From Octopus vulgaris (Eukaryota): a stretch of DNA of 64,000 nt. This document shows positions 1 through 64,000 of this stretch, piece by piece. Every line of letters begins with the position of its first letter. Within the stretch, counting starts at the first letter, position 1. The notes under the pieces were generated by a model that worked only from the letters and a program-made list of their open reading frames with translations, had not been told where the DNA came from and did no database searches. Position numbers and translations under genes: made by a program. Where the stretch lies: the NCBI GenBank assembly GCA_951406725.2, contig OX597822.1, positions 57,908,001-57,972,000 on the forward strand, written 5' to 3'.

Positions 1-380
1 CCTCTCTTGCACACCACATTTGATGCTTCTTATGCCAAACTTTTCTGTCAAGGTGCTTACACTGTTGTGTATGCACACTGATATTACACATCCAGCGGAT
101 CATACTAGCTTCATTTCTTTCAAGCCTACACATGTCCTCAGCATTCATGGCCCATGTTTCACTGCTGTTTAGCATGGAAGTTCATACATATGCATCATAC
201 AGTCTACCTTTCACACTGAGTGAGAGGCCCATAGTTGAGAACAGAGGTAGGGTTAGGCTTGCCAGCTCCCTGAACTTTGCCCAGGCTATTCTTACTTTAG
301 TCTCTACACTCTCAGAGCAACTGCCCCCACTACAGCCTTGGTAGCAGAAGCTATTAACTATTTCTAGTTTCTCCCCCTGG
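1..380 (-). mobile_element. RTE-clade LINE fragment, region C-terminal to the RT domain (decayed)
   Basis: Minus strand reads ..LEIVNSFCY..GGSCSESVETKVRIAWAKFREL.., the same motif as the + strand copy at 45150-45720 (VDSFCYLG..GGCSESLVARVRTGWRKF). Contains stops and frameshifts. Confidence 0.7.
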
Positions 381-634
381 CATGTGATGGAATCTGTTTT
401 CTCTATACCTTCAATGTTTATTGCCCTAGTGCATCTGCCATGGACAAAAACTATTTTCCTGATTAAACTTCCTTTGATATTGCTGCACCTTTTATGTGTC
501 TATAGCTTACACCGGGTACATTGTATGCAGTTTCTACCCACGCCTTTTCTATCTGAAGTGGGTTGTGATTTGACAGCCTTCCTACTTACTAAGACTTTGG
601 TTTTGGCTAGTATCAGACCAGTTGTACTTTAATT

Positions 635-665
<31 letters not shown>

Positions 666-749
666 ATGCATGTGTGTGTGCATGTAGAGGATGATGCAGA
701 AGTTCCTTTAACATTCAAGTGTTGTATAAAATTTTCATCTTTTTATTCT

Positions 750-1045
750 GCAAGATTAGCCTGAGTTTAAGTACCCTATCGCACACCCTCACTACCTCTA
801 TGACCTTATCCACCCATTTCTCAGCAAGAAGTATGCCCACACCCCCTATTCCATCACTATTACCTTCCCAGAAGAATTTATACCTATGTGCTTTGCCTGT
901 GAGGACTCTGGCTGAAGCTCCTCTCCATCATACCTCTTGTACACAACATACATCAACACATCTCCATTCAAGCATCTCTGCAATCTTGCTAGACCTACCT
1001 TTCAATGTGCCCACATTTAGAGTGCCAACTCTGAAAACTGGGAAA
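750..1045 (-). mobile_element. RTE LINE AP-endonuclease fragment
   Basis: Minus strand reads RVGTLNVGTLKGRSSKIAEMLEWRCVDVCCVQEV, the APE N-terminal motif. Related pieces lie at about 10870-11150 and 36950-37190. Confidence 0.7.
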
Positions 1046-1529
1046 GAGATATGGGAGATAACACAGAAGGAGGAATGTTATTCAGTACCTGAAAAGAAGG
1101 TTCCTATGAACATTTGGTAACAGGCGTCATAATAGTTTGCTTTTAACCTACAGTTATTCAAACATGTTAGAGTAGTTAAGGTTGTTACCTCTACTGGTGG
1201 GGGGTTGATGACCACTATTATCATATTAACTTGTTTGTTGTTTTTAGAGGCGTCTTTAAACACCTCTGAAAGAAATTATTTGTTTTCTAATTTTAAGGTA
1301 ATTTCAGTTAATCAGTTTTTCAACTCACGACATAATTATTTTTTTCACATTTGAATTGTTAAAATATCTACATCTGTATCCATGTGTGTGTGTGTGTTTA
1401 TGTATGTGCTCATGCATGCATGCACACATGTGTGTATGTTTGTTCTGTTTCTCTTTTTAACTTGAAGTTAATTTCCACCAGCCACCCGCTTAGTAGCAAG
1501 GTTGTGAAGAAAAGCATCTTCTTTTGTAC

Positions 1530-1875
1530 ATCATCCTTTAAATGTTAAGAAGGTCTAGCAGATTTTTATTGTTCTATATATCATGACCATTCATAGTATA
1601 TGAATTAAGGAGTTACATTCTCTCCTTAAGAACTGAAGTTCAGCCATATTTTGTTCCTGGCAGAATTGTACGCATCCTGTTAAACCAATAATAGGTATGA
1701 CGCTGAAAGTGTATTTTGGATAATGGAATTGCAAATGCCTTATCAACAGTCCATAGATGTCTTCTTCCTGCTGTATTTTTCTGACAACATTAGTGTCCAG
1801 AGGGTAGCTGATTTCCTTAGAACGTAGCTTTTCCTTTGTGATCCCACACAATAGTATCAGACCAGTTTTACTTTA
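1530..1875 (-). mobile_element. Non-LTR retrotransposon remnant with a restriction-like endonuclease C-terminus (R4/NeSL/Hero-like)
   Basis: Frameshifted translation ..DTIVWDH..EISYPLDTNVVRKIQQEEDIYGLL..FSVIPIIGLTG..KIC*TFL resembles the C-terminus of RLE elements. Confidence 0.5.
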
Positions 1876-3625
1876 ATTTGTGTGTGTATGTGTGTGTGTG
1901 CATAGAGAGGATGATGCAGAAGTCCCTTTAGCATTCAAAATGATGTATAAAATCTTCATCTTTTTATTTAGTTACAATTTTATTTTTTTGGCAATTACCA
2001 GTTGAAGCTCAAGAAATAACAGGAGATTTATCCATCTTTAGGTTTAGAAGTGGACAATACCAAACCAGCTCCCAATCCCAGCCATAACTCCACAAGCACC
2101 ATTCTATTCACATGCAATAATGGGGACCAAATGGGGGACAAGGAAGAATGGCTGATGGTTGCAAGAAATGAAACAAAAAGAAAAAAAGAAATAAAAATAT
2201 TATCTCAGAAAGATTTCAGGAAACTAGAGGAAATGCCAAATCTCTGGGATTCATGCACATTCATGGTTGTCAGCAACCATGGACTGCTCTGTTTATAATG
2301 TAAGTCAGAAAATAACTAGCCTTTCAATGGATGGACCAAAAATTAGAGCATTAAAACTGGGGAAACATGGAAGATAGATTTTTGGTCACGGTGTAGACCT
2401 TTTCAAAAATGAACTCACCAAGAAATTTTTAAGGTACATTTCATAATTCTTGAGAACAATGAGCAGTTGGTGAATCAAGTTATACTGCAACCAAGCTCTC
2501 ATATGTTGGTGCATAACCTTAAATCATTAACATTTAACATCCATTTTCCATGCTAGCATAGGGTAGACGGTTTGACCAGAGCTGTACCAGGCTTGTTATT
2601 TGCTTTGACTTGGTTTCTACAGCTGAATGCTCTTCCTAACATCAAGCACTTTACAGTGTACCAGGTGTCTTTTACATCACCAGCACTGGTGCCTATTTAC
2701 ATGTCACTGGTGCATTATTATTATTAAGGTAGCATTCTGAATTTAAATCTTGCTGAGGTCAACTTTGCCTTCCATTCCTTTCAAGATCTCCCCTCAAAAT
2801 TGTTCGCCTTATACCTAAATTAGAAATTATTTTAAGGCAGTGAGCAGAATTGTGAAAACATTAGGAAAAAAATACTTTGCAATATTTGTTCCAGCTCCAT
2901 ACATTTTGAATTGAAATTCCACCAAGGACAACCCCTCTGGCAGCATTGAAATAAAAAGTACCAGTCAAGCACTGGGATCAATTATACAAAGAGCCCTATC
3001 TTTCAAAATTGTAGGTTTTGTGCCTAATCAAGAAACCATTATTAGTGTTATCATTAGTAAAAGTTGTGGCTTGACTGAAACATTACTGTCAAACAAAATA
3101 CTTTATGGTATTTATTCCAACTTTTTACTTTCTGAGACCAAATCCCACCAAGGTCAACTTTTCCCTTCGTTCCTTTGGGATCAATAAAATGAGTTCCAGT
3201 TCAGCACTGATGCCTATGTAACCCCTTCCCCTAATTTTCATGCAGGTATAACTATGCAAATGTATCTCCTGTCTGAATTTGTTTCCTCATAACTTTCTGA
3301 AATAGGGATGTTATTTTAATGAAATTTTATACAAGTTTCACATTGTATAGATTATGACTATATTGGAATTTCATCAGGAGGTGTTGAGATAAGTTTTGGA
3401 TAATTCACATGCTCTTTACTCTTTTACTTGTTTCAGGCTTTTGACTGTGGCCATACTGGAGCACCACATTTAGCCAAGCAAATCAACCCCAAGACTTATT
3501 CTTTGTAAGCCTAGTACTTATGCTATTGCTAAGTTACAGGGACATAAACACACCAGCATCGGTTGTCAAGCGATGTTGGGGGGGACAAACACAGACACAC
3601 AAACATATACACACATGTACATATA

Positions 3626-4180
3626 CAGGGTCAGGCAAAATGATCTGACACATTTGTAGGTTAAATAAAAGGCAAATGAAGTAAAGAAACAAAAAAGTGT
3701 TCTTATTTTTGAAAAGTACATATAATGCCATTTTGTTTCATTATGTTTTAAAAATTAAATCAGTCAAATGGGATCCATTATTGTCCACACACTGTCGAAG
3801 GCGTTCACAAAAGTTGTCAATAACTTGGCGGGTCATTTCATGTGGAATGGCAGTAATTTCTTGACGAATTGCATCTTTAAGTTCTGGCGGTGCGAGGTCA
3901 GCCGGTTGATTTTCGTTTCAATGCAGATCCAGTAGCTCTGAAGTTGGTAACCCATAACAAGATCGTGTTTCGAGCTGGTACAGGATCATGTCTACCAAGA
4001 TTGAAGTGCAAATGGAACACTCTTTGTGTTGCAGTTACAGAATCGTTTGTTTTGATAAACGTTTCCACAATGAAAGCGCGATGCTCACCAGTCCAATTCA
4101 TGGTAGCAACTGAAAAAGAAACGAAAAACAATGCCTTTTATTTAACCTATAAATGTGTCAGATCATTTTGCCTGACCCTG
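3626..4180 (-). mobile_element. Internally deleted Tc1/mariner-superfamily transposon (DUF4817-type N-terminus, rosa/maT-like)
   Basis: Near-perfect ~49-bp TIRs (CAGGGTCAGGCAAAATGATCTGACACATTT...) with TA on both sides. The N-terminus MNWTGEHRAFIVETFIKTNDSVTATQRVF..ARNTILLWVTNFRATGS is joined directly to the C-terminus DLKDAIRQEITAIP..CVDNNGSHL; the catalytic core is missing. Confidence 0.85.
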
Positions 4181-4213
4181 TATATATATATAGATGGGCT
4201 TCTTTCAGTTTCC

Positions 4214-4446
4214 TATTTTTTTATTGCCCACAAGGGGCTAAACATAAAGGGAACAAACAAGGACAGACAAAGGGATTAAGTCGATTACATCGACCCCAGT
4301 GCGTAACTGGTACTTAATTTATCGACCCTGAAAGGATGAAAGGCAAAGTTGACCTCGGTGGAATTTGAACTCAAAACGTAACGGCAGACGAAATATCACT
4401 AAACATTTCGCTCGGAGTGCTAACCTTTCTGCCAGCTCACCACCTT
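4214..4446 (-). mobile_element. tRNA-derived SINE, family A (GGCGAGCTGGCAGAA head; GCCTTTCATCCTTTCGGGGTCGAT core), nested in another SINE
   Basis: Reverse complement of the family at 7051, 33129 and 55472. Flanked by duplicated CTTTCAGTTTCC (4202-4213 and 4444-4455). Confidence 0.8.
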
Positions 4447-5474
4447 TCAGTTTCCATCAACCAAATCCACTCACAAGGTTTTGTTTGGCCCAAGGCTATA
4501 GTAGAAGACACTTACCCAAGGTGTCACGCAGTGGGACTGAATCCAGAACCATGTGGTTGATAAGTAAACTACTTACCACACAGCCACTCTTTTCTTTATC
4601 TTTGTACTTGCTTCAGTCAAAAGGCTAAAGCCATGCTGGGGCACCACCTTGAAGAATTAGTTGAACAAATTGGTTCCAGTACTTATCTTTTTACTTATTC
4701 TATCGGTCTCTTTTGCCAAACCATTGTTACAAGGGTATAAACACACCAACAGTTGTCAAGCAGCGGTGGGGCACAAACACGACAGCCTCCTTTCAGTTTT
4801 CATCAACCAAATCCACTGACACAAATTTGGTTGGGTGGAGGCTATAGAAAACATGTCCAACATATCACACAGAGGAACTAAACCTGGAAGCATGTAGTTG
4901 GGAAGCAAACTTACCACAGCCTTGACTGCACCTCATAACTTTCAGAAAAATTGGTTTTTCATTTTCTACAAACACCTTTCAGATGGTGTACAATAAGGTT
5001 ACACTGAAATTTAAAGTGAATAAAATGGAGAAGGGCAGATATTTCATGCATCTCGACTTTGTTTCCTCATGCATTTTTGCAATGTAGTGTTAAATAATAC
5101 ATACTTTTGAGGAGTATTCCACCTGGAATTTGTCAAATGAATATCTTTTTAATAATATGAAATTTTCCAGAGATGGCAGCATAATTTGTGGAAACAAAAA
5201 TTAACAGCTGAAACATTTTATTTTATTAAAAACTAGAATGACCTATCATTTATTGATCTAAATTATATTTTATTAACAGAAGTACATAATGTAAATAAAA
5301 ATTTTAATGAAAAAAATATATATATAATAAATTAATTTAACAATAATAACCTCTCATACAACTCATAATATTGATAAAATGTCATCATTAATATAATTTT
5401 TCTTATTTAAAAATCGAACTGCGTCTTGTTGTCCAGCTATTTTAATATTTTTCATTTTTAGTTTTATTTTTTTA

Positions 5475-6073
5475 ATCTAAAGAACTGCATTATAAACAAC
5501 ATTTTCAACTTTTTTATCTTTTGTGTAATAACAGATCATTAGGATCTCCTAAGCTCGAAAGTGATACATATAGTTTTCCATGAGAAAATACTTCATTTTT
5601 AAGATTGATACCAACTTTTTTTTAATGTTTGGACTTGTGATTTATTTATTGTCATAGCAAAGGATAATTTAACAGAAAATTGTAATCACTGGATCCTCTG
5701 CAATTAATTTAACCCTTGGTAATAATGCTAATTCATTTTTGTACTTTCCATTTAGTATTTTTGCTTCAGGTACATTATTTGTACGGGATTCCACTATTAA
5801 TCTTGTTCCACTGCATAACTTTGGGGTTTGTAAATTTCTCAAAAGAATAACGGGGGCGCCTTTCTTCAAATACAATTCATGTGGTGGAAATTCCAATATT
5901 TCTAATGAATTTAAGAACTCAACCGGAAAATTTACTGCTTCGTTTGTATCAACTATTTGATCTATAGAATTGTATGGTCTTAATCTATGTTCTATTTTGT
6001 TAAGCAATCGCATATTAATAACATCAACATCGTCATTTTTAACAGCTAAAATTCTTTTTCCAAAAGCAATCAC
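5475..6073 (-). mobile_element. Helitron RepHel PIF1-like helicase C-terminal fragment (pseudogenised)
   Basis: ORF 5669-6073 has ILAVKN..VDVIN, FPVEFLNSL..PPHELYLKKGAPVILLRNL..KLCSGTRLIV. After frameshifts it continues SFAMTINKSQ..VFSHGKLYVSLS..NVVYNAVL*. These are typical Helitron helicase motifs. Confidence 0.85.
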
Positions 6074-6475
6074 CTTGTTCTGTGACTAACGACTGGGGTT
6101 ATTCGTTTGTATTACAAATCCTCAACCGATAATAATGGTTGATAATTAGCGCAAAGACATGGTATTGAACAGATTTGGGATTTAGAAGGATTAGAAAAGA
6201 ACGGGATGATAGGCTCTCCGTCTTCTGCGGTATTACAGGAAGAAGGTGTGCGTCTGCACTCTTACAGATGTGTGAATTTTTTTCAATTTCATAAAATAAA
6301 TATATGTATTTAATTGTTAAGTTAATTCATATTTAGAAATAATAGTTATTTTAACAATTAAAATTACATTTATGAAAGAAAGCCTTTTAAAATAATTTTT
6401 ATTTCCCTCCGTAAAAAAAATACTGAACGAGAGAACAACGTGATTCTCGTTATAATTTACCCGAAATCTCGTGTT

Positions 6476-6507
6476 CCTCTTCCTTTTCACGGTCGTCCAT
6501 TTTAACT
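6476..6507 (+). promoter_or_regulatory. RPS21: RPS21 TCT/5'TOP start and non-coding exon 1
   Basis: Polypyrimidine CCTCTTCCTTTTC (TCT initiator YC+1TYTYY), a YY1-like CCATTTT, then a GTAAGT donor at 6508. The acceptor TTGCAG ends at 6611. Confidence 0.75.
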
Positions 6508-6639
6508 GTAAGTTGTCGTGTGATTCTTCTTAAAATTAAAAATGGAATTACTGAGGTTTTAAATGTACAATGATTTGCTAAGTCTCGCATTTTGTTTCTT
6601 TACTGTTGCAGAAGATTTTCTTAGAACAAAGAAAGGATT

Positions 6640-6689
6640 ATGCAGAACGAAGCAGGTGAATTCGTGGATATGTATATCCCAAGGAAATG
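6640..6689 (+). CDS. RPS21: 40S ribosomal protein S21 (eS21), coding exon 1
   Basis: MQNEAGEFVDMYIPRK plus TG; GT donor at 6690. Five exons of 50+64+72+56+10 nt give 83 aa plus stop with consistent phases. Confidence 0.97.
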
Positions 6690-7050
6690 GTATGCTCCTT
6701 ACACACGTGGTTTACACGTTTTATTTTTCTAAATTGTATTTTGAAATTATTTTTGTCTACTTTATTATATACCTCTGTGGTGTTTATCTTGTAATAGTCC
6801 TGTATTATACACGGGAGAAATTTGTACTACGTTTTCGGCTTAGTTTCCTTTCATTTACAATGCTAAATTTAAGGTCCCCTAAACAAAATCGCTAAGGCTT
6901 TTCATAAGCTCGTTAACTTCCTATTTGTAACTAGCATAAAAGTTACCACATCCCATTTATTTTCCGCTGGAAATTTTGTCATTCATGTAGAAACGAAGAT
7001 TTGCATTTTTTATTCGTGTTTATGTTTTTATGTTACACTTATTTCATTCT

Positions 7051-7270
7051 GCGGCGAGCTGGCAGAATCATTAGCACGCCGGGCGAAATGCTTAGCGGTA
7101 TTTCGCCCCCCGCTACGTTCTCAGTTCAAATTCCGCCGAGATCGATTTTGCCTTTCATCCTTTCGGGGTCGATTAAATAAGTACCAGTTATGCATTGGGG
7201 TCGATATAATCGGACTTAATCCGTTTGTCTGTCCTTGTTTAGCCCCTTGTGGATAGTAAAGAAATAGGTA
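7051..7270 (+). mobile_element. tRNA-derived SINE, family A (CpG-rich copy) in RPS21 intron 2
   Basis: A-box-like TGGCAGAATCATT, B-box GTTCAAATT and core GCCTTTCATCCTTTCGGGGTCGATTAAATAAGTACCAG. Many copies occur in the window. Confidence 0.8.
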
Positions 7271-8064
7271 TTTCGTCTGTCTTTACGTTCTGAGTTCAAA
7301 TGCCACTGGAGTTGATAAATCAAGTACCAGTTTCGCACTGGAGTCGATGTAATCGAATGCCCCCCCCCCCCCAATTTCAGGTCTTGTGTCTACAGTCGAA
7401 ACGTTTATTTCATGTGTAAGGCGACTGAATAGATATCAAAATATGATGTTACACCCCGAGACCTGTAAGTGTGATCTCTAGATCTACTAAAAATAGTATC
7501 CAAATCACACTACCGTTTTAAATACAAATAAAACTTGTATAAAGTAGTACTAGATATCTTTTATGTTGGAAAATAAGGTCTTCGATCACATATGATTGCA
7601 CGAATGGGACAGGCCTGAATTCAAAACACGCGGGAGACAAGTTTGCATATTTTTAGATGAGTTTTGTGTCATGAAGTATCGTTATTCTTCAAAGCAAAAC
7701 ATTCACCGCTATGAGAAGATAGAAAATTAGTTTTAACTATAGAGACGCGGGCTTGGCTGTGTAGTTTTTGTTTCAGTCCTACTGCGTGACACCTGCTACG
7801 AGTGTCTTTCACTGTAGTCTCAGGTCGACCTTAAAATGTTAAGGGTGGGAGTCAACGTCATGGGAGTGGTACCCTCCGTTTCCAAATTTTAATGAGAAAA
7901 TATGGTAGACCGAAAATACCTAAATTGGGAACGGGTGAGGATTGGCGAGGGCATCTACCCGTAAAACAATATGGCATGAAAAGAGGACGTTAAAATGAAA
8001 ATTAGGTTGATTAGATATATAGCACAAGCGGTGTACTGCCGCTTTTGTTTCCTCGTGATTGTTT

Positions 8065-8196
8065 TCCAAAGGGTGTTGCGACTCATGGTAAAAACCTGTG
8101 AGTGGAGTCAAAACTTTGGTACAGAAAATGTTGAACTGTTGAAAAGAAAAATCTCAGAATTCCAACGTTCTGATTATTCGACTGGCTCACACATGA
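8065..8196 (+). ncRNA. SNORA13: Box H/ACA snoRNA, SNORA13/snR35-like guide for the 18S psi1248 equivalent (copy 1)
   Basis: Hairpin closed by CCAAAG/CTTTGG, H box ACAGAA at 8121, second hairpin, ACA+3 nt at 8191. Pocket GUGUU (8073-8077) / GUCAAA (8107-8112) pairs with conserved 18S UUUGAC-U-C-AACAC, 14 nt from the H box. Confidence 0.85.
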
Positions 8197-8631
8197 CAAG
8201 AAGTGAAATTAAAAGTGTTTACTCTACTAATGTTTCACGCATGTGTAGAATTATAAAATAACAGACGCATAAAGTATCTAAATAGAAAACCTGACATGCT
8301 ACAAACACGTTTTCAAAATTTTAATACGAATTCTCTTGAATTCTAACATTTTGATGTGTCATTTTTCTTGGCGATATTATCTTCCTTACTGTTTTAAGAG
8401 TTACGTCCCTTGTATCATTATCCGTAATTGTTCGGTTCTGAGGAATGAACCGGAATATGATTTCCCCGACTTTCTTAAGTTTAAAATGCGAAACTCATCA
8501 TCATCATCGTTTAACGTCCGTTTTCCGCGCTAGCACGGGTTTTTATTATATCTACATTCCACATTCGTGTACGCTCATTAGCTTTCTCCACACACATAAA
8601 TACATAAAAGCAGAACACGCTCGCACACACG

Positions 8632-8792
8632 TACTATTTAAGAAGAGTGGTCCCGGTGTACGCATCCGCACTGGCTAGTCGTAACTAGTCGATCCTACAA
8701 CGATTACCTAACAGTAAATAAAACTCAAAAACACAAAGGGATCAACTAGCTAGCGCGAGTGCGCGCACCGGGGCCGCTCATCTTAAATAGTA
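8632..8792. mobile_element. Palindromic MITE (copy 1)
   Basis: TACTATTTAAGAAGAGTGGTCCCGGTG...CACCGGGCCGCTCATCTTAAATAGTA long inverted ends. Paralog at 9855. Confidence 0.7.
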
Positions 8793-9644
8793 ACCTTTAC
8801 CCATTAGCTTCCTCTTCCACTTCAACACGTCAAACAGAACAAGCACGCACTCGAATGTTTATAATTGACAAGACGACGTGCTCACCGAAAATGACGAAGT
8901 TAATGATAGCTCTGAGATGTATTCCGAAAGATTGCCCATATTTGTTCTTACCTGCTTCGTTTCTGTGTGTACAATCCGTAAATTTCCAAGAATAAAACGA
9001 GATCCACGTCGAAAAAGCCATGTGGGTATTTTTAACGACCGAAGAGCCGAAATATTGCAACATGCATGGAGAAAAGGAAGAAATGTAAATTAAGCCTGTG
9101 TGGATTTGGTGGAGGAATGTTTGTCCCCCTCTCCCACCATCGCTTGAAAATAGATGTTGGTGTGCTTACGTCCCCGTAGCTTAGCGGTTCGACCACAGAG
9201 AACGATAGAATAAGTACTAGGTTTACAAAGAATAAGTCCTGAGGTCAGTGTTTTCGACTAAAGGCAGTGCTCCAGCATGGCCGCAGTCAAATGACTGAAA
9301 CAAGTAAAAGAATAACACTTAAAGAAATGGTTACATAAAAACAGAACACACCCATTAGCGTCTTCTTCAGCACATCAAACAGAACAGGAGTCTTTATAGT
9401 TATAAAGACAACACGTGCTCACGGAAAATGACGAAGATAATAAGTCTAAGGCGTATTCCAAAAGATTAGCCCCTTGTTTTCTAGTGCAACGACCAATAGG
9501 CATATTTTATTTGGTAATGTGGCGAAGAATATGCACACCCGGTGTTTAAGGTGAGGATTATGCCGAAAACGGGTGGTGTGCATATTTTTTACTTCCTTCT
9601 TGTACTGTTAGCATATTTCGATATTGGAGTTATGGTGACCATTG

Positions 9645-9771
9645 TCCAAAGGGTGTTGCGACTCATGGTAAAAACCTGTGAGTGGAGTCAAAACTTTGGT
9701 ATATAAAATGTCGAACTGTTGAAAATATATCTCAGATTTCTAATCTGAATATTCAACTGGTTCGCACATCT
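9645..9771 (+). ncRNA. SNORA13: Box H/ACA snoRNA, SNORA13/snR35-like (copy 2)
   Basis: First 57 nt are identical to copy 1. H box ATATAA at 9701; hairpin TCGAAC..GTTGAA/TTCAAC..GTTCG; ACA at 9766 plus 3 nt. Confidence 0.85.
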
Positions 9772-9854
9772 GAATTATTCCCAATTGCGTTTATAAAATA
9801 GCATCTACGAGTAATTTTTTAAGTATATAGTAACTGCGATGGTAATTTTTCGGT

Positions 9855-10013
9855 ACTACTGAAGAGTGGTCCAGTATGCGCATCCGCGTTAGCTAGTCGT
9901 GACTAGTCGATCCTACAACAACTACCTAGCAAAGTAAATAAAATACAAAAACAATGTAAGGATCGACTAGCCAACGTGAGTGCGCGCGCCGGGACCACTC
10001 TTCTTCAGTAGTA
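9855..10013. mobile_element. Palindromic MITE (copy 2)
   Basis: TACTACTGAAGAGTGGTCC...GGACCACTCTTCTTCAGTAGTA inverted ends, with internal CTAGTCGATCC/GGATCGACTAG. Confidence 0.7.
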
Positions 10014-10095
10014 CCAATTTTTCTTTAAAAACTAAAATAATTTTCTACATGATCATAATCATTGGTTTCATTTTTTTTTTTCTTTTTGTGTCTAG

Positions 10096-10159
10096 TTCAG
10101 CCAGTAATAGCATTATTGCTGCCAAAGATCATGCTTCTGTACAAATAAACATTGCTGAA
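10096..10159 (+). CDS. RPS21: RPS21 coding exon 2
   Basis: (C)SASNSIIAAKDHASVQINIAE between a polypyrimidine-TAG acceptor and a GTAAGT donor. Confidence 0.97.
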
Positions 10160-11599
10160 GTAAGTATTACAAATTTAACCAATATTCTTATTTAAAATTT
10201 GGTTTCAGAATGTTTGTCTTCACCTGTGAATTTTAGACCAATGCTTCTCAACTTCTTTTTCTTAACACTGAACTCTTGCTACAATACAGTAAAATTAAAA
10301 GCACAACCATGTTCCTTTCGAATGTTGGGCCTCATGGAGGCAATGACTGAGGCCCTTGGAATTATATGCTTGAGAAGACGACCCCCATCAAGTCAAGCAA
10401 AATGGCAGTCATGCAGATACTGGTGTCATGCAAATGATACCCATGCTGGTGGCATCTAAAAGCATTACACTCAGGGTTGTTGCCATTAGGAACATCTCTC
10501 ATGCTTCACTGTTCCCAGTACTTATAACAACATTATTTCACACACACCCCTGCAAGAGGAAGTACTGCTCATTTTGAGAAAGCTCTTAAAGAATATCATC
10601 ATCGTTTAACATCCACTTTCCATAGCATGGGTTGGATGTGTTTTACATACTAGTCAGGCAGCACTGGCACCAGCCATGATGACAATTTCACTTGACTCAA
10701 CAGGTTTTCTCAAGCACAGCATATTGCCTGACGATTGAAGGGTACTTTTAAATAGGCTGGTTATGCGACGCTGACATCGGGCACAGCTACGATCTCACTT
10801 GGCTTGCTAGGTCTTCTTATAAAATTGGTCTTTCTGTTCATTGGGTAGCCCTGGCTGAAGTACATAGGCCAAGATAATGGTTGGTAATCTGTATTGCAGC
10901 ACTAGTCTAAGCTTAAGTATTCTATCACAGACTCTGACTACCTCTATTACCTTATCAACCCATTTCTCCACAAGGAGTTTACTCATGCCCCCTACCCCAA
11001 AAGATCTTATACCTATGTTCTTTGCCTATGAGGAACCTAGTAGGACTTCCTCTTCACCTTCTTTGGTGCTGCACAAATCTACATGTCTCTGTTCAAGCAT
11101 ATCAACAATCTCACCAGACCTACCTTTCAATATGCCAACTCTGAGGGTATGGAAGGTCTGTGATGGAAGACAACAGCATTATGCATCTGAAAAGAATGCT
11201 TGCATTTGGCAGGTCTCATAAACATACAAATAGCCTTTAACCTGCATACACTACACCATCATTTTATTTGCTACAAAATCACTATATTCAACAGGAGGTA
11301 GGGGTGGAGGGAGAAGAGAGGTTGGGGTAAGCATTCTGTATAGTTAGTTGTATGAAGTGTTCAGGAAAAAGACATCCAGTAGAGGTCAGAGAATAAAAAC
11401 TTCAGTGAATGCAAACCTCCACCAGGGCAACACCAACATCCTCTCAACAATTAGGAAGAGATTATTTTTAAAATGAGAATATCTGAAATAAACTCAACTG
11501 CCCTCGCAAACGAGAATACTGAAGGTGAACCTAACCACTCAAAAGATCAAGAAAAAAAAAAAGATAGAAAAATAATGCAGAATCCTTGTCTGATACCTG

Positions 11600-11880
11600 A
11601 TCGATCCCAGTGGAAGTCCTGGAATGTGAAGATGGGTGTGCAGGCTCTGTGTGTGTTGTCGGCAGTGTGGACAGGGACAGTTTTCTCTATGAAGGCCTTT
11701 TTTAGTCTATCTACTGATATAGTCTTTACAACCCTTGGGGTCTGGAGTAAAAAATTTATCCACGCATGAAAGAAAACAGAAAGGACCTGCATATTGTGCT
11801 GTTAACGGGGGTTTAACAACGTTGTTGCGCACCAAAGCGTGAGTCCATTAACTAAAGCTTCCTTCGGGGCAGAGCGAGAA
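11600..11880 (-). mobile_element. Gypsy/Ty3 integrase C-terminal (GPY/F) remnant
   Basis: Minus strand reads WTHALVRNNVVKPPLTAQYAGPF, then frameshifted KTISVDRLKKAF. Confidence 0.7.
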
Positions 11881-13206
11881 ATGCAATTATCAAGTAGGTG
11901 AGAGGTTTTAAAGAGGAGCGATATATTCAAAAGTGGTAAAACTAAAAATTGTCGGGGATTAATTTATTATTGTTACTGAATATGTTAGTGTTATTTAGTT
12001 TCTGAACAACTTTGCTGCCGTTTGTTTATGTAGCTTGATTTCTTTATCTATCAGTTTCTACTAAGATAGAGATACGAATATAAAACTTTTGAAACGGCAA
12101 CGCTGCTGAAACTTATGTGGAAACCATGAATGTGCTTTCAAGGGAGATAATCAGAGAAATACTTGAAAGTGAATATAAGATCATAATATTTCATGTAAAG
12201 TAAATATAGTAAATAATCCAGAACTCTTGTCTAGTACTGGATCAAAATCTAATCAGTTCATGAAAGTTTCATCTGAATCCATCCAACGGTTCTTAGGATA
12301 TCTTGTCCACAGACAAACATGACTGAAAACAATACCTCTACCTTTACTTAGGCAGAGATAATAATTATAACGAGTGTTAAAGTGAGAGGGAATTGAATTG
12401 AACATAGGATTTCTTAAGTTTAGTATAACATACAGCTATAAGAAATAGCAGTCAAATCTCTAATCTCACCATAACATCTTTTAAAAAAATCATGTGTTAG
12501 GTAAGTTCTACATGCACTGCATAACACAAGATAATCACAGCTTGAAAGTTTTTGAATCATGGGCCTGTTCAATCAAATGCAGCAGCAAATTGCCTCTGGA
12601 CCTTATCAGTCACCATGTAATACAAGTTCAAAATATGTTTCCTTTTGTCATTGATATCTATTTCTGTTCAACTGTATATACATGGTGATTGTGAGATCTA
12701 TATAAATGAAAAATCTTGTATAATCTAATTGTTGCTGTTCCATGATCCAGGTATTTTTGTAACATATATGCTTATTTTGTTGACTTTCTTCACATTATCC
12801 ATTTAGAAAATTTATTTCTTTCTCTGTACTACTTGTAAGAGTTGGTGGCGTTCCAAAGTTTTAGCATAGTCGGGCTTAAATAGATCAGACGTCACTACTA
12901 TTTGGACAATGGTTTTCTTTAATGAGTAATTGTTATACAAGGTGTTCTGTAGTAGTGGAACCATGAACATAATTGTGTGTGTTCAAGAGGGGAGAACAAT
13001 GCCACAGCCCTTCCTGGCAGTGATGGTAGACTTGCTAGAAATTTTACCAACATGTACACATGCCCGTACTCTTGAACATACATACACACTTAAACCTTTC
13101 AATCTACTTCACTGCTGCCATTCTTGTGATCTTCAATTCACCATGTTTACAGGTCCTCTAGGTTTCCTTTATAAAAGAGTTGTGTAACTTGTATGTAAAA
13201 TGTATC

Positions 13207-13337
13207 ACCAAAGTTGTCAAATTCCTGTTCACATAGTATCCCTGTGTACAGAGCCTAGTCTTTGGGATATAAATTGAGGAAAACTTTCAGTTAATGTTTC
13301 ACTTATAAAATTATCTGGACAAGCACCTCTGACATTA
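13207..13337 (+). ncRNA. Box H/ACA snoRNA, predicted dual guide for 18S psi1238 and psi36 equivalents (copy 1, RPS21 intron 3)
   Basis: Hairpin 1 CCAAAG/CTTTGG with pocket GUCAAAUU/GCC; H box ATATAA at 13267. Hairpin 2 GAGG/CCTC with pocket CUUU/GACAAGCA; ACA at 13332. Both pockets are 14 nt from their box. Confidence 0.85.
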
Positions 13338-13468
13338 GTTTCCATTTTGTTTTGTTTTTTTATCTTTTGGCAGTTTGTGTTGCAAGTTAAAATGGCTTGC
13401 ACACACACTCATCAGAATGAAATGTGGTTTTTGTATGATTTTATTTCTAATCTTTCTCCCTTTCTCAG

Positions 13469-13540
13469 GTTGATGTTACTACAGGCAGAATGACAGGTTC
13501 AAACAAAACATATGCTATTTGTGGGAAGATTCGACAGATG
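13469..13540 (+). CDS. RPS21: RPS21 coding exon 3
   Basis: VDVTTGRMTGSNKTYAICGKIRQM; CAG acceptor and GT donor. Confidence 0.97.
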
Positions 13541-13650
13541 GTAATACCCTCGATATATTTCAACTTGGCTCATTATTATAATGTTAATATTGGAAAATTG
13601 CTAGATTATGTAGGAAGTCTGTTGTGATTCTATCTTTATTTGCATGTAAC

Positions 13651-13779
13651 GCCAAAGTTGTCAAATTCCTGTTCATGCTTCATTTTTGTGACTGGGGCCA
13701 AAACTTTGGAAGATAAAAAGAGGAAAACTTTCAGATAATTTTCCATATAAGATTGTCTGGACAAGCACCTCTGACATTC
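13651..13779 (+). ncRNA. Box H/ACA snoRNA, predicted dual guide for psi1238/psi36 equivalents (copy 2, RPS21 intron 4)
   Basis: Paralog of 13207-13337 with the same pockets and diverged loops. H box AGATAA at 13711, ACA at 13774. Confidence 0.85.
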
Positions 13780-14003
13780 TTTTCATTACATAGATAATGG
13801 TGTGCATCACTATTAAGTGATGGTACTGAATTATAGAATTTTACAAAATGAAAGGTTTGCCAGATTTGGTTCTAATACATTTTGAATTAACTTCATCTTC
13901 AGTAAGTTTCTCATATTTAGGGAGATGCAGCCTTAGATTCACAGTAACATTTCTTTTCGATGCCTTTAAAATTTTTTTTTTTCTCTCTCTTCTCTCTTTA
14001 TAG

Positions 14004-14059
14004 GGTGAATCTGATGACAGTATTTGCCGCTTAGCAAAAAGGGATGGAATTATTGCAAA
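14004..14059 (+). CDS. RPS21: RPS21 coding exon 4
   Basis: GESDDSICRLAKRDGIIA(K); TAG acceptor and GTAAGT donor. Confidence 0.97.
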
Positions 14060-14915
14060 GTAAGTTGTGAAAGTTTGTTTGGGCTTGGTATTTTTGGTGG
14101 TTGTGTGGTCAGTTTGCTTCCTTTCTACATGGTTCCAGGTTCATGTGGTGTCTTCTACTATAGCCCCAGGTAAATCAAATCCTTCTGGGTGGATTTGGTA
14201 GACAGAGACTAAAAGACGCCTATCATGTGTTTGTCCCCTCACCTCCACTTGACAACTGGTGTTTGTTTGCTTTATGTCCCTGTAACTTAGCAGTTCAACA
14301 GGAGAGTGATGGAATAAATCCCAGGCATGTAAGAAAAAAAGATTCAGTATTGTGGTCAATTCATTCAACTAAAATCCCTTCAAGATGGTGCCCCAGTATG
14401 GCTGCAGCCCAATGACTGAAAGAAGTAAAATATGAAATATATATATATATATATATAAAAACACGCTTAACTCTAAAAAGATTTATTATCAGAAGAATTG
14501 TTTCATGCACATTAATATTATTGGTTGTATTGGTTTCCAACAGGGCAATCACTGATAAATAATTAGCACTTTTTGTGGTGGAAATAAGTGGCCTTTGTAT
14601 ATTATATTAATTTATTTGCAACAGGCTTCTGCAATTTCTATCTACTAAATTTCAGTAGGGTGCAGTGGCATTGGTCATCCCAGGGCATTGCTAAAAGATT
14701 TTACCTTAATCAGTGGGATTAAAGCTGGAACTATGTGTTTGCAAATTTCTTACCCATGCAGTCATGCTTACACTAATGCATTAATTGATGGTAAATGCAG
14801 TGGAAACTTGATTCAAATACATAGAAATATTTCAACTTTATAGAATTTAATTTTCTATTATATTACATGTCTTTCAAAACTTAATTTCAATACATATTTT
14901 TTCTTTTTCTTTCAG

Positions 14916-14925
14916 AAATTATTGA
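14916..14925 (+). CDS. RPS21: RPS21 terminal coding exon (K)NY*
   Basis: Long polypyrimidine tract plus CAG; A-AAT-TAT-TGA completes the 83-aa protein. Confidence 0.9.
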
Positions 14926-14945
14926 ATATGGCCTGCCAAATAGAA

Positions 14946-14951
14946 AATAAA
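14946..14951 (+). terminator. RPS21 polyadenylation signal
   Basis: AATAAA 20 nt after the stop codon, followed by a GT/T-rich element (TTGGTGTTTGTTCTTTTGTCTTTT). Confidence 0.8.
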
Positions 14952-17900
14952 ATTATAAACTAAATTTGGTGTTTGTTCTTTTGTCTTTTGAGTTTCTATT
15001 TATTTTCACTTGTCCTGTCTTTGCTAATAATATACTTGTAAATAATGAATTGAATCCTGGACTATCTCTTCAATTTCACACAACCCTTCCATTGTTGCCT
15101 CTAGTAACAGGATCTATGCGTGGATATTCAGCACAGCCTGTCACCACCTGTCACAGTCTCTCATCTCCTTTCTGAAAATCAGTTTGGCTTTCACAGTTAC
15201 TGCCTATGTCTTTGCCTTCCACTCAAATCACTAGTACTTCTTTACCCAACTATCACTTTCCATATACATTGCAAGTTTGCACCGATAGTTACCTTTATTA
15301 TATTTTTTCTTATACCTAGTCTTTCACTATACCCATTTGTACTCTAATCATTCTTGCACAATAACACTACATGTCTAGTAAAATGTATCTGCTTCATTTG
15401 TTTCGAGCCTTCATACATTCTCTGCATCATGGCAAGTTCATATTTTGGTGTAATGCAACATCAGATTTCATGTCATAAGATTTACTTACACTCTGAGATA
15501 ATCCTTTTTAGCATTTAACAGAATTTATTTTATTTGTGCTTTCACTACTAACTATTCCTCTACATCTACCACATACAAGGTTTTTCTTTTCTCTCAGCCT
15601 TTTTGTAATTCCAGTATACCTTGCACGTTTATAGTTTACAACAGATACACCATATGGAATTCTTGTCTATTTTTGTATATTGATAATGGCAATAGAAATC
15701 TGCTTTCTTTGCTAACTAAAACATTTTTGTCTTGATGTACTTTGAGAGATCTTTATTATTGAGTTTTCTTCAATAATTTTTTCTGATATACACATAGCTT
15801 TCATAGCAGCCATCAGACTGCATCATCATAATTTTGACATCTACTTTTTCATGCTTGCATAGATCAGTAATAACTCACTGAGATAGATTTTTCTATGGCT
15901 AGACACCCTGCCCATTGCCAACACTCGTTTGCGAAGAAGATATTTTCCTCATGGCTAGACATTTCTACAGGATTGTATGGTGATGACTGTTGCATAATGT
16001 CATGGCAAGGAGACAAAAACACATGCAATTCCCACCTTTCAAATCAACACAAGGCTTTTTGATTAACCTGCAGCTATAGAGGACATAACTGTCACTGAAA
16101 TAGATTCATAAAAACTGACGTTTTGCTCATCTTCCAGTCCTGAATGTTGAGCACATGCTGATGTATTAATTTGCCTCCATGTGGAGCATTGGTTGCTAAT
16201 GAGATTTCTCTCTGTCTTTAGCAATGGATTGCAGTTGTTCCCAAGAGTAGCTGTCTGCCGATGCTTCAGTTTCCATGGCCCTTCTCCATGCTTCTCTTGG
16301 GTGTCCATCAGAGGGCTTGCCTTGTAATATTAAAAGCCAGTTTTCATTGGGTGTGTCCCAACAAACTCCCATTTCTTCTTGGTCTGGACTTCAGTAGGTA
16401 GCTTTTGTGAGTCTTGCCATTTCACCTAAAGAGATGATTGCTTTAACTACCTCACTATCCATTTTTATGACAATTTACTTATTCCAGCCAGGAAAATTAG
16501 TTACCTTGTGATGATGCTTACCCCTTGTACATGACATGCATTGACTAGCCTGTTCTGGCACCTCGACAATTTTCCCAGTACTACTTTTTGTGATGGCAGC
16601 CCTAAAGGAGTTAGTGCATTCATTTGTTAACAATGGGGTTTCCCTGTATGGCCAGACATTTCCACTTGACTACAGCACTAACAGTTGTATCACTCCTGTA
16701 TGTGCATTTAGGGGGTGGGGTTATATTTGTAACTTGTGATGTTTTATTGGCTTTATGCTTTTATCACCAACTACTTTGCAACATTAACTTGGTACATTTT
16801 ATTCTATGGGCACAAGGGAATCCGTCTTCTCTATTGTCTGTTTTTCATTGAGTTTTTGCATTCATAATCACGTCAGCTGCATTATGGTTCATGTTTTTCC
16901 ATAATTCTGGTAAAGTGTGAAGTTTATGGTAGACTGTTTCTGTATTGCAGAGGGGTTATGAGAGTAGTTTCCTAGACTGAAGTCGATACTGCTTACAGCA
17001 TACTAGATAGGATTTATGACGAAAAATTTACATATCTTATTCTCATACAAATGAAATACATACATAAATACTAATGATTATATTAGCAAAAAGTATGTAG
17101 AAACATACAAACTTAATATTGGGGTAGTCTGAAGTAATCTAATGGAGGTATGAATAGTTAGGAGGAGGGGAAAAGCAGCATAGTTGATCAAGCATCATAA
17201 GAGATGGGGGTCACTACTACAATTCTTCAGATATGTTTACTTGCTGTGTGAGGCTGAGAGGACGAGTGCTACAAATGAAATAATTATAATACTTGCCTAT
17301 TACTGACTGCCATTTTTATTCACTAAAAGATTAGTGAATAAACTATTACAGTGCCATTATTACAACAAATACATAGATATTTGTTTACATTTTGCAATGA
17401 GGCTTATACAGATATAGCTCCATAAAAATATCTAGATAATAAAAAAGGCTATTCTAGTAATTACTATTAGCTTAAAACTTATCAAGACACCTTAATTCCA
17501 GCTCAGTAACAACAGTAAATCTTAGAGTTGCTGTCTTTTGGCCTTGTTCCAAATATTCTAGTTAAAAATAAAACATTGATTTCTTGGTGTAGAAGCATTT
17601 TGAAGAGAGGGTGGTGGAAAAGAATACAAACTTACAATGCTTCAAGCTTGTTTGCCTGTTGTGGGTGTGAGAGGGGGAATACTACTGCAGTCATAAATAA
17701 TGGTAGATACAATAGTTAAAATCTGGTTTATTGGAAATATGTCCACAGTGAGTACTCTGGTTTTGAGATACAAAACAATCTCACTAGTACTGATGCCAAA
17801 ATATGCATCCAGTATGCTTTGTAAAGTTGGCAAACAAACAATTGCGTTGAGAGGACACTAATCTTGTCTTCATGAACTTCTGTAGTGCTGTTGCTCCAAC

Positions 17901-19110
17901 AAAATGCATTCTACACTGGAAAGTGGTTGGTGACAGGAAGAGCATCCACTTGTGGAAACCGATCTTAAACTGAAATGTACAAGTAAGACATGGCTCGCTA
18001 ATATAAGTGACTGAAATTACAACTTATTTCCTTAACAGGATGCAAGTATATTGATCGAAGCAAAAGACAATCCACAATTGCAGTAATATATTTGGTAGGG
18101 AGTGGCATGTGTTTAATGGATATTATTTTTAAGGGGCATAAGACTTGTCAGTCTGCCTCATGATCCTAGTGGACAAAATGGAAAAGGTGTTGCCCCAGAA
18201 GATGGTGAGGGAGACATACTAGAACAGTCACTCTGACTCACAGGGCTAGCACTTATAGCCATCACTTCCCTGATATGGATTTAGTCTGGGGGCAAAGAAC
18301 ACCAGATGTCTCCACAAATTTGCCAGCAGCTGATAACAAGGTTACTCATTTACAGTTGAACTGAAATGTTTTGCTCAAGAACACAATGCACTGCATAGTC
18401 TGGGAATCAAACCCATGATTTTGGGAGTGCAACACCCTAACCACTAGGTCACTCATGGAAAGTAAACATAAAAATGATTACAATTATCTTGTTATAAATA
18501 CAAGAAAAGAGCATATCTAGTTACAGCATTAATGTTATTGCAAATATTTGACAATTATTTCAAGTTTCTGTTATTTCTTCCGGTTGAATTCTATGTATAT
18601 TTCTACTAAATTCTATTAAAGAACAGACGTGGCTGTGTAGATGAGAAGTATGGTTTCAGACTCAGAAACTTGCTCAACAGCATGTGTCTTTTTGCCATAG
18701 CCTCATGCCAACCAAATCCTTGCGAGTGGATTTGGTAGACAATAATTAAGAGAAGTCTGTGCATGTGTCTTATCTTGACATTGTTGTAAGACATGCATCA
18801 TTATTTTACAGGCATTGTTTCCAGTGTGCTGAAACATATCTGAGTAAATGTTACTTTACTTAGAGACGTGTAAAGATTGGCAAAGGGAAGGGTATCGAGC
18901 CATAGAAAATCTCCCTCACTGAATTTCATCTGATCCATACAAAAATGGAAATGTGAATGTTAAAAAAAAAAACTGAGTTCAATACAGCTGTATCTGATAG
19001 TGATATATATTTAGTCAGTCATACTGGCAGTAAAGACAAATCATTTCCAGAAACAGATTGAAACAACAAAATTGGATGATTTCTCTCTAAGATATTTTGA
19101 AGAACTTTAA

Positions 19111-19326
19111 CCCATTAGCATTCGGATTACTTTGTCAAATGTAATGCTTATTTATTCACAGTTTTGAATTAATCATGCATTATCTTGTACCTTCAAGATT
19201 TTGATGTGATTGTTTATTTTTTAGAATGACATTGTAGGATAGATGTGATAAGCCAAATCTGGCCAGTTTGAACATAAAACAAGTAGAACATTTGAGTTAG
19301 ATATGGCTGGTTTAAAGGCTAAAGGG
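19111..19326. mobile_element. piggyBac-like MITE
   Basis: TTAA|CCCATTAGC ... GCTAAAGGG|TTAA: TTAA target duplication and CCC/GGG termini. Confidence 0.7.
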
Positions 19327-21641
19327 TTAATCTAACCAAGTAACTTGTACAGGCTGGAACACTCTTTTGTTGATGTGTATGTATATATATATGAAATCAA
19401 ATTCGATGACTGGCATCCATGCTAGTGGAGCACTAAGAGTACCATGGGAGTACCGTGATCATTGCCAGTACCGCCTGACTGGCACGTAAAAGCACCTACT
19501 ATACTCTCGGAGTGGTTGGCATTAGGAAGGGTATCCAGTTGTAGAAACTCTGCCAGATCAGATTGGAGTCTGGTGCAGCCATCTGGTTCGCCAGACCTCA
19601 GTCAAATCATCCAACCCATGCTAGCATGGAAAGTGGACGTTAAATGATGATGATGATGATAATAATGATACATATGTGCCGGTACCACATAAACAGTATC
19701 CAGCACACTCTAAAATGGTTGGCATTAGGAAGAGCATCTCGCTGTAGAAACCAAACCAAATCAGACTGGAACCTGGTGCAGCTTGCCTGCATGGAAAACA
19801 GGCATTTAATTAGGATGACGAAATATATGTGTATGTTCCCTCACACCCACTGCTTAACAACTGGTGTTGGTTTGTTTATATCCTCATAACTTAGCAGTTG
19901 TTTGACTCTGAAATAAATTTTGGGTATTGATAGATATTGATGACAGTCAACTTGCTGAGTTTTCTTTTAGAAAAAAGCCTTAAATTTATGGAGAAGTATT
20001 TTCAATATCAAGTGAAATGAAATGGCTCAAACTGGGAATTGGAATTAGATCACTGAGATTACTGCTTACTATATGGAGCTCACTGCAAATCTATAGATGA
20101 GGATGATTTAAGATAAATATTTTACTTATTAAAAATATACATTGACAAATTTTGGTGTTTGTAAGTCTATATTACTCATGCAGAATAGATAAGTAACAAT
20201 TGGAGTACAGATAAACGAAATGATAAAGTCAATCTCCACTATATAAAGTTAGTGGTGATCGAAGACTGAATAGAGAATGACAGATTTTTCAGAGATATTG
20301 AGTCATTTATGTGGCCATTAGGAAAGCACAAACTACTTTGGCTGTTCATTCTTTTACATAATCAAGAAATATTCATCAAAATGCCAGCAGATAAAAGCAA
20401 AAAAAAACAAAAAACTATGCTTTGCTGGATATTTTGTACAAATATCTAAAAGAAATTCTGTTGCAAATCCATGCAGACATAGCTGTGTGGTTAAGAAGTC
20501 CACTTTGCAAAATGTGGTTCTGGATTCAATCCCAATGTTACACACTATGGACAAATGTCTTCTTATCATAGCCTCAGGTTGACCAATTCTTTGTGAATGA
20601 ACTTTGATAGATTGGAATTGCAGAAGTCCATGATGTATCAATGAGAACATTGAAAACCTGATTCTCGTCAAAGTACTATGCAATATTTGTTCTGCACTGA
20701 GTTTCAGAGATAAAGAATGCAATGTACTAATGATTGACCTGTTTGGGAATCTATCATCAATTACTCTGTTGTAATAATGGCACCCAATCATAGTCATGGC
20801 TGTTGCTGATATGTAAATGGCACCTGTGCTGGTGGTGCATAAAAAGCACCCATTACACTCTTGGAGTGGTTGGCATTAGGAAGAGCATCAAGCCATAGAA
20901 ACTATGCCAAATCAAAGTGGAACCTGGTGCAGCTCTCTGGCTTACCAGTTCCAGTCAAACCATCTAACCCATGCCGGCATGGAAAGCAGATGTTAAATGA
21001 TGATGATGACATATAAAGAAAATATAACTGTACTTTTGCATAAACATGTTTTCGTATAAACCATAGCTCACTCAGCAAAATAACATGCTGAGAAAGCAAA
21101 TTCCTCAAAAGCATTTTTCAGTTACCTGATGTTATTCCTAGCTGTAACTAAATTCTGGTATATTAGAGCAAACACTCAAACGAGCAGGCTGGATAAAAAC
21201 ATAATAATGAAAGAACAACCAATTTGTTGATAGCTGGATGGAGTGAAGTGAGTACAAACAACTATTGTAATGCCATTTGTTTTTAAGTACTGTGAATAAG
21301 GCAGCAAGCTGGCAGAATTGTTACCATGCTGGATAAAATGCTAAGCAGTATTTCGTCCATCTTTACATTCTGCATTCAAATTCTGTTGAGGGTGACTTTG
21401 CCTTTCTTCTTTTCAGGGTTGATAAAAAATGTACTAGTTGAGCAATAGGATTAATGTAATTGACTAGCCTCCTCCCATAAATTTCAGGCTTTGTCTCTAT
21501 AGTAGAAAGAATTATTAAAGGAGGTGAGCTGGCCAACATGCCAACATGCTGGGCAAAATGTTCTGTGTCATTTCTTTTAGTTTTATACGTTCTGAGTTCA
21601 CATCCTGCTGAAGTCAACTTTGATTTTCATCTTTTTGGAGA

Positions 21642-22857
21642 TATATTTTTCAAAATAGTCCCCTTTGCAGTCCACACATCTTCCATCAGTGTTTCATGGC
21701 TTGGATCCCATTGGTGAAGAAGCTTTCATCCTGTTGATCAAAAAAGTCATCAATAGTAGATATGACATCATCTTCCCTGTGATATTGGTTCCCAACCAAA
21801 TGTTTTTCATGTTGGGGAACAGATGATAGTCAGATAGGGCCAAATAAGAATAGGGAGGGTGATCAACCAGTGCAAAGGCACAATCATAAACAGCAGCCAT
21901 TGAAACCAAGGACTTGAGTGCTGGAGCATTGTCTTGATGAAACAAAACCCCTTTCATCAGTTTTCCTGGGTGTTTGATCTTGATAGCCTTTCATAACTGC
22001 CTCAGCAAGTTGGTGTAGCACTCTCCATTGATGGTGTAGCCTTTTTCAAGACAGTCAATAAATAAAATGCGTTTTGCATCCCCAAAAAACAAGCTATCAC
22101 CTTCCCTACAGATGAAACAACCTTGGTCTTCTTTGGAGCAGGTGAGAAACGGTGTTTCCACTTCGTGGATTGTCTTTTTGCCTCTGGTACCAAGTGATGA
22201 AACCAACATTCATCCTGAATTAGGAAATGTTCAAGGAAACAAACAGGATCTGCCTCAAACAATGTCAGATTTTCCTGTGATGTTATTAGTCTGGTGTGCT
22301 TTTAATCAGATGAGAGATGTGGCACCTACTGAGCAGAAACCTTTGTCATGACAAGATCATTGTGCAGAATATTTTCAACACTCACAGGATATACTAATAG
22401 CATTAGCTATTTGATTTATAGTCAATCCCCTGTCATCCATCACCATGTGATGAAGATGATTAATGTTTTCCTTGATAGTGACAGTCGTAGGATGGCCAAA
22501 CCTTAGGTTATTTTCAAGACTCTCCCTTCTCTTCCTAAATTCAGCTGTCAACTTTTGTACTTGTTGATAAATATGGAGCATCATCACCTAATGCTGTAAC
22601 CATATCAGCATGAATGCTTTTGAGGGCTAAGAACTTTATCTGCAGGTATTTGGTAACACCACAATGTTGTGCTATTTTCAAGAGAAGTTGCTACTAGTTA
22701 CTTTTGAAGTCTTCTTTAAACAGTCAGATGTTAGTTTACCTGGAAAAAAACAATGCAGTTATTAATAAGAAGAGGTAAAATTAAGGCATGCAAGATTTCA
22801 CAGGTCTAGCATTATGCTTTCATAGTCAGCCTATTAAATATTCAGCCCACCCTCAGA
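21642..22857 (-). mobile_element. Decayed mariner transposon (pseudogene)
   Basis: Frameshifted ORFs with IQDECWFHH, FHQDNAPAL, HPPYSYLALSDYHLFPNMK and terminal GDYFEK. TIR-like GAGGGTGGGCTGAATATTT near 22855; the other end is truncated by a SINE. Confidence 0.85.
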
Positions 22858-25800
22858 TAGCAGTGGTTCTTGATCTTTTGTAGCTCAGTTGCTCCTTTCA
22901 TAGAATGATGTATAAATGCCCTGTCATCTCCATGTTTTACAAAAGTTAACGAAAAATTGGTTTTGTGGTTGGATAGTAAGCTTCCCAACCATGTGGTCTT
23001 GAGTTCAGTCCAAGGCACCATACTACTATAGCCTTCTACAGTATTCCTGGGATGACCAAAGGGTTGTGAGTGGATTTTGTAGGCAGAAACTGGAAAGAAG
23101 CCCATCTGGTATGTGTGTGTTGGACCCCATCAGTGCTTGATGGGGTCTATGTCTCTATAACTTAGCAGTTTGGCCAAAGTGATCGACAACATAAGTACCG
23201 GGTTTTAAAATAAGTAATGGGATCAACTTGTTCACTAAATCCTTCAAAACAGTGCCCCAGCACTGACACAGTCTAGAGGCCAAAATAAATATGATTTAAT
23301 TTTGCACAGTAGTCTATTATCCATACTTCCATATATCAATCTGTTCAGTTTGTATCTCTTTCTAGATATTTGTCGAGGCTAATATCTTCTATGTTAAATT
23401 TTTATGAAAATTACTAAAGAGAGTGAAGATTTCACCATCTCATCATCAAAATTTTAATATCCACTTTTCCATGCTTGCATGAATCAGATAGAATTTGTTG
23501 AAGCAGATTTTCTATAGCCCGATGTCCTTGTTGCAACTCTCACCTGTTTCCAAGTATGGTAACATTTCCCCTTCTCACAACACCAAAAGAAAGAAATTAA
23601 GCTATGGAATCAAGGAAGTTGCTAAGAGAACTTTGGTTTAGTTTGGTAGAAATATTTATGGCAAAAGAACAGGAAGCTCAGATATTATTGTGACGGTGAA
23701 GCTAGAAGCACAGTATGCAAACTCTTCAAATGGCCATTTATTTGCATGGTCAAGAATAAAATTGAAAGCCAAGACATTCGTGGAAGAAAGGCATAAATTA
23801 GCTTCTAAATAGCTGGTGTTATATTTTTATCCTCCTTGGTAAGAAAATAACCAATAATGAACCTGGGCAGATCAGTAACTGAATGTCATCATTCATTAGA
23901 GAAAACTGCTAGGAAAGTTTAAGGTGTAGTGTTTCCTTTATGGATTTTTTGTAAGATGGTGTGATATTTATTGATTTATGTGGTTGCAGCATTATAGTCA
24001 GCATTTGAAACAGTTTGGTCTTTTGAGATCATTTGATACTGCTGCACTCTATGGAAGAAGTAATCAACTTGACCTGATTTATGCATCTGCCTTTGAAGAG
24101 TATATCGGAAATAAGGTAAAGGCATTGATGTTGTGGAGATAAACAAGAGCTACTGAAAAACCCTTTTCATTGAAATATAAACTAGTAAGAAGTGGAAGAC
24201 AAAAGAAATAAATGGAGTGGTGAGCAGTTTGATATACAGGAATATCATATGTAATAGGTACAAAATAAGTAGCATGGACTTGGGAAATTGAGCTTCAAGC
24301 CATTTTACCAAAGGAATGAGTATAATCATAGTAGAAGTGAATCCTCAGGAACAAGGAAACAACTTCATTTTGTGCAATGCTATCAATAAAGCAATGTTTG
24401 AGGTAGGAATGGTGTGATGGAAAAACTGTGGGTTTAGAAGTGGCATAAATGAAATTTGAAGTCGATGCATAATATATTCCATAGTAAAATAGACACTAAC
24501 AAATATATCGTCATCATCGTTTTAATGTCCCCTTTTACATTCTTGCATCAGATGAATTTTGATGAGGCAGATTTTCTTTGGCCAGATGACCTTCCTGTTG
24601 CCAACCCACAACTGTTTCCAGTAAAGGCATTCTTCCTCAGGGCTGGTCATGTTTGAACAACTACACTTGTATGATTGCGACGCTCGTTTACAAATTCGCA
24701 CAAAGAGATAAACATACGCAGAAACGACAGGCTTCTTTCAGTTTCCGTCTTTCAAATCACTCATAAGGCTTCAGTTGACCCGAACAGTAGTCGAAGAAAC
24801 TTGTCCAACTCGCTAAGTTGTGGGACAGCACCCTGAACCATGTGGTTGGGAAACAAACTTAATAACAGTCATACTTACGTCTAAAACTTACATACTAAGT
24901 AAAAAAAAAAATTTTTAACTCCCGATATTGGTTATAGACTATGTTATTATCAATCGTTCTTAGATAGAATAATTAAACTATATGCATATACCTCTATTGA
25001 GACCATTTACCTGAACAATAACTATAGATACATTAACCTCTTGTACGTCAAGTTCTTTGTACTAACGTTCAAACTCAGAAATGTAATGCCTCATCTAGCC
25101 CTCAATTACATTTGATGACAGCCTCCTAATACAACTAGTCGTGTTGATTTAGGCAAATAAAGGGACAAGAATTATTTGAAGTAACGGCATATCGTGTGAG
25201 ACAGGAATCGAACTCAGTATCCACGAGCTATTCAATTAAAGTATTTTATCTACACAGCGACGATGATTAGAGATGTCAAGGATAAGAAATTTGTTTACTC
25301 TTTACCAGCTGCCATTAACTATTCATAATATGGGAGATCACGTCTTAGCTTTGTTTAAACAAAAGCATGCTACTAGTTAATGTAAAAGTTGGGAAAGGAG
25401 AGAACAAGGAGAAAAGTAAGACGATAGTGAGGTGAAGAGAAGTGATGTTTTTGAGTGAAAACAAAAGAAAATATGCATCTATCTTTGTCTTGATAGGTGA
25501 ATGCATTTGAGGCCAACAAACAGAAAATAAGTGTTGGTTTATTATTGTTTTTTTTTTAGGTGTTGAAAGAATTTTTATTATTTATCTCTTTCTTGTGCGT
25601 GATATTCCAAGGTCTTCTCACGTTCAGTTCAGTAATCGTCTGCTGTGAAGATCTTGTATTTATTCCTCTGTGGCAGTATCTCACTACAATCAACACCCAA
25701 ACTCGTGGCATAGTTAAAACAGAACTGGAGATAAGCAGACGTCGTCTTTTACAGCTAGCTGTAAAAGGAACAAACAGTATTTACCAATTTGTAACTTCGT

Positions 25801-25946
25801 TTTATTTATAATTTGACTCCAAATGTTTTGGGTTTGACTTCCAAGGGAGCTAATTATAAATATTATTGTCACTTCAGAAAAAGAGGAACTCTCCAAGTCT
25901 TCGGGTTATTTCATCGTTTGTATGGTGGCTCCAACGTGCTACCAAA

Positions 25947-26027
25947 ATGCACGTGGTTGCCAACAAACTTCAACTGACATTGGCAATTTTAAAGCCTGAT
26001 TGTATGGCTTGTCCACACATCATATCA
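25947..26027 (+). CDS. NME6: Nucleoside diphosphate kinase 6, coding exon 1
   Basis: MHVVANKLQLTLAILKPDCMACPHIIS (compare NME6 LQLTLALIKPD); GTAAGA donor. Six exons of 81+103+40+84+77+149 nt give 177 aa plus stop with consistent phases. Confidence 0.93.
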
Positions 26028-26308
26028 GTAAGAATAATTTATCTTATTTCATTAACTTTTTTGCTATTATTTTTTTTTTTTGCTTTAAAAATCTATGAAA
26101 AAACCAATGTTGACATTACTCCGACTCACCTCTATCTATTTATTTACTTTCCTTTTATTATTGTAGTTTTTTTTTTCTTCGTTATATTGTAAACATGACC
26201 GTATTGGTATGAGGCGATGATTTTTCTCCCCCTCTCTTTTACTCACCATCCTCTTGCTTTACTTTATTTTTGTCCGACTGATTTTTCTTCCTCCTCTTTC
26301 TCTCCTTC

Positions 26309-26372
26309 ACACACACACACATTCTCTCTCTCTCTCTCTCTCCCCCTCTCACTTTCTCTCTCTCTCTCTCTC
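26309..26372. repeat. (CA)n/(CT)n compound microsatellite
   Basis: Directly visible. Confidence 0.9.
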
Positions 26373-27131
26373 TGTTTATGGAAAGTTCATCATATGGAAA
26401 GTACATACACACTTATTTTTTTATAGCTTATTTATTTTGAATGAATTTTATTTTAATATTTACGTTTAAAACTATGTTACATAATTGATAAAAAAAAATT
26501 ACAAGAAAGAAAATTCCAAACAAATAACAAAACCATTTCACATATAAATGATACAAAAAACTGAAACTAAAAATTTACATTGTTTTTAATGTGACCATTA
26601 TGATTGCAATATGTGTATATATACATTAAAACATCAAAAGGAAAAGCATATCCAACAGCTTGGTAGAGAGACCTACCTTTCAGAAAATTTAGTTAAATTG
26701 TCAGTAACAGATGTTCTGGAAGTTTATTCCATATTGGGACTATTCTATTTTTTAAAAATCACGTAATTGGTGACATTTAACAAAAATCTTTTTTAGAATG
26801 ACCTATGGTATTAGAATTTTCGGTTTTGAAAGAAATCGTTAATGAAAATATCCGCTAAATTGTTCGTGTTTATTAAAAATACGCTAGTCCACACCGTTAA
26901 AGCTAAAAACTTGAGACAGATATTGTAACCAGGTATTGTAATTATTCAACGCCAATCTAAACAACACCTGAAATTGACTTCGAATTGGTCATCACTTTAA
27001 ACAGTTCCGACCACATGCAAGCATGCGAATTACCTGCAACAACAATTAGCCGAACAATAATCTCATCGATCTGGTACATAGATTGATTGGGCATTCTTTC
27101 GGTTTGACTCGACGATACAATAACAAGAACT

Positions 27132-27161
27132 TGATAGATAGATAGATAGATAGATAGATAG
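27132..27161. repeat. (GATA)n microsatellite
   Basis: Directly visible tandem GATA. Confidence 0.95.
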
Positions 27162-28660
27162 AGGACTGGATACGTTTACTTAATAATAGAATAATGTAAA
27201 TATAACGTTACTCCAACCACGGAAACTAAATCCTGATTGTCATTAAATTAAATCTCTGTGGCTTTCCAAATTCTCTTCACGATTCTGTACCCTCTTTCTA
27301 CGCGGTGATGTCGCTAAATTACTAAATTATGAGTATTATCATGATATAGTAGAGTTGAATACTTGAGGCAGAAGTTAAAGAAATCAATGATGTTGACTTG
27401 TTATTTGAAACTAAGTACAGAGTGTCACATGATCAAACGACAACTCTTGTACAATCGGAGGATATGATGAGGGTAGCAGCTGTGCCGGTGCAGTGTACTT
27501 ATGAGTTATATGTTCAAATGATACTAGTGGAGGGGTTTGTTTGTTTTGTTTTGTTTTTCATATTTAGGTTTAATTCAAGCTATGCATCTGCCAACATGAA
27601 TCAGGTTTATATCTGCAGAAAAGATCTCCAGTAAAATCTTTTTCTAGGCATGGCTGTGTGGTATGAAGTTTGCTTCCCAACCACATGTTTACAGGTTCAG
27701 TTCCACTACATAACACCTTGGGCAGTTCTACTATAGCTCGAGACAGACCAAAGCCTTGTGAGAAGATTTGGTATATGTAAATTGAGAGGAGTCAGTCATC
27801 ATCATCTTCATCATCCTCATTTAACGTCCGTTTTCCATGCAGGATTGGGTTGGACGGTTTGATGATCTGGCAGAATCGTTAGCACGCCGGGCGAAATGCT
27901 CAGCTGTATTTCATCTGCCGTTACATTCTGAGTTCAAATTCCGCCGAGGTCGACTTTGCCTTTCATCCTATCGGGATCGATTAAATAAGTACCAGTTACG
28001 CACTGGGGTTGATGTAATCGACTTAATCCGTTTGTCTGTCCTTGTTTGTCCCCTCTGTGTTTAGCCCCTTGTGGGTAGTAAAGAAATAGGTTTGACTGAA
28101 AACCAGTAAGCTGGGGAGCTGTATGAGGTTCCAATCTGATTCGGCATGGTTTCTTGGTTTCTACAGCTGGATGCCCTTCCTAACGCCAAGCACTCCAAAA
28201 GTGTACAAGGTGCTTTTTACATGCCACTGGCATGGGTGACAGTTACAAAGCACCAGCATCAGCCACAATTATGATGCACGTGTGTATGTGTTTGCATCTG
28301 ATCCCCACTCCCACTGCTTGACAACTGGTGTTGGTTTGTTTTCATCCATGTAACATAGAGGTTTGGCAAGCAACCTGTAAACTAAGTACCAGACATTAAC
28401 AAATAAGTACTGGGGTCAATTTGTAACTGAAACCCATCAAGGCAGTACACAGTCCAATGGCTGAAACAAGTAAAATTAGAATATATAATTAGAATAAACA
28501 TTTCTTTACATTTTCTGAGCTCCGACTGGAACATTAAAAAGAAGTAGTTGAGGCAGTTATGATCAGCATATGCTCTGCATTTTATGCCTATCTCCTCTCC
28601 ATTGGTAATCTTCCCAGGGCTGTGATTCAGGCCATTTATCAAAACAAGAAGTGCCATTAA

Positions 28661-29254
28661 CCCATTTGTTACTATATTGAACCAAATTTGATGACTGGCA
28701 CCCATGCCAGTGGAGCGCTAACAGCTCCATCCGAGCAGAATCACTGCCAGAGCAGCTGTCTGGCTTCCGTGCCGGTGGCATGGAAAAAGCACCATTTGAG
28801 CTTGATTGTTACCAGCATCGCCTTACTGGCACGTGAAGAAAACGTTCGAGCGAGGTTGTTGCCAGTGCAGCTGGACTGACTCCTGTGCAGGTGGCACGTA
28901 AAAAACACCATTTGAGCGTAAAAGCACCCACTACACTCTCGGAGTGGTTGGCATTAGGAAGGGCATCCAGCTGTAGAAATTCTGCCAGATAAAGATTGGA
29001 GCCTGGTGCGGCCATCTGGTTCGCAAGTCCTCAGTCAAATCGTCCAACCCATGCTAGCATGAAAAGCAGACATTAAATGATGATTTTTATTGAAATACTC
29101 TACTTTCATTTCAGTTAATTTTGAAAATAATGAATTTAGTAAATAAGGAGAACAAATTAACATGAAGTTTTGATAAAAAAAAATTAATTTAGACCACTTT
29201 AAAACAGAAGATTGTATCATAGAACCAGTCTCTGGCAGGCTGACATCAAAAAGG
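28661..29254. mobile_element. piggyBac-like MITE interrupted by a SINE (about 28682-29085)
   Basis: TTAA|CCCATTTG ... CAAAAAGG|TTAA. The inserted SINE ends in an ATG-repeat tail and is flanked by duplicated TATTGAA. Confidence 0.6.
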
Positions 29255-30420
29255 TTAAAGCTGATTTTAGTACACATGTACCAGAGTTGACATTCTAAAT
29301 CTTGAGCCAAAATGAGGGTTAGCTTATTCCTGTCATTAATATCATGTATTGGATCACACATGATACATCAACATTCTCTTCCTACTCTTTCCAGAAATAC
29401 CAGAATTATTTTCTCTTCTTTTCTATCATTATCATCATCACCTTTTAATGTCTGCTTTCCATACTGGCATGGGTTGGATGGGTTGACACTGAGCTGGCCA
29501 GCCAGGGGTTGTCCAGACTCCAATTGTCTGTTGTGGCATGATTTCTATGTCTGGATGTCCTTCCTAACAGCAGCCACCTTACAGAGTGTGCTGGATGCTT
29601 TTTTACATGCCACCAGCATGGATGCATTTATGCAGCACCAGCATGAGTACATTTAAATGGCACCTATAAAGGACAGACCTATATGTATGACTGACCACAA
29701 TTTTACTTAGCTTGCCACATCTCGAGCACAGCAAATCGCAACAATTTCTGGTCCCTTGTCATTTTCTCAGTGAGGCCCAACATCTGAAGATCCTAATTAT
29801 TTATGGTTTAATGTAAAGCATATTATGAAAGTTCAAATCCAGCTAAAGCTTAATATTTTGAATTGTATTTACATGAAGGATTTTTTTTTGTTTTCTTACC
29901 AAGTGTATTTATCTTCAATGTAAAGCAAAAAGTGAAGGGTTAAATTTATTAAAGTTAAATATTCCATTTTGATTTTTTATCCCCACTGTTATCTGCACAT
30001 GTTTTGATATTGTTTATTGTCTTTACACCACATTTGTACAGTTAATAGAAAACTTAGTGAATTTAAGTCAAAGTTATACATAGACATAAAAACTATTTAG
30101 GAACAGTTTTATGAAATAGTGGCACATCTATGACTTGTGTAGTAAGGACTTTTGCTTTGCAATCACATGGTTCCAGGTTCAGTCCCACTGCATAGCACTT
30201 TGGGCAAATGTCTTCTATTATAGCCCCCATGCAGATCATAGTCTTGTAAGTGGATTTGGGTGACAAAAACTGAAAGTCCATTGTGTATATATATCATTAT
30301 CATCGTTTATATATATATATATATATGAGAAAAGGTATAAATAATGGTCATATATTTTTCCTTTATTGGAGTAAATTTGGTTTACAGCTGTTTTCAGTAG
30401 TTATAGGTTCACTACTGAAG

Positions 30421-30703
30421 TGAAGGCACATGGCTTAGTGGTTAGAGCATTGAGCTTATGATCGTGAGGTTGTGAGTTCGAATCCCGGACCAGGCTGCGT
30501 GTTGTGTTCTTAAGCAAGACACTTTATTTCACGTCACTGGTGCCAAGCTGTATTGACCTTTGCCTTTCCCTTGGATAACACTGGTGGCGTGGAGAGGGGA
30601 GGCAACTGCTGGTCTTCCATAAACAACCTTGCCCAGATTTGTGCCTGGGAGGGTAACTTTCTAGGTGCAGTCCCATGGTCAGTCATGACCAAAGGGGGTC
30701 TCA
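30421..30703 (+). mobile_element. tRNA-derived SINE with intact Pol III boxes
   Basis: A box TGGCTTAGTGG and B box GTTCGAATCC, followed by a non-tRNA body. Inserted inside an inverted repeat. Confidence 0.75.
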
Positions 30704-31849
30704 GTGGTCAACTGATAGGTTTACTCAACTAGTCTATTGATCAGTTGAGAAAAGTTGAACAACCTAAAAAATTAATGCTACTTTTGTCAGAGCCATTTCT
30801 GGTTATGCTCATCAGTAATGAACCTGTAATAACTACTGGAAACAGCTGTAAGCTAAATTTACTCCAATGAAGGAAAAATATGTAGTGACCATTATTTATA
30901 CCTTGTCTTGTATATCTCTGTTTAAAATCCAGTATAACCGGAGCACAATCATGGATTTGCAATATAGAATGGTGATGAACCTGCCACCTCGGACCCTGCC
31001 ACAAGAATACTTAGATTTCTTTACTAATCTAAACAATATTTTTAGTTTGGTGTACTAACAGAGAGCTTAAGAAGTATTTTGCCTGGATTGATAATCCCTC
31101 ACAAATAACTATACATATATATGTGTATATAGCTGTTTGTTGACAACTTCTTCCACATTGTAAGAGTAATACCCAATATTTCTGGTGTTTTAATGGTGAT
31201 ACTCATCATCATATTACCTTCCTGTTGCCAAGCAAGGTAATATTTTCCCAAAGCCAGACATGCTCTCACAGAAATGTGGAACTGAATGACACTGCTTGTA
31301 TTACAGTGACAACCATTTTACAACTATCACACAAGGTCAAGACAAGGTGACAAACATACACACACACATATGCACAGTGATGGTGCCATGTAAAAAGCAC
31401 TAGTTCTGGTGCCACATAAAAGCTGCTCAGTACACTCTGTAAAGTGGTTGGCATTAGGAAGGGCATCCAAACATAGAAAGTATGCCAAAACAGTCAATGG
31501 AACCTGATGTGGATTCCAGCTTTGCCAGCTCCAGTCAAACTGTCCAACCCATGCCAGTATGGATGTTAAGTGATGAAGAATGAAGAAAACAGTGGGCTTC
31601 TTTCAATTTTTGTCCACCAAATCTACTCGTAAGGTGCCACACAATGGGACTAAACCTGGAACCATGTGGTTGGTAAGCAAACTTCTTACCACACAACCAC
31701 ACCTGCACCATAATTATTTTCTGTTTTAACCTTTGGCCATTTGAAGATATGGAATAATTTCTTTTATTTTAACAGAAATTTTGAGTTTAACCTTGTTGGA
31801 TTGTAAGTGATTATGAAATGACATCTAGTGAGAAAACTTTCTGGCTCTT

Positions 31850-32357
31850 CGTGGTTGATAGTTAAACAGTGGAATTGAGTATTAATTTCTCCACCTTCAA
31901 AAAAAAAAGCCAAAATTTCACTGATCAGTGCCAAGCAAGCAACTCACTCGTGAGATTCAGCAATTCAGAATTTGGCTGCAAGTAAATTTGTTTCTGTTAG
32001 CTAATCTCTAAGCACATCTAACCAAGAAAATAATTGAATAATTTACCTCATGAAAAAAAGATAATAAACTATCCTTGTATTTTACTTCATAAATATTTAT
32101 TTGAATAATTTCCAAATTTATGAAGTAAAATATGATATTTTATTCACTTAGTTTTTATAAAGTAAATCATTTAATTTTTCCATGGTGAGAGATTAAATAA
32201 CAGAAAATAAGATTCTTCATAGCCAAATTCTGAACTGCTAAATCTCACCAGCAAGTTGTTTACTTGGCACTGATCAACAGAATTTTGGATAATTTTTTTG
32301 TTTTCGTTTTAGGTGTGAAAATGAATACTCAGTTCTACTATTTAACTAGCAACCATA
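31850..32357. repeat. Foldback/MITE-like inverted repeat
   Basis: CTGATCAGTGCCAAGCAAGCAACTC..GTGAGATTCAGCAATTCAGAATTTGGCT at about 31920-31978 mirrors AGCCAAATTCTGAACTGCTAAATCTCACC..CTTGGCACTGATC at about 32221-32275; the outer arms also match. Confidence 0.8.
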
Positions 32358-32527
32358 ATGAACTAAGAGACTTGCTTTGCACCATGTATTTCCAGGTTTA
32401 GCCTCTCTGTGTGGCACCTTGGGCAAGTGTTTTCTACTATAGCCCTCGGCTGACCAATACCTTGTGAGTGGATTTTGCAGATAGAAACTATGTGAAAGCA
32501 TGTAATGTGTGTGTGTGTGTGTGTATA

Positions 32528-34370
32528 CAGTATCTCACAGAAGCATGTAGACCCCTAAAATATTTCAGTAAAATTGGCATTACTCTGATAACATCAAAGG
32601 AAATCAAATGAAATTTATACTGAATAAAATATATTATACATGCAAACATTATACAAATTTGGAACACAAAATAAACATTTTCAAAGATATGAACGAAATA
32701 TTAATTTTCAAACATTATAAAAATATATACACCCTAAAGGAAATTTGCTATATTCAATATTTTATCTACTTCTTTTACTAAATTCAGATATTGCTGATAA
32801 TTTCAATTCTAATAAATTATTTCTCCTGGCATTTTTGCGTCGGTCATTGTTAATGCATCTGCAGGAATTCTGATTTGTGTACCATGGGGAAAATCTTCAT
32901 TGTGATTAAAATGGCACCAAAAGGAAAAGAATTATCTGAAGATTTGAAGAAAATTATTTTTAATTTGCACAAGAATTATTTAGGATACAAGTTAATTACC
33001 AAACAAATACATATTATCATAAACACAGTTGCCAAAGTAATTCAAAAGTACAAAGCTACTGGACAGCTAAGCAGTAAACATCATCCAGGTCATCCTTCTA
33101 TTTTAACTGCCTGTGATATCCGCCACATAAGGCAGCGAGTTGGCAGAAACGTTAGCATGCCGGGTGAAATGCTTAGCGGTATTTCGTTTGCCATTACATT
33201 CTGAGTTAAAATTCTGCTGAGGTCGACTTTGCCTTTCATCCTTTCGGGGTCGATAAATTAAGTACCAGTTGCATACTGGGGTCGATCTAATCGACTGGTC
33301 CCCTCCCCCAAAATGTCGGGCCTTGTGCCTAGAGTAGAAAAGGATGTTCGCCACATCCAACATTGCATAATGAACAGCAGGCGTTGTACCATTTCATCTT
33401 TGGCCTAAGAAGTGTCTTCTGTTAGTGGAAAGAGTGTATCCACCCAAACAGTTCTCCGAAGTTTGAACTGGTGTGGTCTTCATGGACACATTCCTTGTAG
33501 GAAGCCTCTCTTCACTACCATGCATAAATCAAGTCGTCTTTCTTTTGCCAAAACCTATTTGAGTAAAGGGAAGGAGTTTTGGATTAAAATTCTTTTTTCT
33601 AACGAGACTAAAATTAACTTATTTGGGTCAGATGGTATTAAACAACAACCAGGTGAAGATAATAGCAACAAATGCACCGTGCCTACCATGTAACACAATG
33701 ACAGAAGTGTTATGCTTTGGGGATGCATGAGTGCAGCTGGTGTAGGAGGACTCACATTTATTGAGAGAACAATGGATTCAAGGCTTTATTGTGGCATATT
33801 GCAGAAAACAATGTTGGAAAGCATCAAGGAACTAAGAAGACATTCCATGTTCCAACATGATAATGACCCTAAACACACTTTAAAGATAGCAACTAAGTTT
33901 TTATCAGATATAAAGGTAAAGGTATTGCCTTGGCCTACCATGTCACCTGATTTAAACCCAATAGAATGTCTTTGGGGTGTTTTAAAAAGAAAGGTTAAGG
34001 AGAAAAAACCCCGCAATGTAACACAGTTGAAAGACATCATGCAGGATAAATGGCAGTCAATTTCATTGGTTATATGCAGAAATTTAGTCGACTCTATGCC
34101 AAGAAGACTTAATGTAGTCATTGAAAGCAAGGACGGTTACACCAAATATTGAATATAACAAATAATTCTTTGGGGTGTACATACCTTTGTATCGTTTGAA
34201 AATTAATATTTCATTCATATCTTTGAAAATGTTTATTGTTTTTTGTTCCAAATTTATATAATGTTTGCATGTATAATATATTTTATTCAGTATAAATTTT
34301 GTTTGATTTCCTTTGGCAATTTTACTGAAAATCTTTGGGGTGGGGGTGTACGTACTTCTGTGAGATATTG
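32528..34370 (+). mobile_element. Near full-length Tc1 transposon with long TIRs; transposase (32911-34152) inactivated by stops and a SINE
   Basis: TA|CAGTATCTCACAGAAG ... CTTCTGTGAGATATTG|TA, with ~200-bp TIRs containing repeated ACCCC/GGGGT motifs. Protein motifs: MAPKGKELS, ILFSNETKINLFG, MFQHDNDPKHT, WPTMSPDLNPIE, GYTKY*. Confidence 0.95.
33129..33342 (+). mobile_element. SINE family A inserted in the Tc1 transposase
   Basis: Flanked by near-duplicates GATATCCGCCACAT (33115-33128) and GATGTTCGCCACAT (33343-33356). Confidence 0.85.
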
Positions 34371-34419
<49 letters not shown>

Positions 34420-34720
34420 AAGTAAAATGCACTCAAATTTTAAGTTGAAAAAATATATTTACGAAATAAAATGTTTACATAGTCAGCTGGTTTCACTAAT
34501 GCTATTCAGTTCAAAATGGTTTGTGGTAATCGTATAATTTCAGGTCATCACAAGTTGTCGTTCCATGTTGGTAGAACAGAACAAGTTATGATAACATGAA
34601 ATTATAACATTGCCACTAACTCTTCTGTCATGAATAATATAACTAAAACCAGTCAACTATGTAAATATTTTGTTTCGTAAATATACTTTTACCAGCGTAA
34701 AATCTTTTGTGCATTTTTCT
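34420..34720. repeat. Large imperfect palindrome, probable Penelope inverted pLTR remnant
   Basis: AAAATGCAC..TATTTACGAAATAAAATGTTTACATAGTCAGCTGGTTTC mirrors AAAACCAGTCAACTATGTAAATATTTTGTTTCGTAAATA..GTGCATTTT; the inner arms also pair. Confidence 0.7.
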
Positions 34721-37700
34721 TCTTTTTATATATATTTTTGCTATGATTCATCATATGGAACTTTTTCTTGAACCTTTTCACTATTTGTGTGTGTGTACAT
34801 ATATATGTGTGTGTGTGTTAGTGTTTGGTCCCCACTACTCCTTGACAACTAGTTTTAGTTCATGTTCCCATAACTTAGTGATTCAACAAAAGGGTCTAAT
34901 AGAATATGTACCAGACTTAAAATAAATACTTGGATCGATTTGTTCAGCTAAAACTCTCCAAGGTGATGCCTCAGCATGCTCAAGAACTCCACTAAAATTT
35001 CCTTATTGGAAACTGTATTTTTGGTTTTGTAGTTAAATGCAATCTAAAGTTCTTCCTTTCACAAAGAGTTACAGAATCTGACATGGCCATTTTGTTTAGT
35101 ACTATTTTACTCTACTGGACCCTCTTAGCCATTCAGTGTTTAAAAAAAAAATCCTATTTTTGTAATTAAATATTATTAGGAATTGTATTTAAAAAATTGT
35201 TAAAATATTTTATATATTGTAAAAATGTAACGAATAAATTTTAACAACATAATCTTACATGGACTCCAGTTGAGAATTGCTAGTTTAATGTATCAAGATT
35301 TCTTCAAAATCTTTGTGTAATTTTAAAGTGAATGCAGGCAATTTCAGATTTTTAAATTTAATATTATATATCTGATTGCATATGGTTCAATTGCATTATG
35401 AGATTTTTTTACACATATATGTTATATGTATATATATCATCAGCAAAAGTTAGAGAGTAAGTCAAAAGCTGAGTGTTTCGTGTATTGGGTCTTATCAAAC
35501 ATGAATTTGTCCATTGTTACTCTGTAACTTCTGACGAAATAACTTCTAAAATACAAAATTTTGTCCAAAACGTTAAGAGTAAACCCTGTTCTATGTGACA
35601 CATTCTACCAGTGTCAGAAGTTTCAAAGTGTTTAGTTAAAAAAAATTAATTATATAATCTGTACGTCAAATTGAATAGATCCAAAATGGATAAAAGGCAA
35701 AATCAACCTTGGCAAAATTTGAACTGCGAACATTTTGCCCAGCATGCTAACGTTTCTGCCAGCTCACAGAAATATATTCTTTATTCTTATTGCTTGGGGC
35801 ATTACTTCTTACTTCCTCACTTACTGAGATTAAATTTCATGACATTTTCCCCCATAACTCTTTTTCCACTAATTTTTGTTCAATGTGACTAATGATTCTG
35901 AATTCCTCATGCATTTTTCTATCATTTAAGCCTAAGAAAAGTATACTTTTATTTTAAAATTAAAATATTTATGTTAATTGAAGATGAATATCTGCCTTAC
36001 TGCTCATCTTGAGGTGTGACATATTTTGATGCAACTCTTTTTTCTACTGAACCAAATCTCAATTTATGCCAAAGTGTAGCTGAGGAGGTGTCCTCTTTAA
36101 AACTATTAACAGTTTGCAATTTAGTTGAGAACTGAATTAGTGATGAAGCTTGGAAGCTGTTGCACTTGATGAAATGGTGGACTTAAGAATATATTCAACC
36201 ACTACTGTGGTTGAATGATAATATATATATGTATTAGTGTGAATCTGTTGTAAGAAAAAACAAGAACTTATTTAACTGCCTACAGTAATATGATACACAG
36301 ATATGGCTAACAAACCTGATTTGCAGTTATTAGCCTCTGTTCAGTCTCATGGTATGACACCTTGAGCAAGTGTCCTCTACTATAACCTTGTGTCAGTCAA
36401 AGTTTTGCAAGTGAAATTTGGTACAGGAATGTACAGAAGCCAGTCTGTTGAGTATGTGTACATGCATATGTGTGTGTGTGTGTTTGTATATAATGCACAC
36501 TTCGTATCTGGATTTTTAAATCTAAAAATTATACATTAAACATGAGAACTATGTTTTCAATTTTGTTTTGTTTCCAAATGCATGGTCATATGTGGATGGC
36601 ATAAATTATTTTTTTGTTCAATCTAACTGACATGTAATGTAGAGCTTTAATTGCTATAGAGGTGTTACTTTTTTCTATGATAGTGATTATACATTAAACA
36701 TTCATTACATTTCATAAGCATGCCCACATCAGAGATCATATCACTCAAGCTTGTTTACTCTTTACCAACACATCAAAATGTTTTGCAGCTAAAATGTCAA
36801 ACTGTAAAAAGAAACTGCCAAAGGACAAAATGTACTTAGTTTCTGTTTATATACTGCTGTGCATCTCAGTTTGTGTATACAAACCACTACAAGAACATGT
36901 ACTTCTTAAAATTTTATTTGTGTTTCAATAACTTATTATAATAGATAACACCTTATCTATCCATTTCTCTGCCAACAATATATCTACCCCACCACCAAAA
37001 AAAGTATTTGTAGTGGTGTATTGTATTACCCATGAAGAATCTGGTTGACCCCCCCACACACACACACACCTCTATCTCACCTTGTACACAGCACACATCC
37101 ACTCCACATTTATTCTGTTCTTGCATTTCTACAATTTCACTAGACCTACCTTTCATTGTACCAGCATTAATGGTGACAAGCATGAAGTTTTGTACCTGTA
37201 AGGAGGAAGGAAGATTGTTTCCAGCTGTGGGTGGGTCATTTGCTTGATGTCTGTTTCCTATACCTGAAAGGAAAAGAGTTTGTGCAACTGTTTGATGTCT
37301 TGAAAGGATTTTTACCCATGGTTAGATGTTTCCACTTGATTACTACACACTATTAACATGATAGTGTTTGCCCTGCATGTTCTGCATATCCAATTATGGT
37401 TTTTTCATTGAATTGACAGTCATATTTACAGGGTTTTTCCCATTAAGATGCATTTTCTGTATCACAAATCACTTAACAGCATGGATTCAATATATCATGT
37501 CAACTACATTAGAAAGATTGTCTAGCAGGAGTAAAGTACTCCTTTCACACTATGTTTGTTATTCAGAGTTGCTATTCTCAAAGATAGTTTGCCTGTGCTG
37601 AGTCTTGTAGTGTCCACCCCCCCCCCCATGCAGAATTTTCAGGCTTTCTACTTCCCCTGAGTCAAGTTACCTTCATTAAGGCTTATCTTTCTCCATAATG

Positions 37701-38809
37701 CTGCCATGGGTGTAGTGGTATTAAGTAAGGGAAGGGACAGCTTGTTGTAAGCTGATGGTTTATTGGGTGTGTAAGAATTCTAGAAGTGAAAAGGGGACTA
37801 GCTGACAGAAGACATTAGACATGGAAGAAGAGATTTGCTCTCCCAGACAAGTTGACTCTCCTGTATCTTATGGAGTTCTTGACTCCCCTGTGCAAATTTT
37901 TCAGAATTTCTGCTCTTCTGGTCAAAGTTGGTTGTCTTCATTATGACTCCTGTCTTTCCATAATGTTGCTAGGGATGCTAACAGACTGGTGGTAAGGAAG
38001 GAGGCAGGAGGTTATGGTAAGCTTGTAGTTTTGTTTAAAGTTTATGAGTTCTTAAAAATGAAAGGCAGTGGGGGAGAGCTGACATTATACTAGCAGGTTG
38101 CATCCTGGAAGAGATAAGAAGAATAGGAGCCTCTTGCAGTTGACTGGTGGAAATTGTGGTAATTGAAGTAACGGGTTGAGGGCAGGTTGTTGGAGGGCAT
38201 GAATTGCTAAAAGTGGAAGAGGAGGGGAAGAACTTAACAGTAGAATGGTGCGTTGCAGTAATTGATGAAGTAATGGTGGCTGGCTGTATTGGGCATGATA
38301 GGGAGTGGGAGGAGAGAGCATGCTAACCTGCTGTTCTGACAATTTATAAAGGTTTGTTTACCAAACTGGATTTCATTCTAGAATGTTATTATTACTTCTA
38401 AAAAAAAATAAATATTAATGATATTTATCTAATCTTAACTTATAAACACATATGTCCTACTACAAATGCTACAAATGTAATACATATGTAATACGTATAT
38501 CTGACATAAAAAGGCATGCAGTCTATTACCATCTTGTTTTTAAGAGTATCTTGTGGTATTCTTATTAGCATTTTTGCTTGAATTACTTCAAGATAGAACA
38601 TTATAATTTAGATTAAGTTTAATCTGATTATCATTTATTTTCAGGAAAGAATTTTTTATCTTTTTTTATATAATGATGAAATTTTTGAGTTTTTTTTTTT
38701 ATTTGGAACAGATTGTTGTGAAAAGTTGTAGATTGATTGACTAATACGTTATTTCTTTCCACCCCACCCTGCATAGTTAGATCAATATACACACTGGAAA
38801 TAGCATTAG

Positions 38810-40015
38810 TAATCCTCCCATAAGTAATGCAGCTTTTTCAATTGCATGAGCTAAAAGTCGGAGGGGGATGGGATAACTACTTGCATCAACTTGCTATAAA
38901 AGTAGGTAGTAATTTTACCTTGTCTTTATTCTTAGTGCAAGTCTTGAAGAGTGCAGTTTGATTTTAACAGTTATTTTTTTATAATAGAAGTGACAAAGGA
39001 GCATATTCAGCATGTTTCGCTTTATGAGTTCAATAAAGGCAACAATGCAATAGAAAGTGCAAGAAATATTAATGCAGTATATGGATATCAGACAATAAGC
39101 ATAAGCCAGCGTCAACGATAGTTCCTGAAATTCCGAGCCAGAAACTACAGCCTAGAGGACAAGCCTTGTCTTGGGAGATCTGTAGATCTTGATATGGAAG
39201 TCCTGCAAACCCTAGTGAACAAGATCCCATTGTAACTGTTGAGAAAGTAGCAGAGAAGCTTGGATTTGGTAATTCAAACATTCATTGACACCTGTGTGCC
39301 ATCAGAAAAGTCAGCAAATTGTGTCAATGGGTTCCTCTCAAACTTTTTGAGTTTAATCATGTGCAGAGAGTGAATGTGTGCTCTTCTTTACTGTCACGTC
39401 TCACAAATGAACCTTTTTTTAACCAAATAGTGACTGGTAATGAGAAATGGGTTCTCTGTAAAAATGTCAAGTGCCAAAGACAGTAGGTAGGAAAGGGAGA
39501 AACACTGGCACTCCAGGCTAAAAAAAGGTCTTCACTCACATAAGATGTTACCTGTTTGGTGGGGTATGAAAGGTTTATTCCACTTTGAACTTTTAAAACC
39601 AAACCAAAGGATAACAAAGAAGATCTACTGTGAGCAGCTTGAGCAGCTCAAACCAGTGCTAGAAGAAAAACAACCATCTTTGGTTTTAAGACGAAAGGTG
39701 TCCTTCCATTAGGATAATGCTCAACCACATCCAGCGAGGATGACATTCCAAAGGCTGGAGCAGTTTGAATCGGAAACAATGCCCCACCCACCATATTCGC
39801 TGGATATTGCCCAATTTGATTATCATTTATTCTGCAGTCTTCAAAATCATTTGGTCAGAAAAAATATCGATTCTGTAGACGAGGTCAGAACAGTACTGGA
39901 GTAGTATTTTTTATCACGGACAAGTGAATTTTGAAAGAGGAGCCTTGCAAGTCTATCTTAATTTTGAAAAGTAAAAAGGTATAAAAAACCTGCATTATTT
40001 TTGGGATGACCCAAC
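38810..40015 (+). mobile_element. Decayed mariner transposon (Hsmar1/Mos1-like)
   Basis: TIRs CCCATAAGTAATGCAGCTTTTT and AAAAAACCTGCATTATTTTTGGGATGACCCAA. Translation fragments: KEHIQHVSLYEFNKGNNA..ARNINAVYG, QWVP, IVTGNEKWV, H*DNAQPH, PPYSLDIAQFDYHLF. Confidence 0.88.
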
Positions 40016-40123
40016 ATATATAAATGTAGGACAGTGCTAGCTATAATACTTTACCTGAGAGAAATTTCTCTTAAAAGATTCCTTGTTAAAAGTATGGAAC
40101 TCATTGAGAATGACATCAGCAGG

Positions 40124-40170
40124 CTCTCAAACACTTATGTTTCCATTTGATTTAGTCTCCTCAGTGACAA
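40124..40170 (-). ncRNA. Degenerate type I hammerhead ribozyme motif (unit 1)
   Basis: UUGUCA-CUGAGGA-GACUAAAUCAAAUG-GAAA-CAUAAGUG-UU-UGAGAG: core intact, stem II eroded. Confidence 0.55.
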
Positions 40171-40438
40171 GTATTCTTGGTCATTCTGAGATAAGTTGAA
40201 GCTTTCATTCCAATACAGAAATCAGCAAATGAAACATTTACTGATTAGTGAGGAAGCCAACCAGGATTGTGTTAAATCAATACATGGAATTAAAACAGCA
40301 TTAGATTATAATAATGATGTGTGTAACCTGATATGTATACAAATATAGAACAGGGCTAACTGTAATATTATCTCAGAAAACTTCTTTTAAGAGACTTTTG
40401 TTAAAAACACTAAGCTCTCTCAGAATGATGTCAGAAGA

Positions 40439-40485
40439 TTGTCAAACATAAGTGTTTCGGCATGGTTTGGCCTTTTCAGTAACAA
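40439..40485 (-). ncRNA. Degenerate type I hammerhead ribozyme motif (unit 2)
   Basis: UUGUUA-CUGAAAA-GGC-CAAACCAU-GCC-GAAA-CACUUAUG-UU-UGACAA: stems I, II and III all pair; core G8 is changed to A. Confidence 0.65.
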
Positions 40486-41297
40486 ACACACCTGGACCTT
40501 TTGAGCTAAGTTGGAGCTTTCACTCCAGCTTAGAATTCAGCAAACAAGACATTTGCTAATTTGTGTGGATATTGACTAGACTTGAGTTAATTTAATATAC
40601 ACCCTTGAAACAACATTAGATTAAAATTACTCTGATACAGCAGACCTATGATCAAAGAAATTTTCAGCTTTGACCATCATCATCATTTAATGTCTACCTA
40701 CCATGCTAGCAGGATATAGTTATATCTATGACTATTCAATATGATGGCTTTAGTAATGAGTATTAATGGTTATAGTTGTTGTCCACCCTCAGTCCAACAA
40801 AACCACAATCAAAATTGCAACTGTCTGTACGTGTATACTATAGTGATGTATGAAGATATATAATAAAAGTAATGCATAAATAATATAAAGCCAGTTTTAT
40901 ACAAATCATATTCTATCTCACTTTAAATAGAGAGTGGAATATTTAGAATCACCACAAAGTTCAGTCCTTGTTGCAGTGTGGTAGCTTGTGTGCTTCTGTG
41001 ACCCTGAGAGGTATACCAGCAGAGTGTAAGCTCCTGATAGGGCCTCTCAGGCCAGATAGGTCAATGGATAGAGACCACACTAATATGAACCATCTCTTCC
41101 CAAAGGTAAAAATGAGTTTGTATGGGAACAATACCACTACCTAGAAAAAGAGAAAGTTATAGAAGCATCGATGATAATTCAAAGCCAACAAGACCTGGGA
41201 GAGGAAGGCCTTCCTTCCAAAACATCTAAACCTTTTTTGTAAATGCATACTGGTTGACAGATTATTTTTTTCTAAAAATGAATGTTGAAATTTGCAG

Positions 41298-41400
41298 GAA
41301 ATTCGAAGAATTATGCTTGAGAATGAATTTTGGCTTGTCCGTACTAAAATGGTGAAATTAAGCAGAGAACAAGCTGAAGAATTTTATAGTGTGCATCAAG
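41298..41400 (+). CDS. NME6: NME6 coding exon 2
   Basis: EIRRIMLENEFWLVRTKMVKLSREQAEEFYSVHQ plus G; TGCAG acceptor and GTCAGT donor. Confidence 0.93.
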
Positions 41401-41569
41401 GTCAGTAGTAAAGTATATCATTAATTTACTTTAATTCTATAATGAAAATTTACTTGTCAAGTTTTAAGTTTGTATTAAAAGAATTGTGTGTGTGTGTGTT
41501 AAAATATTCCTTTCTGAAACTTGTGGGAGGCATCAAGTTAGATGCTGTTTTGATGTGTGTGTATGTATG

Positions 41570-41574
<5 letters not shown>

Positions 41575-41625
<51 letters not shown>

Positions 41626-41650
41626 TTTCGTTTATTCTTCTCCAAGAAAG

Positions 41651-41692
<42 letters not shown>
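41575..41692. repeat. Two (TA)n microsatellites
   Basis: Directly visible. Similar tracts at 34371-34416, 49234-49375, 54021-54053 and 56890-56926. Confidence 0.95.
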
Positions 41693-41696
<4 letters not shown>

Positions 41697-42002
41697 AAGA
41701 AGGAGGTTATCAGAATTTTGGATAATCATGTATTAGTGCTTTCATCCCATTTGTTTCTGAGATATGATTTTTTACAGAAAATTTATGCCTTTTTATATAA
41801 ATCTGGAAGAGAATGTTCTCAAAAGTGTGTGTATATATATGATACTTTTGATCAGTGCCAATGCATGAAACTCTCAGCCTTTGAGTACTCAATAATTTCT
41901 GCTGAGTATTAATAATCGAATATACTTATACCCCTGTTTTGAGTTCCATTTTCCTGCTTACATCAGCTAAATCTATATATTTTAGGTATATAAAAGTATA
42001 TT

Positions 42003-42189
42003 TACCTTATTTGATAGCATATAAGATGTACTTTTTCTCCAAAAAAATGTCTTTAAAATTCCTATATGTGAAGTTGGGAATGTATTACATGTTTTAATGC
42101 ACAGAAAGTTTTTTTCCCTTGAATACACACTTCTGAAATTGGAGTGCATCTAATATGCCTGTATATCTTTTATGCCATCAAATATGGTA
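42003..42189. mobile_element. Old Tc1/pogo-type MITE
   Basis: TACCTTATTTGATAGCATATAAGA ... TCTTTTATGCCATCAAATATGGTA inverted termini. A similar element lies at about 47465-47670. Confidence 0.6.
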
Positions 42190-42253
42190 TATCATTTATT
42201 TATTTGAAAAGATTTCCCTTTCCAGCCTATTTACTTTAGGTTTTTCATTTCAG

Positions 42254-42293
42254 AAAAATTCTTCTATAACCGATTGGTAACCTTCATGTGCAG
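42254..42293 (+). CDS. NME6: NME6 coding exon 3
   Basis: (E)KFFYNRLVTFMC(S), compare NME6 RFFYQRLVEFMASG; CAG acceptor and GTGAGT donor. Confidence 0.95.
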
Positions 42294-44972
42294 GTGAGTA
42301 ACACCAACTTTTATTATACTACAATATTGTGTTTCAGTCAACTCTATAGTTGTTTATCACCAAATGGTTGCTTTTTGGGTTTTTTTTTAAAAATCCCATA
42401 TTTCTATAATTCAATTATCCCTGTCTGATACAAAGGCACTAAAAAACCTTAATTCCTTTCTCACCACCAAACCACACTACTACTAAGCCATCACCATCTC
42501 TATACCTGTCAGGTCATCCAACCAGTGCCTTATTACAGCTCCCTATGTCATATCCACATTCTATGCAACAACTTTCTGAACCCTATGTTATTTCAAGTCA
42601 ACTAACTGGTTAAGGCCCCAACAGTTCTATGTTAATTATCCCTTGCAGCACATGTTCTTCATTCCTGACCTGTCAGAAACAGCTCAGTGGATGAGTGAAA
42701 CGAACCACTTAGGCATGTCCCTATATATCTTGCACACAACTAAAACTCAAACTGGACTTTTGCCAGCATTGTAACTCTTGCATCATCATCCATACCACAA
42801 AGGTTGCCTCCATACATTGCACAATCTGCAAGCTCTCTCATCTCTTAAATTGCAGCTGATCTTTTCTCTCCCTTGCCAAAAAGATTGCTGTGAATTTTCC
42901 ACATTCTTCTTTTATTTCACTTCTCAACCATGATTCTATAAGCAGTACTTCACAGAGATAGTCTTTACATTCTATGCCCATTTAGATATTTTGCCACACT
43001 ACACACACTAACTATCCACCAAGACTATCCCTTTCAACCATACAAGGCACACATACATGCTAAACTGCAAAGTACCCCTGGTCACTTCCAACCAAAAAGG
43101 TCATAAACACTCACAGACTGTATGCTATTATCCTGGGATAATAAGCATATCACTTTCTTGATTATATCCTGATTTTTAGAAACACTAATCTCCCAAAGCA
43201 CACTTCTTCTGGCTCTTTCAACATCTCAAAAGTTATAGAGACAGCCATTAGCAACAAGCTTCTCTATCACTTTCAATCTCTCATCCACTTTAGTATCTAA
43301 CAATAAGGTTTTTATAAAACCAGATCTACTGATGACCTTTGTTACAGCAATTTTATTTTGTCCTTTCCTATTTAACCCTATAGTAGAAAGGTTAGTTGTA
43401 TGAAAGGCAATCTTCCTATTGCTAGCAATTTCACATACTTACTCCTATAGTGTACAAATGTTTGAAGTTTGCAAAAACTTTCCTTCCCATTACTTTAGGA
43501 AAAATGATTGTAAAGTAAATATTGCCATATGGTTAAGAAATTTGCGTTGCAACCACATGGTTCTAGGTTCAATCCCACTGAACAGTACCTTGGTAAAAAT
43601 ATCTTCTGCCATAGCTTTAGGTTGAACAATACCTTATAGTTCTTTAGTTTGCTTAAGCCATCATGGTTTTAACCATGCTGAAGCAAACAGAAACTGTGTA
43701 GAGACCTGTTGTATATATTCATTAATGTGTTTTAGTATTACAGTTAGTCATGCTGGAGCATCATCTTTATGTATGTGCGTATTTTTCACTAATATATATT
43801 GGTGAAAGCTGTCAACTTTAGTGAGAAAACCAGTATACTTGTGCTTTCAAACTGAAGTACACTGTTGTATTGTCACCATGCTGGTAACATGTATAAAGCA
43901 CCCATCGTATATATTCCTAATACACATAAAATGCACCCAGTGCACTGTGGAGTGGTTGGCATTAGGAAGGGCATCCAGTCATAGAAACCAAGCCAAAATT
44001 GACTGGAGCCTAGTGCAGCTCTCTGGCTTACCATTGCCAATCAAGCCATCTAACCCATGCCAGCATGGAAAATAGACATTAAATGATGACGATGGCGGTG
44101 ATGATGAGGATGACATCCTTCCCTAATTGTTCTACCCAAAAATACACAGGAAAATCCATGTCACTCTCACTATTGTAAATGCAGTGGACCAGTGATTGAC
44201 CCATTGAAGACCTGAAACAATTGACACTGCCATTCATGAAGTTTGACATGAAATAAATAAAAAATAAATATAAGCATATAGGCACAGGGATAGCTATGTG
44301 GTAAGAAGTTTGCTTCCCAACCACATGGTCCTAAGTCCAGTGGGACTGAACCCAGAACCATGTGGTTGGTAAGCAAGCTTCTTACCGCACAGCCACTTCT
44401 AAGTACCAAGCTTAAAAAGAACATGAACTGGGATTGATTTATTTGACTAAAATTCCTTAAAGCAGTGCCCCAGCATGGCCACAGTCAAATGACCAAAACA
44501 AGTAAAAGCTAAAAGATACAGCAGGAAATATATAACTTATAAATATCTGTGGGAAAGAGTATTTAACAAAATCTAAATACCACGTTTCAAATCCTGATAA
44601 GGTCAATTTTGCCTTTCATCCTTTTGATGTCAATATAATAAAGTACCATTCAAGTACCGGGTCACTTTAATCAACTAACCCCCTCCCCTCAAATTTCTTG
44701 TATTATGCCTCTGTTGAAAACAATTATTACTTCCAAAGGTAGTTGATAGCAGAATCTGCAAAGTTACTGATAAAATATCATACATTGTCATCGTCATCAT
44801 CATCATTGGTATCATCATCATTACCATCAGCAGCAATGCTTATGCTCTTTTTTCAGTCATGAATCTAAAAAATTTTCTTACAATTATTAATTCATGTGTA
44901 CCTGTAGATTTTGATTTTGATTATAGTATTCCATTTTAAAGGATAAACATTTTCTTCTTTCTTTTCGTTCAG

Positions 44973-45056
44973 TGGCCCAATTGGTGTTCATGTTCTTGCT
45001 CGTGAGGATGCAATTAATACCTGGAGGAAACTCCTTGGTCCCACCAAGGTACTCAG
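44973..45056 (+). CDS. NME6: NME6 coding exon 4
   Basis: (S)GPIGVHVLAREDAINTWRKLLGPTKVL(R); CAG acceptor and GTATGT donor. Confidence 0.95.
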
Positions 45057-45149
45057 GTATGTTCTATATCCTGTTACTTAGCAAAATATACTCCAGAATT
45101 TTTTATCGTATATATTCCTAATATTTATCTAGATGCATTGGAACACTTC

Positions 45150-45725
45150 ATACAAGCACACCGAAACTTGAGCTCACTCAAAGTAGTTGATAGCTTTTGT
45201 TACCTAGGATATGTAATTAGCAAAGAAGGTGGTTGCTCTGAAAGTCTAGTAGCTAGAGTGAGAACTGGTTGGAGGAAGTTCAGCAAACTATTACCACTGC
45301 TGATAATGAAGATCCTTTCCCTAATAGTATGATGCTTGCATTAGAACTGCAATGCTACATGGCAGTAAGACGTAGGTCTTGAATGCAGAGGACTTGAGAA
45401 GACTGGAAAGAAATGAAGTGAGTATGCTTCGTTGGATGTGCAGTGTGAGTAAAAGAGTTAGTACAAAGGTGCTGAGTGAAAAACTGGGCATAAGAAGAAT
45501 CAGATGTGTGCAAGAAAGAAGACTTTGCTGTTATGAACGCATGATATGAATGAATTGAGAACTGTATAAAGAAGTGCTGATTGCTAAATGTCACTAGAAG
45601 TTTTGGAAGAGGGGTGAACCAAGAAAACATGGATTGAAGTGGTTAAGGCTGACCTCAGAATCCTGAGCCTGACAAAGGAGATGGCAAGGGACCAGGATCT
45701 CTGGCAATATGAGATTCTCAAAAAG
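45150..45725 (+). mobile_element. RTE LINE 3' fragment
   Basis: LKVVDSFCYLGYVISKEGGCSESLVARVRTGWRKFSKLLPLL, then decayed ..MLHGS..RRLERNE..MLRWMC.. Confidence 0.75.
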
Positions 45726-47795
45726 CCCCACATTCATCAGCAAAGCTGAGTTCTGGAAGTGCTATGTATTGTGCTCACCACCCATGTTACAGTGACTCAT
45801 CCACCACTTTCTCTCCTGCATTAATCTTGCCTTTTCTACCCACCCGCCACCCACACTCCTGCAGACTACCTGACTGTGTATCATCTTTGTTACTCCCCCT
45901 CCCCATTCCTTTTGTTCCCTAGCATGAAGCTGACCTCCCACCAAAGTTTGTAATTCTATGGGCAGCATGGTCACCTCAATAATGTAGGTGACTTGCAAAA
46001 CGTACCCAATCCATGCTGTAAAGTGGTTGACATCAGGAAGGGCATCCAACCATAGAAACTGTGCCAAAACAGACATTGGAGCATGATGCAGTCCTTGGTC
46101 ACATCAAATCCTGTCAAACCATTCAGCCCATGTCATCATGAAACATGGATGTTAAATGCTGCTGCTGCTGATGATGATTATGATGATATCTTATTCTTGA
46201 ACTTTCTTTTTTTTAATATTTTCTATGGATTAGTTAGAGGAAGAAGAGCAGCATCCATGATATTTTTTGAGGTTTCCAAGACTGTTGTGGGGTAAGAGAA
46301 AAAACAACAAGCCATGGGTTGCTGCAGTAGGCAACAATTCATTCAGATACTGAGTTTATTTATCCTCAAACTAAAGAACTAGTCTAAGAGCTGCTAAAAG
46401 CACCCATTGGTGTTGGTGCTTAACAGAGCAATGGATTAAATATATATTAAATAAATAGATCTACGTGTGGAGGTAGTCCCTTCATTACTGCCAGTGGAGA
46501 GGGGACACAGTATAAGTGATTTCTGACAATGAATTAAAGCATATATAGGTTGGAATAAATAAGATTTTGTAGAAGTCATACATTTTGAAGAAATATTGGT
46601 TTCAAATTTTGGCACAAGGCCAGTAAGTTTGGTGGAGGGTGTAAGTTGATTACATTGAACCTCAGTGTTCAACTGATACATATTTTATCAACTCCAAAAG
46701 GATGAAAGGCAAAGTCAACCACAGCAGAATTTGAGCATCAGAGCATAAAGATGGATGAAATGTCGCTAAACATTTTGCCCTGCGTGCTAATGATTCTACC
46801 AGCTTAGCGCCTTCTTTTGTAGAAATATTAGCAAGTAATCTTCATCAGTCTAGCTATACATTCTTTTGTGTGTGAATATATTTTGATACCCCCTTGGTGT
46901 AATTACATTGTCACTGGTTACCTTCCCAATGGATAGGAAAAGAAAAAGACATGTCTTCATGTACCTTACCACAACTGTGTATTGTCATAGTCACATAAAG
47001 ACTGAACAGATATTTGTCAAGGCAGTAAGCTGGCAGAATCATTAGCATGTTGAACAAGATACTTAGTGGCATTTCATCAGTCTTTACATTCTGAGTTCAA
47101 ATTCTACCAAGGTCTACTTTGCCTTTCAGCCTTTCAGGGTTGAACACTGGAGCCAATGTAATCAACAAGCCCTCTTCCCGAAAATTTCAGGCCTTGTATC
47201 AATAGTAGAAAAGGTTATCAGTAATCTACATCATTAGAATAGTTTTCATTAAATTCTTGGAATTACATCATCCATGCTGACATGATGAAATTGATATAGA
47301 ATGTTGACAATGGTTATATTTTACCTTATTAATTTGTTTTAATATTCTGAGTAGAGCCCAGTAGAATCAGTACCTTCTCAGACAATACCTTGCAGAATTT
47401 AGTTACATTTTTTTTGTGTCCAAGTTCAAATCTCACTAGAGTCTACGTTGCATTTTGTTGATAAATATATTTGCTGCTATATAAGACTTATTCTTGCTTA
47501 AGACGCACTTCTATTTGCAAGTATATTTTGTGGTAAAAAACAAATTTGATATGTTTCATCATACTCTCATGTACTCTCTATCCTATCTGTAATATGTCAT
47601 ATTAGGTGCATAGCAATTTTTTGTTACATTTAAGAATAAAAATGTGTTTTAAATGCCAGCATATATGGTACCACTCAAGAACTGGGTTTAATTTATAAAG
47701 TGTCCTCCCCACTCTATTAGTAGTTATGTACTTATATTAAAAATTATTATCCATTTACATTATTTGATGTTATTTTCAATTAATTCTGTTTTTAG

Positions 47796-47872
47796 GACAG
47801 TTTTTGAAGAACCCACTTCTATACGTGGGCGTTTTGGACTGACAGATACAAGGAATTGTGCTCATGGTTCAG
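47796..47872 (+). CDS. NME6: NME6 coding exon 5 (contains the catalytic His of HGSD)
   Basis: (R)TVFEEPTSIRGRFGLTDTRNCAHGS(D), compare NME6 SIRGSFGLTDTRNTTHGSD. Confidence 0.96.
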
Positions 47873-48131
47873 GTAAATCTTCCTTAGTTTTTTGAAATTT
47901 TTCTCTCTATTTCACTGATTGCTATATGATAACTGTTGAAACATCTGCTTGAATAAGTGAGGTACTGACCTCAATGAGCTGAATTCAAACTCCAGTAGTG
48001 TTTACATTCTCTTTAACCCCAGCAAAAGTTAATAAAACAAGCATACAAGCATCATGTAATGTGTTGGAATAGATTTAGTGCTGAAACTAGTTCTCAAAAT
48101 TAAATTTAAAAAAAAATTTTTTTTTTTAGAA

Positions 48132-48468
48132 ACACTCTGTCGGTTACGATCAATGGAACAGCCTGCTCGTGAAATTAACGTGTAAGTGGCTGAGCACTCC
48201 ACAGAACGTGTACCCTTAACATAGTTCTCGGGGATATTCAGCGTGACACAGAGAGTGACAAGGCCGGCCCTTTGAAATACAGGTACAACAGAAACAGAAA
48301 GTTGTGGTGAAAGAGTACAGCAGGGATCACCACCATCCCCTGCCGGAGCCTCGTGGAGCTTTAGGTGTTTTCGCTCAATAAACACTTACAACGCCCGGTC
48401 TAGGAATCAAAACTGCGATCCTATGACCGCGAGTCCGCTGCCCTAAACACTGGGCCATTGCGCCTCCA
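48132..48468 (-). mobile_element. tRNA-derived SINE (a further family, CpG-rich)
   Basis: Minus-strand head TGGAGGCGCAATGGCCCAGTG..GCAGTTTTGATTCC with A/B boxes, followed by a non-tRNA body. Confidence 0.7.
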
Positions 48469-49014
48469 CCCAAAATTAAATAGTACCTTAAGAACCTTAA
48501 GAAGACAAAGAATATAAACTTACACTTATAGATGCGTGTGTGTGAGAGAGAGAGAGAAGGCATATGGCTTGGTGGTTAGGCTGTTCTACTCATAATCCCT
48601 CGATTATGGGTTCAGTTCCCAGACTGGGCTGCGCATTGAGCAAAACACTTCCTTTCTCATTGCTCCAGTCCCCCTTTCAACCAGGTGTAATGTTGACTTG
48701 CTTGCCTAGCCAGTGGGGTCGCATCGTTCAATGACTAAAATGATGCAAAATGCATTGTGACCAGTGATGTGTAACAACATCTGATAATGTAGTCAGTCAC
48801 ATAATCATGTGATATATATTTGTGTGTATACATATATATATATTCTTTTGTTCTATTTTTTAAAATTTGTTTCAGTCATATAACTGCGGCCATGCTGGAG
48901 CACCGGCATTACTCAAGCAAATTGACCCTAGGACTTGTACTTTATAAGTCTCTTTCTTATTCTATCGGTCTGTTTTGCTGAGTCGCTAAGTTAAGGGGAC
49001 ATAAACACACCAGC

Positions 49015-49057
<43 letters not shown>

Positions 49058-49165
49058 AGTGTGTTTTCCATTTGTGTCTTTTGTTCTTCAAAAGAATAGT
49101 TCATGTTCCACGTACTCATGCCTTGTATTTTTTTTGTACACCTTTCGTGACGTCACGTGCCCGCA

Positions 49166-49197
<32 letters not shown>

Positions 49198-49231
49198 CGT
49201 GTAGATGTATGTACATATACGTATGTATAAA

Positions 49232-49272
<41 letters not shown>

Positions 49273-49288
49273 TATATTATTATATATA

Positions 49289-49323
<35 letters not shown>

Positions 49324-49499
49324 TATTTATATTATTATATATATGTGTGTGTGTGTATGTATATATATATATATACACACACACACACAAACACAGGTCC
49401 AGATTAAAATTATTAACTAATCAGTTACTTTTACAAATGCTAAGTTTGTGGCAGAGCTGTACCATATGTTGGCTATCTGTTCTAAATCAACCTGTCAGT

Positions 49500-49790
49500 G
49501 TATATTAGATCATCACTGTTAATAGTCGGATTAATTTTTATTAATTAGGATAGCTTTTCTAATCCTCAAATTTCCTATATTTTGTTCTGTGGCTTTAATA
49601 ACTGTGATCTTCTTTTGACATATCTTGTGATATATTTTGCTAATGGAGGTGTTTCTATGAATATGCTCTTTAATGCAGGTGTACACCCTACCAATGGTGC
49701 TGTTGTAAGATCTACCAAATTTACACTTTATTTCAAGCTTGCATTGTGGTGGCTTTTTAAAAAAATCATACCACACAACATCAAACAAAG
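49500..49790 (-). mobile_element. Penelope-like element GIY-YIG endonuclease remnant
   Basis: ORF 49531-49788 reads EIKCKFGRSYNSTIGRVYTCIKEH..LRIRKAILI, a decayed form of C..YIG.T.R....R.KEH..EAILI. Confidence 0.55.
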
Positions 49791-50151
49791 CAGTTTGTGA
49801 TATTTAGTTGTGTTTAAGGTAGCAAGCTGGCAGAATTATTAGCACACCAGGCAAATGCTTAGCAGAATTTTGTTCATCTTTACATTCTGAATTCAAATTC
49901 CACTGAGGTCAACTTTGCGTACTGGGTTCAATGTAATCGACTTTACTCTTCCCTGTAATTCCTGGCTGTGTACCAAAAGTAGAAACCAATACTTTGGTTG
50001 ATATAATCAGCAAAACCATTCCAGTATGGTCCGAGTCCAGTGACTGAAACCAGTGTAAGAATTAAAACCTATATGTACATTTTTATGATACTTATATTGT
50101 TTCAAAAGCTGAAAGATTTTTTTGTTTTCTCTCTTCCTTTCTCTAATTCAG

Positions 50152-50300
50152 ATTCTGAAGAAACAGCAAATAAGGAAATTCAATTCTTCTTTCCAGAAAT
50201 CGATATAGACAAATTTCGAGAAGAGATCAGAAAATTTTTAGAAGAAAAGGGTACCATGCTTTTCAATGAAAAATCATGTGAACATGAATGTCATAATTAA
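50152..50300 (+). CDS. NME6: NME6 terminal coding exon
   Basis: (D)SEETANKEIQFFFPEIDIDKFREEIRKFLEEKGTMLFNEKSCEHECHN*; polypyrimidine-CAG acceptor. Confidence 0.93.
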
Positions 50301-50373
50301 TTTTATTCAAATATATTTTGTATGAATCTAATAATTTTTAACACCCACCCCACCAATTCCCAATGTTCTAAAA

Positions 50374-50901
50374 CAGTGGTTCCAAAAATAGTTTAGCCAA
50401 AATTCACTTTGCTCTTTAAATCATTCCTTACATCTCTTCTCTGTTAAACAGAATAACAAATTGCACAACACTGTGGGAGACAATATTATTTTTATGTTCT
50501 TGTTAGTTCCAGCTATTTGGTTGTGGCCAAATCGAAACATCGTAAAATTCAGTTTCATAATTCATGAATTCATAGAGTTTTTTAGTGAGTCACCATTGCA
50601 ATAGAAATATTCAAAATCTGTCACTTTGTAATCTCCCTTGTTTTCCCACAGATACTTGGAAATTTCACCAGTTTCTGAAATTTGAAATTTGATGGTATAG
50701 TATTTTTCTTATGTACCACTGAGTAACCAATGGTACTTCTATTGGTGGTGATGGCAGGGGTTGCTTCTCATATATTACCTGTATACTATGCTATTACCTC
50801 AGTATCATTTAGTACCTCTTTGTTACGTAGTACTTTACTAAGTGTGTGTTATTCATTACACCACCTTTTGGGAGAAATGTATATTATATTTTAAAACACT
50901 G
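50374..50901. mobile_element. hAT (Charlie-type) non-autonomous element just 3' of the NME6 stop
   Basis: CAGTGGTTCC..AAACACTG termini; 8-bp TSD TTCTAAAA/TTCTAGAA resembling the NTCTAGAN target. Confidence 0.7.
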
Positions 50902-53900
50902 TTCTAGAATATTTTCTTCTCACAAGACTTTTGAAATTTTTATTGTTAAAATATTGTTCTCCATTTTTAACTGCGAATCATGGTAAAAGAAATAGCAATA
51001 CCATTAGTCTCAGTTTGAAAAATATATCTCTGTTATTTAAGATTTAAGTGTTTGTTAAAGAATTTTGAAGAATTCTTTGAAAGATTTTGTTATTGTAATG
51101 TAAATTCTGGGTAAATTCAGATCCAGTATAGATTAAACTTAAGAAAATAGTGTGACTTGAATTGACCAAAATATGCTTGATAGATATAAACATTGTCACA
51201 TTTATGATTTTTGATGACACATAATTTATATTATTTATATATTTATTTAATTTATAACTTTTTTAATTTAAGAAGGAAGGAAATTGTTCATAGCTTTCTT
51301 AGTTCCTGAGGCTCTCCATAATCAGTAGCTGTTTGGCCCAAGTTCTGTTATCTGATTAAACTAAATTGAAGTTATTTGTCAATCAGATAATGGTTAAGAG
51401 AGAGCAGCATTTTGGAGGTGGTGTTTCTCAGACTTTTTTGATAAAGTTTAAAAAATCCTGCTGTAACTTTTGTGTTATTTGGTTATGTTAGCTAAACTTG
51501 CTACCTCTACGTGTCTATGACAGAAAGGCTATAATTCCACATATTTAAGTAAACTATATAGTAAACATTTCCATATGAAAAATGTATATTTAATGTTGAG
51601 GACAAACAGAACTGTAATCTCTAAGAGCATTTTATAATATAGTATATCGTTCCAATATTTATATCATAGTTACTGTCTATTACTTCACTTATCCATAAAG
51701 TGATGTATACACATATATGCATACATACACTTCAAGTAATCATAACCTGAATCGTTAATTGAATTTTCTTATTGGATAGATTTAATATATATTAATTCTA
51801 TATACTAGTCATATGTCTATTTCTGATATATGTCACAGTAATAATTTAACTGTTCTAAGTATATTATATAAAGCAAGTAGAACTGTTGAAGCATACAAAC
51901 CAAAGACACTCATCAATGATGCTGTGACTGAGTTGCAAAGATTGAGTTAGGTTTGTCACCTAAAGCATTAATAAGTTCAAATGCTAGCACCATATTTTGC
52001 ACTGTGGTATTGGACAACACACACTGGGCTACTTGCTTTAGCAAACCTAAATGAAATATATGTTACTTATTACTCTACTTCACACATTGAAGCTAGAGAA
52101 GCTGGTACATAGAGGTGTTGTATTTAAAGCAAGTTGGCAGACTGGTGGTATTTCTAACAAAACTCCCCTGAAAAGTGCATTTATGGTTGTATGGTTAAGA
52201 ATTATATTTTGTAACAAAGTAGTTCTTGGTTCGGCCCAACTGTGTGGTGACTTGCGCAAGTGTTTTCTACCTTAATCTTGGATTGACCAAAGCCTTGTGA
52301 ATGGAATTTGGTAAACAGAAGCTGTGCAGAAGACCTTGATATATATTTATGTGTGTGTGTGTGTACCTTTCAACAGTATATATTTGCAAAGGATGTAAAC
52401 ATGAATGAGAACACTGGAAAAATAGTGCTTTTCAAACAAGGTCCTTTGCGATTTTTGTTGTCATAAGTTACAGATGTTCCCATGTCACTCTGACCATCAG
52501 ATATGCAGTGCACCAGTGATTGACCTGTTAGAAGCCAGTGACTAGTGATACTTTTGTTTATTAATTGCAGTAGGAAATGAATGAAAATGTACATATACCT
52601 TTAGTATCACTCAAACCTCACATATAAATATACATTCATGGAAATGATAACAACACATGAAAAATTTTCTTGATGGATGATTCAGGGTTTATCTTTGCTG
52701 TCAATGTTGTTTCCTCTGAGGTCTTGAAGTACATCTGTTAATAATGTAAAATCTTACATAAATCTCATGACATCAGGAAAGATTGGTGATTTAACTGCTA
52801 TGTTCACAGATATCATAAAAAAATAACAGGTGAGCCAGGGAACTTAATATTTCCTCCCAACCAAATATCAATCATTTATTCGAAAATAAATGCTTTAGCA
52901 TTTCGTGTGAATTTTCAACCCATCAAACCTGCATGTACAGAAAATTGAATATGAAATGGCTGAAACCAGTTTTATTTATGAATTATTAGATTCCTATTTA
53001 ATAATCTGATCCTATATACAAGTAATAATGCAGTTATCACTTATATATGACCCAAAATTATTTATTTGCCAATATTTCCTGCCAACTAGGCCAGTGGACT
53101 GACAGAAACAGCTGAGTGTCAAAGAAAATGCCTTTCAGTATTTAGTTGTGACTATTTATGCCTAGTGGTTTGGGTGTTGAGTTTTGATTATAAGATTCAG
53201 CACCTAAATTTCGGAGCAAATTTTGTCCTTAAGCAAGGCACTTCATTTCACGTTGCTCTAGTCTACTCAACTGCAAGTGAGCACCAGCTGGCAGTTAACC
53301 TTGCAATGGACTGGCATCCCATTCAGTGGGGATTCCTTGTATTCTCAGTAACCTAATGAGCCAGCTATAGGCTTGAAACAGATTTTATCTCATTTTTTTT
53401 TATTTGTCTTGCTAGGATCATCTTTGCCAGGGTTAATAAAATAAGTACCAGTCAAGTACTGGGTGTGGTCTAATCAACTATATCCATCCCCTAAATTTGA
53501 GACCTTGTACTATTGTTATAAATTGATATTATGTGCCAATGAGAGAATCTTTATTCAGTCATACAATCTGTTAAAAATAACTGCCAAATTTCCATCAATT
53601 CATATCCTATTATCTTGAGACAATGTGGTCCTAGGTGAATTATGATTGAATGAAAGATGGAATGGTTGCAGCTGGAATGCCTTTGATCATAGGTCTGTTC
53701 TAGTAGAGCCAGCCTAGAACTGATCATAATATTTGCCAATACTATTATGAGCAGTTAAATTTGTATTAACTTCCAATATTTTTTCGTGTAATGATTATGT
53801 AAATTGAGGTGAAATATATTGTATTTTGAATTACATTTCTTAGATGTGGATACAATAGTGTGATTAGAATTCCTTCCCACTGCATGGCTCTGGGGACAAG

Positions 53901-54017
53901 TGTCTTCTACTGTAGCCTCAGTGACAGATACCTTGTGAGTGAAATTGATTGATAGAAGCAGCATGGAAGCTTGGCACGTGTGTATGTGTAGCTTTATATG
54001 CATGTGTGAATGCATGC

Positions 54018-54055
<38 letters not shown>

Positions 54056-54474
54056 GTATGTGTAGGTGCATGCATGTATTTGTGGTCCCATCTATATCTT
54101 GACATTTTTTACACATTTGAAGTATAAGGCACTGTCACCATTTAGGCAGTGTCAATTTTTACATATCCGGCCACTGCATAGTTTGTTGTACAAAAGGCCA
54201 ATACCTTGCTTGAGAACAAGTAAGGATTGGTGACAGCAAAGATATCATCATCATCATCATCATTCATTTAGCGTCTGTTTTCCATGCTAGCATGGGTTGG
54301 ACGGTTCAACTGGGGTCTGGGGAACCCGAAGGCTGCACCAGGCCAGTCAGATCTGGCAGACACTCATAAAATATGGCCTCAACTAAATCTTATCCAATCC
54401 ATACCAACTTGGTAAAAGCAGCCATAAAAATATGAGCATTGTAGCTCACTTGAAGCATTGCAGTATAGAAGTAG

Positions 54475-54700
54475 AAACATGAGTGAAATGAGAAATAAGG
54501 AAAGCTTCTAACAATACAGCAAGTTTTAAAAACCTTTATATTTTGGGCACAAAGCCCATCTTCAGAAGAATACAGTCAAATGAATGTGTGTTTTTGACTG
54601 TATTCTTCTGAAGATGGGTCTTTGCACCAGAAATATAATGGATTTTTTGAACTCTCTGCATTGTTAGAAACTTTTCATATTTCTCATTTCATTCATTTTT
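54475..54700. repeat. Palindrome with a hammerhead-like core in each arm (Penelope-type pLTR remnant)
   Basis: Arms of ~105 nt around a short spacer. Each arm, read away from the centre, has CTGAAGA-TGGG..CC-(G/A)AAA-TATA. Confidence 0.7.
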
Positions 54701-55471
54701 AGACATAAAATATTGAAGGTGACAATTGTGATGGTGATGATAACAATGTTTCTTACAGTGTGAAAATGTGGATTATGGCTTACTTGGTGGTTGTGAGGGT
54801 GAAGACTATCTCATTGACACAACTACTTGTTGCTGTAGAAGGCTGAAAGACAGTTTTAACATTGCTTGTATAGTTAGTTGATGTCAACGAATTTCAAGTT
54901 TTGTCTAAACAATGAACATATGAAGTTAATCTCAAACGATAAGTGAGTTGGAAGAAGTTGATATGGAACTTACAGAATTATGGATGAATATTTAATCATA
55001 AGGTTATAAAGCCCCTTGAATTAAAGACTGCAAGTAATATTTGGTTCAAAGTCCAGTGAGAAAATGAGTGTAGATCATTAAAAGTGGAGATGTTGATTAG
55101 ATGACTTGTTGAATGGGGACATGATGTTAAGTTTGTTGGAGCAGAGTAGATAACAGAGACTGGAGACTTTGCATAATGAGAGCTTGTGCCTAGAGTAGAA
55201 AGGAATTAGAGCAAATGCTTCGGTAATTTTTGTTAATAATTATCTAAATTGTTTGTACAGAATGAGAAATGGTTATTTTTAATAATCTAGTGAGAATACA
55301 ATCCTCACCTATATATTCATCAGTGTACAACAATGAAGCAAAGCTTGTTGACAAGACAACTTGCTTTCTTCTGAGCAAAGCCTAGAAAGAGGATGATGTG
55401 GAGAGTAATTTCATTTAGTGAGGAACACATTATTTAGAAGTGAGATAGATGGAGCTAATCAGAACTGGTAT

Positions 55472-55710
55472 GAAGGTGGCGAGCTGGCAGAAACGTTAGC
55501 ATGCTGGACGAAATGTTTAGCGGTATTTCGTCTGCCGCTACGTTCTGAGTTCAAATTCCGCCAGGGTTGACTTTGCCTTTCATCCTTTCAGGGTCGATTA
55601 AATAAGTACCAGTTATGCACTGGGGTCGATATAATCGCCTTAATCCGTTTGTCTGTCCTTGTTTGTCCCCATCTGTGTGTAGCCCCTTGTGAGCAATAAA
55701 GAAATAAGAA
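55472..55710 (+). mobile_element. SINE family A
   Basis: Full head, core and tail as at 7051. Flanked by repeated AGAACTG(G/A)TATG (55461 and about 55707). Confidence 0.8.
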
Positions 55711-56885
55711 CTGATATGTATCTAATGCAAAAAGGATAAAAAAAAAAGAAACAGCTACAGCAGTAAATGTATTTCTGACCTGCTGAACATCCAATAGGTT
55801 GTAATATACTTATAGTCAAAAGGAGTGTGTCATCTCAAGCAGAAAAATAATATACAGTAATGAGCTGTACATGGGCCTTCAAGAAGTTTATGTACAGTTC
55901 ATTATACTTGAGTTTTAGATACTTCTGAAACCTGAATGTAAAGCCAGAAATGTGAGACAATAATAGCATATGTGCTTTTCTTGTGCTACTTATGAAAGAG
56001 ACTTTGTCGGCAAAGATGAAAAACTCCAGAGTTTCATTGTTGTAATCAGACAAGACAATCTCCTATTCTGATTCCAACTTTATTAATCCAATACTGGAGA
56101 TAATCTACAAGGAAATACTGTTGATTACTCTGGTATATTATGATTTTCACCATTGAATGAGTGAGCCATAGTTTATAACTCTCATGTAGATCAATGATGA
56201 AAATGACAGTGTATTTGTGTATATGCATATATTCACTTGTACACATATGTATATAAATTCATATACACATCACACACATATTTCTGTATTGAGGTTAATT
56301 GTATGGAACACAAATATGGACTTAGCAATTAACCATACAGATACACACAAACATATGTTTGTGTGTCTGTGTGTGTTTGTATCATCTTTATCCACCAATG
56401 TCTTGCTTGGCAGATATGAGATGCATCTCCTTGACATTTAGTTATAGGCAGGTTAACATAAAGATCTGCTCTGAATTACCCTAGGTTTCATAATCTCGAT
56501 ACTCATTTCTTGGTATCATTAATGTGATCTGAGGCAATCAGAGAAGACTAATGTAACATAGTTGACTCAAAATAATACCATAAATTGTATGAAAGCTACA
56601 TATTTCATTCCATTACTCAATTCAATCAATATTTGTATTTTACCTAATTTACCTAATGCAACAAGGTCAAAGATTGATTATATATAAATATATAAGACAA
56701 GGCTTAAATAATGGTCATTGCAAATTTCTTTATTATAGTAAAGAAATGTGCAATATAGAATGGTGATGACCTATAACCTAAGACCCTGCCACAAGGATAC
56801 ACCAAGTTCTTTACTGATTTAAGCAATACTAACAGAGCTTATAAAGTATTTTACCCAGATAGATAATCCCTCACTAACAATTCTG

Positions 56886-56926
<41 letters not shown>

Positions 56927-56931
<5 letters not shown>

Positions 56932-57313
56932 CAAAACACCCACCGTCCAATGGACGGTGCTGGGTTGTCAAACATTTAAACTAAATTTTCTCAAAACAAC
57001 TTGTCCGACTGTCCCATTTTGTGGCATTATTTCAAGCCAGACAGCTTTTTTTGTGCAAACTGCAGGTGCATTTTCTCGTGTACATGTAGTATTGATCACA
57101 ACAGCTGATGTACTTGCCTGTACAAATGCACGTTTCCATGGCTTTATCAATCGCATTCTCACCTGGAATCGATTTTTGTAATTTTTTCAAGACTTATACA
57201 TGCCCTGATACCGTCGGTATCTACATATCAAATTTGAGTGCAATCAGATGGAGGATGCCCGAGATCCTAGAAGACACACACACAGACAGACAGAAAGGAT
57301 TTTATATAATAGA
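56927..57313 (-). mobile_element. Non-autonomous Helitron-like element
   Basis: Minus strand starts A|TCTATTATATAAAA followed by (TCTG)n. Perfect subterminal hairpin CACCGTCCA-A-TGGACGGTG at 56941-56959; the 3' CTRR end is degenerate. Confidence 0.65.
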
Positions 57314-57960
57314 TAGTGTAAATTACAATCAAAATCCTATTCTGAAACCCTAGGTATGTTAATAGAATGGATTTGTCAGTTAACTGGAGATTTGACTCTA
57401 TACCAACAATTTGGCTGGTAGAAAAATGAAACACATTCACACACTAGTTTTAATAAATAGGATAGAAAGTACTCAATACTAATGGAGTGTAATATTTTAT
57501 TCAGACTGATCTGAAGAAACATATCAACTTGAATAATTTGGCACTGCTTGTGTGGTTAAGAAATTCACTTCCCAACCACATAGCTTTAGGTTCAGTCTTC
57601 CTGCATGGTATCTTAGGCATATATCTTCTACTATTGCTTAAGGCTAACCAAACCTTTGCAAGTGGATTTGGTAGATGGAAACTGGATCACAAGATAGTGT
57701 AAATATTGTAAGATAGTTGTAAATAAGCATCACCGTCATACAAATTTTGTCTTTTATTTCCAGTCTTCCACAAAAAACATGTTCAATCATGGGGAAGCAT
57801 TACCTTTCTTTGAAACAGGTAAGCATAGGTGACAGGAAAGGTATATGAGCATAGAAAATCTGTCACAATTCCCCACTTGGCCCAGGCAAACATTGAAAAT
57901 GTGTTGAAACTAGAATAATGATTATATATATATTATATTTGCATATGTATACACACATAT

Positions 57961-58127
57961 AGGCACAGGAGTGGCTGTGTTGTAAGAAGCTTGCTTACCA
58001 ACCACATGGTTCTGGGTTCAGTCCCACTGCTTGGCACCTTGGGCAAGTGTTTTCAACTATAACCTCTGGCTGACCATAGCCTTGTGAGTGGATTTGGTAG
58101 ACAGAAACTGAAAGAAGCCTGTCGTAA

Positions 58128-58159
<32 letters not shown>

Positions 58160-58350
58160 TTGTTTGTATCCCCACCATCATTTGACAACCGATGTTGGCA
58201 TGTTTACATGTTTGTAACTTAGCGGTTTGGCAAAAGTGACTGATAGAATAAGTGCAAGGCTTACAAAGAATAAGTCCTGGGGTGATTTGGTCAACTAAGG
58301 GCAGTGCTCCAGCATGGCTGCAGTCAAATGACTAAAACGAATTAAAGAAC
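57961..58350 (+). mobile_element. tRNA-derived SINE, family B (GGCTGTGTGGTAAGAAGCTTGCTT head, internal microsatellite)
   Basis: Full-length copy. Many partial copies occur across the window in both orientations. Confidence 0.8.
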
Positions 58351-61300
58351 ATAACAAATATTCTTTTGTAGTTGTGAAAGCCAAAGTACCTCAACAGTTT
58401 ATTTTTATACAAATTTACACAGCTGTTTTTTTTACTCTTCTGTGGATTGAATACTCTTGTAAAAAATTTTTATACATATACATACAAGTGTGTGTATAAT
58501 ATATATGTATATATTGTACACAGTAAAAAGCTTGCTTCCCAACCACATAGTTCCACGTTCAATCCCACTACGTGATACCTTGGACAAGTGTCTTCTACTA
58601 TAGCCTTGTGAGTGGATTTGGTAGACGGAAACTGAAAGAACCCTGTCATATATATATATGTATGTTTGTGTGTATGAATCTATGTGTGTGTCTTTGTGTC
58701 TGTATTTATTGCCCCACCACCACTTGACAACTGGTGTTGGTGTGTGTATGTCCCCATAACTTAGCTGTTCAGCAAAAGAATAAGAACTAGGCTTAAACAG
58801 AAAAGTCCAGAGGTTGATTTTTTCCACTGAAACCCTTCATGGTGGTACCCCAGCTTGGTTGCAGTCAATTGACTGAAACAAGATGATATATATATATATA
58901 TATATATATTGATTTGTTGGATGTACAATTCCTGTTTCATTCCATAGTCACAGGATTAGGTGAAATAAAGTAGTTAATATTTGTTTTCTTGTTGGTAAGT
59001 GTACAGTACAAAGCAGTTGGAAGCTAGTTAACTCCTTGATTCAATAATGATTCTTATAAATAGCTCATAGCTTTCATTTTGTGATTGCTGTGAAAAGTCG
59101 TCTTTCTCCTCCCCTGTAACATAACTATGTTGGAAATATTTTTTAGTAAGGTGGCGAGTTGGCAGAAATGTTAGCATGCTGGGCAAAATGCTTAAGGGTA
59201 TTTCATCTGTCAAGTACCAGTTGCATACTGGGTCAATCTAATCAACTGGCCCCCTGCCCAGAAATTTCAGGCCTTGTGTCTAGAGTAGAAAAGAAATATT
59301 TTTTAGTAACTGTATCAACTAGTATAGCAGATCTGAAAGATCATGATTTTAAACCTTTCTTGTTCTTGCTTAGCCCTTACTAAGCCCTGATGAAGTGGGC
59401 CTATGACCAGAGGTGTTTTCAGCTGCAAGTGATCTGTTTTTGTTTTTCAGGCATAGTGTATTTAGGACCACACTGAATAACATGTCCTTCCTTTTTTAAG
59501 GATGTTAAAATATTATTTGAAAGAGTTTGCTTCTATCAGCCAAGCTAAAAACAGATGTGATTTTATTTTCTCAGTTGAATGATTAACTTTAATTTTTAAA
59601 AATTTATAAAATTTTATGCAAATCTTACAAGAAGATCCTCACAGAAAAGTCTGTCATGATTTGAGTGTTGGAGCTCTTCCCTACATTTAACCTTAACCTG
59701 CAGCAGATCAGAGGTTACCTGTGAAAAATTAACCTCATTGGTAAGGCTTAATGCATATTTTCAGCAAATTAGTTGATAAAAAGGAAATGAAAAACATGCC
59801 TTTAAAAATCTCCTATAAATATCTATATTTGCAGAACCATCATACCCATAACTAACATTGATAAACATGTTAGCAATGAGTAAGATGTTTTATATTGGAA
59901 AAACAAAAACAATCAGAAAATAGGTATCTACAGAGAGCCTTGTTGCAAAAATATTCTAATCTTACTGTGTGTTTTAATCTTGGTTCCATAATTATTCTAA
60001 TGTTGGTACCACGGTTTTGATTGCTGGAAGACTGGAATTACAAATATTGTTTATAGTTAAACACATGGAGTAGCAACACTGTATAACACAGTATATATTT
60101 ATTATGTGTTATATGGTGTTGTTACATATTGATAATTTATTGAAGATGTTTTTCTTCTCCTCTTAGCTGCTAGATTTGCAACCTCATCCATTCAGCCTCA
60201 CCAATGAAATAATTCTATAATTTACATTTATCATAGACTTGTGAGGTTCATTTTATTTATAACATCTCCTGCAACAATCTGTCTGTGATATCTCCATTTG
60301 AGGTTGGTAGACTTAATCTGTTGTATGGTTTACACCACCACTTGGCCTTTGGGGAGTACACTCTGATAAAAGCAGAGTACACTGGTCTGAGTATAATTTC
60401 CGTCCTTCTTGCCACAAGTCTTGGAGTCCCTGAAAAGCATTACAGGTGCTGCTCTTCCTTAATTTTTTTTATAAAATTCATCAATGATCTTCCACAATGA
60501 ATCCTACTGTATGTCTTATTAAACTTTTTGGACATATGCACTGTAGCAATAATTAATTACAAACTATTCACTTGTGATCAGTTTGTACAACAAACTAAGG
60601 ATTATAAACTGTTGCTGAATACATATTTTTTTTATTGTAGGTTTATGTCATGTTTTCATTTTTTTTTTTCTTTTGATAAGCTATGATAGCAATAAGGTCA
60701 ATATTAAAGCTCAGCTATGCCATTTGTGGCATCAATTAAATGGATATAAGCATGGCTGTGTGGTTTAAATGTTTGCTTTACAATCATGTGGATCCAGGTT
60801 CAATACCACTGTATGACACCTTAGGCAAGTGTCTTTTACCATAGACTTGTATTGACCAATATTTTGCAAGTAGAAACTGGACAGAATACATATATACACA
60901 TGTATATATGCACAAAAATATACTATATATAGATAAATATATGTATATATATATTCATACTTATTATATACGTGCCTATCACTGATGCATCTCAATAAGA
61001 AAACTGACAAACTAATGCTTTTTGAATAAAGTTGTGATATTTGTTCTGTCATAAATTATAAAGACACTCCCTTGTTACTTTCACAATTGGAAATACAATG
61101 AATCAGTGAGTAGTACATTGGAAACCTGTAACTGACAATACCATTATCTACCAATTGTAATATAATATAAAATAAAATAAAAATGAAACAAACAAATGTG
61201 AACAGGATGCTACTAGACGTGTAGTGAGGAGGAGGATTTTTTTTTTCCCTGCAAGTTATATTTGGAGAGAAATGGAATAAAATGTCTTGCTCAAGAATAT

Positions 61301-61789
61301 ACCATAAAGCCTACTGCAAAACATAGGTGATCTCTATCTTGCAAGCATTTGTAGTATGATCTCATAAGTACTTTATCGTTTGATTGAAACTCAATGCAAT
61401 AGCAACTTTAGTCAAGCATGTAATTTTTTTTTTTTTAATAAAACATTTCAAGCTCTTTTGTTCTGTGTAATTTATGCCAGTTGTTTATTTATGTAAACAA
61501 GAAATTTCAGGTTTTATTGTTTTCTTTTAATGAATTAACTTGAATAATAAATGGTTTTATTTTTACTTTCATATATTTCTTCAATTACATTACCTTACAC
61601 ACCATTCAAGTGCACGGTTGAAAAATTTGCTTCCCAACCACATGGTTTTGATTTCAGTCCTACTGTGTGGCACCTTGTACAAGTGTTTTCTATTTTGGTC
61701 AGCATGAAGCCAACCAAAGTCTTGTGAGAGAAATTGAAAAAAGCCCATCATATGTGTATGAGTGTTTTTATTTTATTACATGATAGTCA

Positions 61790-62162
61790 TCTCTCTCTAT
61801 ATAAACGGCAGTTTGTCTGTGCGTGTTTCTGTGTGTCTGTTTGCTTGTACCCTCACCCTGACCACGGCTTTCAACCGATTCTGATGAAACTTGACACACA
61901 CATAGCCCAATGTCATAATTCAAAACTAACGCAGCGAAAATTTTGAAAAGTTCCCCCAGTTCTGAAAAAAATCGATAAATTCGACATGGGGTCGAGAATC
62001 AGAAACACGAACCACACACTGTCTAGGGGACGCAACTCCACCTTTTTTAAATCTCAAAAAAAAATTTACCATCATTTTTTCCATTTTTTGGCTATAACTC
62101 TCTAAAAATGCTTTATAGTTATTTCCCTTACAAACCTGAGCAACGCCGGCCGATACTGCTAG
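61790..62162 (+). mobile_element. Non-autonomous Helitron inserted in a SINE
   Basis: A|TC start and CTAG|T end, no TSD, subterminal GC-rich hairpin CCTGAGCAACGCCGG, (TCTG/TGTG)n near the 5' end. Confidence 0.8.
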
Positions 62163-64000
62163 TAAGTCATACAGGCAGTGTCACTCATTTTCAATATTCT
62201 GTATAAACATGTCTGACTATGGGGAAATATTGCTTTTCTTGGAAACAAGTGAGGGTGAGTGACAGGAAGGTTATCTAGCCTTAGAAAATCTGCCTCAAGA
62301 AACTCAATTCAACACATGCAAGCATGGAAAGTAAACATCAAAGTTATAGGATGGCCTGTTGTGCTTGAGGAGACCTATTGAGTCAAGTACATCAATATCA
62401 AAATAAAAATCAATGGAAATTGTAGCTGTGATACTTGTTCCAGTGGCACGTAAAAAGTACCAACTGATCACGAACGTTGCCAACCTCCTCTGGCCTCTGT
62501 GCCAGTGGCACGTAAAAAACACCCATTACACCCATGGAATGGTTGGTGTTAGGAAGGGCATCCAGCTGTAGAAACACTGCCAGATCAGACTGGAGCCTGG
62601 TGCAACCTCCTGGCTTCCCAGACTCCGGTCAAACCCTCCAACCCATGCTAACATATAAAACGGACGTTAAATGATGATTATATATATATATAAGGTTTTG
62701 AAATGGTTTCTATCAACAACAAAATTAATTCACAAATCTTTGGTCAGCTTGAAGCTACAGTAAAAGACACTTGCCCAAAGTGGCACTGAATTTGAAATCA
62801 GTTTCAAAGCAAACTTCTTAACCATACTGCAATGCCTTTGTGAATATTTTAGTACAACAAATATGATTCACCCCACCTCTTCCTAGTGAGCATAATAACT
62901 AATCAATTTTAACAGCAGGATTATGGCTCTGTACAAATTACATCCCACAAAACCTCTATCAATTTCATTTGATGTTTTTCCACAAAGCCATCAGTCTGAT
63001 CTGGATTAAGTAAAAAATTAGTTGTTATATAAGCGATTTGGAACATTGTACCACTGTCAGTTATTGATTGTTTATCGTTCCAAAGAAGATTCAAGACTGT
63101 GCACACTTCTTACACTAGAAAACTTTATATAATATTTCCTATAAAACTAGCATTTTATAAAGTTATCAGAACAATTATGAAAATGCTTATACATGGGTTC
63201 ACTGAAGTCTACTGCTAATGACTTGCTTATATTATTTCTATGTAACAATTGCAGGTTGTAATAATAGTCTTATTAATACTTATTGATTAATATTCCTGTT
63301 GATTGTGAATTGTGGAAGCAAAATTTTATATAGAAAGAAATATCTAAGTTAGAGAGATCTCGAAATTTTTAAATGGGTAGTTTTCTTTGAAATATTACTT
63401 ACAAATTTAATATATTCTTATTGAAATATGTTAAGAAATTATAAGATTTGAAAAATGTATAAACTCTATTGATACAAAAGCATAAAAATATAGTTTGAGA
63501 TGAGGAAACTTTTGTTAAAAATTGACTTATTTTTCACTCAAATATACTCAAACCTAATATGAAAACCTGTGACATTAAAAGCAGCTTGTGATTTCCCCCA
63601 CCTTCTCAATTTTTTTTGATTAACAGATTTATATTTATACATTGAATACTATGGGGGTGTCTTTTATAATCCTGATTATTATTGTAACTAAGGCAGTGAG
63701 CTATAAGAATCATTAAAGCATTAGAAGAAAAGGAATGCTTTGCAATGTTTGCTTCAGCTCTCCACATGCTGAGTTCAAATCCCATTGAGGTCACCTTTGC
63801 CCTTAGTCTTTTCAGGATCAATGAAATATAGTACCAGTCAAGTACTGAAGTCATTGTAATCAACAACCACCCACCAAAATACTGGCCTTGTGCCAAAATT
63901 TGAAATAATTGTAATTATTATTTAGCAAATAGTTTAAAATTGATTGTCTTTCCTACCATATAAAAATGTAACCAAAATCATAGGCACAGGCATGGCTATG

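What the first reader, a model, noticed from the sequence alone, without database searches (positions are those of the whole stretch)
13207..13779. Duplicated H/ACA snoRNA with an unusual dual-target combination (18S psi1238 + psi36 equivalents)
Seen: two paralogs in consecutive RPS21 introns have the full hairpin-H-hairpin-ACA layout, conserved pockets and diverged loops. Using the recalled conserved 18S sequence, the 5' pocket (GUCAAAUU/GCC) brackets GGC-U-U-AAUUUGAC (human U1238). The 3' pocket (CUUU/GACAAGCA) brackets UGCUUGUC-U-C-AAAG (human U36). Both sit exactly 14 nt from their box. Known: in human these sites have different guides (SNORA5 for 1238 together with 1625; SNORA55/SNORA69 for 36). 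Inference: this is a hairpin-shuffled or lineage-specific guide RNA that may be unannotated.
Basis: partly seen in the sequence, partly recalled or inferred. Interest (0 to 1): 0.75.

Follow-up and report, generated by a model that had tools for sequence, protein, structure and literature searches.

The report
RPS21 intron dual-target 18S guide snoRNA
Two neighbouring introns of a ribosomal-protein gene each carry a copy of a small guide RNA predicted to mark two 18S ribosomal RNA uridines that have separate guides in humans; the pairing looks unrecorded, but such re-pairing is common, and the fresher detail is that one half likely shares ancestry with a different guide in the same gene.

Summary
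Two paralogous box H/ACA snoRNA genes (13203-13337, 13647-13779) lie in consecutive spliced introns of RPS21. Against this genome's own rDNA, the 5' pocket's best site is 18S U1745 (human U1238; 8+3 pairs) and the 3' pocket's is U37 (human U36; 4+8 pairs), each 14 nt from its box. The copies differ at 0 of 46 guide, lower-stem and ACA positions and at 28 of 79 others. The full two-pocket pattern occurs twice in 2.8 Gb (control 0). No Rfam family reaches threshold; snR85 matches the 5' hairpin weakly. I found no record of this target pair, but the main fly and worm catalogues could not be read, and re-pairing of H/ACA pockets is documented as common. Added here: RPS21 hosts a second H/ACA pair (about 8062 and 9642, predicted to guide human U1248) whose 5' hairpin is clearly related to this RNA's (20 of 24 bases), and published maps show pseudouridine 36 in amniotes but not frogs, fish or yeast. 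Expression as a discrete RNA and the modifications are untested. A real, modest variant of a known kind.

The parts
13203..13337 (+). H/ACA snoRNA family A, copy 1 (intron 10160-13468 of RPS21); ends predicted
   Evidence: ACA ends 134 nt before the 3' splice site
13208..13265 (+). Copy 1 5' hairpin: lower stem CCAAAG/CUUUGG, guide strands 13216-13223 and 13253-13255, predicted target 18S U1745 (human U1238)
   Evidence: weak snR85 match 26.7 bits
13267..13272 (+). Copy 1 H box (AUAUAA)
13276..13334 (+). Copy 1 3' hairpin and ACA: guide strands 13284-13287 and 13318-13325, predicted target 18S U37 (human U36); ACA 13332-13334
13647..13779 (+). H/ACA snoRNA family A, copy 2 (intron 13541-14003); guide strands 13660-13667, 13697-13699, 13728-13731, 13760-13767; H box 13711-13716; ACA 13774-13776; ends predicted
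   Evidence: 78% identical to copy 1
8062..8196 (+). H/ACA snoRNA family B, copy 1 (intron 6690-10095); 5' pocket GUGUU/GUCAAA predicted for 18S U1755 (human U1248, SNORA13/snR35-type site); H box 8121
9642..9771 (+). H/ACA snoRNA family B, copy 2, same intron; H box 9701, ACA 9766; 5' hairpin related to that of family A
6640..6689 (+). RPS21 first coding exon
   Evidence: loose ends at 10095 carry this exon's end
10096..10159 (+). RPS21 coding exon 2
13469..13540 (+). RPS21 coding exon 3, between the two family A copies
14004..14059 (+). RPS21 coding exon 4
14916..14926 (+). RPS21 last coding exon to the stop codon
6474..6507 (+). Probable non-coding first exon with pyrimidine tract (TOP-like), donor GTAAGT at 6508; inferred from sequence only

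Best explanation
Two paralogous box H/ACA snoRNA genes sit in consecutive RPS21 introns, and each is predicted to guide pseudouridylation of two 18S rRNA uridines, the equivalents of human U1238 (5' pocket) and U36 (3' pocket). Shown: location, sense orientation, boxes, hairpins, complementarity to the organism's own 18S, 14-nt spacing, and selective conservation. Inferred from the established H/ACA pathway: the RNA is co-transcribed with RPS21, trimmed from the spliced intron to end 3 nt after ACA, binds dyskerin/NOP10/NHP2/GAR1 on each hairpin, and holds the target U unpaired under the upper stem for isomerisation. Inferred history: the RNA works like SNORA5/snR85 in its 5' half, its second pocket took on U36 independently of amniote SNORA55/69, it was duplicated into the next intron, and its 5' hairpin shares ancestry or has exchanged sequence with the neighbouring U1248 guide (family B).
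For: Best site of each pocket in own 18S plus about 10 kb of downstream rDNA is the predicted one in both copies (5': top of 17 candidates by score; 3': 12 pairs against 7 for the next of 11). 11 and 12 Watson-Crick pairs exceed the 8-pair minimum shown in yeast, where the snR85 5' pocket guides psi1181 with 8+4 pairs (PMC6049503 passages); chicken SNORA5 uses 8+3 on the same site (PMC2653536 Table 2). 0 of 46 differences in guide strands, lower stems and ACA against 28 of 79 elsewhere (Fisher p 3e-7; I had seen the alignment before drawing the elements). Flanks align at about 45-50%, the RNA at 105 of 135. Changes in the 3' upper stem keep pairing (11 of 11 pairs in copy 2, 9 of 11 in copy 1). 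In a related organism's contig, the 6 listed changes inside copy 1 all miss guide strands, lower stems and boxes, and one restores a stem pair (7 of that contig's 8 differences were listed). Both copies hit snR85 (clan CL00024, shared with SNORA5) below threshold.
Against: No evidence of a discrete RNA or of pseudouridine at either site. No double compensatory change between the copies; the two-sequence consensus fold misses the 5' lower stem and instead pairs UGUCA of the 5' pocket with UGACA over the ACA box. Copy 1 folds no better than shuffles as a whole (47 of 200) and has a C-A mismatch at the base of its 5' upper stem, though the snR85 consensus has the same letters there. One 28S-region site ties the 5' pocket of copy 1 at 11 pairs when G-U pairs and a shifted edge are allowed. 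snRNA targets were not scanned. Predicted pockets sometimes fail in vivo (PMC6984369 supplementary table 2).
Confidence: 0.85

Rival explanations
1. Origin rival: the U1238 pocket was not inherited from the SNORA5/snR85 line but re-made from a duplicate of the neighbouring SNORA13-type U1248 guide (family B), the target sliding 10 nt along the same rRNA strand; the match to snR85 would then be convergence forced by the target.
For: Families A and B share the lower stem CCAAAG/CUUUGG and the descending arm: 20 of 24 bases copy 2 vs B (binomial p 1.5e-8), 15 of 24 copy 1 vs B (p 4e-4); 5' hairpin alignment z 3.5-6.6 in 4 of 4 cross pairs. A model built from family A ranks B2 (25.0 bits) third and B1 (19.3) fifth of 12 window matches. 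The SNORA5, snR85 and TtnuHACA21 consensus stems differ from this stem. One base (GUC to GCC) separates the right guide strands.
Against: The left guide strands are unrelated (GGUGUU vs GUCAAAUU). Letters beside the pocket that the target does not force (U before, C after GUCAAAUU; G or GA before GCC) are shared with snR85 and SNORA5. The 3' hairpins show no kinship (z 0.3-1.6). Copy 2 is closer to B than to copy 1 in that arm (20 vs 15 of 24, read), which also fits later gene conversion between old, separate families.
Confidence: 0.3
2. The RNA is real but only one pocket (or one copy) is active; U37 is not modified in this animal, as in frogs and fish.
For: psi36 is absent in four amphibians, zebrafish and yeast (PMC6984369 supplement) and not listed for Arabidopsis (PMC8351944 Suppl. 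Table 3). Copy 1 stems are weaker.
Against: The 3' pocket is the best-conserved part (23 identical bases through ACA) with 12 perfect pairs; 0 of 3000 random pairs match it. In the cited vertebrates absence of psi36 goes with absence of a pocket.
Confidence: 0.12
3. Literal hairpin shuffling: a SNORA5-type 5' hairpin fused to a hairpin of the SNORA55/SNORA69 line, which would make the U36 guide older than the split of molluscs and vertebrates.
For: Same target as amniote SNORA55/69.
Against: No SNORA55 or SNORA69 match among the 5 hits at E<=10 for the 3' hairpin; chicken SNORA55 carries the U36 pocket in its 5' hairpin; frog and fish SNORA55/69 lack the pocket, pointing to an amniote gain.
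Confidence: 0.1
4. A chance intronic duplication with no function.
For: Each pocket motif alone is near background in the genome; no Rfam hit at threshold.
Against: Joint pattern unique to these two places; conservation confined to guide and stem positions; both targets are known modification sites.
Confidence: 0.02

Closest known systems
SNORA5 / ACA5 (Rfam RF00392, clan CL00024)
   Same: 5' pocket GUCAAAUU/GCC for 18S U1238 with 8+3 pairs; about 134 nt; intronic, in several neighbouring copies.
   Different: SNORA5's 3' pocket targets U1625 and its host is TBRG4; here the 3' pocket fits U36 and the host is RPS21; no SNORA5 model match was listed even at E<=10.
Yeast snR85 (RF01240, clan CL00024)
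   Same: 5' pocket for psi1181 (= U1238), verified in yeast (PMC6049503); best Rfam hit for both copies, sharing UGUCAAAUUCC and, in copy 1, GAGCC.
   Different: 26.7 and 20.9 bits against a threshold of 37; model is 180 positions; 3' half unrelated.
SNORA55 (RF00431) and SNORA69 (RF00265)
   Same: Target 18S U36 in amniotes.
   Different: Other partners (18S-681; 5.8S-69), other hosts (PABPC4, RPL39 in chicken), pocket in the 5' hairpin for chicken SNORA55, no model similarity.
SNORA13 / snR35 type guides, Tetrahymena TtnuHACA21 (RF02328)
   Same: Describe family B in the same gene (24.5 and 25.7 bits, threshold 100), whose 5' stems family A shares.
   Different: Target U1248, not U1238; link of the U1248 site to ACA13/snR35 taken from chicken Table 2.
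Antisense-element shuffling and cis-duplication of snoRNAs (PMC6984369 Fig. 8 legend; PMC2653536; PMC5824354; PMC3412847)
   Same: New target pairs, one conserved and one lineage-specific pocket, and copies in neighbouring introns of ribosomal-protein genes are all described.
   Different: None of the passages seen reports the 1238+36 pair, an RPS21 host, or stem sharing between a U1238 and a U1248 guide.

Membership tests
Box H/ACA guide snoRNA | Hairpin-hinge-hairpin-tail fold | tested here: met
   Minimum-energy folds of both copies; two-sequence consensus recovers the 3' hairpin and 5' upper stem but not the 5' lower stem
Box H/ACA guide snoRNA | H box ANANNA in the hinge and ACA after the 3' hairpin | tested here: met
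   13267/13711 and 13332/13774
Box H/ACA guide snoRNA | Bipartite pocket flanking an unpaired UN, at least 8 pairs | tested here: met
   8+3 and 4+8 pairs on own 18S; rule from PMC6049503
Box H/ACA guide snoRNA | 14-15 nt from target U to box | tested here: met
   14 nt in 4 of 4 pockets
Box H/ACA guide snoRNA | Sense orientation in a spliced host intron | tested here: met
Box H/ACA guide snoRNA | Discrete RNA ending 3 nt after ACA, bound by dyskerin | not testable with these tools
   Only assembled contigs were available
Box H/ACA guide snoRNA | Pseudouridine at the predicted sites depends on the RNA | not testable with these tools
   Needs modification mapping
SNORA5 (RF00392) | Score at Rfam threshold (30 bits) | tested here: not met
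   Not listed at gathering or at E<=10
SNORA5 (RF00392) | 5' pocket for 18S U1238 | tested here: met
SNORA5 (RF00392) | 3' pocket for 18S U1625 | tested here: not met
   3' pocket's best site is U37; differs from the SNORA5 consensus
snR85 (RF01240) | Score at threshold (37 bits) | tested here: not met
   26.7 and 20.9 bits
snR85 (RF01240) | 5' pocket for yeast U1181 equivalent | tested here: met
SNORA55 / SNORA69 | Model similarity of the U36 hairpin | tested here: not met
SNORA55 / SNORA69 | Pocket for 18S U36 | tested here: met
   but in the 3' hairpin
scaRNA (H/ACA type) | CAB box (UGAG, recalled motif) in apical loops | tested here: not met
   No UGAG in the four loops, read
scaRNA (H/ACA type) | snRNA target | not tested
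   snRNAs were not fetched or scanned

The most novel reading that the evidence does not exclude
Both pockets are new inventions caught inside one gene: a duplicate of the SNORA13-type U1248 guide slid its 5' pocket 10 nt along the rRNA to U1238, replacing SNORA5, and its partner hairpin gained U36, a site otherwise modified only in amniotes among the species mapped, so cephalopods and amniotes would have converged on the same rRNA mark with unrelated guides.
Probability: 0.22. Interest if true: 0.6.

Novelty: new variant of a known kind. Interest (0 to 1): 0.38.

Why it matters
It adds an unannotated invertebrate guide and three testable rRNA modification sites in a group with no pseudouridine map that I could find. 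The new target pair alone would not surprise a specialist. Two points would be of use: a predicted psi36 far outside amniotes (convergent gain, or an old site lost in fish and frogs), and sequence evidence that neighbouring guides for U1238 and U1248 share a hairpin, a direct trace of how H/ACA pockets change targets by duplication or gene conversion within a host gene.

Tried and rejected
Metagenome scan with the two-pocket pattern: 1 match, inside what reads as a bacterial polymerase-like coding region, no Rfam hit; rejected as chance; no distant orthologue was obtained. Sequencing runs: no RNA holder listed on record; only contigs, which cannot show RNA ends or level. Contigs covering the copies (13131-13360, 13195-13408, 13518-13777) and uncovered intron parts are not counted as expression evidence. 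Own-genome Rfam searches: SNORA5 gave 1 marginal hit (31.4 bits, E 0.11) lacking the U1238 pocket; SNORA55, SNORA69 and SNORA13 gave none, but only 41-46 of 39,000-696,000 candidates were scored and the SNORA13 search missed family B, so absence of other guides for these sites is not shown. Single-pocket genome patterns were at or near background. One search used a structure string that I had written out of register; discarded and redone by coordinates. U34-equivalent (own U35) as target of the 3' pocket: needs 12-nt spacing and a mismatch; rejected by inspection. 3' pocket targets of family B: no convincing site; the scan used uncertain box positions and is not informative. No fifth snoRNA copy found in the window. 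Earlier-findings look-ups by sequence and relatives were empty. Ten paper searches found no report of the pair; the 2005 fly and 2006 nematode catalogues were not held. FlyBase names in one supplement show no Psi18S-35/36/37 or -1269, but names give only one target. Passages of PMC3511168, PMC8522698, PMC9997552, PMC3273799 gave nothing relevant.

Full report
Observation. The host is RPS21: one splice-consistent reading gives an 83-residue protein and both exons scanned match Pfam Ribosomal_S21e. Public contigs show the joints 10159>13469 in 4 of 4 runs laid and 13539/40>14003/4 in 2 of 4, so copy 1 and copy 2 lie in consecutive introns, on the sense strand, with ACA 134 and 227 nt before the 3' splice sites. 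A DNA search of the 2.8-Gb genome finds only these two copies, 78% identical.

Anatomy. Each copy folds into two hairpins with internal loops, an H box in the hinge and ACA after the second hairpin. Folding energy is significant for copy 2 (1 of 200 shuffles), for the 5' hairpin of copy 1 and the 3' hairpin of copy 2, but not for copy 1 as a whole (47 of 200) or the other two hairpins. The two-sequence consensus shows five one-sided changes and no double compensatory change, and prefers a long-range pairing over the 5' lower stem; this is a point against, though single-sequence folds are canonical. Conservation follows function: 0 of 46 differences in guide strands, lower stems and ACA, 28 of 79 elsewhere (p 3e-7), with flanks near 45-50%. 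In a related organism the six listed changes within copy 1 avoid those positions and one restores a stem pair; closer relatives differ only at 13296 and 13300 within the RNA.

Targets. The genome's own 18S is 2643 nt and holds both target strings in 4 of 4 copies checked. Scanning every U in 18S and about 10 kb of downstream rDNA, the 5' pocket scores best at U1745, ten bases before the U of GACUCAAC and so the human U1238 equivalent (8+3 pairs; 17 candidates), and the 3' pocket at U37, the human U36 equivalent (4+8 pairs; next best 7; 11 candidates). All four pockets are 14 nt from their box. Random intron pairs reach these counts in 2 and 0 of 3000 draws. The joint pattern occurs twice in the genome against 0 for the control, while each half alone is near background.

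Mechanism. From the established pathway, not shown here: release from the spliced RPS21 intron, trimming to ACA+3, dyskerin complexes on each hairpin, isomerisation of the unpaired U. The pair counts exceed the 8-pair minimum found in yeast, a study that used the snR85 5' pocket on this same site (PMC6049503, passages). No expression or modification data were available.

Comparison. No Rfam family reaches threshold in the window. Both copies hit snR85 below threshold through the 5' hairpin; snR85 and SNORA5 share clan CL00024. The 3' hairpin alone gives nothing related to SNORA55 or SNORA69. In vertebrates SNORA5 pairs U1238 with U1625, SNORA55 pairs U36 with U681, and SNORA69 pairs U36 with 5.8S U69 (PMC6984369 supplement rows). 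So this RNA works like SNORA5/snR85 in its 5' half but fails membership of each family. The same supplement shows psi36 in human, mouse, chicken and lizard but not in four amphibians, zebrafish or yeast; the Arabidopsis table lists neither site (PMC8351944 Suppl. Table 3, read whole). New pairings are ordinary: 39% of H/ACA RNAs keep orthologous targets between frog and human (PMC6984369, passages and section 6 part 1); recombined guide functions in chicken (PMC2653536, passages); one conserved and one free pocket in fungi (PMC5824354, passages); copies in neighbouring ribosomal-protein introns in sponges (PMC3412847, passages). Ten searches found no report of the 1238+36 pair, but the main fly and nematode catalogues were not held, FlyBase names give one target only (PMC13228274 supplement rows), and external supplements of the fungal and deuterostome surveys were not seen, so the claim of being unrecorded is provisional. 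PMC8763049 (passages) was used only for spacing rules.

Beyond the finding. An earlier, unreviewed note on another genome (e1-9504959) reported five snoRNAs in RPS21. Testing it here gave four: a second family, B, at about 8062-8196 and 9642-9771, both in intron 6690-10095, with a GUGUU/GUCAAA pocket 14 nt from an H box that fits U1755 (human U1248) and a weak TtnuHACA21 match; in an unconstrained scan allowing G-U pairs that site ranked fourth of the five shown. B also has only two copies in the genome. The 5' hairpins of A and B are related: same lower stem, 20 of 24 bases shared between copy 2 and B upstream of the H box and 15 of 24 for copy 1, alignment z 3.5-6.6, while the 3' hairpins are not (z 0.3-1.6); a family A model picks up both B copies. 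Either A's U1238 hairpin arose from a B duplicate, or two old families exchanged sequence. Copy 2 being closer to B than to copy 1 in that arm, and pocket-flanking letters shared with snR85 and SNORA5, keep gene conversion at least as likely; outgroup sequences would decide, and none could be obtained (the one metagenome match was chance).

Verdict. A real, probably functional H/ACA guide (0.85) with a target pair not found in what I could read. The organism label octopus is taken from earlier scan notes and was not tested.

Noticed in passing
window 8062-8196 and 9642-9771 (+): Second H/ACA family, two copies in one intron, 5' pocket predicted for the U1248 equivalent; 3' pocket unassigned; the upstream copy is about 1.9 kb from the 3' splice site and has a weaker 3' hairpin.
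   Followed up: partly
window 13687-13718 vs 9677-9708 and 8097-8128: Copy 2 of family A is more like family B than like its own paralogue in the descending arm of the 5' hairpin, a possible gene-conversion tract.
   Followed up: partly
window 13215-13219 with 13330-13334: UGUCA in the 5' pocket is complementary to UGACA over the ACA box in both copies; an alternative fold that would hide both.
   Followed up: no
L030 1501-1601 (-), G000:C6:33700930-33701030: Marginal SNORA5 model hit (31.4 bits) with a good 5' hairpin but a different pocket; possibly another H/ACA RNA or chance.
   Followed up: no
window 5669-6085 (-): 138-residue open frame just upstream of RPS21 that resembles a Helitron/PIF1 helicase fragment (motif recalled, not searched).
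   Followed up: no
window 6474-6507 (+): Pyrimidine-rich TOP-like start and short non-coding first exon of RPS21.
   Followed up: no
L003 (G000:C20:23978688-23981330): 18S rRNA gene of about 2640 nt, far longer than the 1831-position model, in a tandem array with about 18-kb spacing.
   Followed up: no
window 8653-8792 and 9871-10013; 14148-14400: Dispersed repeats inside RPS21 introns; the first pair flanks the family B copies and may mark the duplication that put two copies in one intron.
   Followed up: no
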